From: Octopus vulgaris
Taxonomy: Eukaryota
Reading direction: 5' to 3'
NCBI GenBank assembly: GCA_951406725.2
Contig: OX597830.1
Location: 6,820,001 to 6,884,000 of the forward strand
DNA length: 64,000 nucleotides
Below are positions 1 to 64,000 of this stretch, piece by piece. Positions within the stretch are counted from its first letter, which is position 1. The number at the start of each line of letters is the position of its first letter. The notes below the pieces were generated by a model. The model did not search any database. It had not been told where the DNA came from and was given only the letters and a program-made list of their open reading frames with translations. The position numbers were made by a program, and so were the translations under genes.

Positions 1-477
1 GTATAGGTGTCAGTGGTAATATTGAATGTGTGATGCTGGTTGCACTGGTGGTGGTGGTGGTGGTGGGAGGTGATGGTTGCGGTGGGGGGTTTTCTTGTAG
101 TTTGCGTAGATGACAGCATTGTTTGTGGTACTCGTGGTTGAAGTGGTGTGGTAGTGAAGTTGTGGTGTGTGTGTGTGTGTATCTATATATGAGTGCATGT
201 GTGTGTGTTTATATATATACTTATATATATATATATATATATATACATGCATAAACACATATATTTATGCATACATATAAATATGTATGTATATATATAT
301 ATTCATATACATATACATACACACACACCCATATATATGCACATACATACGTTTATACATATTCCTTTATATATGTATCCAACTATCTATGGGTATATAT
401 TTCTATCTATATACGGGCGAATATATATGTATGCGTGTATATATATATATATGTGTGTGTATGTGTGAGTGTGTGTA

Positions 478-508
<31 letters not shown>

Positions 509-543
509 TGCATATACATATATATACATAATACACACACACG

Positions 544-596
<53 letters not shown>

Positions 597-925
597 GCAG
601 GGGTTGACTAGTTAAGCTCCGAGCAGGAACATGTGACTGGCGCCTCTGTTGACACTAGACTAAAGATGTCAGTTCTGTTGATAGCTCTTCATTGACATCA
701 CCACCGCTGCCGCCACCACCACAACAACAAGCACCACTTCTACAATAGCCGACACCACCACCACCACCACCACCGGTGTTCACCGCCGCCTTGGTGCACT
801 ATTTCTCTCCATACGCTTTGTAGGAAAGCATGTAGTTTGTTGTCTGTGTACTTAAAACTTGTGTGTTTTCTCCAGCTAACGTCGTTGTCGACATTTCTTC
901 AATACTGACACATACATGCATACAT

Positions 926-1016
<91 letters not shown>

Positions 1017-1063
1017 TGTGTATATATTTATAGGTACATTTATATATATATATTTATTTATAG

Positions 1064-1283
1064 AAGGTGGCGAGCTGGCAGAGACGTTAGCGCGCCGGGC
1101 GAAATGCGTAGCGGTGTTACGTTCAGAGTTCAAATTCCGCCGAGGTCGACTTTGCCTTTCATCCTTTCGGGGTCGATAAATTAAGTACCAGTTTCGCACT
1201 GGGGTCGATGTAATTGACTTAATCCGTTTGTCTGTCCTTGTTTGACCCCTCTGTGTTTAGCCCCTTGTGGGCAGCAATGAAAT
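1064..1283 (+). mobile_element. tRNA-derived SINE family 1 (Nin-like central domain), near full length
   Basis: Head AGGTGGCGAGCTGGCAGA...GAGTTCAAATTCC (A/B-box-like), core GCCTTTCATCCTTTCGGGGTCGATAAATTAAGTACCAG resembling the Nin domain, tail GCCCCTTGTGGGCA. Many related copies in the window (~1745-2120, 15921-16138, 22041-22266, 22763-23240 minus, 25915-26090 minus, 34140-34353 minus, 44910-45085, 48190-48310 minus). Confidence 0.8.
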
Positions 1284-3004
1284 GTATGTATGTATGTATG
1301 TATGTATGTATGTATGTATGTATGTACGTACGTACGTACGTACGTACGTATACACCTACTATGCGTGTATATATATACATACACGCGCGCACAGACACAG
1401 GCATGCTTCTCTGTTTATATCTCCAATCCTCACACTTCCTCGTTTAGAGGCTCTTTCTCTCTCTTATATCCATTCATCTCTATTCCCCTCTCTCTGTTTC
1501 TTTCTCGCATTTCTCCTCCTTTCCCTCTTTCTTTGTCTCTACACCTCCCCTTCCTCCTCCTGCTCTGTATTTGTCGTATCACTCCTAAATGTAGCGTGGG
1601 TCCACTATTAAAACCTTTAGGGTCTCCCTTTTATCCTGCTACAATGGAAGCCATCTTAGTATATTTAATTAAACTGTTATAATTGCGTCGACTAATTAAA
1701 TTTACTTTCATAGTTAATATTTCCAAAATACCAAAGCAACGACTGGCAACGACGGACAAGTTGCTTAGCGGTATTTCGTCTGCCGCTACGTTCTGAGTTC
1801 AAATTCCGCCGAGGCCTACTTTGCCTTTCATCCTTTCGGAGTGGATCAAATAAGTACCAGTTACGCACTGGGGTCGATATAATTGACTTAATCCGTTTGT
1901 CAGTCTTGTTTATCCTCTCTGTGTTTAGCCCCTTGTGGATAGTAAAGAAATAAGTATTTCGTCTGTCTCTACGTTCTGAGTTCAAATTCCACTGCGGTCT
2001 AGTTTGCCTTTCGTACTTTGGGGTGAGTAGAATAAGTACCAACTGAATACTGGGGTCGATGTAATCGATATACACCTTCCCCCGCATTTGCTGGCCTTGT
2101 GCCAAAATTTGAAACCGATATTTACAAATATTTATATCTTTACTAATTAAAGATTTATTTGATACCTTGTCGGGCCCGTATGCCTTATTCTTCAGTCTCT
2201 ACATTGATTGGTTTATCAAAACTACCACCACCACCATCCCGATTGCAATTGCCATAACCACTACCATCAGTACCACCACCAAACCATGACCACTGGCATC
2301 AACACCACAACTACAATCACATCGAAAAGCACCACCATCACTTACATGAGTAGCGTTCCCTATGCCACATGTTCAGAGCTAATTTGTACGAGTTTCTTCT
2401 CATTTCTTCTGCCAGTCTAAGACACCCTGGAATAAGGTCATCCTAGAGGCTATGCGAAAAGCCTTTTTGTTGCTCTCTGCCCTTTACATTTTGGGGTTTT
2501 CGCTGCACCCGGGTCATTTGGCAATCTTTTGACTCTTTATAAATTTCTGTTGCATGATATAACTTGTGCCTACTCTTGTATGATTATAGACATATACATG
2601 GCTGGTATGGTTGTAGACAATACAGCAAGAGGCGTATAGATATCATAAACTATATCTATTTATTCGCATAACGTAGTTGCGATCTTCGAGATTATGTGTC
2701 CATCATGCCTGTACCACGCTACGCTGCTCAACGAAGGACGAAGCAAGTACATCCGGTGTTATTTCTTATATTGTCTGTTCTGGATCGTGTCACTTTAATC
2801 ATTTCGTCCGTTATATGTTATTTATTTAATCCATTATTTATATGCATTAGACTTTATTTTCACATGTGTAAAATAAAGTTCCAATATAGATAAAGGTTGT
2901 TCATCAATTTTTTTATCCAGTCTGCAGAGAAATGGTTAATATTTGAACAGTTTATAATTATACCATATGTTACACACACACACACACACACATACACACA
3001 CACA

Positions 3005-3070
<66 letters not shown>

Positions 3071-3561
3071 CGATGGGCTTCTTTCAGTTTCTGTCTGCGA
3101 AATCCATTCACATGGCTTTGGTTGACTCCAGTAGAAGACACTTACTTGCCCAAGGTGCCATGCAGTGGGAAATAGCATGTAGTTGTAAAACAAGATTTTA
3201 ACCACGCAGCCACGTCTGCGCCAATATGCAAAAAATTAAAAGTATGTGTGTTTGCATAGTCAAAAGTGAAGGTGAATGTATCATACGCCAAAAAAAAAAT
3301 GTATTTCTAGAAAGTGAAAGTACTTGAGTATTTGTGCGTTCCTGGAAAATGACGGAAGAGCAAGTGTATTCAATAACGATAGAAGAGCTATGTATTGCAA
3401 AGTATCATACTACCAGCATTTCACTCTGATAATGAGACCCAGATCTTAAAATCTCAATTTACATAGAAATACTATTTTTAGAAACGACATATAAATGTTC
3501 AATGAGGCAACAAGAAAGAAATATGTTTTAAATACTTCATATGCGTATATATATATATGTA

Positions 3562-3642
<81 letters not shown>

Positions 3643-3644
<2 letters not shown>

Positions 3645-6600
3645 GGAGCAACGCTACATCTTCACCCTACAAACTACCACCCCACACGGACTTAACACAG
3701 CCCCCTCCTCTTGAGATCCGTTTTTTTTTTTTTTTTTTTGTGGACACACCACCCCCACACCCCCACCCACCTACCTCCCACACGCACACACCCACCCACC
3801 TACCTCCCACACACACCCACCCACCTACCTCCCACACGCCTGTTCACACACACACATACGTAGACCCATCTACGTACATAAATTCACACATTTAATCACA
3901 CACACTTACAGACATACTAGCACACACTAACATACAAACCAACATGCACATACACATACACATACATACATACGCACACACATACATACTTACACACACA
4001 CACACACACACAGACATACATACACACATACACACACACATACATACGCACATACATACACACACACTCACACACACACACCGCACGTACATACTTCACA
4101 CACACACACATGCACACATACATGTAGGCACATACATACATACATACCCACACATGCACACCCTTACACTGAATGCACACACACATACACCTTTTTGCAT
4201 CCAGGCAGCCCCCCCCTCTTTTCTGCTTTCCGGTTTTGGCTGATGGATCCTCGGTTCCCGCGTAGCGGGGCGTTCGAGGGCCTTTGCGCTCGCGCGCCTT
4301 GGCGCGCGCTGGGGGCTTGGTCGGCCCCTTGGGCTTGCGTTGTACTGCTTGTGCGTTGTGTGCGTGAGCGCGCTTCGTGTGTGTGGGCTTGCTTCGGATG
4401 TGCGCATGCGTATGTATGCATACATACCCACACACTCGCATGCATCCCTACCCACATACATACACGCACACCTACTCACACACACACATACACACACACA
4501 CATACCTGCACACACACACACATACATACATACACACACATACCTACTTCAGACATACACACACACAGACACACACACACATACACACGCTCACACGCAT
4601 ACACACACACACATACACACGCACACGTACACACACACACACACACACACACCTACATACATACATTACACTTGTATACACACACACTTACATTCATACA
4701 CACACACACCTACACAGCCATACCCTCACTCTGACACACACATCTACCTACACACACACACAAACACACACAGACACACACCCATACATACATACATCTA
4801 CACACACACGCCTACACACATACATACACACATACATAAACACACACACATACACATACACACACATACGCACACACACATATACTTATACACATGCACA
4901 CACACACATACATACATACACCCATATACATACACACACACATACCTACATACTCCTATACGCACATACATACACACAGACATACACACTCACACAAACA
5001 TACACACACACATACTTACACACACACTCACCTGCACGCGCACACACATGCATGACAAACACCCATACACTCACACTCACATACGCACACACCAACATAA
5101 ACACGCACACGCACACACACACCTACACTCCCACACACATACACACGCACCTACATACATACACGCACGCATACACACGCATACACACATACATTACACA
5201 CGTACACACACACCTACATACACATGCATACACACACACACACACAAACATGCACGGACACACCCAGGCATACACACATACACCTATATACACACGCCCA
5301 CACACCTACATACACACACATATACACACGCCCACACACCTACATACACACACATACATACACACACATACACGGACACACCCATACATACTTACATACA
5401 TACACCTATACACACACGCCTACACACCTACATACACACACATGCATACACACACACATGTACGCACATACACACACATATACGCACATACATATATACC
5501 CACACACATGCACACACACACACATACGCACATGCATGCATGCATGCACACGCGCACACCTACACGCATACACACACACACACGCACGTACACATACATA
5601 CACACACGCATACATACACCCATACACATACATGCATCCTACACACACATACATACACACTCACACATACATACACACACACACACTCACTCACACACCT
5701 GTATGTACGCGCACACACATGCACATACACACACTTCCCCACACCCACACGTACATACATGCACACTCATACACATACACAAACACACACACACACACGG
5801 ACATACATCTATGCACACACATACATACACACATACTCACATACATTCATCGGACACACTGCCACCCAGACATACACACAGACACACTCACACATCCACA
5901 CACATACATACTTACGTGCATACTCGCAGGCGCGCGCACACACGCGCTTGCGCCGGTTCGCGCACGCATACTCGCCGCATGCACCTCGCTCTTGGACCCG
6001 ACGAGACCTGCCGCCCGTTCCTGGGACCGTCGCGTGTCGTTGGGTTTTCCCACGCCCGTCTCCGCGGGACCACTCTTCCATCTTCCCCTCAGCTGGAGTC
6101 CTTTTTTCTTAACCCCCCCCCTTTTTCGTTACACACACGCGCACACATATACACACATTGCTTAAATATATACATTACTCTTACACACATTCAATCTACT
6201 CGCCATTAATACCACCACGACACTGGACACACACACACACTACTACTCAACACACGCTGGCACGCTACATACGCCCCCACCCCTTCTCCCCCCTCCCTTC
6301 CTCCTTCCTTCTTTTTCTTACTACTGACCTTGTCTGCTAAGCTGACCACTGTCTCGCCCTACCTCACACGCCTACACACAGACGCACACACTAACACACA
6401 CATATATTTTTTTGTTTTTTTATCTCGCCTCACACACACACACATACACACACGCACACGCACACACTCACACATACACACACATCTGTTGCGTTACCAA
6501 GCTTGTCTCCACTCTTTTGCCTTTAAAAACCTACTTTGCTCTTGTTATCGTAAACATCCGCCTTTCACCATGTGCAACTCGTAAACACCAGTCGTTTTTT

Positions 6601-6778
6601 TTCTCTTTCCCTGTTGCCCGCTCTGGGATCTTTCTTTCCTCTCTCTTCCTTCTTTATGTTTCCGACGAAGAGCTCCGCTCGAAACGTCATACCTCCCTGC
6701 TTCCATTTCCTGAGCGCCTATTAATAATAATACTGTAATTGTTCCATTGTTGTTGTTTTTTTGTTTCCCGTTTGGATT

Positions 6779-6780
<2 letters not shown>
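3643..6780 (+). mobile_element. 5'-truncated Penelope-like element (Neptune-type): last 23 codons of the GIY-YIG ORF plus ~3-kb CA-rich 3' UTR ending in an HHR-bearing terminus
   Basis: 3643-3714 translates MEQRYIFTLQTTTPHGLNTAPSS*, matching the PLE GIY-YIG C-terminal motif E..(W/Y)IF.L.T..P.GLN. Minimal HHR at 6658-6692. Terminus GTTTGGATTAA followed by (AT)n, shared with copies at ~41905-41980, 45440-45660 (minus) and 50470-50690. Continuity of the whole 3.1 kb as one element is inferred. Confidence 0.65.
6658..6692 (+). ncRNA. minimal type I hammerhead ribozyme (PLE-associated, U4C core)
   Basis: gttt CCGACGA A GAGC-tcc-GCTC GAAAC GT C atac: core, 4-bp stem II, palindromic ACGT stem III (dimer-type) and short stem I. 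Confidence 0.6.
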
Positions 6781-6846
<66 letters not shown>

Positions 6847-6847
6847 G

Positions 6848-6886
<39 letters not shown>

Positions 6887-6990
6887 ATATACATAGACAT
6901 ATATATAAGGATAGATTTACACATACAAACACACACGCGTGCACACACACATGCACATACACACACATACACACACACATACACACACAT

Positions 6991-7037
<47 letters not shown>

Positions 7038-7080
7038 CAGATAGGTCTGTATATAGATAGATAAATAAGAAAACAGTAGC

Positions 7081-7157
<77 letters not shown>

Positions 7158-7158
7158 A

Positions 7159-7195
<37 letters not shown>

Positions 7196-7873
7196 CACAG
7201 AGACTTATACGTAAAAGGTGTAAAGAATACTAAACTACTTAGACAAAATAACAAACAAAATAATGAAGCCAATGACAGATAACTCCTGCTTTTATGGTTG
7301 TCCTGTTGAGTCCTACTTTTCCTTAATTACCATCTTGTCCTGCCTCTCTCTCTCTTCTTTTCTCCCTTCTCTCATTTTTCTCTTTCTTTTTTTCCCCCCA
7401 CTCTTTCATCTCTGCATTTCGCCCATTCTCTTGTCTCTTTGTCCCACTTTAACCTCTCTGCACGTGGCTTCCTTTCTACTTCCCTCCCAAAATACTTACG
7501 AAATGTCTCGCCATCTGTCCAACATCAAACATTACTTCTCAATAACATAATGTGATAAAGTCTTCCCTGATGAACCTTTGTGCTTGAAAATCGAATGCAA
7601 ACTTCCAAAATACCACAATGGGGAAACATACGTAGAAATATATTATATAATCTGGTGTTAATCGCCATTTTTGCAAGCATTTGTTCGGATTTCCATAACT
7701 ATTAATATTACTAAACATACTATGGTTAGCAACTATACTGAAAGAAGACGGGAGCAGTAAAATTATTAGTAACAGATTTACATATATACATATAAATACA
7801 CACACACACATATATGTGTGTGGGTGTAGCAGTATATATATACACACACACACAAACATATATATATATATAT

Positions 7874-7976
7874 AATTAATCAAAGGACATATTAAATATA
7901 TCTACCAGCTGGAAATAACAGTCAAAAATCTATTTCCAGTAGGTAGACATATACTTAGTATGTTCTTTGATTAATT
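7874..7976. repeat. ~100-nt imperfect fold-back (MITE remnant or pre-miRNA-like hairpin)
   Basis: AATTAATCAAAGGACATATTAAATATATCTACCAGCTGGAAATA pairs with TATTTCCAGTAGGTAGACATATACTTAGTATGTTCTTTGATTAATT around a 13-nt loop. Confidence 0.7.
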
Positions 7977-8566
7977 TTAATCCTTCAGCTATTTAGTGGG
8001 GGTTTTCTGGGGGAATGGGGGGGGCTGCAATTACCTATGTTATTGATTCTGTTATTATCATTTTTAAATTGTTACACTAGATAATAACAAAGTCAATGGT
8101 ATCTTCGCAAATTATTTTTGGCGAATTATTTTTTCTCGTAAATTATTTGCTCCGTATTGAAATTATATATATATATGTGTGTCTGTGTGTATGTGTGTGT
8201 AAGCATGTATGTACGTATATATATCATAAAACGTAATATGTGTTACATCAGTTACGGTGGAAAGGAAGACTAACACAACAAGTGGTGTGGGAGTGGGTGA
8301 CAGTCAGTGACGCTGAAAAACTTCAAAGGTTTCGCTCGGTAGACGCTGATATCTTAATCAAAAATAAAACTGAAAAATTCTACCGTAAATTGTATTTAGT
8401 TATCAGTTTCACACACACACGAATATATATGTGAAAGGAATTATTAAACAATCTTCTCTCCGCAAACGCGCAAGCGCACACGCAAACATTCACGCAAACA
8501 CAAACACACAAATTCAGATACAGGTTTTTGCATGCATGTATGTATGTATGTATGTATGTATATACG

Positions 8567-8600
<34 letters not shown>

Positions 8601-8610
8601 TGTATGTATG

Positions 8611-9162
8611 TCAGGTCACTTTCGAGTGCTACTGGTAACATGTAACCCAGTACAACCTGTTGCATGGGCAGGTCGTCGGCGCCTAAACTGGCAACCCCAC
8701 CAAGCTTGCTTGGTGAGGAGGGTGTTTATTGGACACCCTGCGGGATGAAAAACAACACCCGTCAAAGGGCGGAGGAACTCTTGAGATCCAACGGCCATCC
8801 AATAAATGCCTTAAGGCCGTATCATGCGCGGGGACATAGAAATAATCGGAATGAATACTCGATCGCGCGATTAAAACATTGGGAGTGAAGGACTCCTAGC
8901 CTTTGTTAGGGCATCCTTCTAGGAGAAGGTAACTCAGGTAACTGGAATAACTCCGACATAAAACCTGCGGCTCAGTAGTTACCGATGATGTTGACTTGTT
9001 CTTCTTTTCGGATTATGGTTGCTGTTGCTTAGTGAGTGGGATTGACTCTGTGCACAGCCTTTCCTCACTTTAAAAAAGATCTTCTTGAACAGGCATTGCA
9101 CGATAACAACATTGATTAAGCTTCGTGCAGTGGCCATACTCGATAACGAGGGGGCAGCCACC
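8611..9162 (+). mobile_element. non-autonomous RTE-derived element embedded in (ATGT)n
   Basis: Complex 550-bp insert flanked by ATGT repeats on both sides. Contains GGGCATCCTTCTAGGAGAAGGTAACTC, resembling the conserved RTE 5'-region motif. No ORF. Confidence 0.5.
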
Positions 9163-10562
9163 ATGTATGTATGTATTTATGTGAAGAAAAATAGAACTCT
9201 TTAAATTTGTACACCGGGCAAAATGCTTACCGGCATCCTCCTTAACGGCATCCTCCCGTAGTCTTTAAAATAAGCCCCTCTTAAACATTGGGGGTCTATG
9301 TAATCGACCTACACCCTCCTCTGAAATACCTGGCCTGGTGCTAGAATTTGAAATCAATACATATGTACGTAGCCACAATCATACACACGCACATACATAT
9401 ATATAAGTAAATACACACACAGTTCAAATTTCGCCGGGGTTAGCTTTGTCTTTCATCCTTTCGCTGGTCGATAAAGCAAGTACCAGTTGTGTACTGGGAT
9501 CGATATTGCTGGCCTTGTGCCAAAATATAAAATCGATATAAGAGGGTTATAGCCTGAAAGAAGCTGCATCTTAATATTATGTAGGTTTATACAAGTAATG
9601 CGGCAAAAGGTGCCAACCCGATACGCCTACCACTACCGCCCTCACGTTTCTCCCTTCCCATAATATATTTGTCATAAGCTCCCTCATTCTTTCTCTTTTC
9701 TTTTTCTTCCCCTCCGTCACCTTATCCTTATCACCATATCCAGCACCACCATCATCATCATCATCATCATCATCATCATTACAATCATTATCATCATCAT
9801 CATCACCATCATCATCATCAACATCATCATGAACGGTTCTACATCTATGCACTTACTTAATAAGCGAGGAAGTCACAAATTTAATCCTGCGACCTACTTA
9901 AATATTACACAGCACTGAATATGTTACTGTTGTTGTTGTTGTTATAGTTGTATGTGGTCGAGCAGAAATACCCAGCTTGATAAACGAATGGGCACCACTG
10001 TGTCTAATACTAATCCTTTGGATAATACAGCTAGGATGGGTGGAGATAATCGTGGCTAAAACCGCAACAAAAAGAGAGAAGAAAGACTGGAAATGTCGAA
10101 TCAAATATGAAGGCTGGACGAAACCCAACACACGAGATTTGCAAGAGAAGGTGCCGATCGATACATACACACACACACGCACGCACACACACGCACACAC
10201 ACAAACACACACACACACATACGTATACACACACACACACACGCAAACGCGCATACACGCTGATACGCACGCCAGCTTATAGATACACCCGCATACATCT
10301 TTTATCTTTTTGTCTACTTGTTTGAGGGATTAGACTGCGGCCATGCTGTGGCTCTACTTTGAAGGGTTTCAGTCGAATGCATTGCCTACCCACCCCCACC
10401 AGTACTTATTCTCAAGTTTGGTACTTATGCTATTGTATTCTTTTGCTAGACTACAAAGTTGCGGGGGCCTTGTGCAAACTATTACCGGTTACCAAGTACT
10501 TGGAGAAACACAACCACAACCACAAACATACGCAAACATATCATATACATATATACATACAC

Positions 10563-10669
<107 letters not shown>

Positions 10670-10935
10670 TGTTTCTTTATTAGCCACACATGGGTGAACA
10701 CAGACGGGACAAATTATAAAGTAGAGCTTTTCTTTTTTGGGAGGAAAAAAAAGTGGGGTAGAAAATAATCGATCAATAGGGATTGTGTATCACAGAAATG
10801 TCATGATGTAAAATGTAAGGGGGGAAGCAGATAAGCTTTATTCGTGGAAAGAAAAGCCTACGGAAAAGACCATGGTAACCTCGGTCAATAATGTCACATG
10901 TTAACACATTTATTTGCAAGTAAGTCACCCTCTGT
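10670..10935 (-). mobile_element. 3' UTR fragment of a LINE sharing its tail with SINE family 1, abutting (TAGA)n
   Basis: Reverse complement ends TTGTCCCGTCTGTGTTCACCCATGTGTGGCTAATAAAGAAAC, compared with the SINE1 tail TTG.CCCCTCTGTGTTTAGCCCCTTGTGG..A.TAAAGAAAT. Confidence 0.5.
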
Positions 10936-11317
10936 TTTAAATTTTTCCGGGTTCATAGGTCATATGCGCAGCGGTTGAATCCGCCGGGCATAACACCCTT
11001 TGAGGGTCCCTATAAAATGTTGTTGTTAAAATCCGAATAAAAGGATTTTATGGACATCGAATGGCTATGGAGGTTCAGTAAAAAAATTCGAATCGAAGGG
11101 ATCCATAGGCAAAAAATATGGTTGAGAATCGGTAATGCAGAGGGTCATTTATTCTGAAAATCTTAGTTTATCCATTGTTGTTTGGGTATTTTACTCACAA
11201 TACCAAGAGCAGCCGTAGTTGTTCGTATAATATGAGAATATAAACTTTCTTCGGCATAATACAATTACTACTCCCATTAGTAATAATAATGATAATAATA
11301 ATAATAATAATAAATAT

Positions 11318-11397
<80 letters not shown>

Positions 11398-11440
11398 TAA
11401 TAATAACAATAACAATAACAATAACAACAATAATAATAAT

Positions 11441-11500
11441 AGGCACACAGAGCTGCGCTCGGTAGTGAAGTGAAAGCACGCTATAAAAATAAAACTACTG
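11441..11500 (+). mobile_element. R4/Dong-like family A, 60-bp extreme 3' fragment in (TAA)n
   Basis: Matches the 3' end of the copies at 11551-12095 and 62373-63538. Confidence 0.85.
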
Positions 11501-11507
11501 AATAATG

Positions 11508-11550
<43 letters not shown>

Positions 11551-11551
<1 letters not shown>

Positions 11552-12092
11552 TAATGCCAACTTATGGAATAACAACAGAAAAAAGATGGTATAGGCACAC
11601 ACCAGAAAAGGTCACAGAAAACGAGAAAGGAACCATACTCTGAGATATGTCAATACACACAGATAGAGAAATTAAGGCCAACAGACTAGATATAGTTGTC
11701 AGAGATCATGAAGAAAGAAATGTTTTCTAATTGATGTATCAATACCGGCAGATGACAACGTGTCTCTAAAAGAAATGGAGAAACTTTCAAAATACAAAGA
11801 CCTGGAAATAGAGCTAACCAGAATGTGGAATCTAAAAACAGAAACAATTCCTATCATAGTAGGTGCATTAGGCATGATAAAAAATATTCAGACAAATATA
11901 TAACAAAAACACCAGGAATTACAAACACATATAACATACAGAAAATTGCACTACTAGGCACTGCACACATCCTACGCAGAACACTTTCCATACAATAACC
12001 ATCAGAGCATCACAACAAATCACAGCACATACCCAAGGCACACAGAGCTGCGCTCGGTAGTGAAGTGAAAGCACGATATAAAAAATATACTA

Positions 12093-12095
<3 letters not shown>
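11551..12095 (+). mobile_element. R4/Dong-like RLE non-LTR retrotransposon family A, 5'-truncated, decayed
   Basis: Encodes RLE remnants (..DIVVRDHEE..FLIDVSIPADDNVSLKEMEKLSKYKDLEIE..IPIIVGALG). Flanked by (TAA)n. Homologous to 62373-63538. Confidence 0.9.
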
Positions 12096-12179
<84 letters not shown>

Positions 12180-12180
12180 T

Positions 12181-13971
<1,791 letters not shown>

Positions 13972-14091
13972 AATAATAATAATAATAATAATAATGATAA
14001 TAATAATAATAATTTTGAAGTGATGAACGAATATATGGTGCGCGTGTTTATTTGACAAAAAAGAAAAAAAATGACCATGCCGAAACCTAAC

Positions 14092-14134
<43 letters not shown>

Positions 14135-14135
<1 letters not shown>

Positions 14136-14411
14136 GGCGAGAGACATGAGAGATTAGCTTGGGAAGTTAAGCAGTTGTGGTCAATGAAAAAGGTAGTAGT
14201 AGTACCAATAATTGTCGGATCCCTGGGAACAGTGAGCAAAAATCTTGAGAAGTACATGCAACCAATAGGTGCTGCAATAAGGGTGGAGCACTTGCAGAAA
14301 ACAACACTGCTTGGAACCGCTCGAATACTCCGGAAGGTGCTCGAAAAATAAGATGTGTTATCTTAGTTCACTGGTAGTGAACAGCTGACACCGTAGAAGC
14401 GGTGCAAAATC
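14135..14411 (+). mobile_element. R4/Dong-like family D, 3' fragment
   Basis: Translates LAWEVKQLWSMKKVVVVPIIVGSLGTVSKNLEKYMQPIGAAIRVEHLQKTTLLGTARILRKVLEK*, a typical RLE C-terminus. Flanked by (TAA)n. Confidence 0.85.
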
Positions 14412-14457
14412 AATAAATAATAATAATGATAATAAAATATTAACAATGTTATTGTCT

Positions 14458-14556
<99 letters not shown>

Positions 14557-16147
14557 ATGCTGCTGCTACTTCTAGTATTATTATTGCTACTACTATCGAC
14601 ATTGCAAAAAGAGGATGTTTTGGTAACAGGTACCATGCCATCACTAATTGTTTCAGATGCTTGTGTAGTCTCCAGTAGACATAGACCCCTCCGTTCTTGT
14701 TCCCTCGACCAAACGGAACGGGATGTAAGGGGCTAAGGGAGAGAAAGCTTTGTTCCTGTACTCAATTGATACTCATTCACAGTGGAGTTACACAGTCGTT
14801 CCATTTAACACCGATAATAGAGTGGAGCTTCTTTTAGTTTTTTGACGTCACTTCGGGAAGACGTGGTCAAGATGAAACGAAATAAATTATCGGCCACACG
14901 ATAAAACGCCGATGACGACGGGCAACATAAAATGAAGTACCTTGCTCATGGATGGAATACTTTACTCAGTACATAATCTGTGACCTCTTGATCGTGAGTG
15001 CACCACACTAACTACTAATTACAATGCATCTCAGTTAATCCGTTCGCTCTTGGTGGAGCAGACGCCATTGACGACTTTTTAAATCTGATCTCGATTCAGA
15101 GATTTCTTTTTATTATTATTTTTTTTTGCTTCTCATCAAGTCGGATCTTTGCTTTTTCAATTCTGCTTCGTTACCCTCTCCACCCCCACCCCCCCTGCAT
15201 ATGTCTCCTGAGAGAAAGCTTTCATCTCTCAGGACTTGCAAGTCTTGTTGGTTTTGAATTAGCATCGATGCTTCTGCAACTCTGCTTTTTATCTAGGTAG
15301 GAGTGTTGGCCCGAGCACAGCCACTTTTACCTCTGGAGAAAATATGGACCATATTAGCCTGGCTTCTATCTTTGACCTGTCCAGCACGGAAAGCCTTACC
15401 AAGACCTTACTCTCCACTAGAATAGTTTTCAGCGTCATAAAGGCATTCATTTTTCAACATGTCTTTCTAACCTTTTAAGACTGTTCCGTGTGATCTGAGA
15501 AACAAGCTGCTGCTATTTCTCGTATCAAGACAACACCAACAGAGGACAATAACTCCCTAGGACAATTATCCCCCTTGGTTAATAACCCCCTCTCTAATAT
15601 ATTAAGAAGTTGTAAATCATCATGTGTTGTCCTCAGGGTTAATTTTCCTTGGTGGGTAAATGTCCTTGACTCGCTATTTCTATCAGGTCAAGAAGCGATA
15701 TTATGTCGCTTGTAATTGAGAAGTTGCATTAAATAAAATTAGAGGTCAATACAATTCTCTTGTATATATACACACTTGACATCAAGCGATTATGACCCTC
15801 ATCCTTTTGGAGTTCGATAAAATAAATAGCAGTTAAATACTGGGACCGATGTAATCGACTTAGCCGCGCCCAACATTGCCGGCCTTGCGTCGGAACTTGA
15901 AACAAATCTTACTATGTTGCAAGGCGGCGAGCTGGCAGAATCGTTAGCACGTCGGGCAAAATGCTTAGCAGCATTTCGTTTGTCTTTTACGTTCTGAGTT
16001 CAAATTCCGCCGAGGTCGACTTTGCCTTTCGGCCCTTCGGAGGTCGATAAAATAAATACCAGTTGAATGCTGGGGTCGATGTATTCGACTTATCCCCTCC
16101 CCGAAATTGCTGGCCCTGTGTCAAAGTTTGAAATCAGTGATATAATG

Positions 16148-16334
16148 CAGTAATCACTCGCCATATCGCGGTTCACCTATCGCGCACTCAGTACATCACG
16201 GATTTTTCTGGCTAATATATGTAAATTTAGATCGCGGGTTTTTGCAGCCGATAGGTATTTATATATTTTTTAAATTTTAGTTATTTCTAGGGAATGTTTT
16301 GGAACGTAACACCCGTGATAGTCGAAGCATTATG
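16148..16334. mobile_element. pogo/Tigger-like MITE
   Basis: Degenerate TIRs CAGTAATCACTCGCCATATCGCGG ... CCGTGATAGTCGAAGCATTATG followed by TA. Confidence 0.55.
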
Positions 16335-16872
16335 TACTTATAAGAAAGAAAAATTAAAAATTAAACACAGTTTAATACACATCATTGTCACAGACATTGC
16401 TGCGTAGTTAAGAAGCTCGGTTTACAAACACGTGGTTTCAGGTTCAGTCCCACTGTGGGACATGTTGGTAAAGTGTCTTCCACTATAGGCCCGGGCCAAT
16501 TAATTTCTTGTGAGTGAATTTGCTAACCCTGAGGCTATAGTAGAAAATATTTGCCCAAGATGCTACGCAGTGGGGCTGAACCTGGAACCACGTGATTACA
16601 AAAAGTACTTCTCTACCACACAGCCATATCTGTACCGATAAGTTATGGGTTATATGATTGGAATATGACCCTCAATTTTTGGTGAGTACAGCATAATTTC
16701 AAAGAAATTTAGCTGCTATTTCTACCATATCATACAGCCACTTACTATGTATGTCGCATAAGATATAACCAGGCCAATGTAATCACCGTGTCACAACATT
16801 CACTGACTGAAAGGACATTAGTCAATAATTAATGATAATTAGATAACATTTATTAACGTTTTTTTACACACA

Positions 16873-16977
<105 letters not shown>

Positions 16978-16984
16978 ACATATA

Positions 16985-19175
16985 GACACGCATACAAATA
17001 TACAAATAAATATATCCGTAAATATATATATAGATATGTCTTTACACCAAGATAAATATATACACCGCAACGTATATACGCATACAAACATTTTATAAAA
17101 CATGTGTGGTATATAGAATATTAAAATAAGGAAATTGTACAATAAATTAATATAAGATAATTAAATGTGATATAAAATATATATATAAATCTAAAATATA
17201 AAATTTGAATATATAAAAGAAATTTAATATATAAAGAAAAATGAGTAAAAATGAGTAAAAAATAAACTCTTAAATTTGTAAAACAGTCGAAGATTTTCTT
17301 AAAAGTCTGATGTAAAGTATAAAATGTGAAGTCGAAATATGTCCTAGCATCGTGATACAAAACACCTATATATAAGGTGTAAAACCAATTTCAAATGCGA
17401 AAGTCAAAAGTTTTACTCACACGAGATTTCTTCAGTTGACATTTTAAACCTCACAGCGTGCCTGAAGGAATTTAAGAGCACGCGTCTCTGGTTCAATGCC
17501 TGTTTATCCTAAAACAGGATGAAGAACTTTTTTGAGAGGCAAAGATGACATTTTATAGGTCTTCTATAAGCTCCATGCTTGTATGATGATGCTTCTGCCA
17601 AAATTGTCCAGCTGATATTGAAAGGACGGGTGTCATTCTCCTTCAATTCCCAGATATGTTTTGCAAGACTTGTTGCTCTCCTGTTCTCGGGGTATCGAAA
17701 ATAATTTCGGTGGGAATAAAATCGAGTCTTGAATGGATTTTTTGAAGCCCTTGTGTAAGTTTTACATTCTTGTGAGCCATCTATTTACACTTTAGCTCGA
17801 TAAACAATTCCTTTTTCAAGACATTTACGTTCCAACGGATAGCAAGTCTTATCTTTCAAGTTACATTTTCACAGATTAGATTCGACACTGTAGTTGTTTG
17901 TAATAATTTTTGTGTTATGCTGATTAATAAAAGAGGCGAAGTTTTTGCAACAAGAATAGCTAACTTTCAGCGTTCTCTTATTAAACATTCTACAGGCCTT
18001 ATGGCTAGATTGAAAATGTTTAGAAACTAATTTTAAGAATCCCTTATCTACGTTATGAGAGCTGTTACGGCAATATTAAATGCTGGATTAAACCACAAAA
18101 TATTCCTAGTTCTAGTTCTACGTGGTCTATTATTATTAGAATTAGCTTCACTATACTGTATCTTCTCCAATAATCCACTTTTTCTTAATGCATTATTATA
18201 ACACGGCCTGGCATTTTGAAATGCTGCCTTATCTGAAGATATTGATGATATGCGCCTTTCTATATTACTAACTAGGTTCTTAAGAATTACGGGTGGATGA
18301 TTTGATTCTTTACTAATAAAACTTATCTTTTCATTGGGCTTTCGATAGGGTTTAAATTTATCTAATTTCAAATTTAAGTTGATATCTAAAAAAATCTACC
18401 TTATTAAGGTTACTTTCTATCGTAATCCCTAAGCCCATTTTTGGGAAGAAAGTAATCAGGTTCTTCCTAAGATTATCTAACTCATGGCCATTTAAATTAC
18501 GGGTGACATTAAGATCGTCATCCCTGTATCTATAAAAGGGAATTCTAGATGCAGGTTATGCAAAATATAAGTTCTTATAAGCATACACAGCTCCGCCCCA
18601 TTGTGTGCCCCCATCGCCACATCGAATAGAGAATCCTCACTCTTTTTGACCCTGGTGGAATCATCGTAAAAAAGGGATTTCCTTACATGCAGGAAATTTC
18701 GGTGGGAATAAAACCGAGTCTTGAATGAATTTTACGAAGCCCCTGTGTAAGTTTTTAGCTCTATTCCGAGCTATTGTTGGTGACATACTGTTTTGCGAAT
18801 GCTTTTAGAAGCAAAGGCTGAGATATTTACGGGTAAGAATCGATAATATTGAACTGCGTAAATCTGCAGTTATGCTTATGGCTAATTCCTTTCAACCAAT
18901 CTATCACTGACTTGCTATTTCTCCAAACCCGTAAATTTAATTCACTAACTAACTTGCTTAAAATACGTCCTAAAATATATTTGCTAATAATGCCTATTTC
19001 AGTTTTAGCTGGGTTAATTAGTCTTCATTTAGGGTTCCTACTAAAATTAGCGTAATAAAGGGTTGGCGTGGCGGGGAGGTATTCTATCCTATCGCTAACT
19101 TTAAGATTGTTAGCAATACTTCTTGTCACCATTTGTTATTCTCTGATTTTCTTTTCGTTTTCTTCCTCTCACCTG
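16985..19175 (-). pseudogene. decayed Naiad-type Penelope-like element (RT + GIY-YIG remnants)
   Basis: Minus-strand remnants: RLINPAKTEIG, AMGAHNGAELC, YRDD (18517-18528), ORF 18048-18371 (KPYRKPNE..SNHPP..RRISSISS..ILWFNP), GIY-YIG FKTRFYSHRN and C-terminal KCHLCL. Multiple stops and frameshifts; boundaries approximate. Confidence 0.85.
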
Positions 19176-19329
19176 TGACAACTAAATTGTATAAGCATAC
19201 ACCGGGAGGTACTATGCGCGTGTGTGTGCGTGCATACATATATATGCATTTATATATATTTATGTTTTGCCTACATTTGTGTGTACATGTATGTATCCAT
19301 GTAACAACGCCTGTATGCTAAGTGTATAT

Positions 19330-19745
19330 ATGTATATATAGGTTGTTTGGTATGTGTATGTATTACTAAAAGCATATGTATTTTAGCGTGAAAGTTTTTT
19401 TATTCATTCAAATTTATTATTATTTTTTACCCCTAATTTTTTACCCTGGGTATTCAGGTCCTTTTTCCATCTACATAAGCTATTTTTGAATTAAGGTTTT
19501 CTTCGATTTTTATATGATATTTTAAACCGCAATTGTAATTTCATGCGACCGGCTATTGTAAAGAGCCTTAGTTGAAAGGACCAATGAAACAAAACCATTT
19601 TCAAATCTGTATCTATCAGAGTAACAGTATATTTATGCATATAACCTTATTTTGTTCCATTCTCAACCCAAACTGTTAGACGAACGGGAAAGTGAAACTC
19701 TGAGTAACAAGTTTTGTGATATTTTTGCTGCTTTTTAATAAAATA
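19330..19745 (+). mobile_element. Naiad-like 3' terminus with degenerate HHR (19670-19714), oriented away from the decayed Naiad
   Basis: aaactgt TAGACGA AC-gggaaa-GT GAAACTCTGAGTA acaagttt has the same ACTC-N-GAGT stem III as the HHR of the young Naiad. Ends in an AT-rich tract. Confidence 0.45.
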
Positions 19746-19969
19746 TATATAAAAAATATATATGCAAAGGGCTTCTTCCAGTTTCCGTCTACTAAATCCA
19801 CTAAGAAGGATTTCATCGGCCCGAGGATATAGTAGAAGTCACTTCAACAACGTGTCATTAATATATATGTTGTATATGTACGTACATAGCTTGTATATAT
19901 GTGTGTGTATATATATATATATATGTGTGTGTGCGTGTGTGTGTGTGTGTGTACATGTATGTAGACATG

Positions 19970-20387
19970 TAGGTGCAGGAGTGGCTGTGTGGTAAGTAGC
20001 TTGATTATCAACCACATGCACAAGGTTCCGGGTTCATTCCCACTACGTAGCACCTTGGGCAAGTGTCTTCTACTATAGCCATGGGACGACCAAAGTCTTG
20101 TGAGTGGATTTGGTAGACGGAAACTGAAAGAAGCCCGTCGTATATATATGCATGTGTGTGTATATGTTTGGGTGTCTGTGTTTGTCCTCCCAACATCGCT
20201 TGTCAACTGATACTGGTGTGTTTACGTCCCTGTAACTTAGCGGTTCGGCAAAAGACACCGATAGAATAAGTACTAGGCTTACAAACACTAAGTCGTGGTG
20301 TCGATTTGCTCGACTAAAGGCGGTGCTCCAGCATGGCCGCAGTCAAATGACTGAAACAAATAAAAGAGTAAAAGAGAGAGTAAAAAG
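19970..20387 (+). mobile_element. tRNA-derived SINE family 2 (full length, internal TA/TG microsatellite)
   Basis: Head GGTGCAGGAGTGGCTGTGTGGTAAG...GGTTC, CORE-like CCTTGGGCAAG, internal (TA)/(TG), tail CCAGCATGGCCGCAGTCAAATGACTGAAACAA.TAAAAGAG. Other copies at ~3000-3222 minus, 20452-20617 minus, 21475-21890 minus, 23927-24630, 26560-26815, 40320-40900, 43695-44110 minus, 45088-45420, 49620-49940 minus, 52800-53000 minus. Confidence 0.85.
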
Positions 20388-20396
20388 TATATGTAT

Positions 20397-20454
<58 letters not shown>

Positions 20455-20695
20455 ACGACGGGCTTCTTTGAGCTTCCGTCTACCAAATCCACTCACAAGG
20501 CTTTGGTCTGCCGAGGCTAAAGTAGAAGACACTTGAACAAGGTGCCACGCAGTGGGACTGAACCCAGAACCATGTGGTTGGGAACAAACTCCTTACCACA
20601 CAGCCACTCCTGCGCCTATATTTCTATATATATAAATATTTATAAATATTTATTTATTTATTTATATATATATATATATATACATACGTACACAC

Positions 20696-20740
<45 letters not shown>

Positions 20741-21286
20741 TATATATATATATACACACATACACACATGAATAAATGTAACACAGGTAATTACTTGTGA
20801 GTTGCTTATTAAAATAAACACACTTGTGTGCGTGTGTGTAATATTCATTCTATATAAATATATATGTGTGTGGCTGACTATTTGTATACTTGTGTGTACA
20901 AATGCGTCTATGAATGTGTGTGTGTGTGTGTGTACACCTTCCTAGCTTGTGACGTCATCGAAAGACAGGCGGTGCTGGACACACAATCCTAGCTGACGCC
21001 AGGTAGATTTCATTAAGAACTTGCATATAACCACCTTCTCCTCTCTGTCTACCACTGTGCTGTGTGTGTACGCGTGTGTGCATACGTGTGCGTACTTGTG
21101 TGCGTGAGTGTATATATATATATATATATCCCACTGTATATAGTGTGTGCGTGCGTGTTGCGTGTCTTTGTATGTTGCAAGCGGTAAGCTACCCTTCGTT
21201 GTCAGTTGATTATTAGAAATGAGTGAAGCATTCAGAGAATTAGTGAGTGACAGAAAGAGGTATGGTGAGAGGGAGGAGAATGAGCA

Positions 21287-21320
<34 letters not shown>

Positions 21321-22007
21321 AGAGAGAGAGAGGAAGAGGTAGAGGAAGGGTGAAGTAATTTAAAGAGTGAAACTGTGTGGATTGGTTCGTTGATATATGT
21401 CAGTGTGTGAGCGCGTCTGTCTGTCTCTGTCCGTGTGTCTGTAATTTTTGTACGTTCGATTTCGTATACATATACTCTTTTACTTGTTTCAGTCATTTGA
21501 ATGTGGCCATGCTGGAGCACCGCCTTTAGACGAGCAAATCGACCACAGGACTTATTCTTTGTATACCCAGTACTTATTCTATCGGTCTCTTTTGCCGAAC
21601 CGCTAAGTTACGGTGTCGTAAACACGCCAGCATCGGTTGTCAAGCGATGTTAGGGTGACAAACACAGACACACAAACACACATACACACAAACACACACA
21701 CGCACACACACACATGCACACACACACACACATACACATATATACGACGGGCTTCTTTCAGTTTCCGTCTACCAAATCCACTCACAAGGCTTTGGTTGGC
21801 CCAAGGCTATAGTAGAAGACACTTGCCCAAGGTGCCACGCAGTGGGACTGAACCTGGAAACATGTGGTTGGTAAGCAAGCTACTTACCACACTAAATTTC
21901 TATAGTCACACAGGCACACGCATTATCCCATACATGCACACACTATCACACGGATATATTTGCGAATATTTGCGTACATATATGCATACATACCTGCACA
22001 CATGTCC

Positions 22008-22042
<35 letters not shown>

Positions 22043-22264
22043 GCGAGCTGGCAGAAACGTTAGCGCGCCGGGCGAAATGCTTGGCGGCATTTCGTCTGTC
22101 GTTACGTTCTGAGTTCAAATTCTGCCGAGGTCGACTTTGCCTTTCATCCTTTCGGGGTCGATAAATAAAGTACCAGTTTCGCACGGGGGTCGATGTAATC
22201 GACTTAATCCCTTTGTCTGTCTTTGTTTGTCTCTTCTTTGTTTGTCTCTTGTGGGTAGTAAAGA

Positions 22265-22299
<35 letters not shown>

Positions 22300-22762
22300 A
22301 TTATAGACAAACACACTTATATGTCTGGGGTAAAATGAGTAATTTCTGATTTCTCGATATTTTCTTCCTACCTGTTTGAAATTATTGCATTGCAAGAATT
22401 GCAGAACCATTTTGTACTGTTGCGTCATCTTTAGGAGTAAAATTAATCAGTATTGTTGTTGTTGCGGTTGTTGTTGTTCTTCTTCTTTGGAGTGTTTGTA
22501 ACTCAGTGAGTTCACAGACACTTTTTCAAGGAATTTGTACTCAACTTTGACCCGACAGTATTCGAGATGGCTAATAAGATGATAATTGAGTATTTAACAA
22601 TGAAAACTATTTCTTTTGTTGGATTATAAGTCAATTTTCCCCACACTGATGTCTAATTTGAACATTTTTCAATGTCCAAATTTCAAAAATGTGAGAAAAT
22701 ATTTTATTACTAAGTTCAATAATTTTTCTCTTAACTGCATGGTGAGTAAATATATATTCATT

Positions 22763-23240
22763 TCTACTCTAGGCCCGAAATTTCTGGGAGGAGAACAGTC
22801 GATCAGATCGACCCCAGTACATAACTGGTACTTAATTTATCGACCCCGAAAGGATATAAGGCAAAGTCGACCTCAGCGGAATTTGAACTCAGAACGTAGT
22901 GGCAGACAAAATACCTATTTCTTTACCACCCACAAGGGGCTAAACAGAGAGTGGACGAACAAGGACAGACAAACGGATTAAGTCGATTATATCGACCCCA
23001 GTGCGTAACTGGTACATATTTAATCGACCCCGAAAGGATGAAAGGCAAAGGCGACCTCGGTGGAATGTGAACCCAGAACGTAGCGGCAGAAGAAATACCT
23101 ATTTCTTTACTGTTCACATGGGGCTAAACACAGAGGGGACAAACAAGGACAGTCAAACGGATTAAATCGATTATATCGACCCCAGAACGTAACTGGTACT
23201 TAATTTTTTCGACCTCAGAACCTAACGGCAGACGAAATAC
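22763..23240 (-). mobile_element. tandem multimer of SINE family 1 segments
   Basis: Three consecutive ~180-bp overlapping units containing TCGACCCCAG..AACTGGTAC..TCGACC. Confidence 0.75.
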
Positions 23241-24100
23241 AGGCCACTCCAGCAGATCACGAAGAAGCTATAGACAATATTTTACGTTGTGTTTTGAGAT
23301 TTAGATGAGCTTTTGAAATTTCTTATAACGTGCCATTTTTCCATGAGCCTCTTTCATTTGACCAAGATATCTTCAATTCTTGTGTAATTCCAGATCCTTT
23401 TTATGTTTAAGTATGGATATTGATGTGTATGAGTATTTTGAAACCTATTTCTGCTGCTACTATTACTACTACCACCACCACTGCTGCTGCTGCTACTACT
23501 ACTACTACTACTACAATAGCAATTGTCATTGTTACAGTCTCCGCCATTTTATGCCTTTAACGTAACTAACGGTTTGTTCTTTCTTAAGTTTTTATCCGTT
23601 ACTGCTCTTAGCGTCTTTTCTCTTTCCTTCTCTCACCGGTGCAGTTGTTCTTTTCCAGCGTTGCCGCAATTGTTTATATTGCTGGTGATAGTGTGTGTGT
23701 GTGTGTGTGTGGGGGGGTGATGCTGTTGCATTTGTTGGTGTTGTTGTTGCCGTAGTCTTGCTGCTGCTGCTGCTGTTCTACTCCAATTGGTGTTACTTTT
23801 ACTGCTTTCGTTTCCCCCCCCCTCCTCTTGTTCCTGTTGCTGCTGTTAGTGTCACAGTTGCTAACGCTGCACTTGTTGTTTCTTCTAATGATGCCATTAT
23901 TAATAGTGTTGCTATTATTAGTCCTACAGCAGTGGCTGTGTGGTAAGTAGCTTGCTTAGCAACCAACCACATGGTTCCGGGTTCAGTCCCACTGCGTGGC
24001 TCCTTATACAAGGGTCTTCTACTATCGCCTTGGGCCGACCAAAACCTTGTCAGTGGATTTGTTGGACGGAAACTGAAAGAAGCCCGTCGTATATATTATG

Positions 24101-24132
<32 letters not shown>

Positions 24133-24284
24133 TACATATATAAGTAGCTTGCTTACCAACCACATGGTTCCGGGTTCAGTCCCACTGCGTGGTACCTTGT
24201 GCAAGTGGTGGCTTCTACTATAGACTTGAGCTGACCAAAGCATTGAGAGTGGATTTGTTGGACAGAAACTGAAAGAAGCCCGTC

Positions 24285-24332
<48 letters not shown>

Positions 24333-24879
24333 GACGGGCTTCTATATATATATATATGAATATATATATATATGTATGTATATTCATATATATATATATA
24401 TGTATGGATGTGTTTGTGTGTCTATGTTTGTCCCCCCCCCAGCATTGCTTGACAACCGATGTTGGTGAGTTTCCCCCCCCCCCCGTAACTTCGCGGTTCG
24501 GCAAAAAAAAACGAGAGAAGAAGTACTAGGCTTAAAAAAATTAGTCCTGGGGATCGATTTGTTCGACTAAAGACGGTGCTCTGGCATGGCCGCAGTCAAG
24601 ACGACTGAATCAAATAAAAGAATAAAAGAATAGTTGTTCACGTTTTTGTTGCTGTTGTTCTTAGAATTTCTAGCACCTTTGTTGTCATTATTGTTGCTGC
24701 TGGTGCTGTTATTGTTGCTGTAGTGTTAGTTAGGACCAAATCTTTAATAGTTTAACGCCTATTCACTGTAAAATCAGTGTATGGCTGTATAACAACCAGT
24801 TTTAATGAAGTAACAGCGAACCTGTTTCGCCTTTAGAGTTGTCCTATTTCAGAAAAAGGACAGACCTTTAAGTTGTTAT

Positions 24880-25190
24880 TCATTTTATTTTCCTACCATC
24901 CTGCCACCATACCTCCCTATTTTCCCACCATTCTACAATTCTATCAACCCCTCTCCCGATCTTCTTACGATCTTACCTTCCTACCACCCTATCTCTCTAT
25001 CAGCCAACCATCCTATCATTTTATTTTAAACTCCACCTTTTAGCATCCTAACACCTTATCTTCCTACAATCCTGCGCGCTAAATCTTCCATTCGTAACAC
25101 CATCCAGTACTAACTTCCCGTCTGCCTACAATCCTGCCATCTTCAGTATCTCTCTCCATGCCATCCAAATATCCTACATAGCAACATGAC
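24880..25190. repeat. degenerate C/T/A-rich minisatellite (~9-nt CCTACCATC-like unit)
   Basis: Recurrent cctaccatc / cctacaatc / cctgccatc words; G-poor top strand. Confidence 0.5.
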
Positions 25191-25320
25191 TGATTTGACA
25201 TAATTGTTCTCCTAGAAGCTTCCCGCACTCTCCTTTTTTTAAATATCTCACATCACTACGACGGCGTCAACCACCACTAGCAACACCTATACAACCAACA
25301 TCACCACCAACAATAACAGT

Positions 25321-25725
25321 GGAGGCGCAATGGCTCAGTGGTTAGAGCAGCGGACTCGCAGACGGAGGATCGCGGTTTCGATTCCCAGACCGGGCGTTGT
25401 GTGTGTTTATTGAGCCAAAACACCTAAAGCTCCACGAGGCTCCGGCAGGGGGTGGTGGCGACCCCTGTTGTACTCTTTCGCACCGACTTTCTCTCACTCT
25501 TTTTTACTGTTTCTTGTCCCCGAATTCCTACGCAATCGCTGAGCCTGGATGCGCATTCATCCATTCGACGATGCTCTCAGTGTCGGAGCTTGACCTGCTT
25601 TCTCTCCTGCGGGTCTTACGAATAGCAAAGGACCAAGTTTCGGACTTCTCCCACTGCAGACAATCCTCAGGCGCGATCTTGCGAGCTCTTGGACGAAGGC
25701 CGCTTCGCTCAACAAACAAACAACC
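25321..25725 (+). mobile_element. third tRNA-derived SINE with LINE-like 3' portion and (CAAA)n tail
   Basis: A box TGGCTCAGTGGTTAGAGC, B box GGTTTCGATTCCC, ends TCAACAAACAAACAAC. Confidence 0.7.
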
Positions 25726-26237
25726 CAACAATAGCACAACTTTGCCATCACCACAGCTACCAACCAATACCACTAACACCGATACGTTATGAACACTACC
25801 ACCCACACCCATCTATCATACCACCACCACCGGCACTACTGCCGCATCGACCATCGTCGATACCCAACCATCAAGAGTATGCATAAATATTAGGTTCCAA
25901 TTATGGTAGAAGGACAGCACTTTTGTGGGACGGGATGACAGAATTACATCGACCCAAGTACGCAACTGGTACTTATTTTATCGACTCCGAAAGGATGCAA
26001 GGCAAAACGGACTGCGCCAGAATTTGAACTCAGAATGTAAAGCTGGAAGAAATGTTACTAAGTATTTTGCCCGACGAATTAACGATTCTATCACTATGTC
26101 CTTTATTCACCCAATGTTCGGTTTGGTAACAATATATTCATTCATTCATATACACACACGCATACATACATACATATATATAGTTATGTGTATATATATA
26201 TATATATACTTACATATATACATATGTATACATATGT

Positions 26238-26384
<147 letters not shown>

Positions 26385-26404
26385 CATATATACATATATA
26401 TATA

Positions 26405-26550
26405 TAGGGAGAGTTTACGGAAAAGACAAAAGACGAAGACAGGTGGTGTACGAAACAAACATATGTATTACTATAAAGCACAGGAATAGTAAAACTCTTT
26501 TACGTTTCGAGCCTACGCTCTTCTACAGAAAGGAAAAACAAGGAGAGAAA
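26405..26550 (-). mobile_element. PLE terminal fragment with minimal HHR (26497-26532, CUGUAGA core) next to (AT)n
   Basis: Minus strand: cttt CTGTAGA A GAGC-gtag-GCTC GAAAC GT A aaag. Related copy at 44273-44308. Confidence 0.55.
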
Positions 26551-27239
26551 TATATATGCGTGTGTGTGTGTGTGTATGTGTGCATGTGTGTGTGCTTGTG
26601 TGCGTGTTTGTGTGTCTGTGTTTGTCCCTCATCATCGCTTGACAACCGATGTTGGTGTGTTTACGTCCCCGTAACTTAGCGGTTTCGCAAAAGAGACCGA
26701 TGGGATAAGTACTAGACTCACAAAGTATAAGTCATGGGGTCGATTTATTTGACTAAAGGCGCTGCCACAGCATGGCCGCAGTCAAATGACCGAAACAAAT
26801 AAAAGAATAAAAGAATTGTATATGTGTGTGTGTGTTTGTGTATTTAAATATATATATGTATGTGTGTGTTCGTATCACGTCTTCTTTTTACGTTACTCTT
26901 ACAGCATTTCAAATCACATGACATGCGCCCTCCTCCCTTCACTGCGGCACATTATCCACCATTCTCATTCAAGCGCCACATGATAAATTACTATTGACAG
27001 AATGCACAAAATCACAATTGACGAAGTGTCGATAAAACGCTTGGCCGTATTTTGTCTCGTCTTTCCGTCTCTTTACGTTCTCAATAGAAATCGCGGCAGA
27101 TCCGTATTTTGCTTATATCGATCCCGGACTATATCGATCTAGTATCGGCAAAGTATCTACCAGCAAAATACAATAGAATCCTTGCGTCTATGGTAGCAAT
27201 AATTATAATTTTATAGTTCAGCAGAAATCTCCGAAATAT

Positions 27240-27311
<72 letters not shown>

Positions 27312-27545
27312 CAGCAGCAGCAGCAGCAGTAGGAGGAGGAGGAGGAGGAGGTGATGGTGGAGGAGGAGGGAGGAGGAGGGGGAGGGGGAGGGGGAGGAGG
27401 GGGAACATGACAGTGAGCTGACAGAATTTCTGTCGTTTTATGTTCTGAGTTCAACTTCCGCCGAAGTTGAACTTGCAGTTCAGGATTTCGGAGTCCATAA
27501 AAGAAGTATTGATCGCTTCGATCCTGTTTCTTGCATTCATCTTTG

Positions 27546-27596
<51 letters not shown>

Positions 27597-27610
27597 GTTA
27601 CTTTTTTTTT

Positions 27611-28115
27611 CCTTCTTTCAAATTTTCTTCCATTTCTTGCCGAGTGTCTTCCCGACTCCTAGGGCAAAGAAACTCATAGTGTATATTGGTAGGCCATTAA
27701 ACCAAACTCAGTAGTTCGTTCATTTTTTAAAAAATTTTTTTTTTTAAGTTAAATTAAAATGCATGAGCAGCAACAGTTCTCACATCGACAATGCTCTTCT
27801 CAATACGTGTGATGTACCAGTTAAGACAATCTTTTGCACTTCTTGCAGGGATGGTAAGCCAGGGATCATTCTCATATAATTTTCGGTTCCCTTCTTGATC
27901 ATTCCTAGTGCTCCTACGATCACTGGTATTGTAACCGCCTTGAGATGCCACATTTTCTCAATTTCAATGAGTAGGTCTTTATTACAATTTCAATGAGTAG
28001 GTCTTTATTATCTCAATTTCAATGAGTAGGTCTTTATCTCAATTTCAATGAATAGGTCTTTATTACAATTTCAATGAGTAGGTCTTTATCTCAATTTCAA
28101 TGAGTAGGTCTTTAT
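27611..28115 (-). mobile_element. R4/Dong-like family C, 5'-truncated, with six-fold reiterated 5' end
   Basis: Minus strand translates KDLLIEIEKMWHLKAVTIPVIVGALGMIKKGTENYMRMIPGLPSLQEVQKIVLTGTSHVLRRALSM*. Flanked by (TAA)n. Its 3' UTR recurs at 34540-34712. Confidence 0.85.
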
Positions 28116-28117
28116 TA

Positions 28118-28183
<66 letters not shown>

Positions 28184-28218
28184 CATCATCATCATCATCA
28201 TCATTATCATCATTATTA

Positions 28219-30050
28219 TGTTTCACGTTTGCTTTGCATTTGTACAAGTTGGCTCCAAGTCTCACCCAGAGACCTCAAGAGACAACAAGTTAGAAGTTCA
28301 TGTTGGTGTTATGCCTTGTGTGTCCTATATTTAGTTTCGTACATAGTATCGTTCTAGAGAAGGTTTAAGAAAACAGGAAAATTATCAGTTTGTTTTAAAA
28401 TTTGAGATTACATAGACAATATTTTATGTAGAATATGGGCAGTTCCCATGAGCACTATCTTTTGAATTTCTGCCATTTTGGGGTCTCCTGGTATCTGAGC
28501 TAGGTAGTAATCAGCCCCTTTTGCTATATCATTTCTAGGGCACCTATGACAACAGGTATTGTTTTAGTCTTCAGGTTCCACATTTTGCTGATTTCTATTT
28601 CCAGTATTTGCTCAGTTTCTGGTAGGTCTTGACAGATACGTTTATATCGATTGGGACAGTCATATCAATGAGGAGGCATGTTTTTTGTCTGAAGTCTTTT
28701 ACTATGATGTCTGGCCTATTCGCATATATCTTTCTGTCAGTTTGAATGGGGAAGTTCCAGAGGAGTGAAATGTGGTCCTTTTCAAGCACTGGGGATGGTT
28801 TGTATTCCCACCAGTCTTTATCATGGGGCAAGTCCAGGCTTTTGCAAATTACCCAGTGAATATATTGAGCAGCTCTGTCATGCCTGTTGAGATACTCTGT
28901 CGGCGCAAGAAGACTGCACTTGGAGACAACATGATCAATGGTTTCATTTTGTTGTTGACATACACGACATGTTGGGCTACTGCCGTTCTTTAATATGTTG
29001 GCCTGGTAGTTCCTTGTAGGTAGGCATTGATCTTGAGCTGCTATGATAAACCCTTGTTTCAGATTTTAAGCCAGAGGCCATTAGCGATTGATGGGTCAGG
29101 GCTTTGTCAACATCTGCATTATTCGCTCTCTGGGTATTTGCCATTGAGAGGTTTTTCTTGCCATTTATCATTCAGAATATCTAAGGCAGCAGTTTTAGCC
29201 CGGGTTTTCATGCGCTTAGCTTTTTCTGTGTTTGTTTCTTGTATGTCTAATTCTGGAATTTGTTGTATTTGGAATTCACTTAGATATTCTTTTGCTTGTT
29301 TTGTTACTGAGTATGATGCTTTCTTGTTTTCATGCTTTGAGACAAGTTTTAACATCTAGTCAACAGAGTTTTTCAGTTAGGCGTTTAGACCACTTGTGGC
29401 AATCTTCATTGTTAATTCCAGTTGTAAAAGTCCAAGGCCACCCACTTTTCTTGGCAAGTAAAGTCGTTCTGTATCTGCTTTAGGGTGGTGTATTCTATGC
29501 ATTGTCTACAGTTTTCGTATTTTTACATATTTTTACAAGATTACATATTTCAGTAATTGACCAGTTAACGATATTGAAACTGTAAGTCACGACGGTGAAA
29601 GTATTGATCTCTTCGATCCTGTTTTTTTTTTTTTTTTTTTGCATTCAGCTCTGTCTTGAGTATTGCCCTTACCCTGCGATAACATTCTCCTCCGATCCTT
29701 TTCCTCATCACTGAATGTTTGATTCCATCATCTTCAGATACCACTAGATATTCTTAGGTCTCCGCTGGTTCTAACTTCTTTATGACATTCTGCTAATCAA
29801 GGTTAACTGTACATTTATTGAGGCCAAATTGTATCCTGATGTCATCACTAAATTGTTTAACAATCGCTAGTAAGCCCTTTAGCTGTTGGTGATTTCTTTG
29901 CAAAGAGCTATTTAAAAAGAAATGATTCAAATTTTCATCAAACATTATATAGCCATATTGTACATCATCGAACAATTTCGAGAGAGGTATTAAGGTTAGA
30001 CAAAAGGGGAGTGGTGATAGGGAGTGACCCTGGAATTATTATTTTGGCGA
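28219..30050 (-). pseudogene. R4/Dong-like family B, decayed RT C-terminus + CCHC + RLE
   Basis: Remnants IFQGHSLSPL (RT), DDIRIQFGLNKC, WQEKPLNGKYP, ANRPDIIVKDFRQKTCLLIDMTVP (PD..D RLE). 3' end abuts (TAA)n/(TGA)n. Confidence 0.9.
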
Positions 30051-30285
30051 GATTATTCTGCAAGTAATTCGAAAGACAGGAAAGAGCGAACGAAAGAGAA
30101 GGATTGACACACGTACAGAACTGGTAATATATTTATAGACCCCCGAAAGGATAAAAGGCAAAGCTAACTTTAGTGGGGTCTGAACCCTTTTAAAAGTAAA
30201 GCGCCAGAACGATTATCTCTCAAACAACTTTTCAAATTACACATGTTCGTGCAATCACAAACACGCACACGCACGCACTTTGATG

Positions 30286-30332
<47 letters not shown>

Positions 30333-30648
30333 ATACATATATAGACAGATACACACATATTTATATACATATATATATATATAGACAGATACATAAATAT
30401 GCTTGTGTATGTTCGTATGTACGTATGCATGCATGTATGCATAAATGTAAGTATGTATATGATTGGTAGTTCATTGAATGTGCGTACATCGGGATTGAAA
30501 GCAACTTAAATATATTTTAATATGACCAGGGAATTTATTTGTTTCTTTCGTACATTTTAATATCTTTTACATTATTCATAATTTATTTATTTTCTCTGCT
30601 TCCAGTCATCAACATCATCATCATCATCAACATCATTATTATTATCGA

Positions 30649-30697
<49 letters not shown>

Positions 30698-31997
30698 GCA
30701 TTAAATTTTTTGTCTACGAAGTTTATATTAACAGTTCTGCTTAATGCATTAAGAGAATTAGCGATATATGTGCGAAATAATTGAAAACAACAATAACAGC
30801 AACAACAATAACAACAACAACAATCCACTGTCTGAAATCTCCACCTAGACATACATACATAGAAAAGCGTATACACACACATTCTCGCACATACAAATAT
30901 ACACTCACATACGCGCAGATATACGAATAAAATAAAAAGTTAGACTCGATATCATAATTTTTCTATTTCCTGGCAGAAGTTTTCTGTCGAAGTCGCGAAT
31001 ATATTTATAAGAATGCAGAGATAAAAATTTATATAAAAAATACAGGAATAAAATTTATTTATTATTGAAAATTAGAGAGGGGCGGAGCTGGGTGGGGGGT
31101 AATGTTTGTTCTTTTATATATTATTGAGTGACATATATTTTCTTGTTCCTAATATGGCTGTTGTTGTTGTTGTTGTAATCCAGGTTTCTTTAGATTCGGG
31201 TGTTGTTGTTTATGTTGCTGCCTCTGCTACTGATGCTGATGGTGATGACGATGATGATGATGATGATGATAATGAATGATGATGATAATGATGATGATGA
31301 TGATAATGATGATGATGTTGATGATGATAATGATGATGATGAGGAGGAGGAGGAGGACTAGGAGGATGAGGATGAGGATGTTGATGATGGTGGTCGTATC
31401 GATAGTGTTATCGACGGCGGTGATTTTAATATGATGGTGATGATTGTGATGGTGAAGTTGATGATGATGATGATGTGATGCTGAGGCGGAGAAGGAGGAT
31501 GATATTATCCTCCATATTTGCCGCTTTGATGGCAATTTTCTATTAAAAGCAACAAAAATTTCCTGAAAATATGAAAGCATATCGATTGAAAAATGGAGAA
31601 AAATTTAAAATTTTGATTTTTTCTTCTTATTGTCTATGTTTTCATTCATTTTTCTTACATTTGTACACATTTTTTGTGAGATGTCTATAAACTTTATATC
31701 ATTATTATTATTATTATTGTTAATATTATTATTATTATTATCATCATCATCATCATCATCATTATTGTTGTTGTTCTTATTAAGCATTTCTTATTATGCC
31801 GATTGTTAATATTGATATCATTATTGTTATTGTCATAACAATTATTACTAGTACTATTACTATTATTATTATCATCATCATTATCATCATTTTTATTACA
31901 ACCATCATTATTGTTATTATTATTGTTGTTGTTGTTATTATTATCATTATGAATATTACTACTATTATTATTTTTATAATTATTATTATAATCAGTA

Positions 31998-32067
<70 letters not shown>

Positions 32068-32291
32068 CAGCAGCGTTGAATATCATTTTGTTATTGTTAC
32101 TTCGTAATATGGGTTCCTTATGTGATCTCTACGCGTTTCTCTGCTAGTTTTTATGGTTTCTATTGTTCCTCAATGGGAACATAGATATCGTAAAAGGGTG
32201 ATGCATACGTAGAAATGTATGTATGTATGCATGTATGTATGCATGTATGTATGTGTGCGTGATCGTGCGTCTACGTGAGTGTGTGTGTTCA

Positions 32292-32387
<96 letters not shown>

Positions 32388-32833
32388 GAAGGACATGAGG
32401 AATAGAAATGTAGGAATATGCACGGTGAAGGAGAGTTTGGTAAGAAAATGAAATATATGAAATAGTATTATTCTAAAGGGCTGACGTATGATGGTATTAC
32501 AAATGTGGGGGAGAGATGCGTGTGCGCGTATGTCTAAATGCACCACATGCAAAGTTGCGAAAATGCCTATATATATTATGTTTGTTTCTTGTAAGTACTT
32601 TTGACAAGACCAATTAAGGAAGCATATTTTTTTGTAGTTTTGTATATATATTTCTGCATGTGATTTAGCTATCTAGGGGATTACACACACAGACACACAC
32701 ACAACCTCACACACAAACACACACACACACAACCTCACACACATACACGATCTGACACACATACACATGAGTATTATGAATCTATATGTATATATAAATA
32801 CGCATGTACGTATGTCTGTATATATATATGTGT

Positions 32834-32901
<68 letters not shown>

Positions 32902-33063
32902 TCATGCATATATATATATATATGTATACACACACATATGCATGTATGTATGTTTCAATCTATATTTATATTTATACATGTGAGTCTGTGTGTATATATA
33001 TATATATACGTGTGTGTGTGTGTATATATATCTATATATATATATATTTATATATATATATGA

Positions 33064-33100
<37 letters not shown>

Positions 33101-33178
33101 CGTATGTATTTATATATAAATATATTTATATACATATATATACATATTTATACAGATATATATAAATATGTGTATATA

Positions 33179-33226
<48 letters not shown>

Positions 33227-34070
33227 CATATTCACAAAAGTACATGTGTGTGCGCGTGTGTTTATATCTCTGTATGCGAATGTGTGTGGAGTGTTTGTGT
33301 GTGATACAACATTAAAATGAAATATTCGGCGAATATAAATGCAAACTGCATTTTCCACTCGGGATGAAATTGTAAAGAAAAAATATGAAATAAAATGAAC
33401 GATGTGTGTAGATATATTACAAAGTCTGTCGTTTTATGTTTGTAGCTTTGTAGTTTCATAAGGAAATGAATTTGAAATGCCGAACATAAAGTGGGCAGGA
33501 AGATGGAGGAAGCGTTTTAAAATGGCGTTAGTTTTAGAGATCGGTCTACGATGGAAGAGTTAGTGGCGGAAGCGGTGTTTGTATTGACGGCAGTGGTGGT
33601 GGTGGTGGTAATAGTGTTGGTAGTAGTGGTGGTGATGGTGGTGTTGGTGATGGTGTTGATGGTGGTGGTGGTGGTGGTGGTGGTGGTGGTGGTGGTGGTG
33701 GTGGTGGTGGTGGTGGTGGTTTTAGTTGTGGTGGTGGTGATGATGCAGATAGTGGTGGTGGTGGTGGTGCTGGTAATGGTGGGGATTCTGTTCAAAATAG
33801 TAGTTGTGATGGTAATCGATTAAGCTGTTATCGTGGTGGTTGCAGTGAAATTGGTAGTGTAGGTGGTGGAGATGGGGGGTGTTAGTGTTGGTGCGGTGGT
33901 TGTAGTTGTTGTCCTGATGGTTGTGATTGTGATGAAGAAGATGATAATGATGATGACGTAGAGGACGGTACATTAGAAACAAGTCATTATGATGAAGATG
34001 ATGGCGAGCGGTAATAATAATGATAATGATTATGATAATAATAACAATCATAATAATAATAATAATGATG

Positions 34071-34122
<52 letters not shown>

Positions 34123-34358
34123 TGATAATAATAATAATAATGGCTTCAAACTTTCCAAAGACGCAGCCATTTTGGGGTAGAGGACGAGTCGATTATATCG
34201 ACCCCAGGATTTCACTGGTACTTATTTTATCGACCCCAAATGATGTAAGGCATAGTCGACCTCGGCGGAATTTGGACTCAGAACGTGGCGACAGGCGAAA
34301 TACCGTTAAGTATTTCGTCCAGCGTGCTAACGACTCTGCCTGCTCATCGCCTTAACCC

Positions 34359-34409
<51 letters not shown>

Positions 34410-34422
34410 TAATAATAATAAC

Positions 34423-34480
<58 letters not shown>

Positions 34481-34493
34481 TAATAATAATAAA

Positions 34494-34536
<43 letters not shown>

Positions 34537-34539
34537 CAT

Positions 34540-34712
34540 TTCTTCTTCTTTCAAATTAGCTTCCATTTCTTGCCGAGGGTCTTCCCGACTCCTAGGGCAA
34601 AGAAACTCATAGTATACATCGGTAGGCCATTAAACTAAACTCATTAGTTCGTTCATTTTCTTTTTTTTTGATAGAAATAAAGTTAAGTTAAAATACATGG
34701 GTAGTAATAGTT
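34540..34712 (-). mobile_element. R4/Dong-like family C 3' UTR fragment
   Basis: Aligns to 27611-27780; lies within (TAA)n. Confidence 0.8.
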
Positions 34713-34739
34713 CTTCTTCTTCTTCTTCTTCTTTTTCTT

Positions 34740-34823
<84 letters not shown>

Positions 34824-35284
34824 GAGTGAGAGAGCAGTTCATGCCATCAAAGTGACACTGGGGTAAAATATACGAAGCCCAATATACCCATCATGACTAC
34901 CCGTCTGATAAGGGTACACCAGGCACATGCATCACAACCATATGTGCGCGACATGGTGATCTCATATCAAGATAAACAGCACATGACCTTGCAGGTGGGG
35001 CCCAGTTAGAATTTCCTTCAGGTTGAGTAGCCCATCCCGCTCAAACGGTACCTGAATAAGGGTTGTTTAAGGATGTTGAAAGAACCACCCATGTTTCCAG
35101 AGGTGAATTATTCAAACCCCAAAGAATCCCTCTCAACACATGGCTATGATGCTCCCCCACTACTTCTGCTCGTGATCAGAGATGCACATATCGTCAGCCA
35201 CTAAGGGACATGCTCAACTGGTTAAGGTCAAACAACTGACAAGCAAATCTGTGGTATTGAGCAGAATATTTGCTGTAGCCCATC

Positions 35285-35290
<6 letters not shown>
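34824..35290 (-). mobile_element. 5'-truncated copy of the ~545-bp (TAA)n-embedded element
   Basis: Reverse complement of ~13510-13971; flanked by (TTA)n on both sides. Confidence 0.9.
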
Positions 35291-35364
<74 letters not shown>

Positions 35365-35383
35365 TTTATTTTTATTATTATTA

Positions 35384-35443
<60 letters not shown>

Positions 35444-35461
35444 TTATCATTATTATTATTA

Positions 35462-35523
<62 letters not shown>

Positions 35524-35665
35524 AAACTGGCAATATTTTTAATAGTACGTAGTAATGCAATTTTATAGAGAAACGAAGGCAAGAAATATATATTTTTCTT
35601 AAGCAATACAAACACTGACATATATCAGAGCGTACAAACGCGTAAGCACACTTATATACACCTGA

Positions 35666-35727
<62 letters not shown>

Positions 35728-36472
35728 TTGCGAGTCTAAGTGTGAATACTTCTGGTATATACGCTTGTCTACATGTATGCTTTTATATACGTATGCTTAT
35801 GTGTGGATACAAAAATTATATTAATTCGTCAAAAAGCAGAAACAACAATCAGAGATGTACGGAAACATTTGAATATTTAATAATTAAATTATACATAAAT
35901 TCTATGGAACGACATATCTAAGTATCAAGCAACACCAACGACAACAATAGTCTTAACTACAGCCTCAACAACAATGAAAACAAGATTATTATTAACAGTA
36001 AAAACACCATCAATCTGAAGAGTAAAATATTCCATAAACATGTATGTATGAACGAAATGATGAGAAACACCTATGAACACAAACATATTCAGCGCGTGTA
36101 CATATACATACATGCAAACAGGCATGTGTGTACGTACCATGTATGTATGTCCGTCTGTATGTAAGTATGTATATATGTTGTGTGTATTAGCTATGACATT
36201 TTGCAACGCTTTTAAAACTTTGCATAACACCTCTCATTTTAATACGAACTTTTTTTGCTGAGGATGTATATTATATGTATGTCTACATATATTTATCTAT
36301 GAATATGTTTGTACGTAAGTATACATGACAGACAGTAGGTCTTTTTATGTACGGCCATTTGTTTCTCATCCACTATTTATATATGTGTGCGTGTTTGTGT
36401 CTATATATACATATGTGTGTGTGTGTGTATGTGTGTGTGTGTATGCATATATATGCTTATATATATATATAA

Positions 36473-36525
<53 letters not shown>

Positions 36526-36555
36526 TGTATCTATACAATATGTTACATTACTCGG

Positions 36556-36629
36556 TAGTCAAGATAAAACTCTGAGTTTCAGATGCCGAAGTGGAAATCC
36601 ACAACACCATCTCTTCGGTTATCTGGCTA
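36556..36629 (-). ncRNA. hammerhead ribozyme (mirror copy in left arm)
   Basis: Reverse complement of 39119-39192. Confidence 0.7.
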
Positions 36630-36819
36630 TTTGAAAACGTTATGAAAAAATACCGTTAAAAATGAAGGGAAATTACTCTGTTATAACTCTGCTTTGCCTG
36701 CGTACTTATACATCGCTCGCATTTTTCGTCATAAAAATTATATAAAAATACATAAAAAATATATAAAAATATATAAAAATATATAAAATCTTCTTGGGAC
36801 ATAACACAGAAAGCATGTT

Positions 36820-37999
36820 CTATCCGTTTTCTTTAGGGGACCAAAAACGTAACAGAAATTTAGTCACATGTGGGCATGATCCGAAAAGTTCTGTCCTTGT
36901 ATTTAGACATGTGGTAGGGTCTAAGCTGCTTTTCCAGATAAGCCATCTCTCCATGTCGCATAAACCGCACCTTCCGCTGCCGTTAGTATAGGGCTTACAT
37001 CTGGCCAAAATCTTCCATTGTATGTTATAATCGACACCTTTATCTCTTAAAGACCAAATATGATTGGATAATTGTGTCGCTTTTCTTTTGTTCCAGTGCC
37101 TAAAGCTCAAAGTGTGGTTATTGAACCTGGCCTTGAAATTACCCTCTGTCAGGCCCACGTATTTCTTCGTCAAAAACGGTGTCTTTAGTGGTTATAGAGT
37201 TTACGGTAGCCTCATATATGATGGTCTTGGACATGCAAGCTCCATTTAGCGGGCACAATTCTTTATTCCTGCATGAACAGCTGTTTTCTTCTTGTGTTTT
37301 TTGTATGTTATGATTGATTATGTTTTTAAAATTGGTAGTTGAACTAAAACTAATTTTTAAATTGTGTCTATTGAAGAGTTTCCTATAAGCATGGTTAACT
37401 GGAAAATGTCTATCTATCAGTGCTAGGAAATATTTACCTATATTGAAGGCCACCTCGGGTGAGTAAGGGGGCGTAAACCAGATGACCTTCCTATTTCTAT
37501 TATTCCTTTTCTTTATTGTTGGGCTGGTGATAGGTGTATATTTTATTTTTTCGCTAAAACCACTATCTTTTAAAGCTTTATTATAAACTGGGGCAACGCT
37601 ATTGAAGATGTCCTCATTAGATGAGAGGCTAGAAATCCTCTTACTAATATTTTTAACTAAATTTTTGAATACTATAGGGGGATGGCATGAACCTACATTA
37701 ATATAACTTAGTCTATCATTGGGCTTCCTATAAGGCTTATAAATATTATTATTAAGATCTAAGGAAACGTCTAAGAAATTGACAACCGTCAGGTTAGTGT
37801 CTATAGTTATACTAAGTCCGAAGTGTTTCATTAACTGGATAATATCCTTCCTAAAACGATCTTGTGCTGGTCCATTTGTATTAGCTGTTAAGGCGAGGGC
37901 ATCATCTTTGTAGATGGTGAAATGTACGTTAGGGAATGTCTTACTGAAGGTATCTAGGAGAAAGAGTCCAATTAGATCACAGATGCCTGCCCCATCATA
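36820..37999 (-). pseudogene. Naiad RT C-terminal half + Zn-linker + GIY-YIG endonuclease (5'-truncated, one frameshift)
   Basis: Open frame from 37999: YDGAGICDLIG...IYKDDAL...VNFLDVSLDL..YRKPND..HPP..CSCRNKELCPLNGAC; frameshift near 37172; then KKYVGLTEGNFKARFNNH..CGLC..CPH. Confidence 0.92.
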
Positions 38000-38928
38000 A
38001 TAATATTTATAAGCCTTATAGGAAGCCCAATGATAGACTAAGTTATATTAATGTAGGTTCATGCCATCCCCCTATAGTATTCAAAAATTTAGTTAAAAAT
38101 ATTAGTAAGAGGATTTCTAGCCTCTCATCTAATGAGGACATCTTCAATAGCGTTGCCCCAGTTTATAATAAAGCTTTAAAAGATAGTGGTTTTAGCGAAA
38201 AAATAAAATATACACCTATCACCAGCCCAACAATAAAGAAAAGGAATAATAGAAATAGGAAGGTCATCTGGTTTACGCCCCCTTACTCACCCGAGGTGGC
38301 CTTCAATATAGGTAAATATTTCCTAGCACTGATAGATAGACATTTTCCAGTTAACCATGCTTATAGGAAACTCTTCAATAGACACAATTTAAAAATTAGT
38401 TTTAGTTCAACTACCAATTTTAAAAACATAATCAATCATAACATACAAAAAACACAAGAAGAAAACAGCTGTTCATGCAGGAATAAAGAATTGTGCCCGC
38501 TAAATGGAGCTTGCATGTCCAAGACCATCATATATGAGGCTACCGTAAACTCTATAACCACTAAAGACACCGTTTTGACGAAGAAATACGTGGGCCTGAC
38601 AGAGGGTAATTTCAAGGCCAGGTTCAATAACCACACTTTGAGCTTTAGGCACTGGAACAAAAGAAAAGCGACACAATTATCCAATCATATTTGGTCTTTA
38701 AGAGATAAAGGTGTCGATTATAACATACAATGGAAGATTTTGGCCAGATGTAAGCCCTATACTAACGGCAGCGGAAGGTGCGGTTTATGCGACATGGAGA
38801 GATGGCTTATCTGGAAAAGCAGCTTAGACCCTACCACATGTCTAAATACAAGGACAGAACTTTTCGGATCATGCCCACATGTGACTAAATTTCTGTTACG
38901 TTTTTGGTCCCCTAAAGAAAACGGATAG
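37997..38928 (+). CDS. Naiad thumb/linker + GIY-YIG endonuclease, open but 5'-truncated (no native start)
   Basis: ORF 38296-38928 with CxCx5CPLxGxC linker, IIYEA..YVGLT GIY-YIG motif, R..NH and CxxC..CPH tail; the frame extends upstream to the junction. Confidence 0.9.
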
Positions 38929-39118
38929 AACATGCTTTCTGTGTTATGTCCCAAGAAGATTTTATATATTTTTATATATTTTTATATATTTTTTATGTAT
39001 TTTTATATAATTTTTATGACGAAAAATGCGAGCGATGTATAAGTACGCAGGCAAAGCAGAGTTATAACAGAGTAATTTCCCTTCATTTTTAACGGTATTT
39101 TTTCATAACGTTTTCAAA

Positions 39119-39192
39119 TAGCCAGATAACCGAAGAGATGGTGTTGTGGATTTCCACTTCGGCATCTGAAACTCAGAGTTTTATCTTGACTA
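39119..39192 (+). ncRNA. type I hammerhead ribozyme in the Naiad 3' UTR (CCGAAGA core, extended stem II)
   Basis: Stem I AGATAA/TTATCT (extendable by TAG/CTA); core CCGAAGA; stem II GATG...GTGG-attt-CCAC...CATC; T-GAAA; stem III ACTC-A-GAGT; putative cleavage after GUU (39180). Confidence 0.75.
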
Positions 39193-39438
39193 CCGAGTAA
39201 TGTAACATATTGTATAGATAAATTTCCTCTATTTACATAATATTGAGGTCTCTTTCTTTCTTTTGTTATCTTACCGTTTTATCTATATATTAATGTATAT
39301 ATATATGTGCGTGTGTGTGTATGTATGTGGGTGTGTGAGTGTATTGATGATGTCATCTGGTTCATGAGTATGGTGATTTAAGAAGAAAGAGGAAGAGGAA
39401 GAAGAAAGAAAGAAAGAAAGAAAAAAGAAAAAAAAAAA

Positions 39439-39498
<60 letters not shown>

Positions 39499-39697
39499 AA
39501 GAAAGAAATCGAAGGGCAAAAACCACGAAGCGAAAAGTAGACTCGGTATTCAAAAATGAAATATATTAAGTGAAATGGAAACAAAACACAAGTTAAAGAT
39601 TTTTCTAATTATATTTAATAAACATTAAACGTAAATTAATTACTGGTGGGACACTGTAGTTCGAGTTGACCAATAATATACCAACAAGTATGTTAAC

Positions 39698-39885
39698 GTG
39701 ATAGCATGTTGTCAACTTAATGTGACTGTCCCATAAAAGGGAAGAATGCTATAGTTATTTAGTCCTACATAAGGACACACGAAATGCGTCAAGTCCAACA
39801 GAAAACGGTCTTTCCAAGGGCTAAATAACAGTAGCATTCTTCCCTTTTATGGGACCGTCACATTAAGTTGACCACCTACTATCAC
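39698..39885. repeat. fold-back element / MITE with ~70-bp arms and ~50-bp spacer
   Basis: GTCAACTTAATGTGACTGTCCCATAAAAGGGAAGAATGCTA..GTTATTTAG versus CTAAATAAC..TAGCATTCTTCCCTTTTATGGGACCGTCACATTAAGTTGAC. Confidence 0.85.
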
Positions 39886-40469
39886 TTTATCGGCTGCTAC
39901 TACATAAGTCTCTCTGAGAGATTTAGAAATGTGTTATTTCTAAGTATATTAACGTTTTATAAGTCAATACACTGTCGAACTTTTCGTGTTATCAGTGCGA
40001 TATTATCACTTTTAAGTGTATCTCTCCAGATATCCTATAGAATGTAGAGCCAGCATTGAGAGTTACAAGGTTTTTATACGAATGCTTCGATGTGTAGAGA
40101 TAACTTAAGTGTAAACATGAATCCATAGAAAGTCCTACATCTCTAATCAACATCCCAATGAAACGAAGAAAAAGGGACACTAAATTTTAACGAAATTCTA
40201 CTCTAAATGTACACAGATAAAAACCAAATGCCGGAATGTCTTTGCATAGAGCAGTGTTTCTCAGCCGGAGCCCATATGACACTTGGGGGTCCGAATAAGA
40301 TTTTATTGTTAAAACTATAAACCGCTGGTAAGAAGATTGCCTCCCATCCACATTGTTTCGGAATCAGTCCCACTGAGTGGCATCTTGGACAAATATCTTC
40401 TTCTAAAGCCTCTGGCAGACCAAGGCTTTTTGAATGGATTTGGTAGACGGAAACCGGAAGAAGCCCGTC

Positions 40470-40523
<54 letters not shown>

Positions 40524-40530
40524 CTATATC

Positions 40531-40591
<61 letters not shown>

Positions 40592-40602
40592 ATATATCTA
40601 TA

Positions 40603-40637
<35 letters not shown>

Positions 40638-41433
40638 TTTTTTTTACTTTTTTACTTGTTTCAGTCATTTGACTGCGGCCATGCTGGAGCACCGCCTTTA
40701 GTCGAGCAAATCGACCCCGGGACTTATTCTTTGTAAGCCCAGTACTATATGTATGTATGTGTGTCTGTGTCTGTGTTTGTCCCGCTACCATCGGTTGACA
40801 ACCGATGCTGGTATGTTTTTATCCCCGTAACTTAGCGGTTCGACAAAAGTGATCGATGGAATAAATACTAGGCTTACAAAGAACAAGTCCTGGGGTCGAG
40901 GAGATATTATTATTTTTTTATAAACATACAGGTTGCGGCAAAATTAACGCCCTTTTCTATTTAGTAATTTTTGAAGTACAAAAATTTTCTTTAGTAAATT
41001 TATTATATAAAAATGTATTAGAGGTGTTAAAAAAACGAAAAAACCGATTAATGAAAACAAATTGCTGTAGATTTTGGCTTGTAGGTGCAGGAGTGGCTCT
41101 GTGGCAAGTAGCTCCTTTACCAACGACATGGTTCCGCGTTCACATGGTCCCGGGTCGACCAAAGCTTTGTGAGTGGATTTGCTAGACGGAAACTGAAAAA
41201 AATGCCCTTAGGTACCAGGGTAGCAAAAATTCACATAAGTGCTAAGGATGTTACAGCCTACATATAAAGGTAGCAGTTCCAGGGTTTAGTGAAAGGTTTT
41301 TGTATCACGTAGATAATTTAAGAAATGGAGTTAAACGTAGGTGTTATTCAAATCTTTATACTTCCAACATATATTTCAAAGGAAACATTGATATTATTCC
41401 TGAGGGAATATATATGTGTGTGTATGTATGTGT

Positions 41434-41479
<46 letters not shown>

Positions 41480-41570
41480 AGATATATATATAAAGATATC
41501 ATGTGATCATGTTCCTGACCACCTGTCAGATGTTGCTAACCATTGCTGGTCTCTGTGCGCTTTGCGTTGA

Positions 41571-41752
41571 TCGATACTCACTCCGGCTGGTGCTTTGAAT
41601 TCTTGAGTAAAACACTTGATTTCACGCTTTGGCAGACCCTCTGGCTAGGCGAGCAGGACCACATTCACCCCGGATAGAAAAGAGGGACTGCCAAAACGTG
41701 AAATCAAGTGTTTTACTCAAGAATTCAAAGCACCAGCCGGTGTGAGTATCGA
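41571..41752. repeat. 72-bp inverted duplication of a tRNA-SINE segment (38-nt loop)
   Basis: Arms 41571-41642 and 41681-41752 differ at 3 positions. The minus strand continues into a B-box-like GGGTTCGATACTC head. Confidence 0.9.
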
Positions 41753-41807
41753 ACCCATGATCTAGCGACCGTGAGCGTAACAATGTAGCAACTAAGTAAT
41801 ACATATG

Positions 41808-41893
<86 letters not shown>

Positions 41894-41998
41894 TACGTCA
41901 ATAATACTTTAATTGTTCCACGTCCTGCGTTGCTGTGTTTTTTTTTCTTTTTTCTGTGTTTTCTTGTTTGGATTAACTTTATATATATACATAGATAC

Positions 41999-42035
<37 letters not shown>

Positions 42036-42042
42036 GACAGAC

Positions 42043-42094
<52 letters not shown>

Positions 42095-42187
42095 TGATAG
42101 ATAGATGAATGGATGGATGGATAGATGGATGGATGGATGGATGGATGGATGGATAGAAGGGTGGATAGATGGATGGATAGATGGATG

Positions 42188-42228
<41 letters not shown>

Positions 42229-42653
42229 ACACATACATGCACACATATGGTGTACGAAGGATGGAGAGAGAGAGTGGGGATGAGAAAGAAACTATACAGA
42301 ATGAAAAGAATTGGAATTGTAAAGACATTATGCTATACACAGAGAATATGTACAAAAACCGAAACGAAACTTAAAAGACAAAAAGAAACGGATACTGCTA
42401 CAAACATGAAGAACTTTCAAAGATGTGATGTATGTTATGTGGAAGTAAAAGTGAGATATCGCAAGTATTCAAGAGAAGATGAACAAAGTAGATGGATATG
42501 ATACCAGATGTAATAAAAGAAAGAATATACGGAGAGGAGAAATGAAAGGAAAATATGATAAAGGGCGAACAAAGGGTTGTAATAGATGAAAGGAGAAACG
42601 GAGATGTTAGATGAAAGAGTGAAGAGGTGTGTTAAAACATGGTTCTGTATATG

Positions 42654-42689
<36 letters not shown>

Positions 42690-42709
42690 TGTATGTGTAT
42701 GTATATATA

Positions 42710-42791
<82 letters not shown>

Positions 42792-43154
42792 TAGAAATAG
42801 TAATAGCGGTGGGAGATATGAAAAGAATATGACAAATCTATGGGATTTTATGTATGATTATAGTAACAGTTAAATGCTAAATATATATATATATATATAA
42901 GTAAGTAAAATAGCAGAAAAATGGGAGGGGGGAATAAGGCATAAGACTCAGCAGATGGACAACCTGAGAGATTACAAGTAAACAAAAAATTCTTAAAGAG
43001 ATGCATAAAATGTAAACACACACACAAAAAAATGCTATAAAATTTGTGCGCAGTGAATTCCTGCGAGTGAAGCCTTTATCAAAGTAGAGTAAGACGCAAC
43101 ACAAAAGAAGTACATAAAGTAACGATGCCAATATATAAATACACACACACACAC

Positions 43155-43188
<34 letters not shown>

Positions 43189-44111
43189 ATATATGAGTTG
43201 CAGGATTTGTCAGAATCTAGGCGCATCAACGCGCAGGACGCATGAACTGGCTAGGTGTTAGAAAATTGAGTTCACAGTGAGGTAAGAGATACCACGAGAT
43301 GTTATATTTCAGTAGTATACTACAGCAGGTGTGTATATATAGGGACCAAATTTAACGCAAAGTGTAGATCCGACTAAAGGGTCGTTCTATGTGTGGAGGT
43401 GGAATAAGAAGAAAAGAAATGGTGCTGAAGATTTTTCTACAGCTGTTTCGGTAAAGTTTTGTTGATGTATTCATTGATTACATCATGGCATAAATGCACC
43501 ATCAGGTAAGATGTATTCATCATGTTATCTGTTGGATAGGTCCTCATCAAGGTGTTACTTTGCTTGCGTGTAACTGTTTAAAATTATAACTGAGGATGAT
43601 GTAGGCTATGAAGACATGAATAAAAATTCTACAGAAACAGTTGTGTGTGCATTTGTGAGTATGTGTGTATGTGTGTGCGTGTATGTGTTTATATATACTC
43701 TTTACTCTTTTACTTGTTTCAGTCGTTTGACTGCAGCCATGCTGGAGCACAGCCTTTAATCGAGCAAATCGACCCCGGGACTTATTCTTTGTAAGCCCAG
43801 TACTTATTCTATCGGTTTCTTTTTGCCGAACCGCTAAGTGACAGGGACGTAAACACACCAGCATCGGTTGTCAAGCAATGCTAGGGGGACAAACGCAGAC
43901 ACACAAACATATACACACACATACATATACACATATATACATATATACGACAGGTTTCTTTCAGTTTCCGTCTACCAAATCCACTCACAAGGCATTGGTC
44001 GGCTCGAGGCTATAGCAGAAGACACTTGCCCAAGATGCCACGCAGTGGGACTGAACCCGGAACCATGTGGTTGGTAAACAAGCTACTTACTACACAGCCA
44101 CTCCTGCGCCA

Positions 44112-44196
<85 letters not shown>

Positions 44197-44229
44197 TATA
44201 TGTGTTTATATATTTATATGTATGAACAA

Positions 44230-44600
44230 CAAACAAGTGTATTTGTCTGACGCTCGGGAAAAATTAAAACGTATTTAACGTTTCGAGCCTACGCTCTTCA
44301 ACAGAAGGGAATAAGACGAAATAAATAGTCTGGCACGGCGAATGATTGGAAGAAAAAATGAGTTTGAATGAAATGGAGATAATAGCAGTGCTGGAGATCC
44401 CAACAAGAAAAAGTGTGCACTTCTGAGTGTGCCTGTGTGTGTGTGTGTGAGAATGGTATGTGTGAAAGTGTCTATGTGTGCATAAGGACGAGTGACGAGT
44501 GAATAAGGACGTGTGTGAGCGTCTGTGTGCGTAACATGTGTGTGTGTGTGTGTGTAACATATGTGTGTGTGTGCATGACACACACTCAAAGATCCGTCCC
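44230..44600 (-). mobile_element. PLE terminal fragment with CA-rich UTR and minimal HHR (44273-44308, CUGUUGA core)
   Basis: Minus strand: CTGTTGA A GAGC-gtag-GCTC GAAAC GT T, downstream of a CA-rich tract as in the 3643-6780 element. Confidence 0.5.
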
Positions 44601-45439
44601 TCATCCCTTTGGAGGAAAATGCCATACATGTTTCGCATGAAGCTACCAAAACCCCTAGTGGTAGACGCTCAGCTTTTATTTAACATGCCATATTGCCTTA
44701 GTTTCGTATCTACCTCCCCAATATGAATCGGTATATCAGCCAGTTATTAACCTTTTAAAGAGCTATAATTATGTGATTGCATCATTTAAACAGTATCCCT
44801 AATTCTGTAATCGACAATTCCCTACCACCAAATTTCGAACTCTGAGGCCTATAGCAGAAAGGGACATAACTGAAACAAAGAAATTTAATATACACAACGG
44901 CGATGACATAACGCGGTGTTCCATCCGGCTTTACGTTCTCAGTTCAAATACGGCCCATGTCGACCTTACCTTCCATCCACTCAAATTCGATAAAATAAGA
45001 ACCAGTTGAACACTGGGTGGAAAGAATTGGCTTACAAACCTCCCTCAAAATTACTGGCCTTGTAACAAAATTTTAAACCAATATTTTTGCTAACCAACCA
45101 CATGTTTCCGGGTTCAGTCCCACTGCGTGGCATCTTGGGCAAGTGTCTTCTACTATAGCCTCAGGTCGACCAATGCCTTGTGAGTAGATTTGGAAGACAG
45201 AGATTGTTTGTGTGTCTGTGTTTGTCCCCCTAGCATTGCTTAACAACCGAAACTGGTGTGTTTACGTCCCAGTTAGCGGTTTGGCAAAAGAGACCGATAG
45301 AATAAGTACTGGGCTTACAAAGAATAAGTCTCGGGGTCGATATGCTCGACTAAAGGCGGTGCTCCAGCATGGCCGCAGACAAATGACTGAAACAAGTAAA
45401 AGAGTAAAAGAGTAAAGAGAATATAATATATATATATAT

Positions 45440-45660
45440 ATAGGGAATCCAAACAAAGAAGAACAAACAAAAAAAACTAGAAAAAATAACGTGGGCACGT
45501 GGTACAATTAATGTATTATCAGACGCTCCAGAAAGGAAGGAAAGAGGATTTAACATTTCGAGCTTTGCTCTTCGGAAATAGAGGAAAGTCCAACGGAAGG
45601 GAAGACGGAGGAAGAAAGTCGACGATACACATGCGGTTACATTTTGAAATGTAATATACA
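45440..45660 (-). mobile_element. Neptune-type PLE terminus with damaged HHR
   Basis: Homologous to 6560-6780 and 50470-50690; ends GTTTGGATT.. then (AT)n. Confidence 0.65.
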
Positions 45661-45681
45661 TATATATATATGTGTGTGTGT

Positions 45682-45725
<44 letters not shown>

Positions 45726-46339
45726 CAGACAGACAGAGAAATAGAGATGCATATCCACATGTATACATACATGCACAGATACATATATATACACACACAA
45801 AGATGTAAGCGCGTGTATTTTACGTATGGATATGCAAATATTTAATTAAGTGTATGTATAGATATCCTTAATGAATGAATGAGCAACGTGAAAAATTCTT
45901 ACTGAATGCCCACCCCTCCTGGTAGGAAGGAATAGCAGATATTTTGGATATTAATATAGATTAGTTTCTACGCACCAAATGTAAAAACTTTCCACTTTTT
46001 CTAATGTCTTTTTTCTCTCTTTTTTGTTTTGTGTTCATATTTGCTCTGTCACGTTTTTTAATCAATTTTTATTTATCTATTTATTTATTATTTGTTGGGT
46101 TTTTTTGCGATAAGTGGGTCCCTTTTGAAGTGTAGAAAAATATTTCGTTTATATTTTATTCTTACTATTTTTCAATAAAAAAAAGACATCGATTTAAAAA
46201 AAAAACTTAAATCTAATTTATTTAGCCGAAGAAGCTTTTTAGTTTGACGAAAATATTTCAACATATATATCGTGTGCGAAATATATCATTTCTATTTAGA
46301 AAAATAATGAAAAGAAAAATTAATATTCTAATAATAATG

Positions 46340-46409
<70 letters not shown>

Positions 46410-46411
46410 TG

Positions 46412-46450
<39 letters not shown>

Positions 46451-47282
46451 AAAATAATAATAATAATAATGATGATGATAATGATGATGATGATGATGAT
46501 GATTCCAGTGATGATGATGATGATGGATATGAAGAACGATGCAAAGACAGACGTAGTTTGTGGGGATTTTCGGAGCATGTAATGAGTTTAAAAAATCGTA
46601 AAATATTATCTAAAACCACATTTTTATTTCACTACGCAGTTTCATTGTAAGAAAAAAAATAATGCCTGCGAAGGAATAGCAATATTATAATTGCTACAAA
46701 GATTGCAGCATAATTTAATTCCATTGCCCAGTGTTCGGTGATACGAAATTCGCTATGCAAAGAAAATACGGTATATTACTTCAATGTTGTACCACTCAGT
46801 CTTTTGAGCTATATATATAAGCGCATGGTGATGTATATATATATGTATGTAATCGATTGGACCGCATGGCTATTTATCGCCCGTGAGGGTCTAATAAATT
46901 GCATCGAAGACAAATGCTGCTGATGACTTATAGATAAATATGTGAGTATAATTGCATATTATATTGATAAAGAAACAATTGTTCAGCATTAATCTACCTT
47001 TTCGTTGTATTTCACTTTCCTTACGTTGAAGGTAATGTTATTTCTTTTGTGGAAACAACTTCGGTGGCTATACCAGAATAAGGAGCTATTTCTAGCACTA
47101 GAGTTAACCACTTAACGGTAACTCTCTTATATTTACGTATGAATTTGTATTGTCTCCCTGGTTTTTATGTGCTAGGCCACTTGGTGTTAAACTGATGGTA
47201 TTATTAAATTAATATCTAACTTTTCACCCTCATTTATGAGTATATATATATATATGGTTATACTCAAATGTATGTGTGTGTG

Positions 47283-47344
<62 letters not shown>

Positions 47345-47347
<3 letters not shown>

Positions 47348-48028
47348 TACTGCTTGGATTCGCGTTGGAAGCTCCAGTATGAGCAATTCAGAGTATTTGG
47401 GTGTTAATCTGAGGACAGTGCAATCTGAGGACATGTACCGAGAGTGATAAAAATCAAACATCCAGCCATCATCATGGTGTTTGTAGTGATCACTAGTGAT
47501 GGCTACGTTATGCCTCCATTCATCTTCCCACACGGCTTCGGACTCAACACGGAGGCCTACATCAAGTGCCTGGAAGATGTAGTGCTGTCCTGGATCAAGA
47601 GGGTGGCTGCTGGAAGACACTATGTCTCCCAACAGGACTCTCCCCCATGCCACACAAGCAGGAGAACCCAGTCATGGCTGTCAGACAATTTCTACGATCA
47701 CATCACCTCTAATATCTGGCCACTTAACTCCTCTCGATTAATATATGTGGTGCGCAGTTGAGCGAGATACCAACAAGACTCTTTGTAACGCCAAAGACAA
47801 CCTGAAGGCAAGGATTATGGCAACATTCACCAGCTTAAACAAGGAGTACATCAAGAAGAGTTTCAGGAGATTCTGAAGTTCTCTGGAGGCCGTGGATAAA
47901 GCGATTGGCGATTTTAGAATTTCAAGATGTTTTTATGTAATTTTGGTAAATGTATTTGATAAAATGAGATATGAGTGATATTTTCATTTTTGTGTAACTT
48001 AGACGACACTATATTCACCGCCCTTGTA
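47345..48028 (+). pseudogene. Tc1/mariner (maT/DD37D-like) transposase remnant with right terminus
   Basis: KHPAIIMVF..ITSDG.VMPPFIF..QQDSPPCHTSRRTQSWL..IWPLNS motifs; ends CACCGCCCTTG-TA; internally deleted. Confidence 0.85.
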
Positions 48029-49208
48029 TTGATAGATAGATAGATAGATAGATAGAATGATTAATTGACCGTCAGACAGATGTATAGATATATACAAGAT
48101 GTCAAACGAAGAAGTAGTCCGAGTTTCTTAGTACAGTATAAATACAGAAATAAATTTACACTCAAGAAAAGGTACAGAGCCTTTTGTTTGCAGCGAAAGG
48201 AAGAAAGGTAAAGTCGCCCCCGGAGGAATTTGAACTCAGAACGTGAAGACCGGCGAAATGGTATGTAGTATTTCATCCGGCGCGCTAACGTTTCTGCCAC
48301 TTCGCCGCCCTAAATTGCGGGAAAAAAAATTCTTTTCTTTCATTTTGTTACTTTTAACAATGTGGACTGGCTTTTGTAGTTTTGAAGATAGTAGCTCGTC
48401 ACTCGAGTAATTAATCAAGCAAATACACCCGTGAAAACGTGTGGCACATTGGGGCATTGGGGCCGGGTACATTGGACGGGTAGGTGATAGATTTAGAAAG
48501 GCAGACTTAACTGTAGTTCTGGTTGTATTGGTGGTGGCGATGTGGGGGTTGCTGGCGGTACTGATGGCAGTGGGGTTGACGGTAGTGATAGTCTGGTGGT
48601 GATGGTGGTAGTGGTGGTGGTGGCGGTGGCGGTGGTGGTGGTGGTGGTGGTGGTGCTGCTGCTGCTGCTGGTGACGGCGTTGATGATCTGGTTGTGGTGG
48701 TCTGGTGGAGGTGGTGGTGGTCTGGTGGAGCTGGTGGTGGTAGTGGAGATGATGGTCTGGCGGTGGTAATGGTGGTGGTGGTGGTATTAGTGTCGGTGTC
48801 GGTTGGTGTTATAGTATTATTGCTGCGACGCTGGTTGTGGTGGTAATAGTAGTAGTGGATATGATGGTGGTCGTGGTGGTGTCGGTGTTGGTTGTTATAA
48901 TGTTGTTGTTGTTGTTGTTGTTGTTGTTCTTGTTGTTGTTGGTGGTGTTGGTGGTGGTGGTGGTGGTGGTGGTGGTGGTGGTGGTGGTGATGCTGGTGGT
49001 GATGGTGGTGTTCGTAGTCGTTGTCATCGTCATCGTCGTCGTCGTAGCCGTTGTTGTGCACAAGACCAGGGCCGAAGACCGCAACTGAAGACCGAACCTA
49101 ACGCTAAACATGGCATAGATTGATCACCAAAAGATACTTTTGTTTGCGTCTCGTATTCATGGGATTTGCAAAAAACGGTGAATGTTGAACCCATTCCTCT
49201 CTGCCTGT

Positions 49209-49264
<56 letters not shown>

Positions 49265-49516
49265 CTCACTCTCACTCTCACTCACTCTCTCTCTCACACA
49301 CTCATTCAATTTCACTGCCATATGACAAGCGGTAGGGTTAACAATACACGGCAACTCAATGAAATGACTGATCATTACAAACAGGCCAAAAACCAAAAAC
49401 AAAAAAACATTCAATAGAGTCCTACTTCAGGGAGGATCGCTTTCATCTCTCTATACATTTTGGCGGAATATGAAAAGCACTTGGACATCAATAAACCAAC
49501 ATAGTATGTGTGTGTT

Positions 49517-49606
<90 letters not shown>

Positions 49607-49988
49607 GTATATATATGTATACTCTTTTACTCTTTTACTTGTTTCAGTCATTTGACTGCGGCCATGCTGGAGCACCGCCTTTAGTCGAGCAAATCGAACC
49701 CGGGACTTATTCTTTGTAAGCCCAGTACTTATTCTATCGGTCTCTTTTGCCGAACCGCTAAGTGACGGGGGCGTAAACACACCAGGATCGGTTGTCAAGC
49801 AATGCTAGAGGGACAAACACAGACACACAAACATATACACACATATACATATATATATATATATACATATATACGACAGGCGTCTTTCAGTTTCTGTCTA
49901 CCAGATCCACTCACAAAGTTTCGGTCGACTTGAGGCTATGATAGGTTAAATATATATTTATGCATACATACATACATACATACATACA

Positions 49989-50041
<53 letters not shown>

Positions 50042-50046
50042 ATACA

Positions 50047-50084
<38 letters not shown>

Positions 50085-50400
50085 TAAATTAGAGACAAAA
50101 CCACTATTATGCAAATCAAACAATGAAAGACTTAAGCGAATACATAAATTAATTTATATTATTTAGATATGTAACAATTATTAAAAAATATAATTAATAT
50201 CCACTACGATCGTTTCCTGTCTTCTGTCATCAAATTTTTGAGTAGCAGACATTCATCGGGTGGTTTCAACATTTTTATCTTGGGCTTCCCTTTAACACAT
50301 CCAGGCCATGCTTGTCTACTAATCCTTTATAACCATTACTGTCCTTTAGTCTTCACCATTTATCCAGTATTTGTAACCATTTTTATGTTTGTTAACTTCC
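50085..50400 (-). mobile_element. PLE terminus of another family with HHR at 50201-50263
   Basis: Minus strand: ccac CCGATGA A TGTCT...AGACA G GAAAC GATC GT A gtgg (stem I ccac/gtgg, palindromic ACGATCGT stem III). Tail TAGTGGTTTT.TCTCTAATTT abuts (AT)n and recurs at 57698-58069. Confidence 0.65.
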
Positions 50401-50469
50401 TCATATATATATATATATGTATGTATGTATATACACACACACACACTTATATACACATACATACATAAT

Positions 50470-50690
50470 ATATATATGTGACCTCGTGTGTACCGTTGGG
50501 GATTGTTTTCCTCCGTCTTCCCTTCTCTGGATCTTTCCTTCTCCTATGTTTCCGACGAAGAGCTCCGCTCAAAACGTTAAACCCTCCTTCTTTCCTTCTT
50601 TCCTGAGCGTCCAATAATACTATATTTGTTCTACGTCTTCGCGTTGTTGTGTTTTTTGTGCTTTCTTGTTTGGATTAACTATATATATGT
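50470..50690 (+). mobile_element. Neptune-type PLE terminus with minimal HHR (50548-50582; G12A)
   Basis: gttt CCGACGA A GAGC-tcc-GCTC AAAAC GT T aaac; ends GTTTGGATTAAC + (AT)n. Confidence 0.7.
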
Positions 50691-51193
50691 GTTATACATT
50701 GATCGTATCCAATAAATATACATATATATCTATGTCTACTCATGTAACTACTCGTCTAGTTAAACTTATCTAACTTATCGATCTAATTATCCTTTTATCT
50801 ATCTGCCTATCGATCCATCTATCTATCTTTCTATCTATCCGTCTGTCTATCTATCCATTTATCTGTCTATATAACTATCTGTCTGTCTATCTATCTATCT
50901 ATGTCTATCCATTTATCTATACATCTATCTATCTATCTATTATGTATATATCCATCTGTATATCTATCTATTTATCTATGTCTCTATCTATGTGTCTACT
51001 TACCTATCTACCTACCTACCTACCTACCTACCTACCTACCTACCTACCTATCTATTTATCTATCTCTCTACCTGTATGAGTACTATAGATCAAGAGTTCT
51101 GTCTGGAGTTATTAAATCACCAAAGCAAGGAGTACTTCCATTCCAGAAAATAAATAAATACATCAATAAACAATTATATAAACAAAATGTACC

Positions 51194-51282
<89 letters not shown>

Positions 51283-51714
51283 TTACTCAATCTTCCATCT
51301 CTCTTTTTCTTGCCTTTTAGCATCATGGATGAACCAGTAGCGAAAACACTCCAGAAAACACAAGTTCTCAGTAAGGAGATCTTCATACTGTTTAGCTTCT
51401 TTTGAATAGATTTGGTTTCAATCCCAGCAGGGGAACATCGATACTGGCCCTGACCCTACCTGTACCTTTTAAAGCCAGCACGACGATTTTGATGAGAAGT
51501 AATCTGGCTAGGCAGCAAGCTGGTTAGGCTTGGGGACACCCATGTGACCAGCCGGAACATTACAGTTGAGTGATGCATGTCAGACATCCTGGGGCCAGAA
51601 TCGCAACTGGAGCACCTCGTCCTTGTCAGTCAGGTTCCCCCGGAGTTACAAAGCACCGGTTGACATGTGTCAGCAGCGTTTTTCTGGATAAGCCACAGTT
51701 AACGGTGGCGATGT

Positions 51715-52475
51715 AAAAGAAAAGGAGGGGAGAAGGCGAAGAATAAGAATAAGAATAAAAAGGAGAAGAAGAAGATGGAGGAGGAGGAGGAGAAGGAGGA
51801 GGAGGAGGAGAAGAAGAAGAAGAAGAAGAAGAAGAAGGAGAAGAAGATGGAGGAGGAGAAGAAGAAGAAGAAGAAGAAGAAGAAGGAGAAGAAGATGGAG
51901 GAGGAGAAGAAGAGGAAGAAGAAGAAGAAGATGCAGGAGGAGAAGGAGGAGGAGAAGGAGGAGGAGGAGGAGGAGGAGGAGGAGAAGGAGAAGGAGGAGA
52001 AGGAGAAGAAGAAGAAGAAGGTCAACAACAATAGTAACGACGACGACGAGGAGGCGGTAGAAGAGAAGTAGTTGCTGAAAAAGACGAAGAAGGTGATGAT
52101 GATGATCATCATCATCATCATCATCATAAGAAGAAGAAGAACAACAACAGCAACAACAACAACAACACCAACAACAACAAGGAGTAGCTGAGGAGGAAGG
52201 GGGATGAGGGATGTGATGGAGGCGGAGGAAGAGGAGGTAGACGAGAAGAAGTAGCCGAAGAAGACGCCAAAGAAAAAGGAGGAGAAGGAGAAGAAGAAGA
52301 AGAAGAAGAAGAAGAAGAAGAAGAAGAAGGAAGAAGAAGAAGAAGAAGAAGAAGAAGAAGAAGAAGAAGAAGAAAATGAGGAAGACGACGAAGAAGAAGA
52401 AGAAGAAGAAGAAGAAGAAGAAGAAGAAGAAGAAGAAGAAGAAGAAGAAGAAGAAGAAGAAGAAGAAGAAAGAGA
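51715..52475 (+). repeat. long (GAA)/(GAG) polypurine compound microsatellite
   Basis: About 750 nt, strongly purine-biased on the top strand; gives a spurious E/K ORF. Confidence 0.95.
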
Positions 52476-53244
52476 GAACGAACGAAACATGGCGTGCATA
52501 GCAGGGGCCGGTTGCATGGTGTTGGGGGAGGCGGTAGCATTAACCCAGCTCTGAAATAATCCGAAACGGAAAATACAATAAAATCGCTTCGTTCAGCCAT
52601 CTTGTTTGTTGTGCTTCTGTCTTAAATGTTGTTTTCTCTTTTTTGCGGGGTCTGCGGGGTGTGTGAATGGGTGTGGTTTGTTAGTTGGGTACCTCGGTAG
52701 CTGGTCGTGCGGGTGGAAGGTCTTGGGTAGTGTAAGTATTAATACAGCTCTTTAAGCACGAAATATAATAAAATTAAAATATTTTTTGGTTTACTTTTCG
52801 CTCTTCTAATTTTTCGCTTGTTTCAGCCATTAGATTGTGGCCATGTTGGAGCACCGCCTTGAAGACCTTTTAGTAGAATGAATTCTACCTCAGTACAAGC
52901 TTTTTTTTTAAAGCCTGATAACTTATTCTATTGGTTTCTTTCCTCGAACCGGACGTAAACATGCCAACACTGGTTGTCAAGTAGTGTGGGGAGGATAAAC
53001 TTAAACACAAGGTTTCTCACACACGCACATATATGTATATAAGCGTGTGTGTAAATATATGTGTGTGTGTGTGTGTGTGTGTGTATGTATAATGGAACAA
53101 AATGCAATAGAGGACAATAAAACATTCGGACGATACAAAGGTGGACAAGAGAAACAACAATTAGAAGGACAGGCAAAAAAAGACGGGTCATTCATGACCT
53201 TCTTTCCTCAGTCAAGTTACCAGAAGTCCTTTCTGTTTCGGGCA

Positions 53245-53377
<133 letters not shown>

Positions 53378-53879
53378 ATGTGTGACGGGCTTTTTTTAGT
53401 TTCAAACTAACAAACGTCTACCACCCAGAAAGCTTTAGTTCACCCGAGGCTATAGTAGAGTGCATCTACTCCAAGTGCCACGGAGGGAGACTGAACCAGG
53501 AACAGCGAGGTTGCAAAGCAAGCTTCTTACCACATATTTTTCAGTTGATTCATTTTGCACAAAATATAAAAAATACCGCTTGACTTTATGGCGATTAACA
53601 AAAGCACGAATTGTTTCTAAATTTGAGGCAAATCCAGCAATTTTATTGAAATGCGGTCAAATTCATTATACAGAGAATAGAAAGTCTACTATGTATACTA
53701 CCAAATGCCCAAGTCTTCTACCAAATACTGTTCTCCGATCTACAGGCTTATGCTTAGGGAAGGGCCATTCACTTAAACCATTTTTGCTACAGCAACCCAG
53801 CTTTTCACACATTCACATGGAAGTAGAACTTCTTTCTCTATCCTCAGTTTCCTTTCCAAGTGCAATTAAATAAAGTCGA

Positions 53880-54460
53880 TGTCAGCTTGACCGAAGAGGA
53901 AGGTGTTCTTTACTCAATACTTTCAGCCTTGTACACCACATCACCTCTTTTGTCATAGCCACTAGTCAGTGTAACATCGCCTACCCTGCCTTGTTGAAGG
54001 TGGACAGTGGACTGAACCTCATGACGGATTCGGTGTCATACAGAGACCACATCGTGTTACCGACCACGAAAACCTTTATGTTGCCTAACTGCAGAACGTG
54101 GCTGCGCATTAGCAGCCATGGCATGCCAAACCCGCCGTCCAGAGGGCGCTGGCTGATTTGTGGAACGAGACTTTTCCACAGAAAGCAAAAAAGTAAACGC
54201 CCCAGGCTGGTCGAACGTGGACTGAAGCAAGGCCGAACGGTCAGGCAGTCCGTTATTAGGTAAGCTATGTAAGCATTCGCCACCTCTGCACAACCTTTCA
54301 GGGATGATTTGCTCTCAGCACATTTATGAGTAAAATTGACCACTCTGCTGACAACCTCACCCCAGTATTCGTTAACCTGGAGGTCCGGACTAAACTAGAC
54401 CCTAAGCATTTCGACTGGTCCCTGTTCGTTGGCATTGATTTGCTTCCCCAGTTTCCGAGC
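53880..54460 (-). pseudogene. L1/Tx1-like RT thumb-domain remnant
   Basis: Minus strand: ..PDLQVNEYWGEVVSRV...SSLKGCAEVANAYIA...LLFCFLWK...PLDGGFGMP, matching L1-clade LSLKGR..FLW..GGLG motifs. Confidence 0.75.
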
Positions 54461-55149
54461 CACACACAACGTAGAAACTTTCGTTGCTAGCATTTTATTT
54501 AAGTTGTTGTTGTTGTTGTTGTGCTGATCAGGATACCTTCGACGTTGTTATTGTTCTTGCTCTTGCTGCTGTCGGTCGAATTGTTGTGACTGTTTGTTGT
54601 TCATTGCTGTTGTTGTTTTGGTGGTGTTGTTCTTCTTGTTATCATTGTCGTTGTTCTCACCGTTGTTACTGATGCGATTGTCTTTATTCATTTATTTGTT
54701 GTTGTCGTTATTACTATTATTATTGTTGTTGTTGTTGTTGTTTTTGTTGTTGTTCACACCTAAGCGCCAACGCCATTGAACAAGGAAAGAAGACGGCAAA
54801 CAAGCACGATAGGTTTTAGTCTGTGAAGGTGCGGGAGTAACTCGGTGAGTCTGGTGGTGCGTATGAATATATGAATTCGGAGGAGGCGGAACACACACAC
54901 ACACACTTATATATATGTATGTACGTATATGCGAGTGTCTAAATGTGTGTGTGTGCGTGTGTATATGTATATTGGTGACGGGGTCGACGGTGGAAGTAGA
55001 ATGGAGTAGGAACCGCCTACCTTTTTTATACGGAGCCGTCAAGTCGTCGCCATCAGCGACAAGACGCACAGCCTGTGTGCATTGTCAGCGGACACGGCTG
55101 TCAACACAGCACACTGCTGTCACCCGAGATGAAGAAGTAAAGAGGGAGA

Positions 55150-55187
<38 letters not shown>

Positions 55188-55324
55188 GTGTGTGTGATAG
55201 GTAGAGAGAAAGAGAGGAAGAATGAGCATGAAAAACGAAACAAACGTGCTTATTTCACAATATATACGGCCTATCTGTCTGTCTATATATCTATCTATCT
55301 CGTTAGCTACACACACACACACAA

Positions 55325-55387
<63 letters not shown>

Positions 55388-55764
55388 TTATATACACATA
55401 AATATATGATTTCTATACACACACACACTCGAGCACACACGCATGTACACACATATATGGTGTGTCTGTTTATGGCAATGAGTGTCTTTATATGCAACAT
55501 CCATGGATGTGAGCTTTTGGTTTTTGCCTGAGATAAAGTTATGGTGTTAGCTACAACCATCGTAGTTCGTGAACTCAACGTACGTCAAAAGCATTGGTTG
55601 GAACGACACATATACTGATAGGATCCTTGATCTTGTACTGTACATACATAGATCCATACATACATACATACATACATACATTCGTACGTACGTACATGCA
55701 TACATGCGTACATACATACATACATACATACATACATACATACATACATACATACATACATACA

Positions 55765-56149
55765 TCTCTCTCTATATAAACGGCAGTTTGTCTGTGCGTG
55801 TTTCTGTGTGTCTGTTTTCTCGTACCCTCACTCTGACCACGGCTTTCAACCGATTCTGATGAAACTTGACACACACATAGCCCAATGTCATAATTCAAAA
55901 CTAACGCAGCGAAAATTTTGAAAAGTTCCCCCAGTTCTGAAAAAAATCGATAAATTCGACATGGGGTCGAGAATGAGAAACCCAAACCACAGACCGTCTA
56001 GGGGACGCAACTCCACCTGTTTTAACTCTCAAAAAAAATTTACCATCATTTTTTTTCCATTTTTTTGCTATTTTTTGGCTATAACTCTCTAAAAATGCTT
56101 TATAGTTATTTCCCTTACAAACCTGAGCAACGCCGGGCGATACTGCTAG
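55765..56149 (+). mobile_element. non-autonomous Helitron
   Basis: 5' TC(TCTCTCTATATAAA), 3' subterminal hairpin CCTGAGCAACGCCGGG and terminal CTAG. Inserted precisely between A and T of a (TACA)n array with no TSD. Confidence 0.85.
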
Positions 56150-56784
56150 TACATACATACATATATACCTACATCACTGGAACTGTAAAAATCTGCAAAA
56201 CTTTCCAGAAGTTTATCATTTCAATATATATGAGTATGTCTAGATAAGCAAGTATATGCATGAGAATTCATACATAAAACAAATACATCTGCACATACAT
56301 CCCTGCATACAAAGATATTATTTCTATTTATTATTTTAAACAGTTCAGATAATATATGAATACATGTATAAAGTATTAGTAATTTCTAGAATATATATAT
56401 ATACACCGATGTTGGTGTGTTTACGTCCCCGTAACTAAGCGGTTCGGCAAAAGTACTAGGGTTACAATTAATAAGTCCTGGGGTGCTCCAGCCTGGTTGC
56501 AGTCAAATGATTGAAACAAATAAAATAAAAGAATAAAATAATATGTGTGTATGTATGTATGTGCGTACGTGCGTGCGTGCATGTTTGTGTGTTTATGTTT
56601 TTTGTGTGTGCGTGTGCGCGTGCGTGTGTGTGTGTACTTTATTTTTATCTGGCAAAATTTACACTCAAGACAGGTGCGGCAATTTCGTGCAAGACATTCA
56701 TTAAAGTTCTTGGAAGTCTTGAAGCAGGCCTCCGCAATTTGAAGCAGTTTGAGAATCGCCATCGAGAATCTCTTGTCTCTTTAA

Positions 56785-56961
56785 CCCTTTGTCAAATGTA
56801 ACACTTTTTCATTCACACAGTTTTGAATCAATTATGCATCATCTCATAACTTCGAGTTTTAGAAATTGTAGGACATGTGTGAGAGATTTGATCTGACCAG
56901 TTTTAAATTTAAATCTGGTAGAATATTCAGGTCAGCTATGGAAGATTTAAGTGCTGAAGGG
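56785..56961. mobile_element. piggyBac-type MITE remnant
   Basis: TTAA|CCCTT ... AAGGG|TTAA. Confidence 0.6.
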
Positions 56962-57664
56962 TTAATGATTTTGTAAATTTTGCTGGGTAAAAGGCTATAT
57001 ATATTTCCTCATAATCTAATTTCTTTTTCTTCTATTCATTCTTGCAAAATATACGAAACAAAGAGATGAGGAGTCCTTCCCGTGCCATAGGAGCATAAGG
57101 ATGGTTTCATATGTTCTGCGGATATATTCATCATAGATAAACACCTATTTAGACACGGATTGATCAATTTACTAAACTTCAGCCTTTTAATTATGATTAG
57201 CTAATCAAGAAGAACGAGAGTAAGTTATCAGAAATACAGAGCTCAAAATTATCATAAATAGGAAAGCTGGACAAATAAATAGCCAGAACGTATTCTAAGA
57301 CGAACTTTTTGCAATTACCTTTTACAATTATGCGTAAGAGTTCGTGTGTCTATGTGCGTGAGTATGTGTGTGTGTATTTGTGTCTCTATTTGCCCGTCTC
57401 CACCTCTTGACAACTAGTATTGGTATGTTTACGTCCCGTGAGATAGAGATTCGGCAAAAATTCGATAAAAATAAGTCATTGATCTAAGAAATAAATAAGT
57501 ACTGGGATCGATTCGTTCGATTAATATACTTGGAGGCGGCGCTCCAGGTTGGCTGCAGTATAGTAACTAAAACAAGTAAAAGAGATTCTCTCTCTTTCCA
57601 CTTCTATCACTGTCTTTCCCTCTCTCTCTCTCTCTCTCTCCCTCTCTCTCTCCCTCTCTCTCGC

Positions 57665-57697
<33 letters not shown>

Positions 57698-57701
<4 letters not shown>

Positions 57702-58069
57702 TAGAGATAAAACCACTATTAGGCAAAGCAAACAGTGATAGACATAAACCAAAACATAAAAAACAAAAAGTAAATATAATTAATATAATAAACAAAATAT
57801 ATATAAAATATAAAATTTAAAATTTAAATTATTAAAATTAAAATATTATATTCAACTTTTTTATTCTTTTTGGTTAGTTTAAAAAATTTTAAATTTAAAA
57901 ATATAAAATATAATTTTAATAATTTAAATTTTAAATTTTATGTATATATTGTATATTATATTAATTATATTAATTATATTATATTAATTATATTTATGCT
58001 TTGTTTTTTATGTTATGGTTTATGTCTATCACTGTTTGGGTTGCATAATAGTGGTTTTATCTCTAATTT
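57698..58069. repeat. inverted pair of PLE tail sequences (~170-bp arms)
   Basis: AAATTAGAGATAAAACCACTATT..AAACAGTGATAGACATAAACC versus GGTTTATGTCTATCACTGTTT..AATAGTGGTTTTATCTCTAATTT; same terminus as 50085-50110. Confidence 0.8.
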
Positions 58070-58541
58070 AATTTATATTTATACTGTGAAATTTGATTTA
58101 ATCCTAAATCTAATTTTTCCCTGTAAGTTAGGTTATACTCCCTAATATTATTATATATATACTTGGTGGCGGGGCAACCGGGTCGAATCATCTTAAGTGT
58201 AACTGTCCGAAATGGTCGTGACATCTGGAACTTGACTGAGGAAAGAAAGCCACGAATGACCCGTCGTGGCTTAAAGTTCAGGAAAAAAAACTGGAGGGTT
58301 GGCAAAGTAAATGAATGGTCCTGATTGAAATAATGAAAGAATTGTTGATTATGCATTTAGGGACAGAAAGTTTCATCTCTAAAAGCTAATACATTTTATC
58401 CGGCAGAGTAAGAAAAGATTGTTTCTATTACAATATGTGATTCAAGCTTTAGTAATGAGTAAGCAGTTTTCTTTTTGTAGTCAACGTTGTATATATTTAT
58501 CTCATTTTATTCATATATATATATATATGTATATATATATA

Positions 58542-58572
<31 letters not shown>

Positions 58573-59433
58573 CTGCATGTTTGTAAGTATGTATATATAT
58601 ATATTATGTATGTCTAAATATATACAAATGCAAGCTAACAGATCAATCATTTCTGACGAGATTAGTGACTGATAAATTCACAGATCGAAATAAACTGAGT
58701 GTGAGCCGGTGAAGATGGGTTTTAGACGGAAGAGGATTTACATGTATTAACCGACATTCAATCAAACAACACACACACACACACACACACACTTACACAC
58801 ACTTACACACACACAAAGACACACACAGATACATGCTTGTATACATAATCGTGTGTGTTCATACAGGTTTTTATCTGTCGCTACACAGAATATGTTCCGA
58901 TTGTCCAACTCAGACGGAATGCCGACATCTTCACAAAATATTTATCAATGTGCTTTATTGAACAGCTTGTTAATCACTCTGCCTCTAACTCCTTCTTTCT
59001 CACTACGATTATCTCCATTAATCTCCCCTGTTTAACTGCTTACCCTCCTCTCTCGCTTCTCTGTCACCCTCTCTTTGTTTTTTCTCCCTCTCCCTCCCTT
59101 GTTTCCCTTTTCTGTTTCTGTCTCCCTCCCTCGCTCTCCCTCTCTCTCTCTCTCTAGTTTATTCCAACAGTCAACTTCTTTCTTTTTAATCTCCTCGCCG
59201 GAATAATAAACACAATTTAAATAGAATCGTTTGTAAGTTGTAATTAATAAAAATTGCTGCTAATGAGATTTTTTGCTAATGTAGTAGCGTAAAATGTGTG
59301 TGCATGTGCATATATCTGCACACACACACATATATGTGTGTGTGTATACGTACACATATATATATATATATATACATATATATACATATATATATTTATT
59401 ATATATATACATATATGTATATATATATGTATA

Positions 59434-59481
<48 letters not shown>

Positions 59482-59500
59482 AATATATATGTATATATAT

Positions 59501-59587
<87 letters not shown>

Positions 59588-60681
59588 TATATATGCACAA
59601 GCTTCCTTGATCTAATTCATTACATAACGATAATAGGTTTTGTTGCGTAGGAAAAACGATGTTTTCGACATTCTTCAGGCAATGTGACGACTGCAGCAGA
59701 CATTGCAACAAGCTCGTCTCCAAATGCAAGACTAAGGGGAATCAGATCTTTACCTACAATAACTGACCACGATAATCCAGCCTAATCTTCAATCGCGTTT
59801 CCAATCAATTGCCGTCTTGTGTACCAGATGCGTACCTTAACATGCTTCTTATTTATAACATAATGAATTTGGCTAAATGCAGAAGGTATATCCGAATGCT
59901 AGAAACAAGTGTCAAACTACCCGAAATTAGCATAGTACTATCTTTAAAATATAAGAATATTGTAGATAAGGTAATCGAAGATAAATGGGTTCTGAGTGTT
60001 GTGAAGAACTTTCTTTATAGGTATACTCAGTCAGAGATGTCCTGGGGTTAAACAGCAACAACAAAGACAAGAGGAACTTGCGATTTACATGAACACAATA
60101 TTGTCAAAGCCGTCCCATAATTCTCTGTTGCTTGGGAGAAAGGCATCAGTTTCAAGTAACAATTTAGCAAAACAAGTTATATTTTTATTTATCTCATAAT
60201 TTCAAGCTATTTTTGAGAACTGTCGAAGACTTAAACGTTATCGCTAAAACATGCTAAAAACACACACACACACACATATAGAGACACTAAAGAACATTTC
60301 TGGCCAGAAAAATCAATCACATTTTATTAAGAAATCCCGCCATATCAAATCACAATCATTGTTATAAGAAGATATGGAAAAAATACTGCTTCTATAAATA
60401 AGGAAGATAAAGATAGAAAGAGAAGAAACTGAGGAGAGCGAAACTATTACGTAAATGGGTTGAAAGAAGAAATGAGAACAGGACAAATATATGGTATTTA
60501 TTATGTCTGAAGATGGATTTATGTCTGTACGTATATATGTATCTATATATATATATATATATATAATATTTGCAGATGCAGGAGTTATCACATAAAACCA
60601 TATAAAGATACAATGGAACCAGAGGATGAAATATGCCCAAAATAAACGTATAAACGCTGATATGAATCAATAATAATAATG

Positions 60682-60724
<43 letters not shown>

Positions 60725-60726
60725 TG

Positions 60727-60835
<109 letters not shown>

Positions 60836-60880
60836 TGATAATAATAATAATCCTCCCTCTCAGTCTCTCTTGTCTCCCCC

Positions 60881-60986
<106 letters not shown>

Positions 60987-61194
60987 TGCTGGATGATGGT
61001 AGTCTAGCACCAATGCTGAACATTTTTATAGAAGTTTGTTAAATGAAACGGATTATAATCAATAAAAGTTATTTTTCCACGGAACACTGTTCATATTTTC
61101 TAGTATTTCTTTGAAGAAAATATATTAATCTGTATCTCTTTATCTCTCTTGTTCTGTCACGGTTTCTCTTCCTCCCTCTCAGTCTCTCTTGTCT

Positions 61195-61254
<60 letters not shown>

Positions 61255-61544
61255 ACAAATATTCACGCATACAAGCACATACACACGGAGAAGCACTGAC
61301 TTATTTTCGGTAACAATGGCTGTATGATAAAAAGCATCTCGTATTCTTTTCTGCGGTCAGCTTTGCCTTTCATGCTTACGGGGGGGGTCTACGAAATAAG
61401 TATAAGCAAATCTGTAGGGTCGATGAAATAGACTCACCTTCTCTCCCTTATTTTAACCCTTGTACCCAGAGCAGAAAGAATTATTATTATTATTAATATT
61501 ATTATTATTATTATTATTATTAAGAGTAGTAGTAGTAGTAGTAT

Positions 61545-62010
61545 TTTATCTTTGACTTTTGCTTTGTATTTGTACGAGTTGGTTCCGAGTCTCACCCAGA
61601 GACCTCAAGAGACAAGTTGGAAGTTCATGTTGGTGTTATGCCTAGGGTGCCATATATTTGGTTTTGTACTTAGTGTTGTACTAGTGAATGTCTAAAAAAC
61701 CATACGAAAATTATGTTTGCTTTAAAACTTGAGATTACATAGAAAGTATTTTGCGTAGGATATGAGCAGTTCCCATGAGCACAATCTTTTGAATTTCTGC
61801 CATTTTGGGGTTTCCTGGTATCTGAGCTAGGTAGCAATTAGCCCCTTTTGCTATCATTCCCAGGGCACATATGACAACAGGTATTGTTTTAGTCTTCAGG
61901 TTCCACATTTTGCTGATTCCTATTTCAAGATCTTTATATTTGCTCAGTTTTTGGTAGGTCTTGACAGATACGTTTATATCGATTGGGACAGTCATATCAA
62001 TGAGGAGGCA
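61545..62010 (-). mobile_element. R4/Dong-like family B, 5'-truncated
   Basis: ORF 61735-61995 (KLSKYKDLEIGISKMWNLKTKTIPVVICALG..IVLMGTAHILRKILSM*), homologous to 28219-28680; in (TAA)n. Confidence 0.9.
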
Positions 62011-62025
62011 TGGTTATTGTTGTTA

Positions 62026-62084
<59 letters not shown>

Positions 62085-62208
62085 GTTGTTGTTGCAGTTG
62101 TTGTTGTTGTTGTTGTTGTTATTGTTATTATTATCATTATTATTATTATTGTTGTTGTAGTTGTTGTTGTTGTTGTTGTTGTTGTTATTGTTATTATAAT
62201 CATTATTA

Positions 62209-62245
<37 letters not shown>

Positions 62246-62267
62246 CATTATTATTATTATTATTATG

Positions 62268-62311
<44 letters not shown>

Positions 62312-62312
62312 A

Positions 62313-62372
<60 letters not shown>

Positions 62373-62375
<3 letters not shown>

Positions 62376-63534
62376 TAGTTTTATTTTTATAGCGTGCTTT
62401 CACTTCACTACCGAGCGCAGCTCTGTGTGCCTTGGGTATGTGCTGTGATTTGTTGTGATGCTCTGATGGTTATTGTATGGAAAGTGTTCTGCGTAGGATG
62501 TGTGCAGTGCCTAGTAGTGCAATTTTCTGTATGTTATATGTGTTTGTAAGTCCTGGTGTTTTTGTTATGTATTTGTCTTAATATTTTTTTATCATGCCTA
62601 ATGCACCTACTATGATAGGAATTGTTTCTGTTTTCAGATTCCACATTCTAGTTACCTCTATTTCCAGGTCTTTGTATTTTGAGAGTTTCTCCATTTCTTT
62701 TAGAGACACGTTGTCATCAGCCGGTATTGATACATCAATTAGAAAGCATTTTTTTTCTTCATGGTCTCTGACAACTATATCTGGTCTGTTGGCCTTAATT
62801 TCTCTATCTGTGTGTATCGGCATGGTTGCTTTCTCGTTTTCTGTGACCTTTTCTGGTGTGTGCCTATACCATCTTTTTTCTGTTGTTATTCCATAATGTT
62901 GGCATAGCTTCCAATGTATGTAGGTTCCAACTCTGTCATGTCTGTGAATGTATTCCTTCTTAGCCAGGACTGGGCAGCTAGAGATATGATTTATTGTTTC
63001 TTGTCCATCTCCACATATTCTGCAGTTACTTGTAATATTTCTTTTCATTACATGTTTTTCGTAATTTCTGGTGGGGAGGCTTTGGTCTTGTGCTGCAATT
63101 AAAAATCCCTCTGTTTCTGCTTTGAGTCCTGAGCTTCTCAACCATTGCTGGGATTTTTCTTTGTCTATTTCTTTTGCGTTTAGTTTAGTCCAGTATTTAC
63201 CATGAAGGGGCTTTTCTTGCCATCGTTTTATCATGGTTCGTTGCTGTTCTATTTTTAGTTTGGATTTCATTTGTTTTATAGCTTTTGTTGTTTCTTCATC
63301 TTCTTCTTCATGTTTATTAGGTGGTATGATTTCTTGTTTGTATTTGTCAGCTTCCTTAAATACTGAGAACAGTTTTTTGTTTTGCTCGTGTTTTGCCGCT
63401 ATCTGGATCAGTTTTCCTTCCTTCTGAAGTAGATATTTTTGCAGTCCTATGGTGGTTATTTTATAGTAGTTTTCCAGCTGTATAAGGCCTCTACCACCTT
63501 CTATACGTTGTATATATAGTCTTTCTATGTCAGA

Positions 63535-63538
<4 letters not shown>
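62373..63538 (-). pseudogene. R4/Dong-like family A, 5'-truncated (thumb, CCHC knuckle, RLE)
   Basis: RLY..R.EGGRGL, CRICG..ETINHISSC, RHD, RPDIVV..IDVS..K. Premature stop at 62578 (TCA>TAA relative to the 11551 copy). The N-terminal poly-I of the ORF is flanking (TAA)n. Confidence 0.95.
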
Positions 63539-63624
<86 letters not shown>

Positions 63625-64000
63625 CATCATTATTATTATTATTATTATCATCAACATCATCACCTTCTTCGGCAATTACTTATCAATTTAAAACACATTA
63701 ATCAATGAAATTGTTGCGTCAACATTTTCGGCTGCCTCGGCCATATAAAAAACTAAACTAATCACTGAACGTCCATTACTCTAACCATTTTAAAAATCTC
63801 TAGTCATTATAAGAATTTCGTCGATGGCAAAAGTAATAATCCCAGTTTAATCCCAAACAGCGATATGTTCCACTATGTACCCGATTATTATAACTTCCAT
63901 CAAAGAGAGGGGCTTTAATAAGAAAATGATTTTTAAGAATCATCTCCCAAATTTGAGCTGATTCTGAGTGAGGCACCAGCTTCGGTTCGTCAGTCTTTGT

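Follow-up and report, generated by a model that had tools for sequence, protein, structure and literature searches.

The window analysed here is a 64,000-nt stretch of the Octopus vulgaris genome (assembly GCA_951406725.2, contig OX597830.1, positions 6,820,001 to 6,884,000, forward strand), to which all coordinates below refer. At 3644-6783, it holds a Penelope-like element (PLE) copy that is 5'-truncated and bounded by a (TATC)n microsatellite at its 5' junction (3562-3644, from the window sequence and family alignments) and a (TA)n microsatellite at its 3' junction (6784-6907). The flanks of the element are TA or TATC microsatellites, 5' truncation is present, and copies of the family can be aligned from 3644 onward. 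Together with a (GATA)n tract at 7053-7193 on the other side of the element, the (TATC)n tract makes up an inverted pair, which is probably due to chance.

Of the coding region, the window copy retains the last 22 codons and the stop codon (3646-3714, + strand); longer copies have both an RT and, at the C-terminus, a GIY-YIG in a single ORF, whose length among the full copies reaches 927 codons. The Pfam matches to these domains are weak (RVT_1 with E 0.0012, GIY-YIG with E 0.0009-0.008), both below the curated cut-offs, and the ORF protein has 1320 homologues, the best of which are 53-57% identical. The translations contain a C-X4-C-X2-C arrangement before the GIY-YIG as well as two Cys and two His in the endonuclease. 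Neptune/Nematis PLEs are described as having an RT plus C-terminal GIY-YIG, a CX2-5CxxC linker and CCHH endonuclease residues (Craig et al. 2021, PMC8557442); judged by its motifs (RT, GIY-YIG, linker), the element is a Neptune-like PLE, of a young family. As in the elements described in the sections of PMC8557442 drawn on here, there are partial tandems that form pLTRs, insertion into microsatellites and a hammerhead motif in the terminal repeat; a second, pLTR-like copy of the 3' end lies upstream in 5/20 loci (L032, L033, L034, L039 and L048). The window also holds a second PLE (36820-38928), whose RT-GIY-YIG frames at 37139-38047 (minus) and 37948-38928 (plus) form an inverted pair.

Downstream of the stop codon, on the + strand, the 3' UTR begins with a T run, 25-29-nt repeats and a CA-rich tract (3715-4227, window sequence). 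Then follow the G/U-rich arm 1 (4228-4418), whose outer part, 4229-4273, is a confidently predicted helix and whose inner half is TG-repeat-derived; a CA-rich loop of ~1.48 kb with 5% G (4419-5902); the C-rich arm 2 (5903-6098), which pairs with arm 1; and a 3' portion (6099-6657) leading from the stem to a predicted minimal type I hammerhead-like motif (6658-6692).

In this motif, read from the sequence by eye, the core, helix II, a palindromic short helix III and helix I can be discerned; it deviates in that C replaces U at core position 4 and in one helix I mismatch. An Rfam scan of 3500-7000 returned no hammerhead at E up to 5, its 54 weak matches all being under the gathering scores. The ribozyme pattern (window 6662-6689) has 8311 exact matches in the genome. 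Metazoan PLEs carry minimal hammerhead ribozymes (Cervera and de la Pena 2014, PMC4209133), and the motif resembles both these and the animal retrozymes (bioRxiv 10.64898/2026.07.22.740005), as characterised in the portions of the two reports used for comparison, in its minimal type I form, in its helix III, which is short and palindromic, and in its position at the end of the element. The hammerheads of PLEs and retrozymes are short local folds, whereas the stem formed by the two arms is a separate structure, 560 nt upstream, that spans 1.9 kb. The PLE context which a sequence-only reading of this DNA had assigned to the two islands is borne out by the GIY-YIG ORF end upstream and the terminal hammerhead-like motif downstream. 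Forty loci sampled with the ribozyme pattern are mostly solo ends of 150-300 nt in TA repeats, from several related families, and many of these begin at one shared word, TGTGACC; one locus (L207, 3400-4630) has tandem ribozyme-bearing ends from different subfamilies with ~550 nt of TA repeat between them.

Pairing of the arms and their distribution among copies

The sequences reported by the sequence-only reading for 4253-4273 and 6052-6071 are correct, and the islands are, as it had described them, collinear imperfect reverse complements. Their pairing beats shuffled controls of equal dinucleotide composition. The depletion of A that it had ascribed to the islands stands on the + strand for arm 1 (4271-4400, 4 A in 130 nt); in arm 2 it is moderate only (23 A in 171 nt). 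For the + strand duplex of 4246-4425 with 5901-6080, the calculated energy is -189.0 kcal/mol, whereas the two arms after dinucleotide shuffling give -135.6 +/- 7.6 (z -7.0; 0/300 shuffles as low); the corresponding values for the - strand are -146.9 and -120.3 +/- 6.4 (z -4.2; 0/300). Local alignment of arm 1 with the reverse complement of arm 2 scored 91 compared with 45.5 +/- 6.1 after shuffling (0/500), and alignment of the arms in direct orientation was at chance level (131/500 shuffles). A general repeat search of the window listed microsatellites and missed the arms.

The window duplex comprises 147 pairs (91 G-C, 31 A-U and 25 G·U) and is built of short helices with pyrimidine-rich internal loops. 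According to the partition function of 4190-6130, 29 of the 147 pairs exceed a probability of 0.8, all of them in 4229-4273 x 6052-6097. Forcing the whole set of 147 pairs to form costs 19.5 kcal/mol relative to the minimum, since the inner arms have alternatives in local hairpins and in pairing with the CA loop. In young copies, the predicted helix that full-context folding supports is limited to the outer ~45 nt.

Exact 20-24-nt motifs placed along the element have 955 genome matches for the ribozyme (6681), 629 just 3' of arm 2 (6186), 556 for arm 2 (5951) and 300 for arm 1 (4386), distributed over many contigs. The arms occur in hundreds of copies, and the islands therefore belong to the family and not to this copy alone. 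Both arms are present in 52/60 young loci and in 37/40 further young loci; part of this young set was found by likeness to an arm and is thus biased against diverged arms, and 33 young loci are ORF-anchored. That the islands might be absent from other copies or be assembly errors, a possibility raised by the sequence-only reading, is contradicted by the presence of both arms in most young loci. The 13 of 104 loci without an arm represent truncations, deletions or extracted stretches that end early; hidden hyper-edited copies were considered as an explanation of armless loci and rejected in favour of truncation or deletion. Contigs from three of the four public runs compared (19 runs listed) cover arm 2. 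The motif counts at 6681, 6186, 5951 and 4386 give no sign of a pile-up of 5' truncations at the stem: the motif loss per 100 nt is ~0.085, 0.052 and 0.039 log units over the three intervals, with motif decay uncontrolled. Judged from these copies, the stem does not appear to block reverse transcription visibly.

A sister Neptune-like family, found by a distant protein query and 67% identical in amino-acid sequence to the arm-bearing family, has no arms in 20 loci, and its UTR is under 1 kb (roughly 0.85 kb). Its loci (L051-L070, e.g. G000:C18:50454500-50464000) are young, with frames of 767-1214 codons in 60 scored of 21028 candidates, a strongly G-poor sense strand and a ribozyme variant of their own. 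A degenerate ORF-end pattern aimed at sister families had 0 genome matches. Among the 39 of 79 metagenome relatives that have enough downstream DNA, none with a comparable long UTR stem was detected by a BLAST screen that barely detects the stem of the window; their hammerhead-like motif, where found, lies mostly 100-160 nt past the matched ORF end. With no such stem in the 20 sister-family loci and these 39 relatives, it follows that PLEs in general do not need it.

Covariation and compositional change along the subfamily ladder

Older copies were reached via the ribozyme pattern: among the 40 sampled loci, L207 is 89% identical to the young family in the ORF, 68% in arm 1 and 72% in arm 2. 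Arm 1 of L207, used as query, yielded 40 more older loci, a selection by arm 1 likeness that biases against diverged arms; 11 failed the anchors, 5 had arm 2 fully or partly deleted, and the 24 used were combined with 13 young ones into a set of 37 copies. In the older subfamilies, the ORF is 83-98% and the arms are 66-89% identical, both arms are kept, and the loops measure 0.7-1.6 kb. The subfamilies, all of one lineage, are arranged ladder-like in the ORF tree (D, C2, C1, I, A). Rooting by an outgroup was rejected as unreliable; the outgroup is too distant (branch 0.50) and put the root at the young A end. Terminal branches amount to about 0-0.7% in A and 0.9-4.4% in D, and from these lengths we infer that the D copies are the oldest and that the ladder runs from D towards A; CpG decay can bias the old consensuses, and alignments of the repeat regions are uncertain.

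Pairing has persisted across this series. Nine of the 37 copies, chosen across subfamilies and tested with 25 shuffles each, gave z of -7 to -11 on the + strand, and the arms of the oldest and youngest members pair better with their own partners (interaction -20.7 and -17.3 kcal/mol) than when swapped (+17.7 and +12.6 kcal/mol). Covariation, for which the sequence-only reading had proposed a check, is seen between the young and old ends of the ladder: when the A1 structure is tested in D, 15/18 double changes still pair, compared with 8.5 in the shuffle (P 0.0002), in a count that ignores the tree. The 18 double changes themselves exceed the 11.3 expected (p 0.004), and the pair is kept in 28/37 single changes (24.7 expected, P 0.02). 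In the reverse test, from D to A1, 14/21 double changes are paired (P 0.003). The nearer comparisons are not significant when taken alone (A1 to C2, P 0.056; A1 to C1, P 0.16; A2 to I, P 1.0), and the excess of double changes is not seen with the D or C2 structures. By thirds of the stem, paired double changes number 5/5 in the outer, 7/10 in the middle and 3/3 in the inner part; since they occur in all thirds, the evolutionary evidence extends over a larger part of the stem than the energy-based prediction.

At least four of the six consensus folds have 92 pairs in common; pairing is seen in 96.7% of the cells, and compensatory changes affect 14 of these core pairs as opposed to 1-6 with shifted partners, a comparison that is partly circular in that the structure comes from the same sequences. 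RNAalifold on the 37 copies returned 59 inter-arm pairs only. Within the young family, one site displays the full path U-A, U·G, C-G, C at 4356 being accompanied by G at 5970 in 7/7 copies; variants shared among young copies break pairs near the chance rate (9/32 vs 10.5 expected). The functional long-range stem suggested by the sequence-only reading is thus likely, as judged from arms that are shared, conserved and covarying and from the + strand asymmetry.

From D to A2, the number of G-C pairs changes from 65 via 71, 66, 89 and 93 to 98, while G·U pairs fall from 47 to 21, A-U pairs from 36 to 27 and the longest helix from 33 to 13 pairs; the stem energy remains steady, between -192 and -228. 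This replacement of A-U and G·U by G-C would have made the islands GC-rich. Along the lineage, T>C changes in the arms (60/462) outnumber C>T (20/417) and A>G (21/205) outnumber G>A (15/494), a GC trend that the decay of CpG in old copies could exaggerate; the ribozyme region has no such bias (T>C 39/482, C>T 38/381, A>G 3/218, G>A 8/153). Conversion of G·U to G-C (25/184) is commoner than the reverse (11/380, p 4e-6). Glycosylase-type G·T repair at CpG was considered and rejected, T>C at G·U pairs having no preference for a following G (10/78 before G, 15/106 otherwise).

Compared with the remainder of the element, the arms of 93-100 young copies have 2-6x as many rare variants of almost every kind, and rare T>C at G·U pairs is the highest class (12/1803). 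This excess could be due to a mutable fold-back intermediate, to unsampled sub-lineages or to GC-rich assembly error.

Taken together, we consider it probable that the arms, which covary across Neptune-like Penelope subfamilies, pair in the sense RNA as an imperfect ~150-bp stem, that this stem clamps off a length-variable CA tract of the 3-kb 3' UTR, and that the pairing has been kept by selection.

RNA editing and other explanations of the arms

Octopus has the strongest hyper-editing signal, and ADAR generally avoids a 5' G (both according to the parts of PMC5625713 used here). The sequence-only reading had seen in the islands a CA tract converted by fixed ADAR edits. This origin is not supported, in view of the composition of arm 1, which is TG-rich and TG-derived and has 11-13 A in every subfamily consensus, and of the spectrum of lineage changes, of which T>C is the commonest (60, as compared to 21 A>G). 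Nor does the strand-specific A>G excess among copies that it had anticipated materialise: in 93-100 young copies, rare A>G (7/2802) is not above T>C (32/8051, p 0.36), and rare non-CpG G>A in the arms amounts to 19/6263. Clusters of A>G in single copies are not seen, with at most one rare A>G per copy in the arms and at most two over all regions in 104 loci. In the public-run contigs, none of them catalogued as RNA and compared over arm 2, the sole A>G place, 5970, was dismissed because it varies between subfamilies in the genome itself; editing is not visible in contigs. In X1, a run guessed to be RNA, the variants in window 5880-6140 agree with those of the young A2 subfamily, which hints weakly at A2 being the expressed one. 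ADAR editing as the maker of the arms is mostly unsupported.

A subtler involvement of ADAR may be envisaged, in which low-level editing of germline RNA turns A-U into G·U upon reverse transcription and selection completes the step to G-C, or in which A and long helices are selected against, so that editing is evaded. Lineage A>G is indeed raised in the arms (21/205) relative to the region near the ribozyme (3/218, p 7e-5) and the ORF (9/755), 16 of the 21 changes fall at A-U pairs, and A-U to G·U (16/166) outweighs the reverse (5/181, p 0.012). Along the same lines, the A count of arm 2 decreases from 41 to 24 as the longest helix shortens, and rare A>G reaches 2.5 per thousand in the arms vs 0.71 elsewhere (p 0.009). 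However, the arms also have elevated rates of T>C (4.0 per thousand), G>A (3.0), G>T and T>G, the A count of arm 1 is flat, and A>G is an ordinary first step in A-U to G-C compensation. As to the neighbour context, 1/21 lineage A>G changes follows a 5' G, as ADAR preference would have it, but the depletion of 5' G at changed A (1/35 vs 20/197) falls short of significance (p 0.21). We regard this ratchet-like scheme as rather unlikely; ADAR may have played a minor part, given the lineage A>G excess in the arms and the A-U to G·U excess.

Alternatively, the arms could be a neutral, DNA-level inverted repeat, i.e. an old inversion of the CA tract whose likeness has been preserved through gene conversion, template switching or GC-biased repair and which is devoid of RNA function. 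Inverted copies are common in PLEs (in the passages of PMC8557442 used here), the oldest subfamily has a TG repeat as the inner half of arm 1, rare arm variants are raised on both strands, and the composition of the loop drifts slightly in the same direction (G from 3.6% to 5.0%). Yet pairing relies on G·U on the + strand: the oldest consensus, with its 47 G·U pairs, has -222 on the + and -121 on the - strand, and the many G·U pairs together with the much weaker - strand argue for RNA-level selection rather than DNA-level homogenisation. Moreover, the arms are ~60% identical only, yet pairing survives through transversion double changes, and the helices shorten over time rather than perfecting. 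We therefore hold a purely DNA-level repeat to be quite improbable. That simple repeats are complementary here by chance, or that the assembly is at fault, is largely refuted and most improbable, for although many registers allow TG to pair with CA/CG repeats (a partner shift by 2 gives 63-67% pairing), dinucleotide shuffles are beaten, the outer helix is non-repeat with 5/5 double changes paired, and the arms recur in hundreds of copies across many contigs, with arm 2 in contigs of most of the public runs compared.

Possible role of the stem and its meaning for PLEs

The covarying RNA stem could have arisen and been maintained in the following manner: A TG tract came to face a CA tract, supplemented by an outer helix of non-repeat sequence. 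In active elements, selection acting on the RNA would then have kept the pairing and exchanged A-U and G·U pairs for G-C, mostly by U>C. The loop varies twofold in length with the arms retained, and the ~1.07 kb outside the stem comes close in size to the UTR of the armless family; this suggests, if speculatively, that an expanding microsatellite is folded away by the stem. Its job would most likely be structural, ~1.9 kb of the UTR being folded away and ~1.07 kb left from the stop codon to the ribozyme. Speculatively, the stem may also serve as a protein-binding rod for a transposition particle or in RNA stability.

Paired-SINE inverted repeats, which are ADAR substrates, and the rod-like RNAs of viroids and HDV are likewise long imperfect duplexes of short helices and small internal loops. 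In contrast to paired SINEs, both arms lie here inside one element and co-evolve, with no editing signature seen; in contrast to the viroid and HDV rods, the structure resides in a linear retroelement UTR and not in a circular replicon. For inverted-repeat ADAR substrates, a link of dsRNA to editing is drawn in the consulted parts of PMC5625713. Compared with Neptune/Nematis PLEs, the element adds a 3' UTR of 3 kb that is rich in microsatellites and contains a long-range, covarying stem, and such a stem is not mentioned for them in the sections of PMC8557442 compared. In the literature considered, PAc Poseidon of Anolis (Frangieh et al. 2024, PMC11167929) is the one PLE whose RNA requirements have been mapped in vitro, and the format of that assay could be used here; PAc differs in belonging to another clade and in having its required RNA at the pLTR-ORF junction, with no 3' UTR stem reported in the portions of that article considered. 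A literature search by title and abstract start found no such stem; Repbase entries, supplements and subscription papers may describe the family. As far as the genomic copies tell, the stem is real, covarying and specific to this lineage, and the element that bears it is of a known kind.

The cis-acting RNA signals of PLEs beyond the hammerhead are barely mapped, and a kilobase-range stem provides a defined target for in vitro assay and probing. The subfamily ladder within one genome constitutes a rare dated series of compensatory evolution, through A-U, G·U and G-C, from a microsatellite start, and a few hundred copies make heritable ADAR marks in cephalopod transposons a testable question. 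One may go further and conjecture, as an unlikely scenario, that a TG/CA microsatellite pair evolved into an essential 150-bp RNA rod which, under extreme ADAR activity, lost adenosines and long helices and gained G-C at constant stability, partly via fixed A-to-I edits. If this were true, the dated genomic copies would be a direct record of RNA editing steering the evolution of a transposon.
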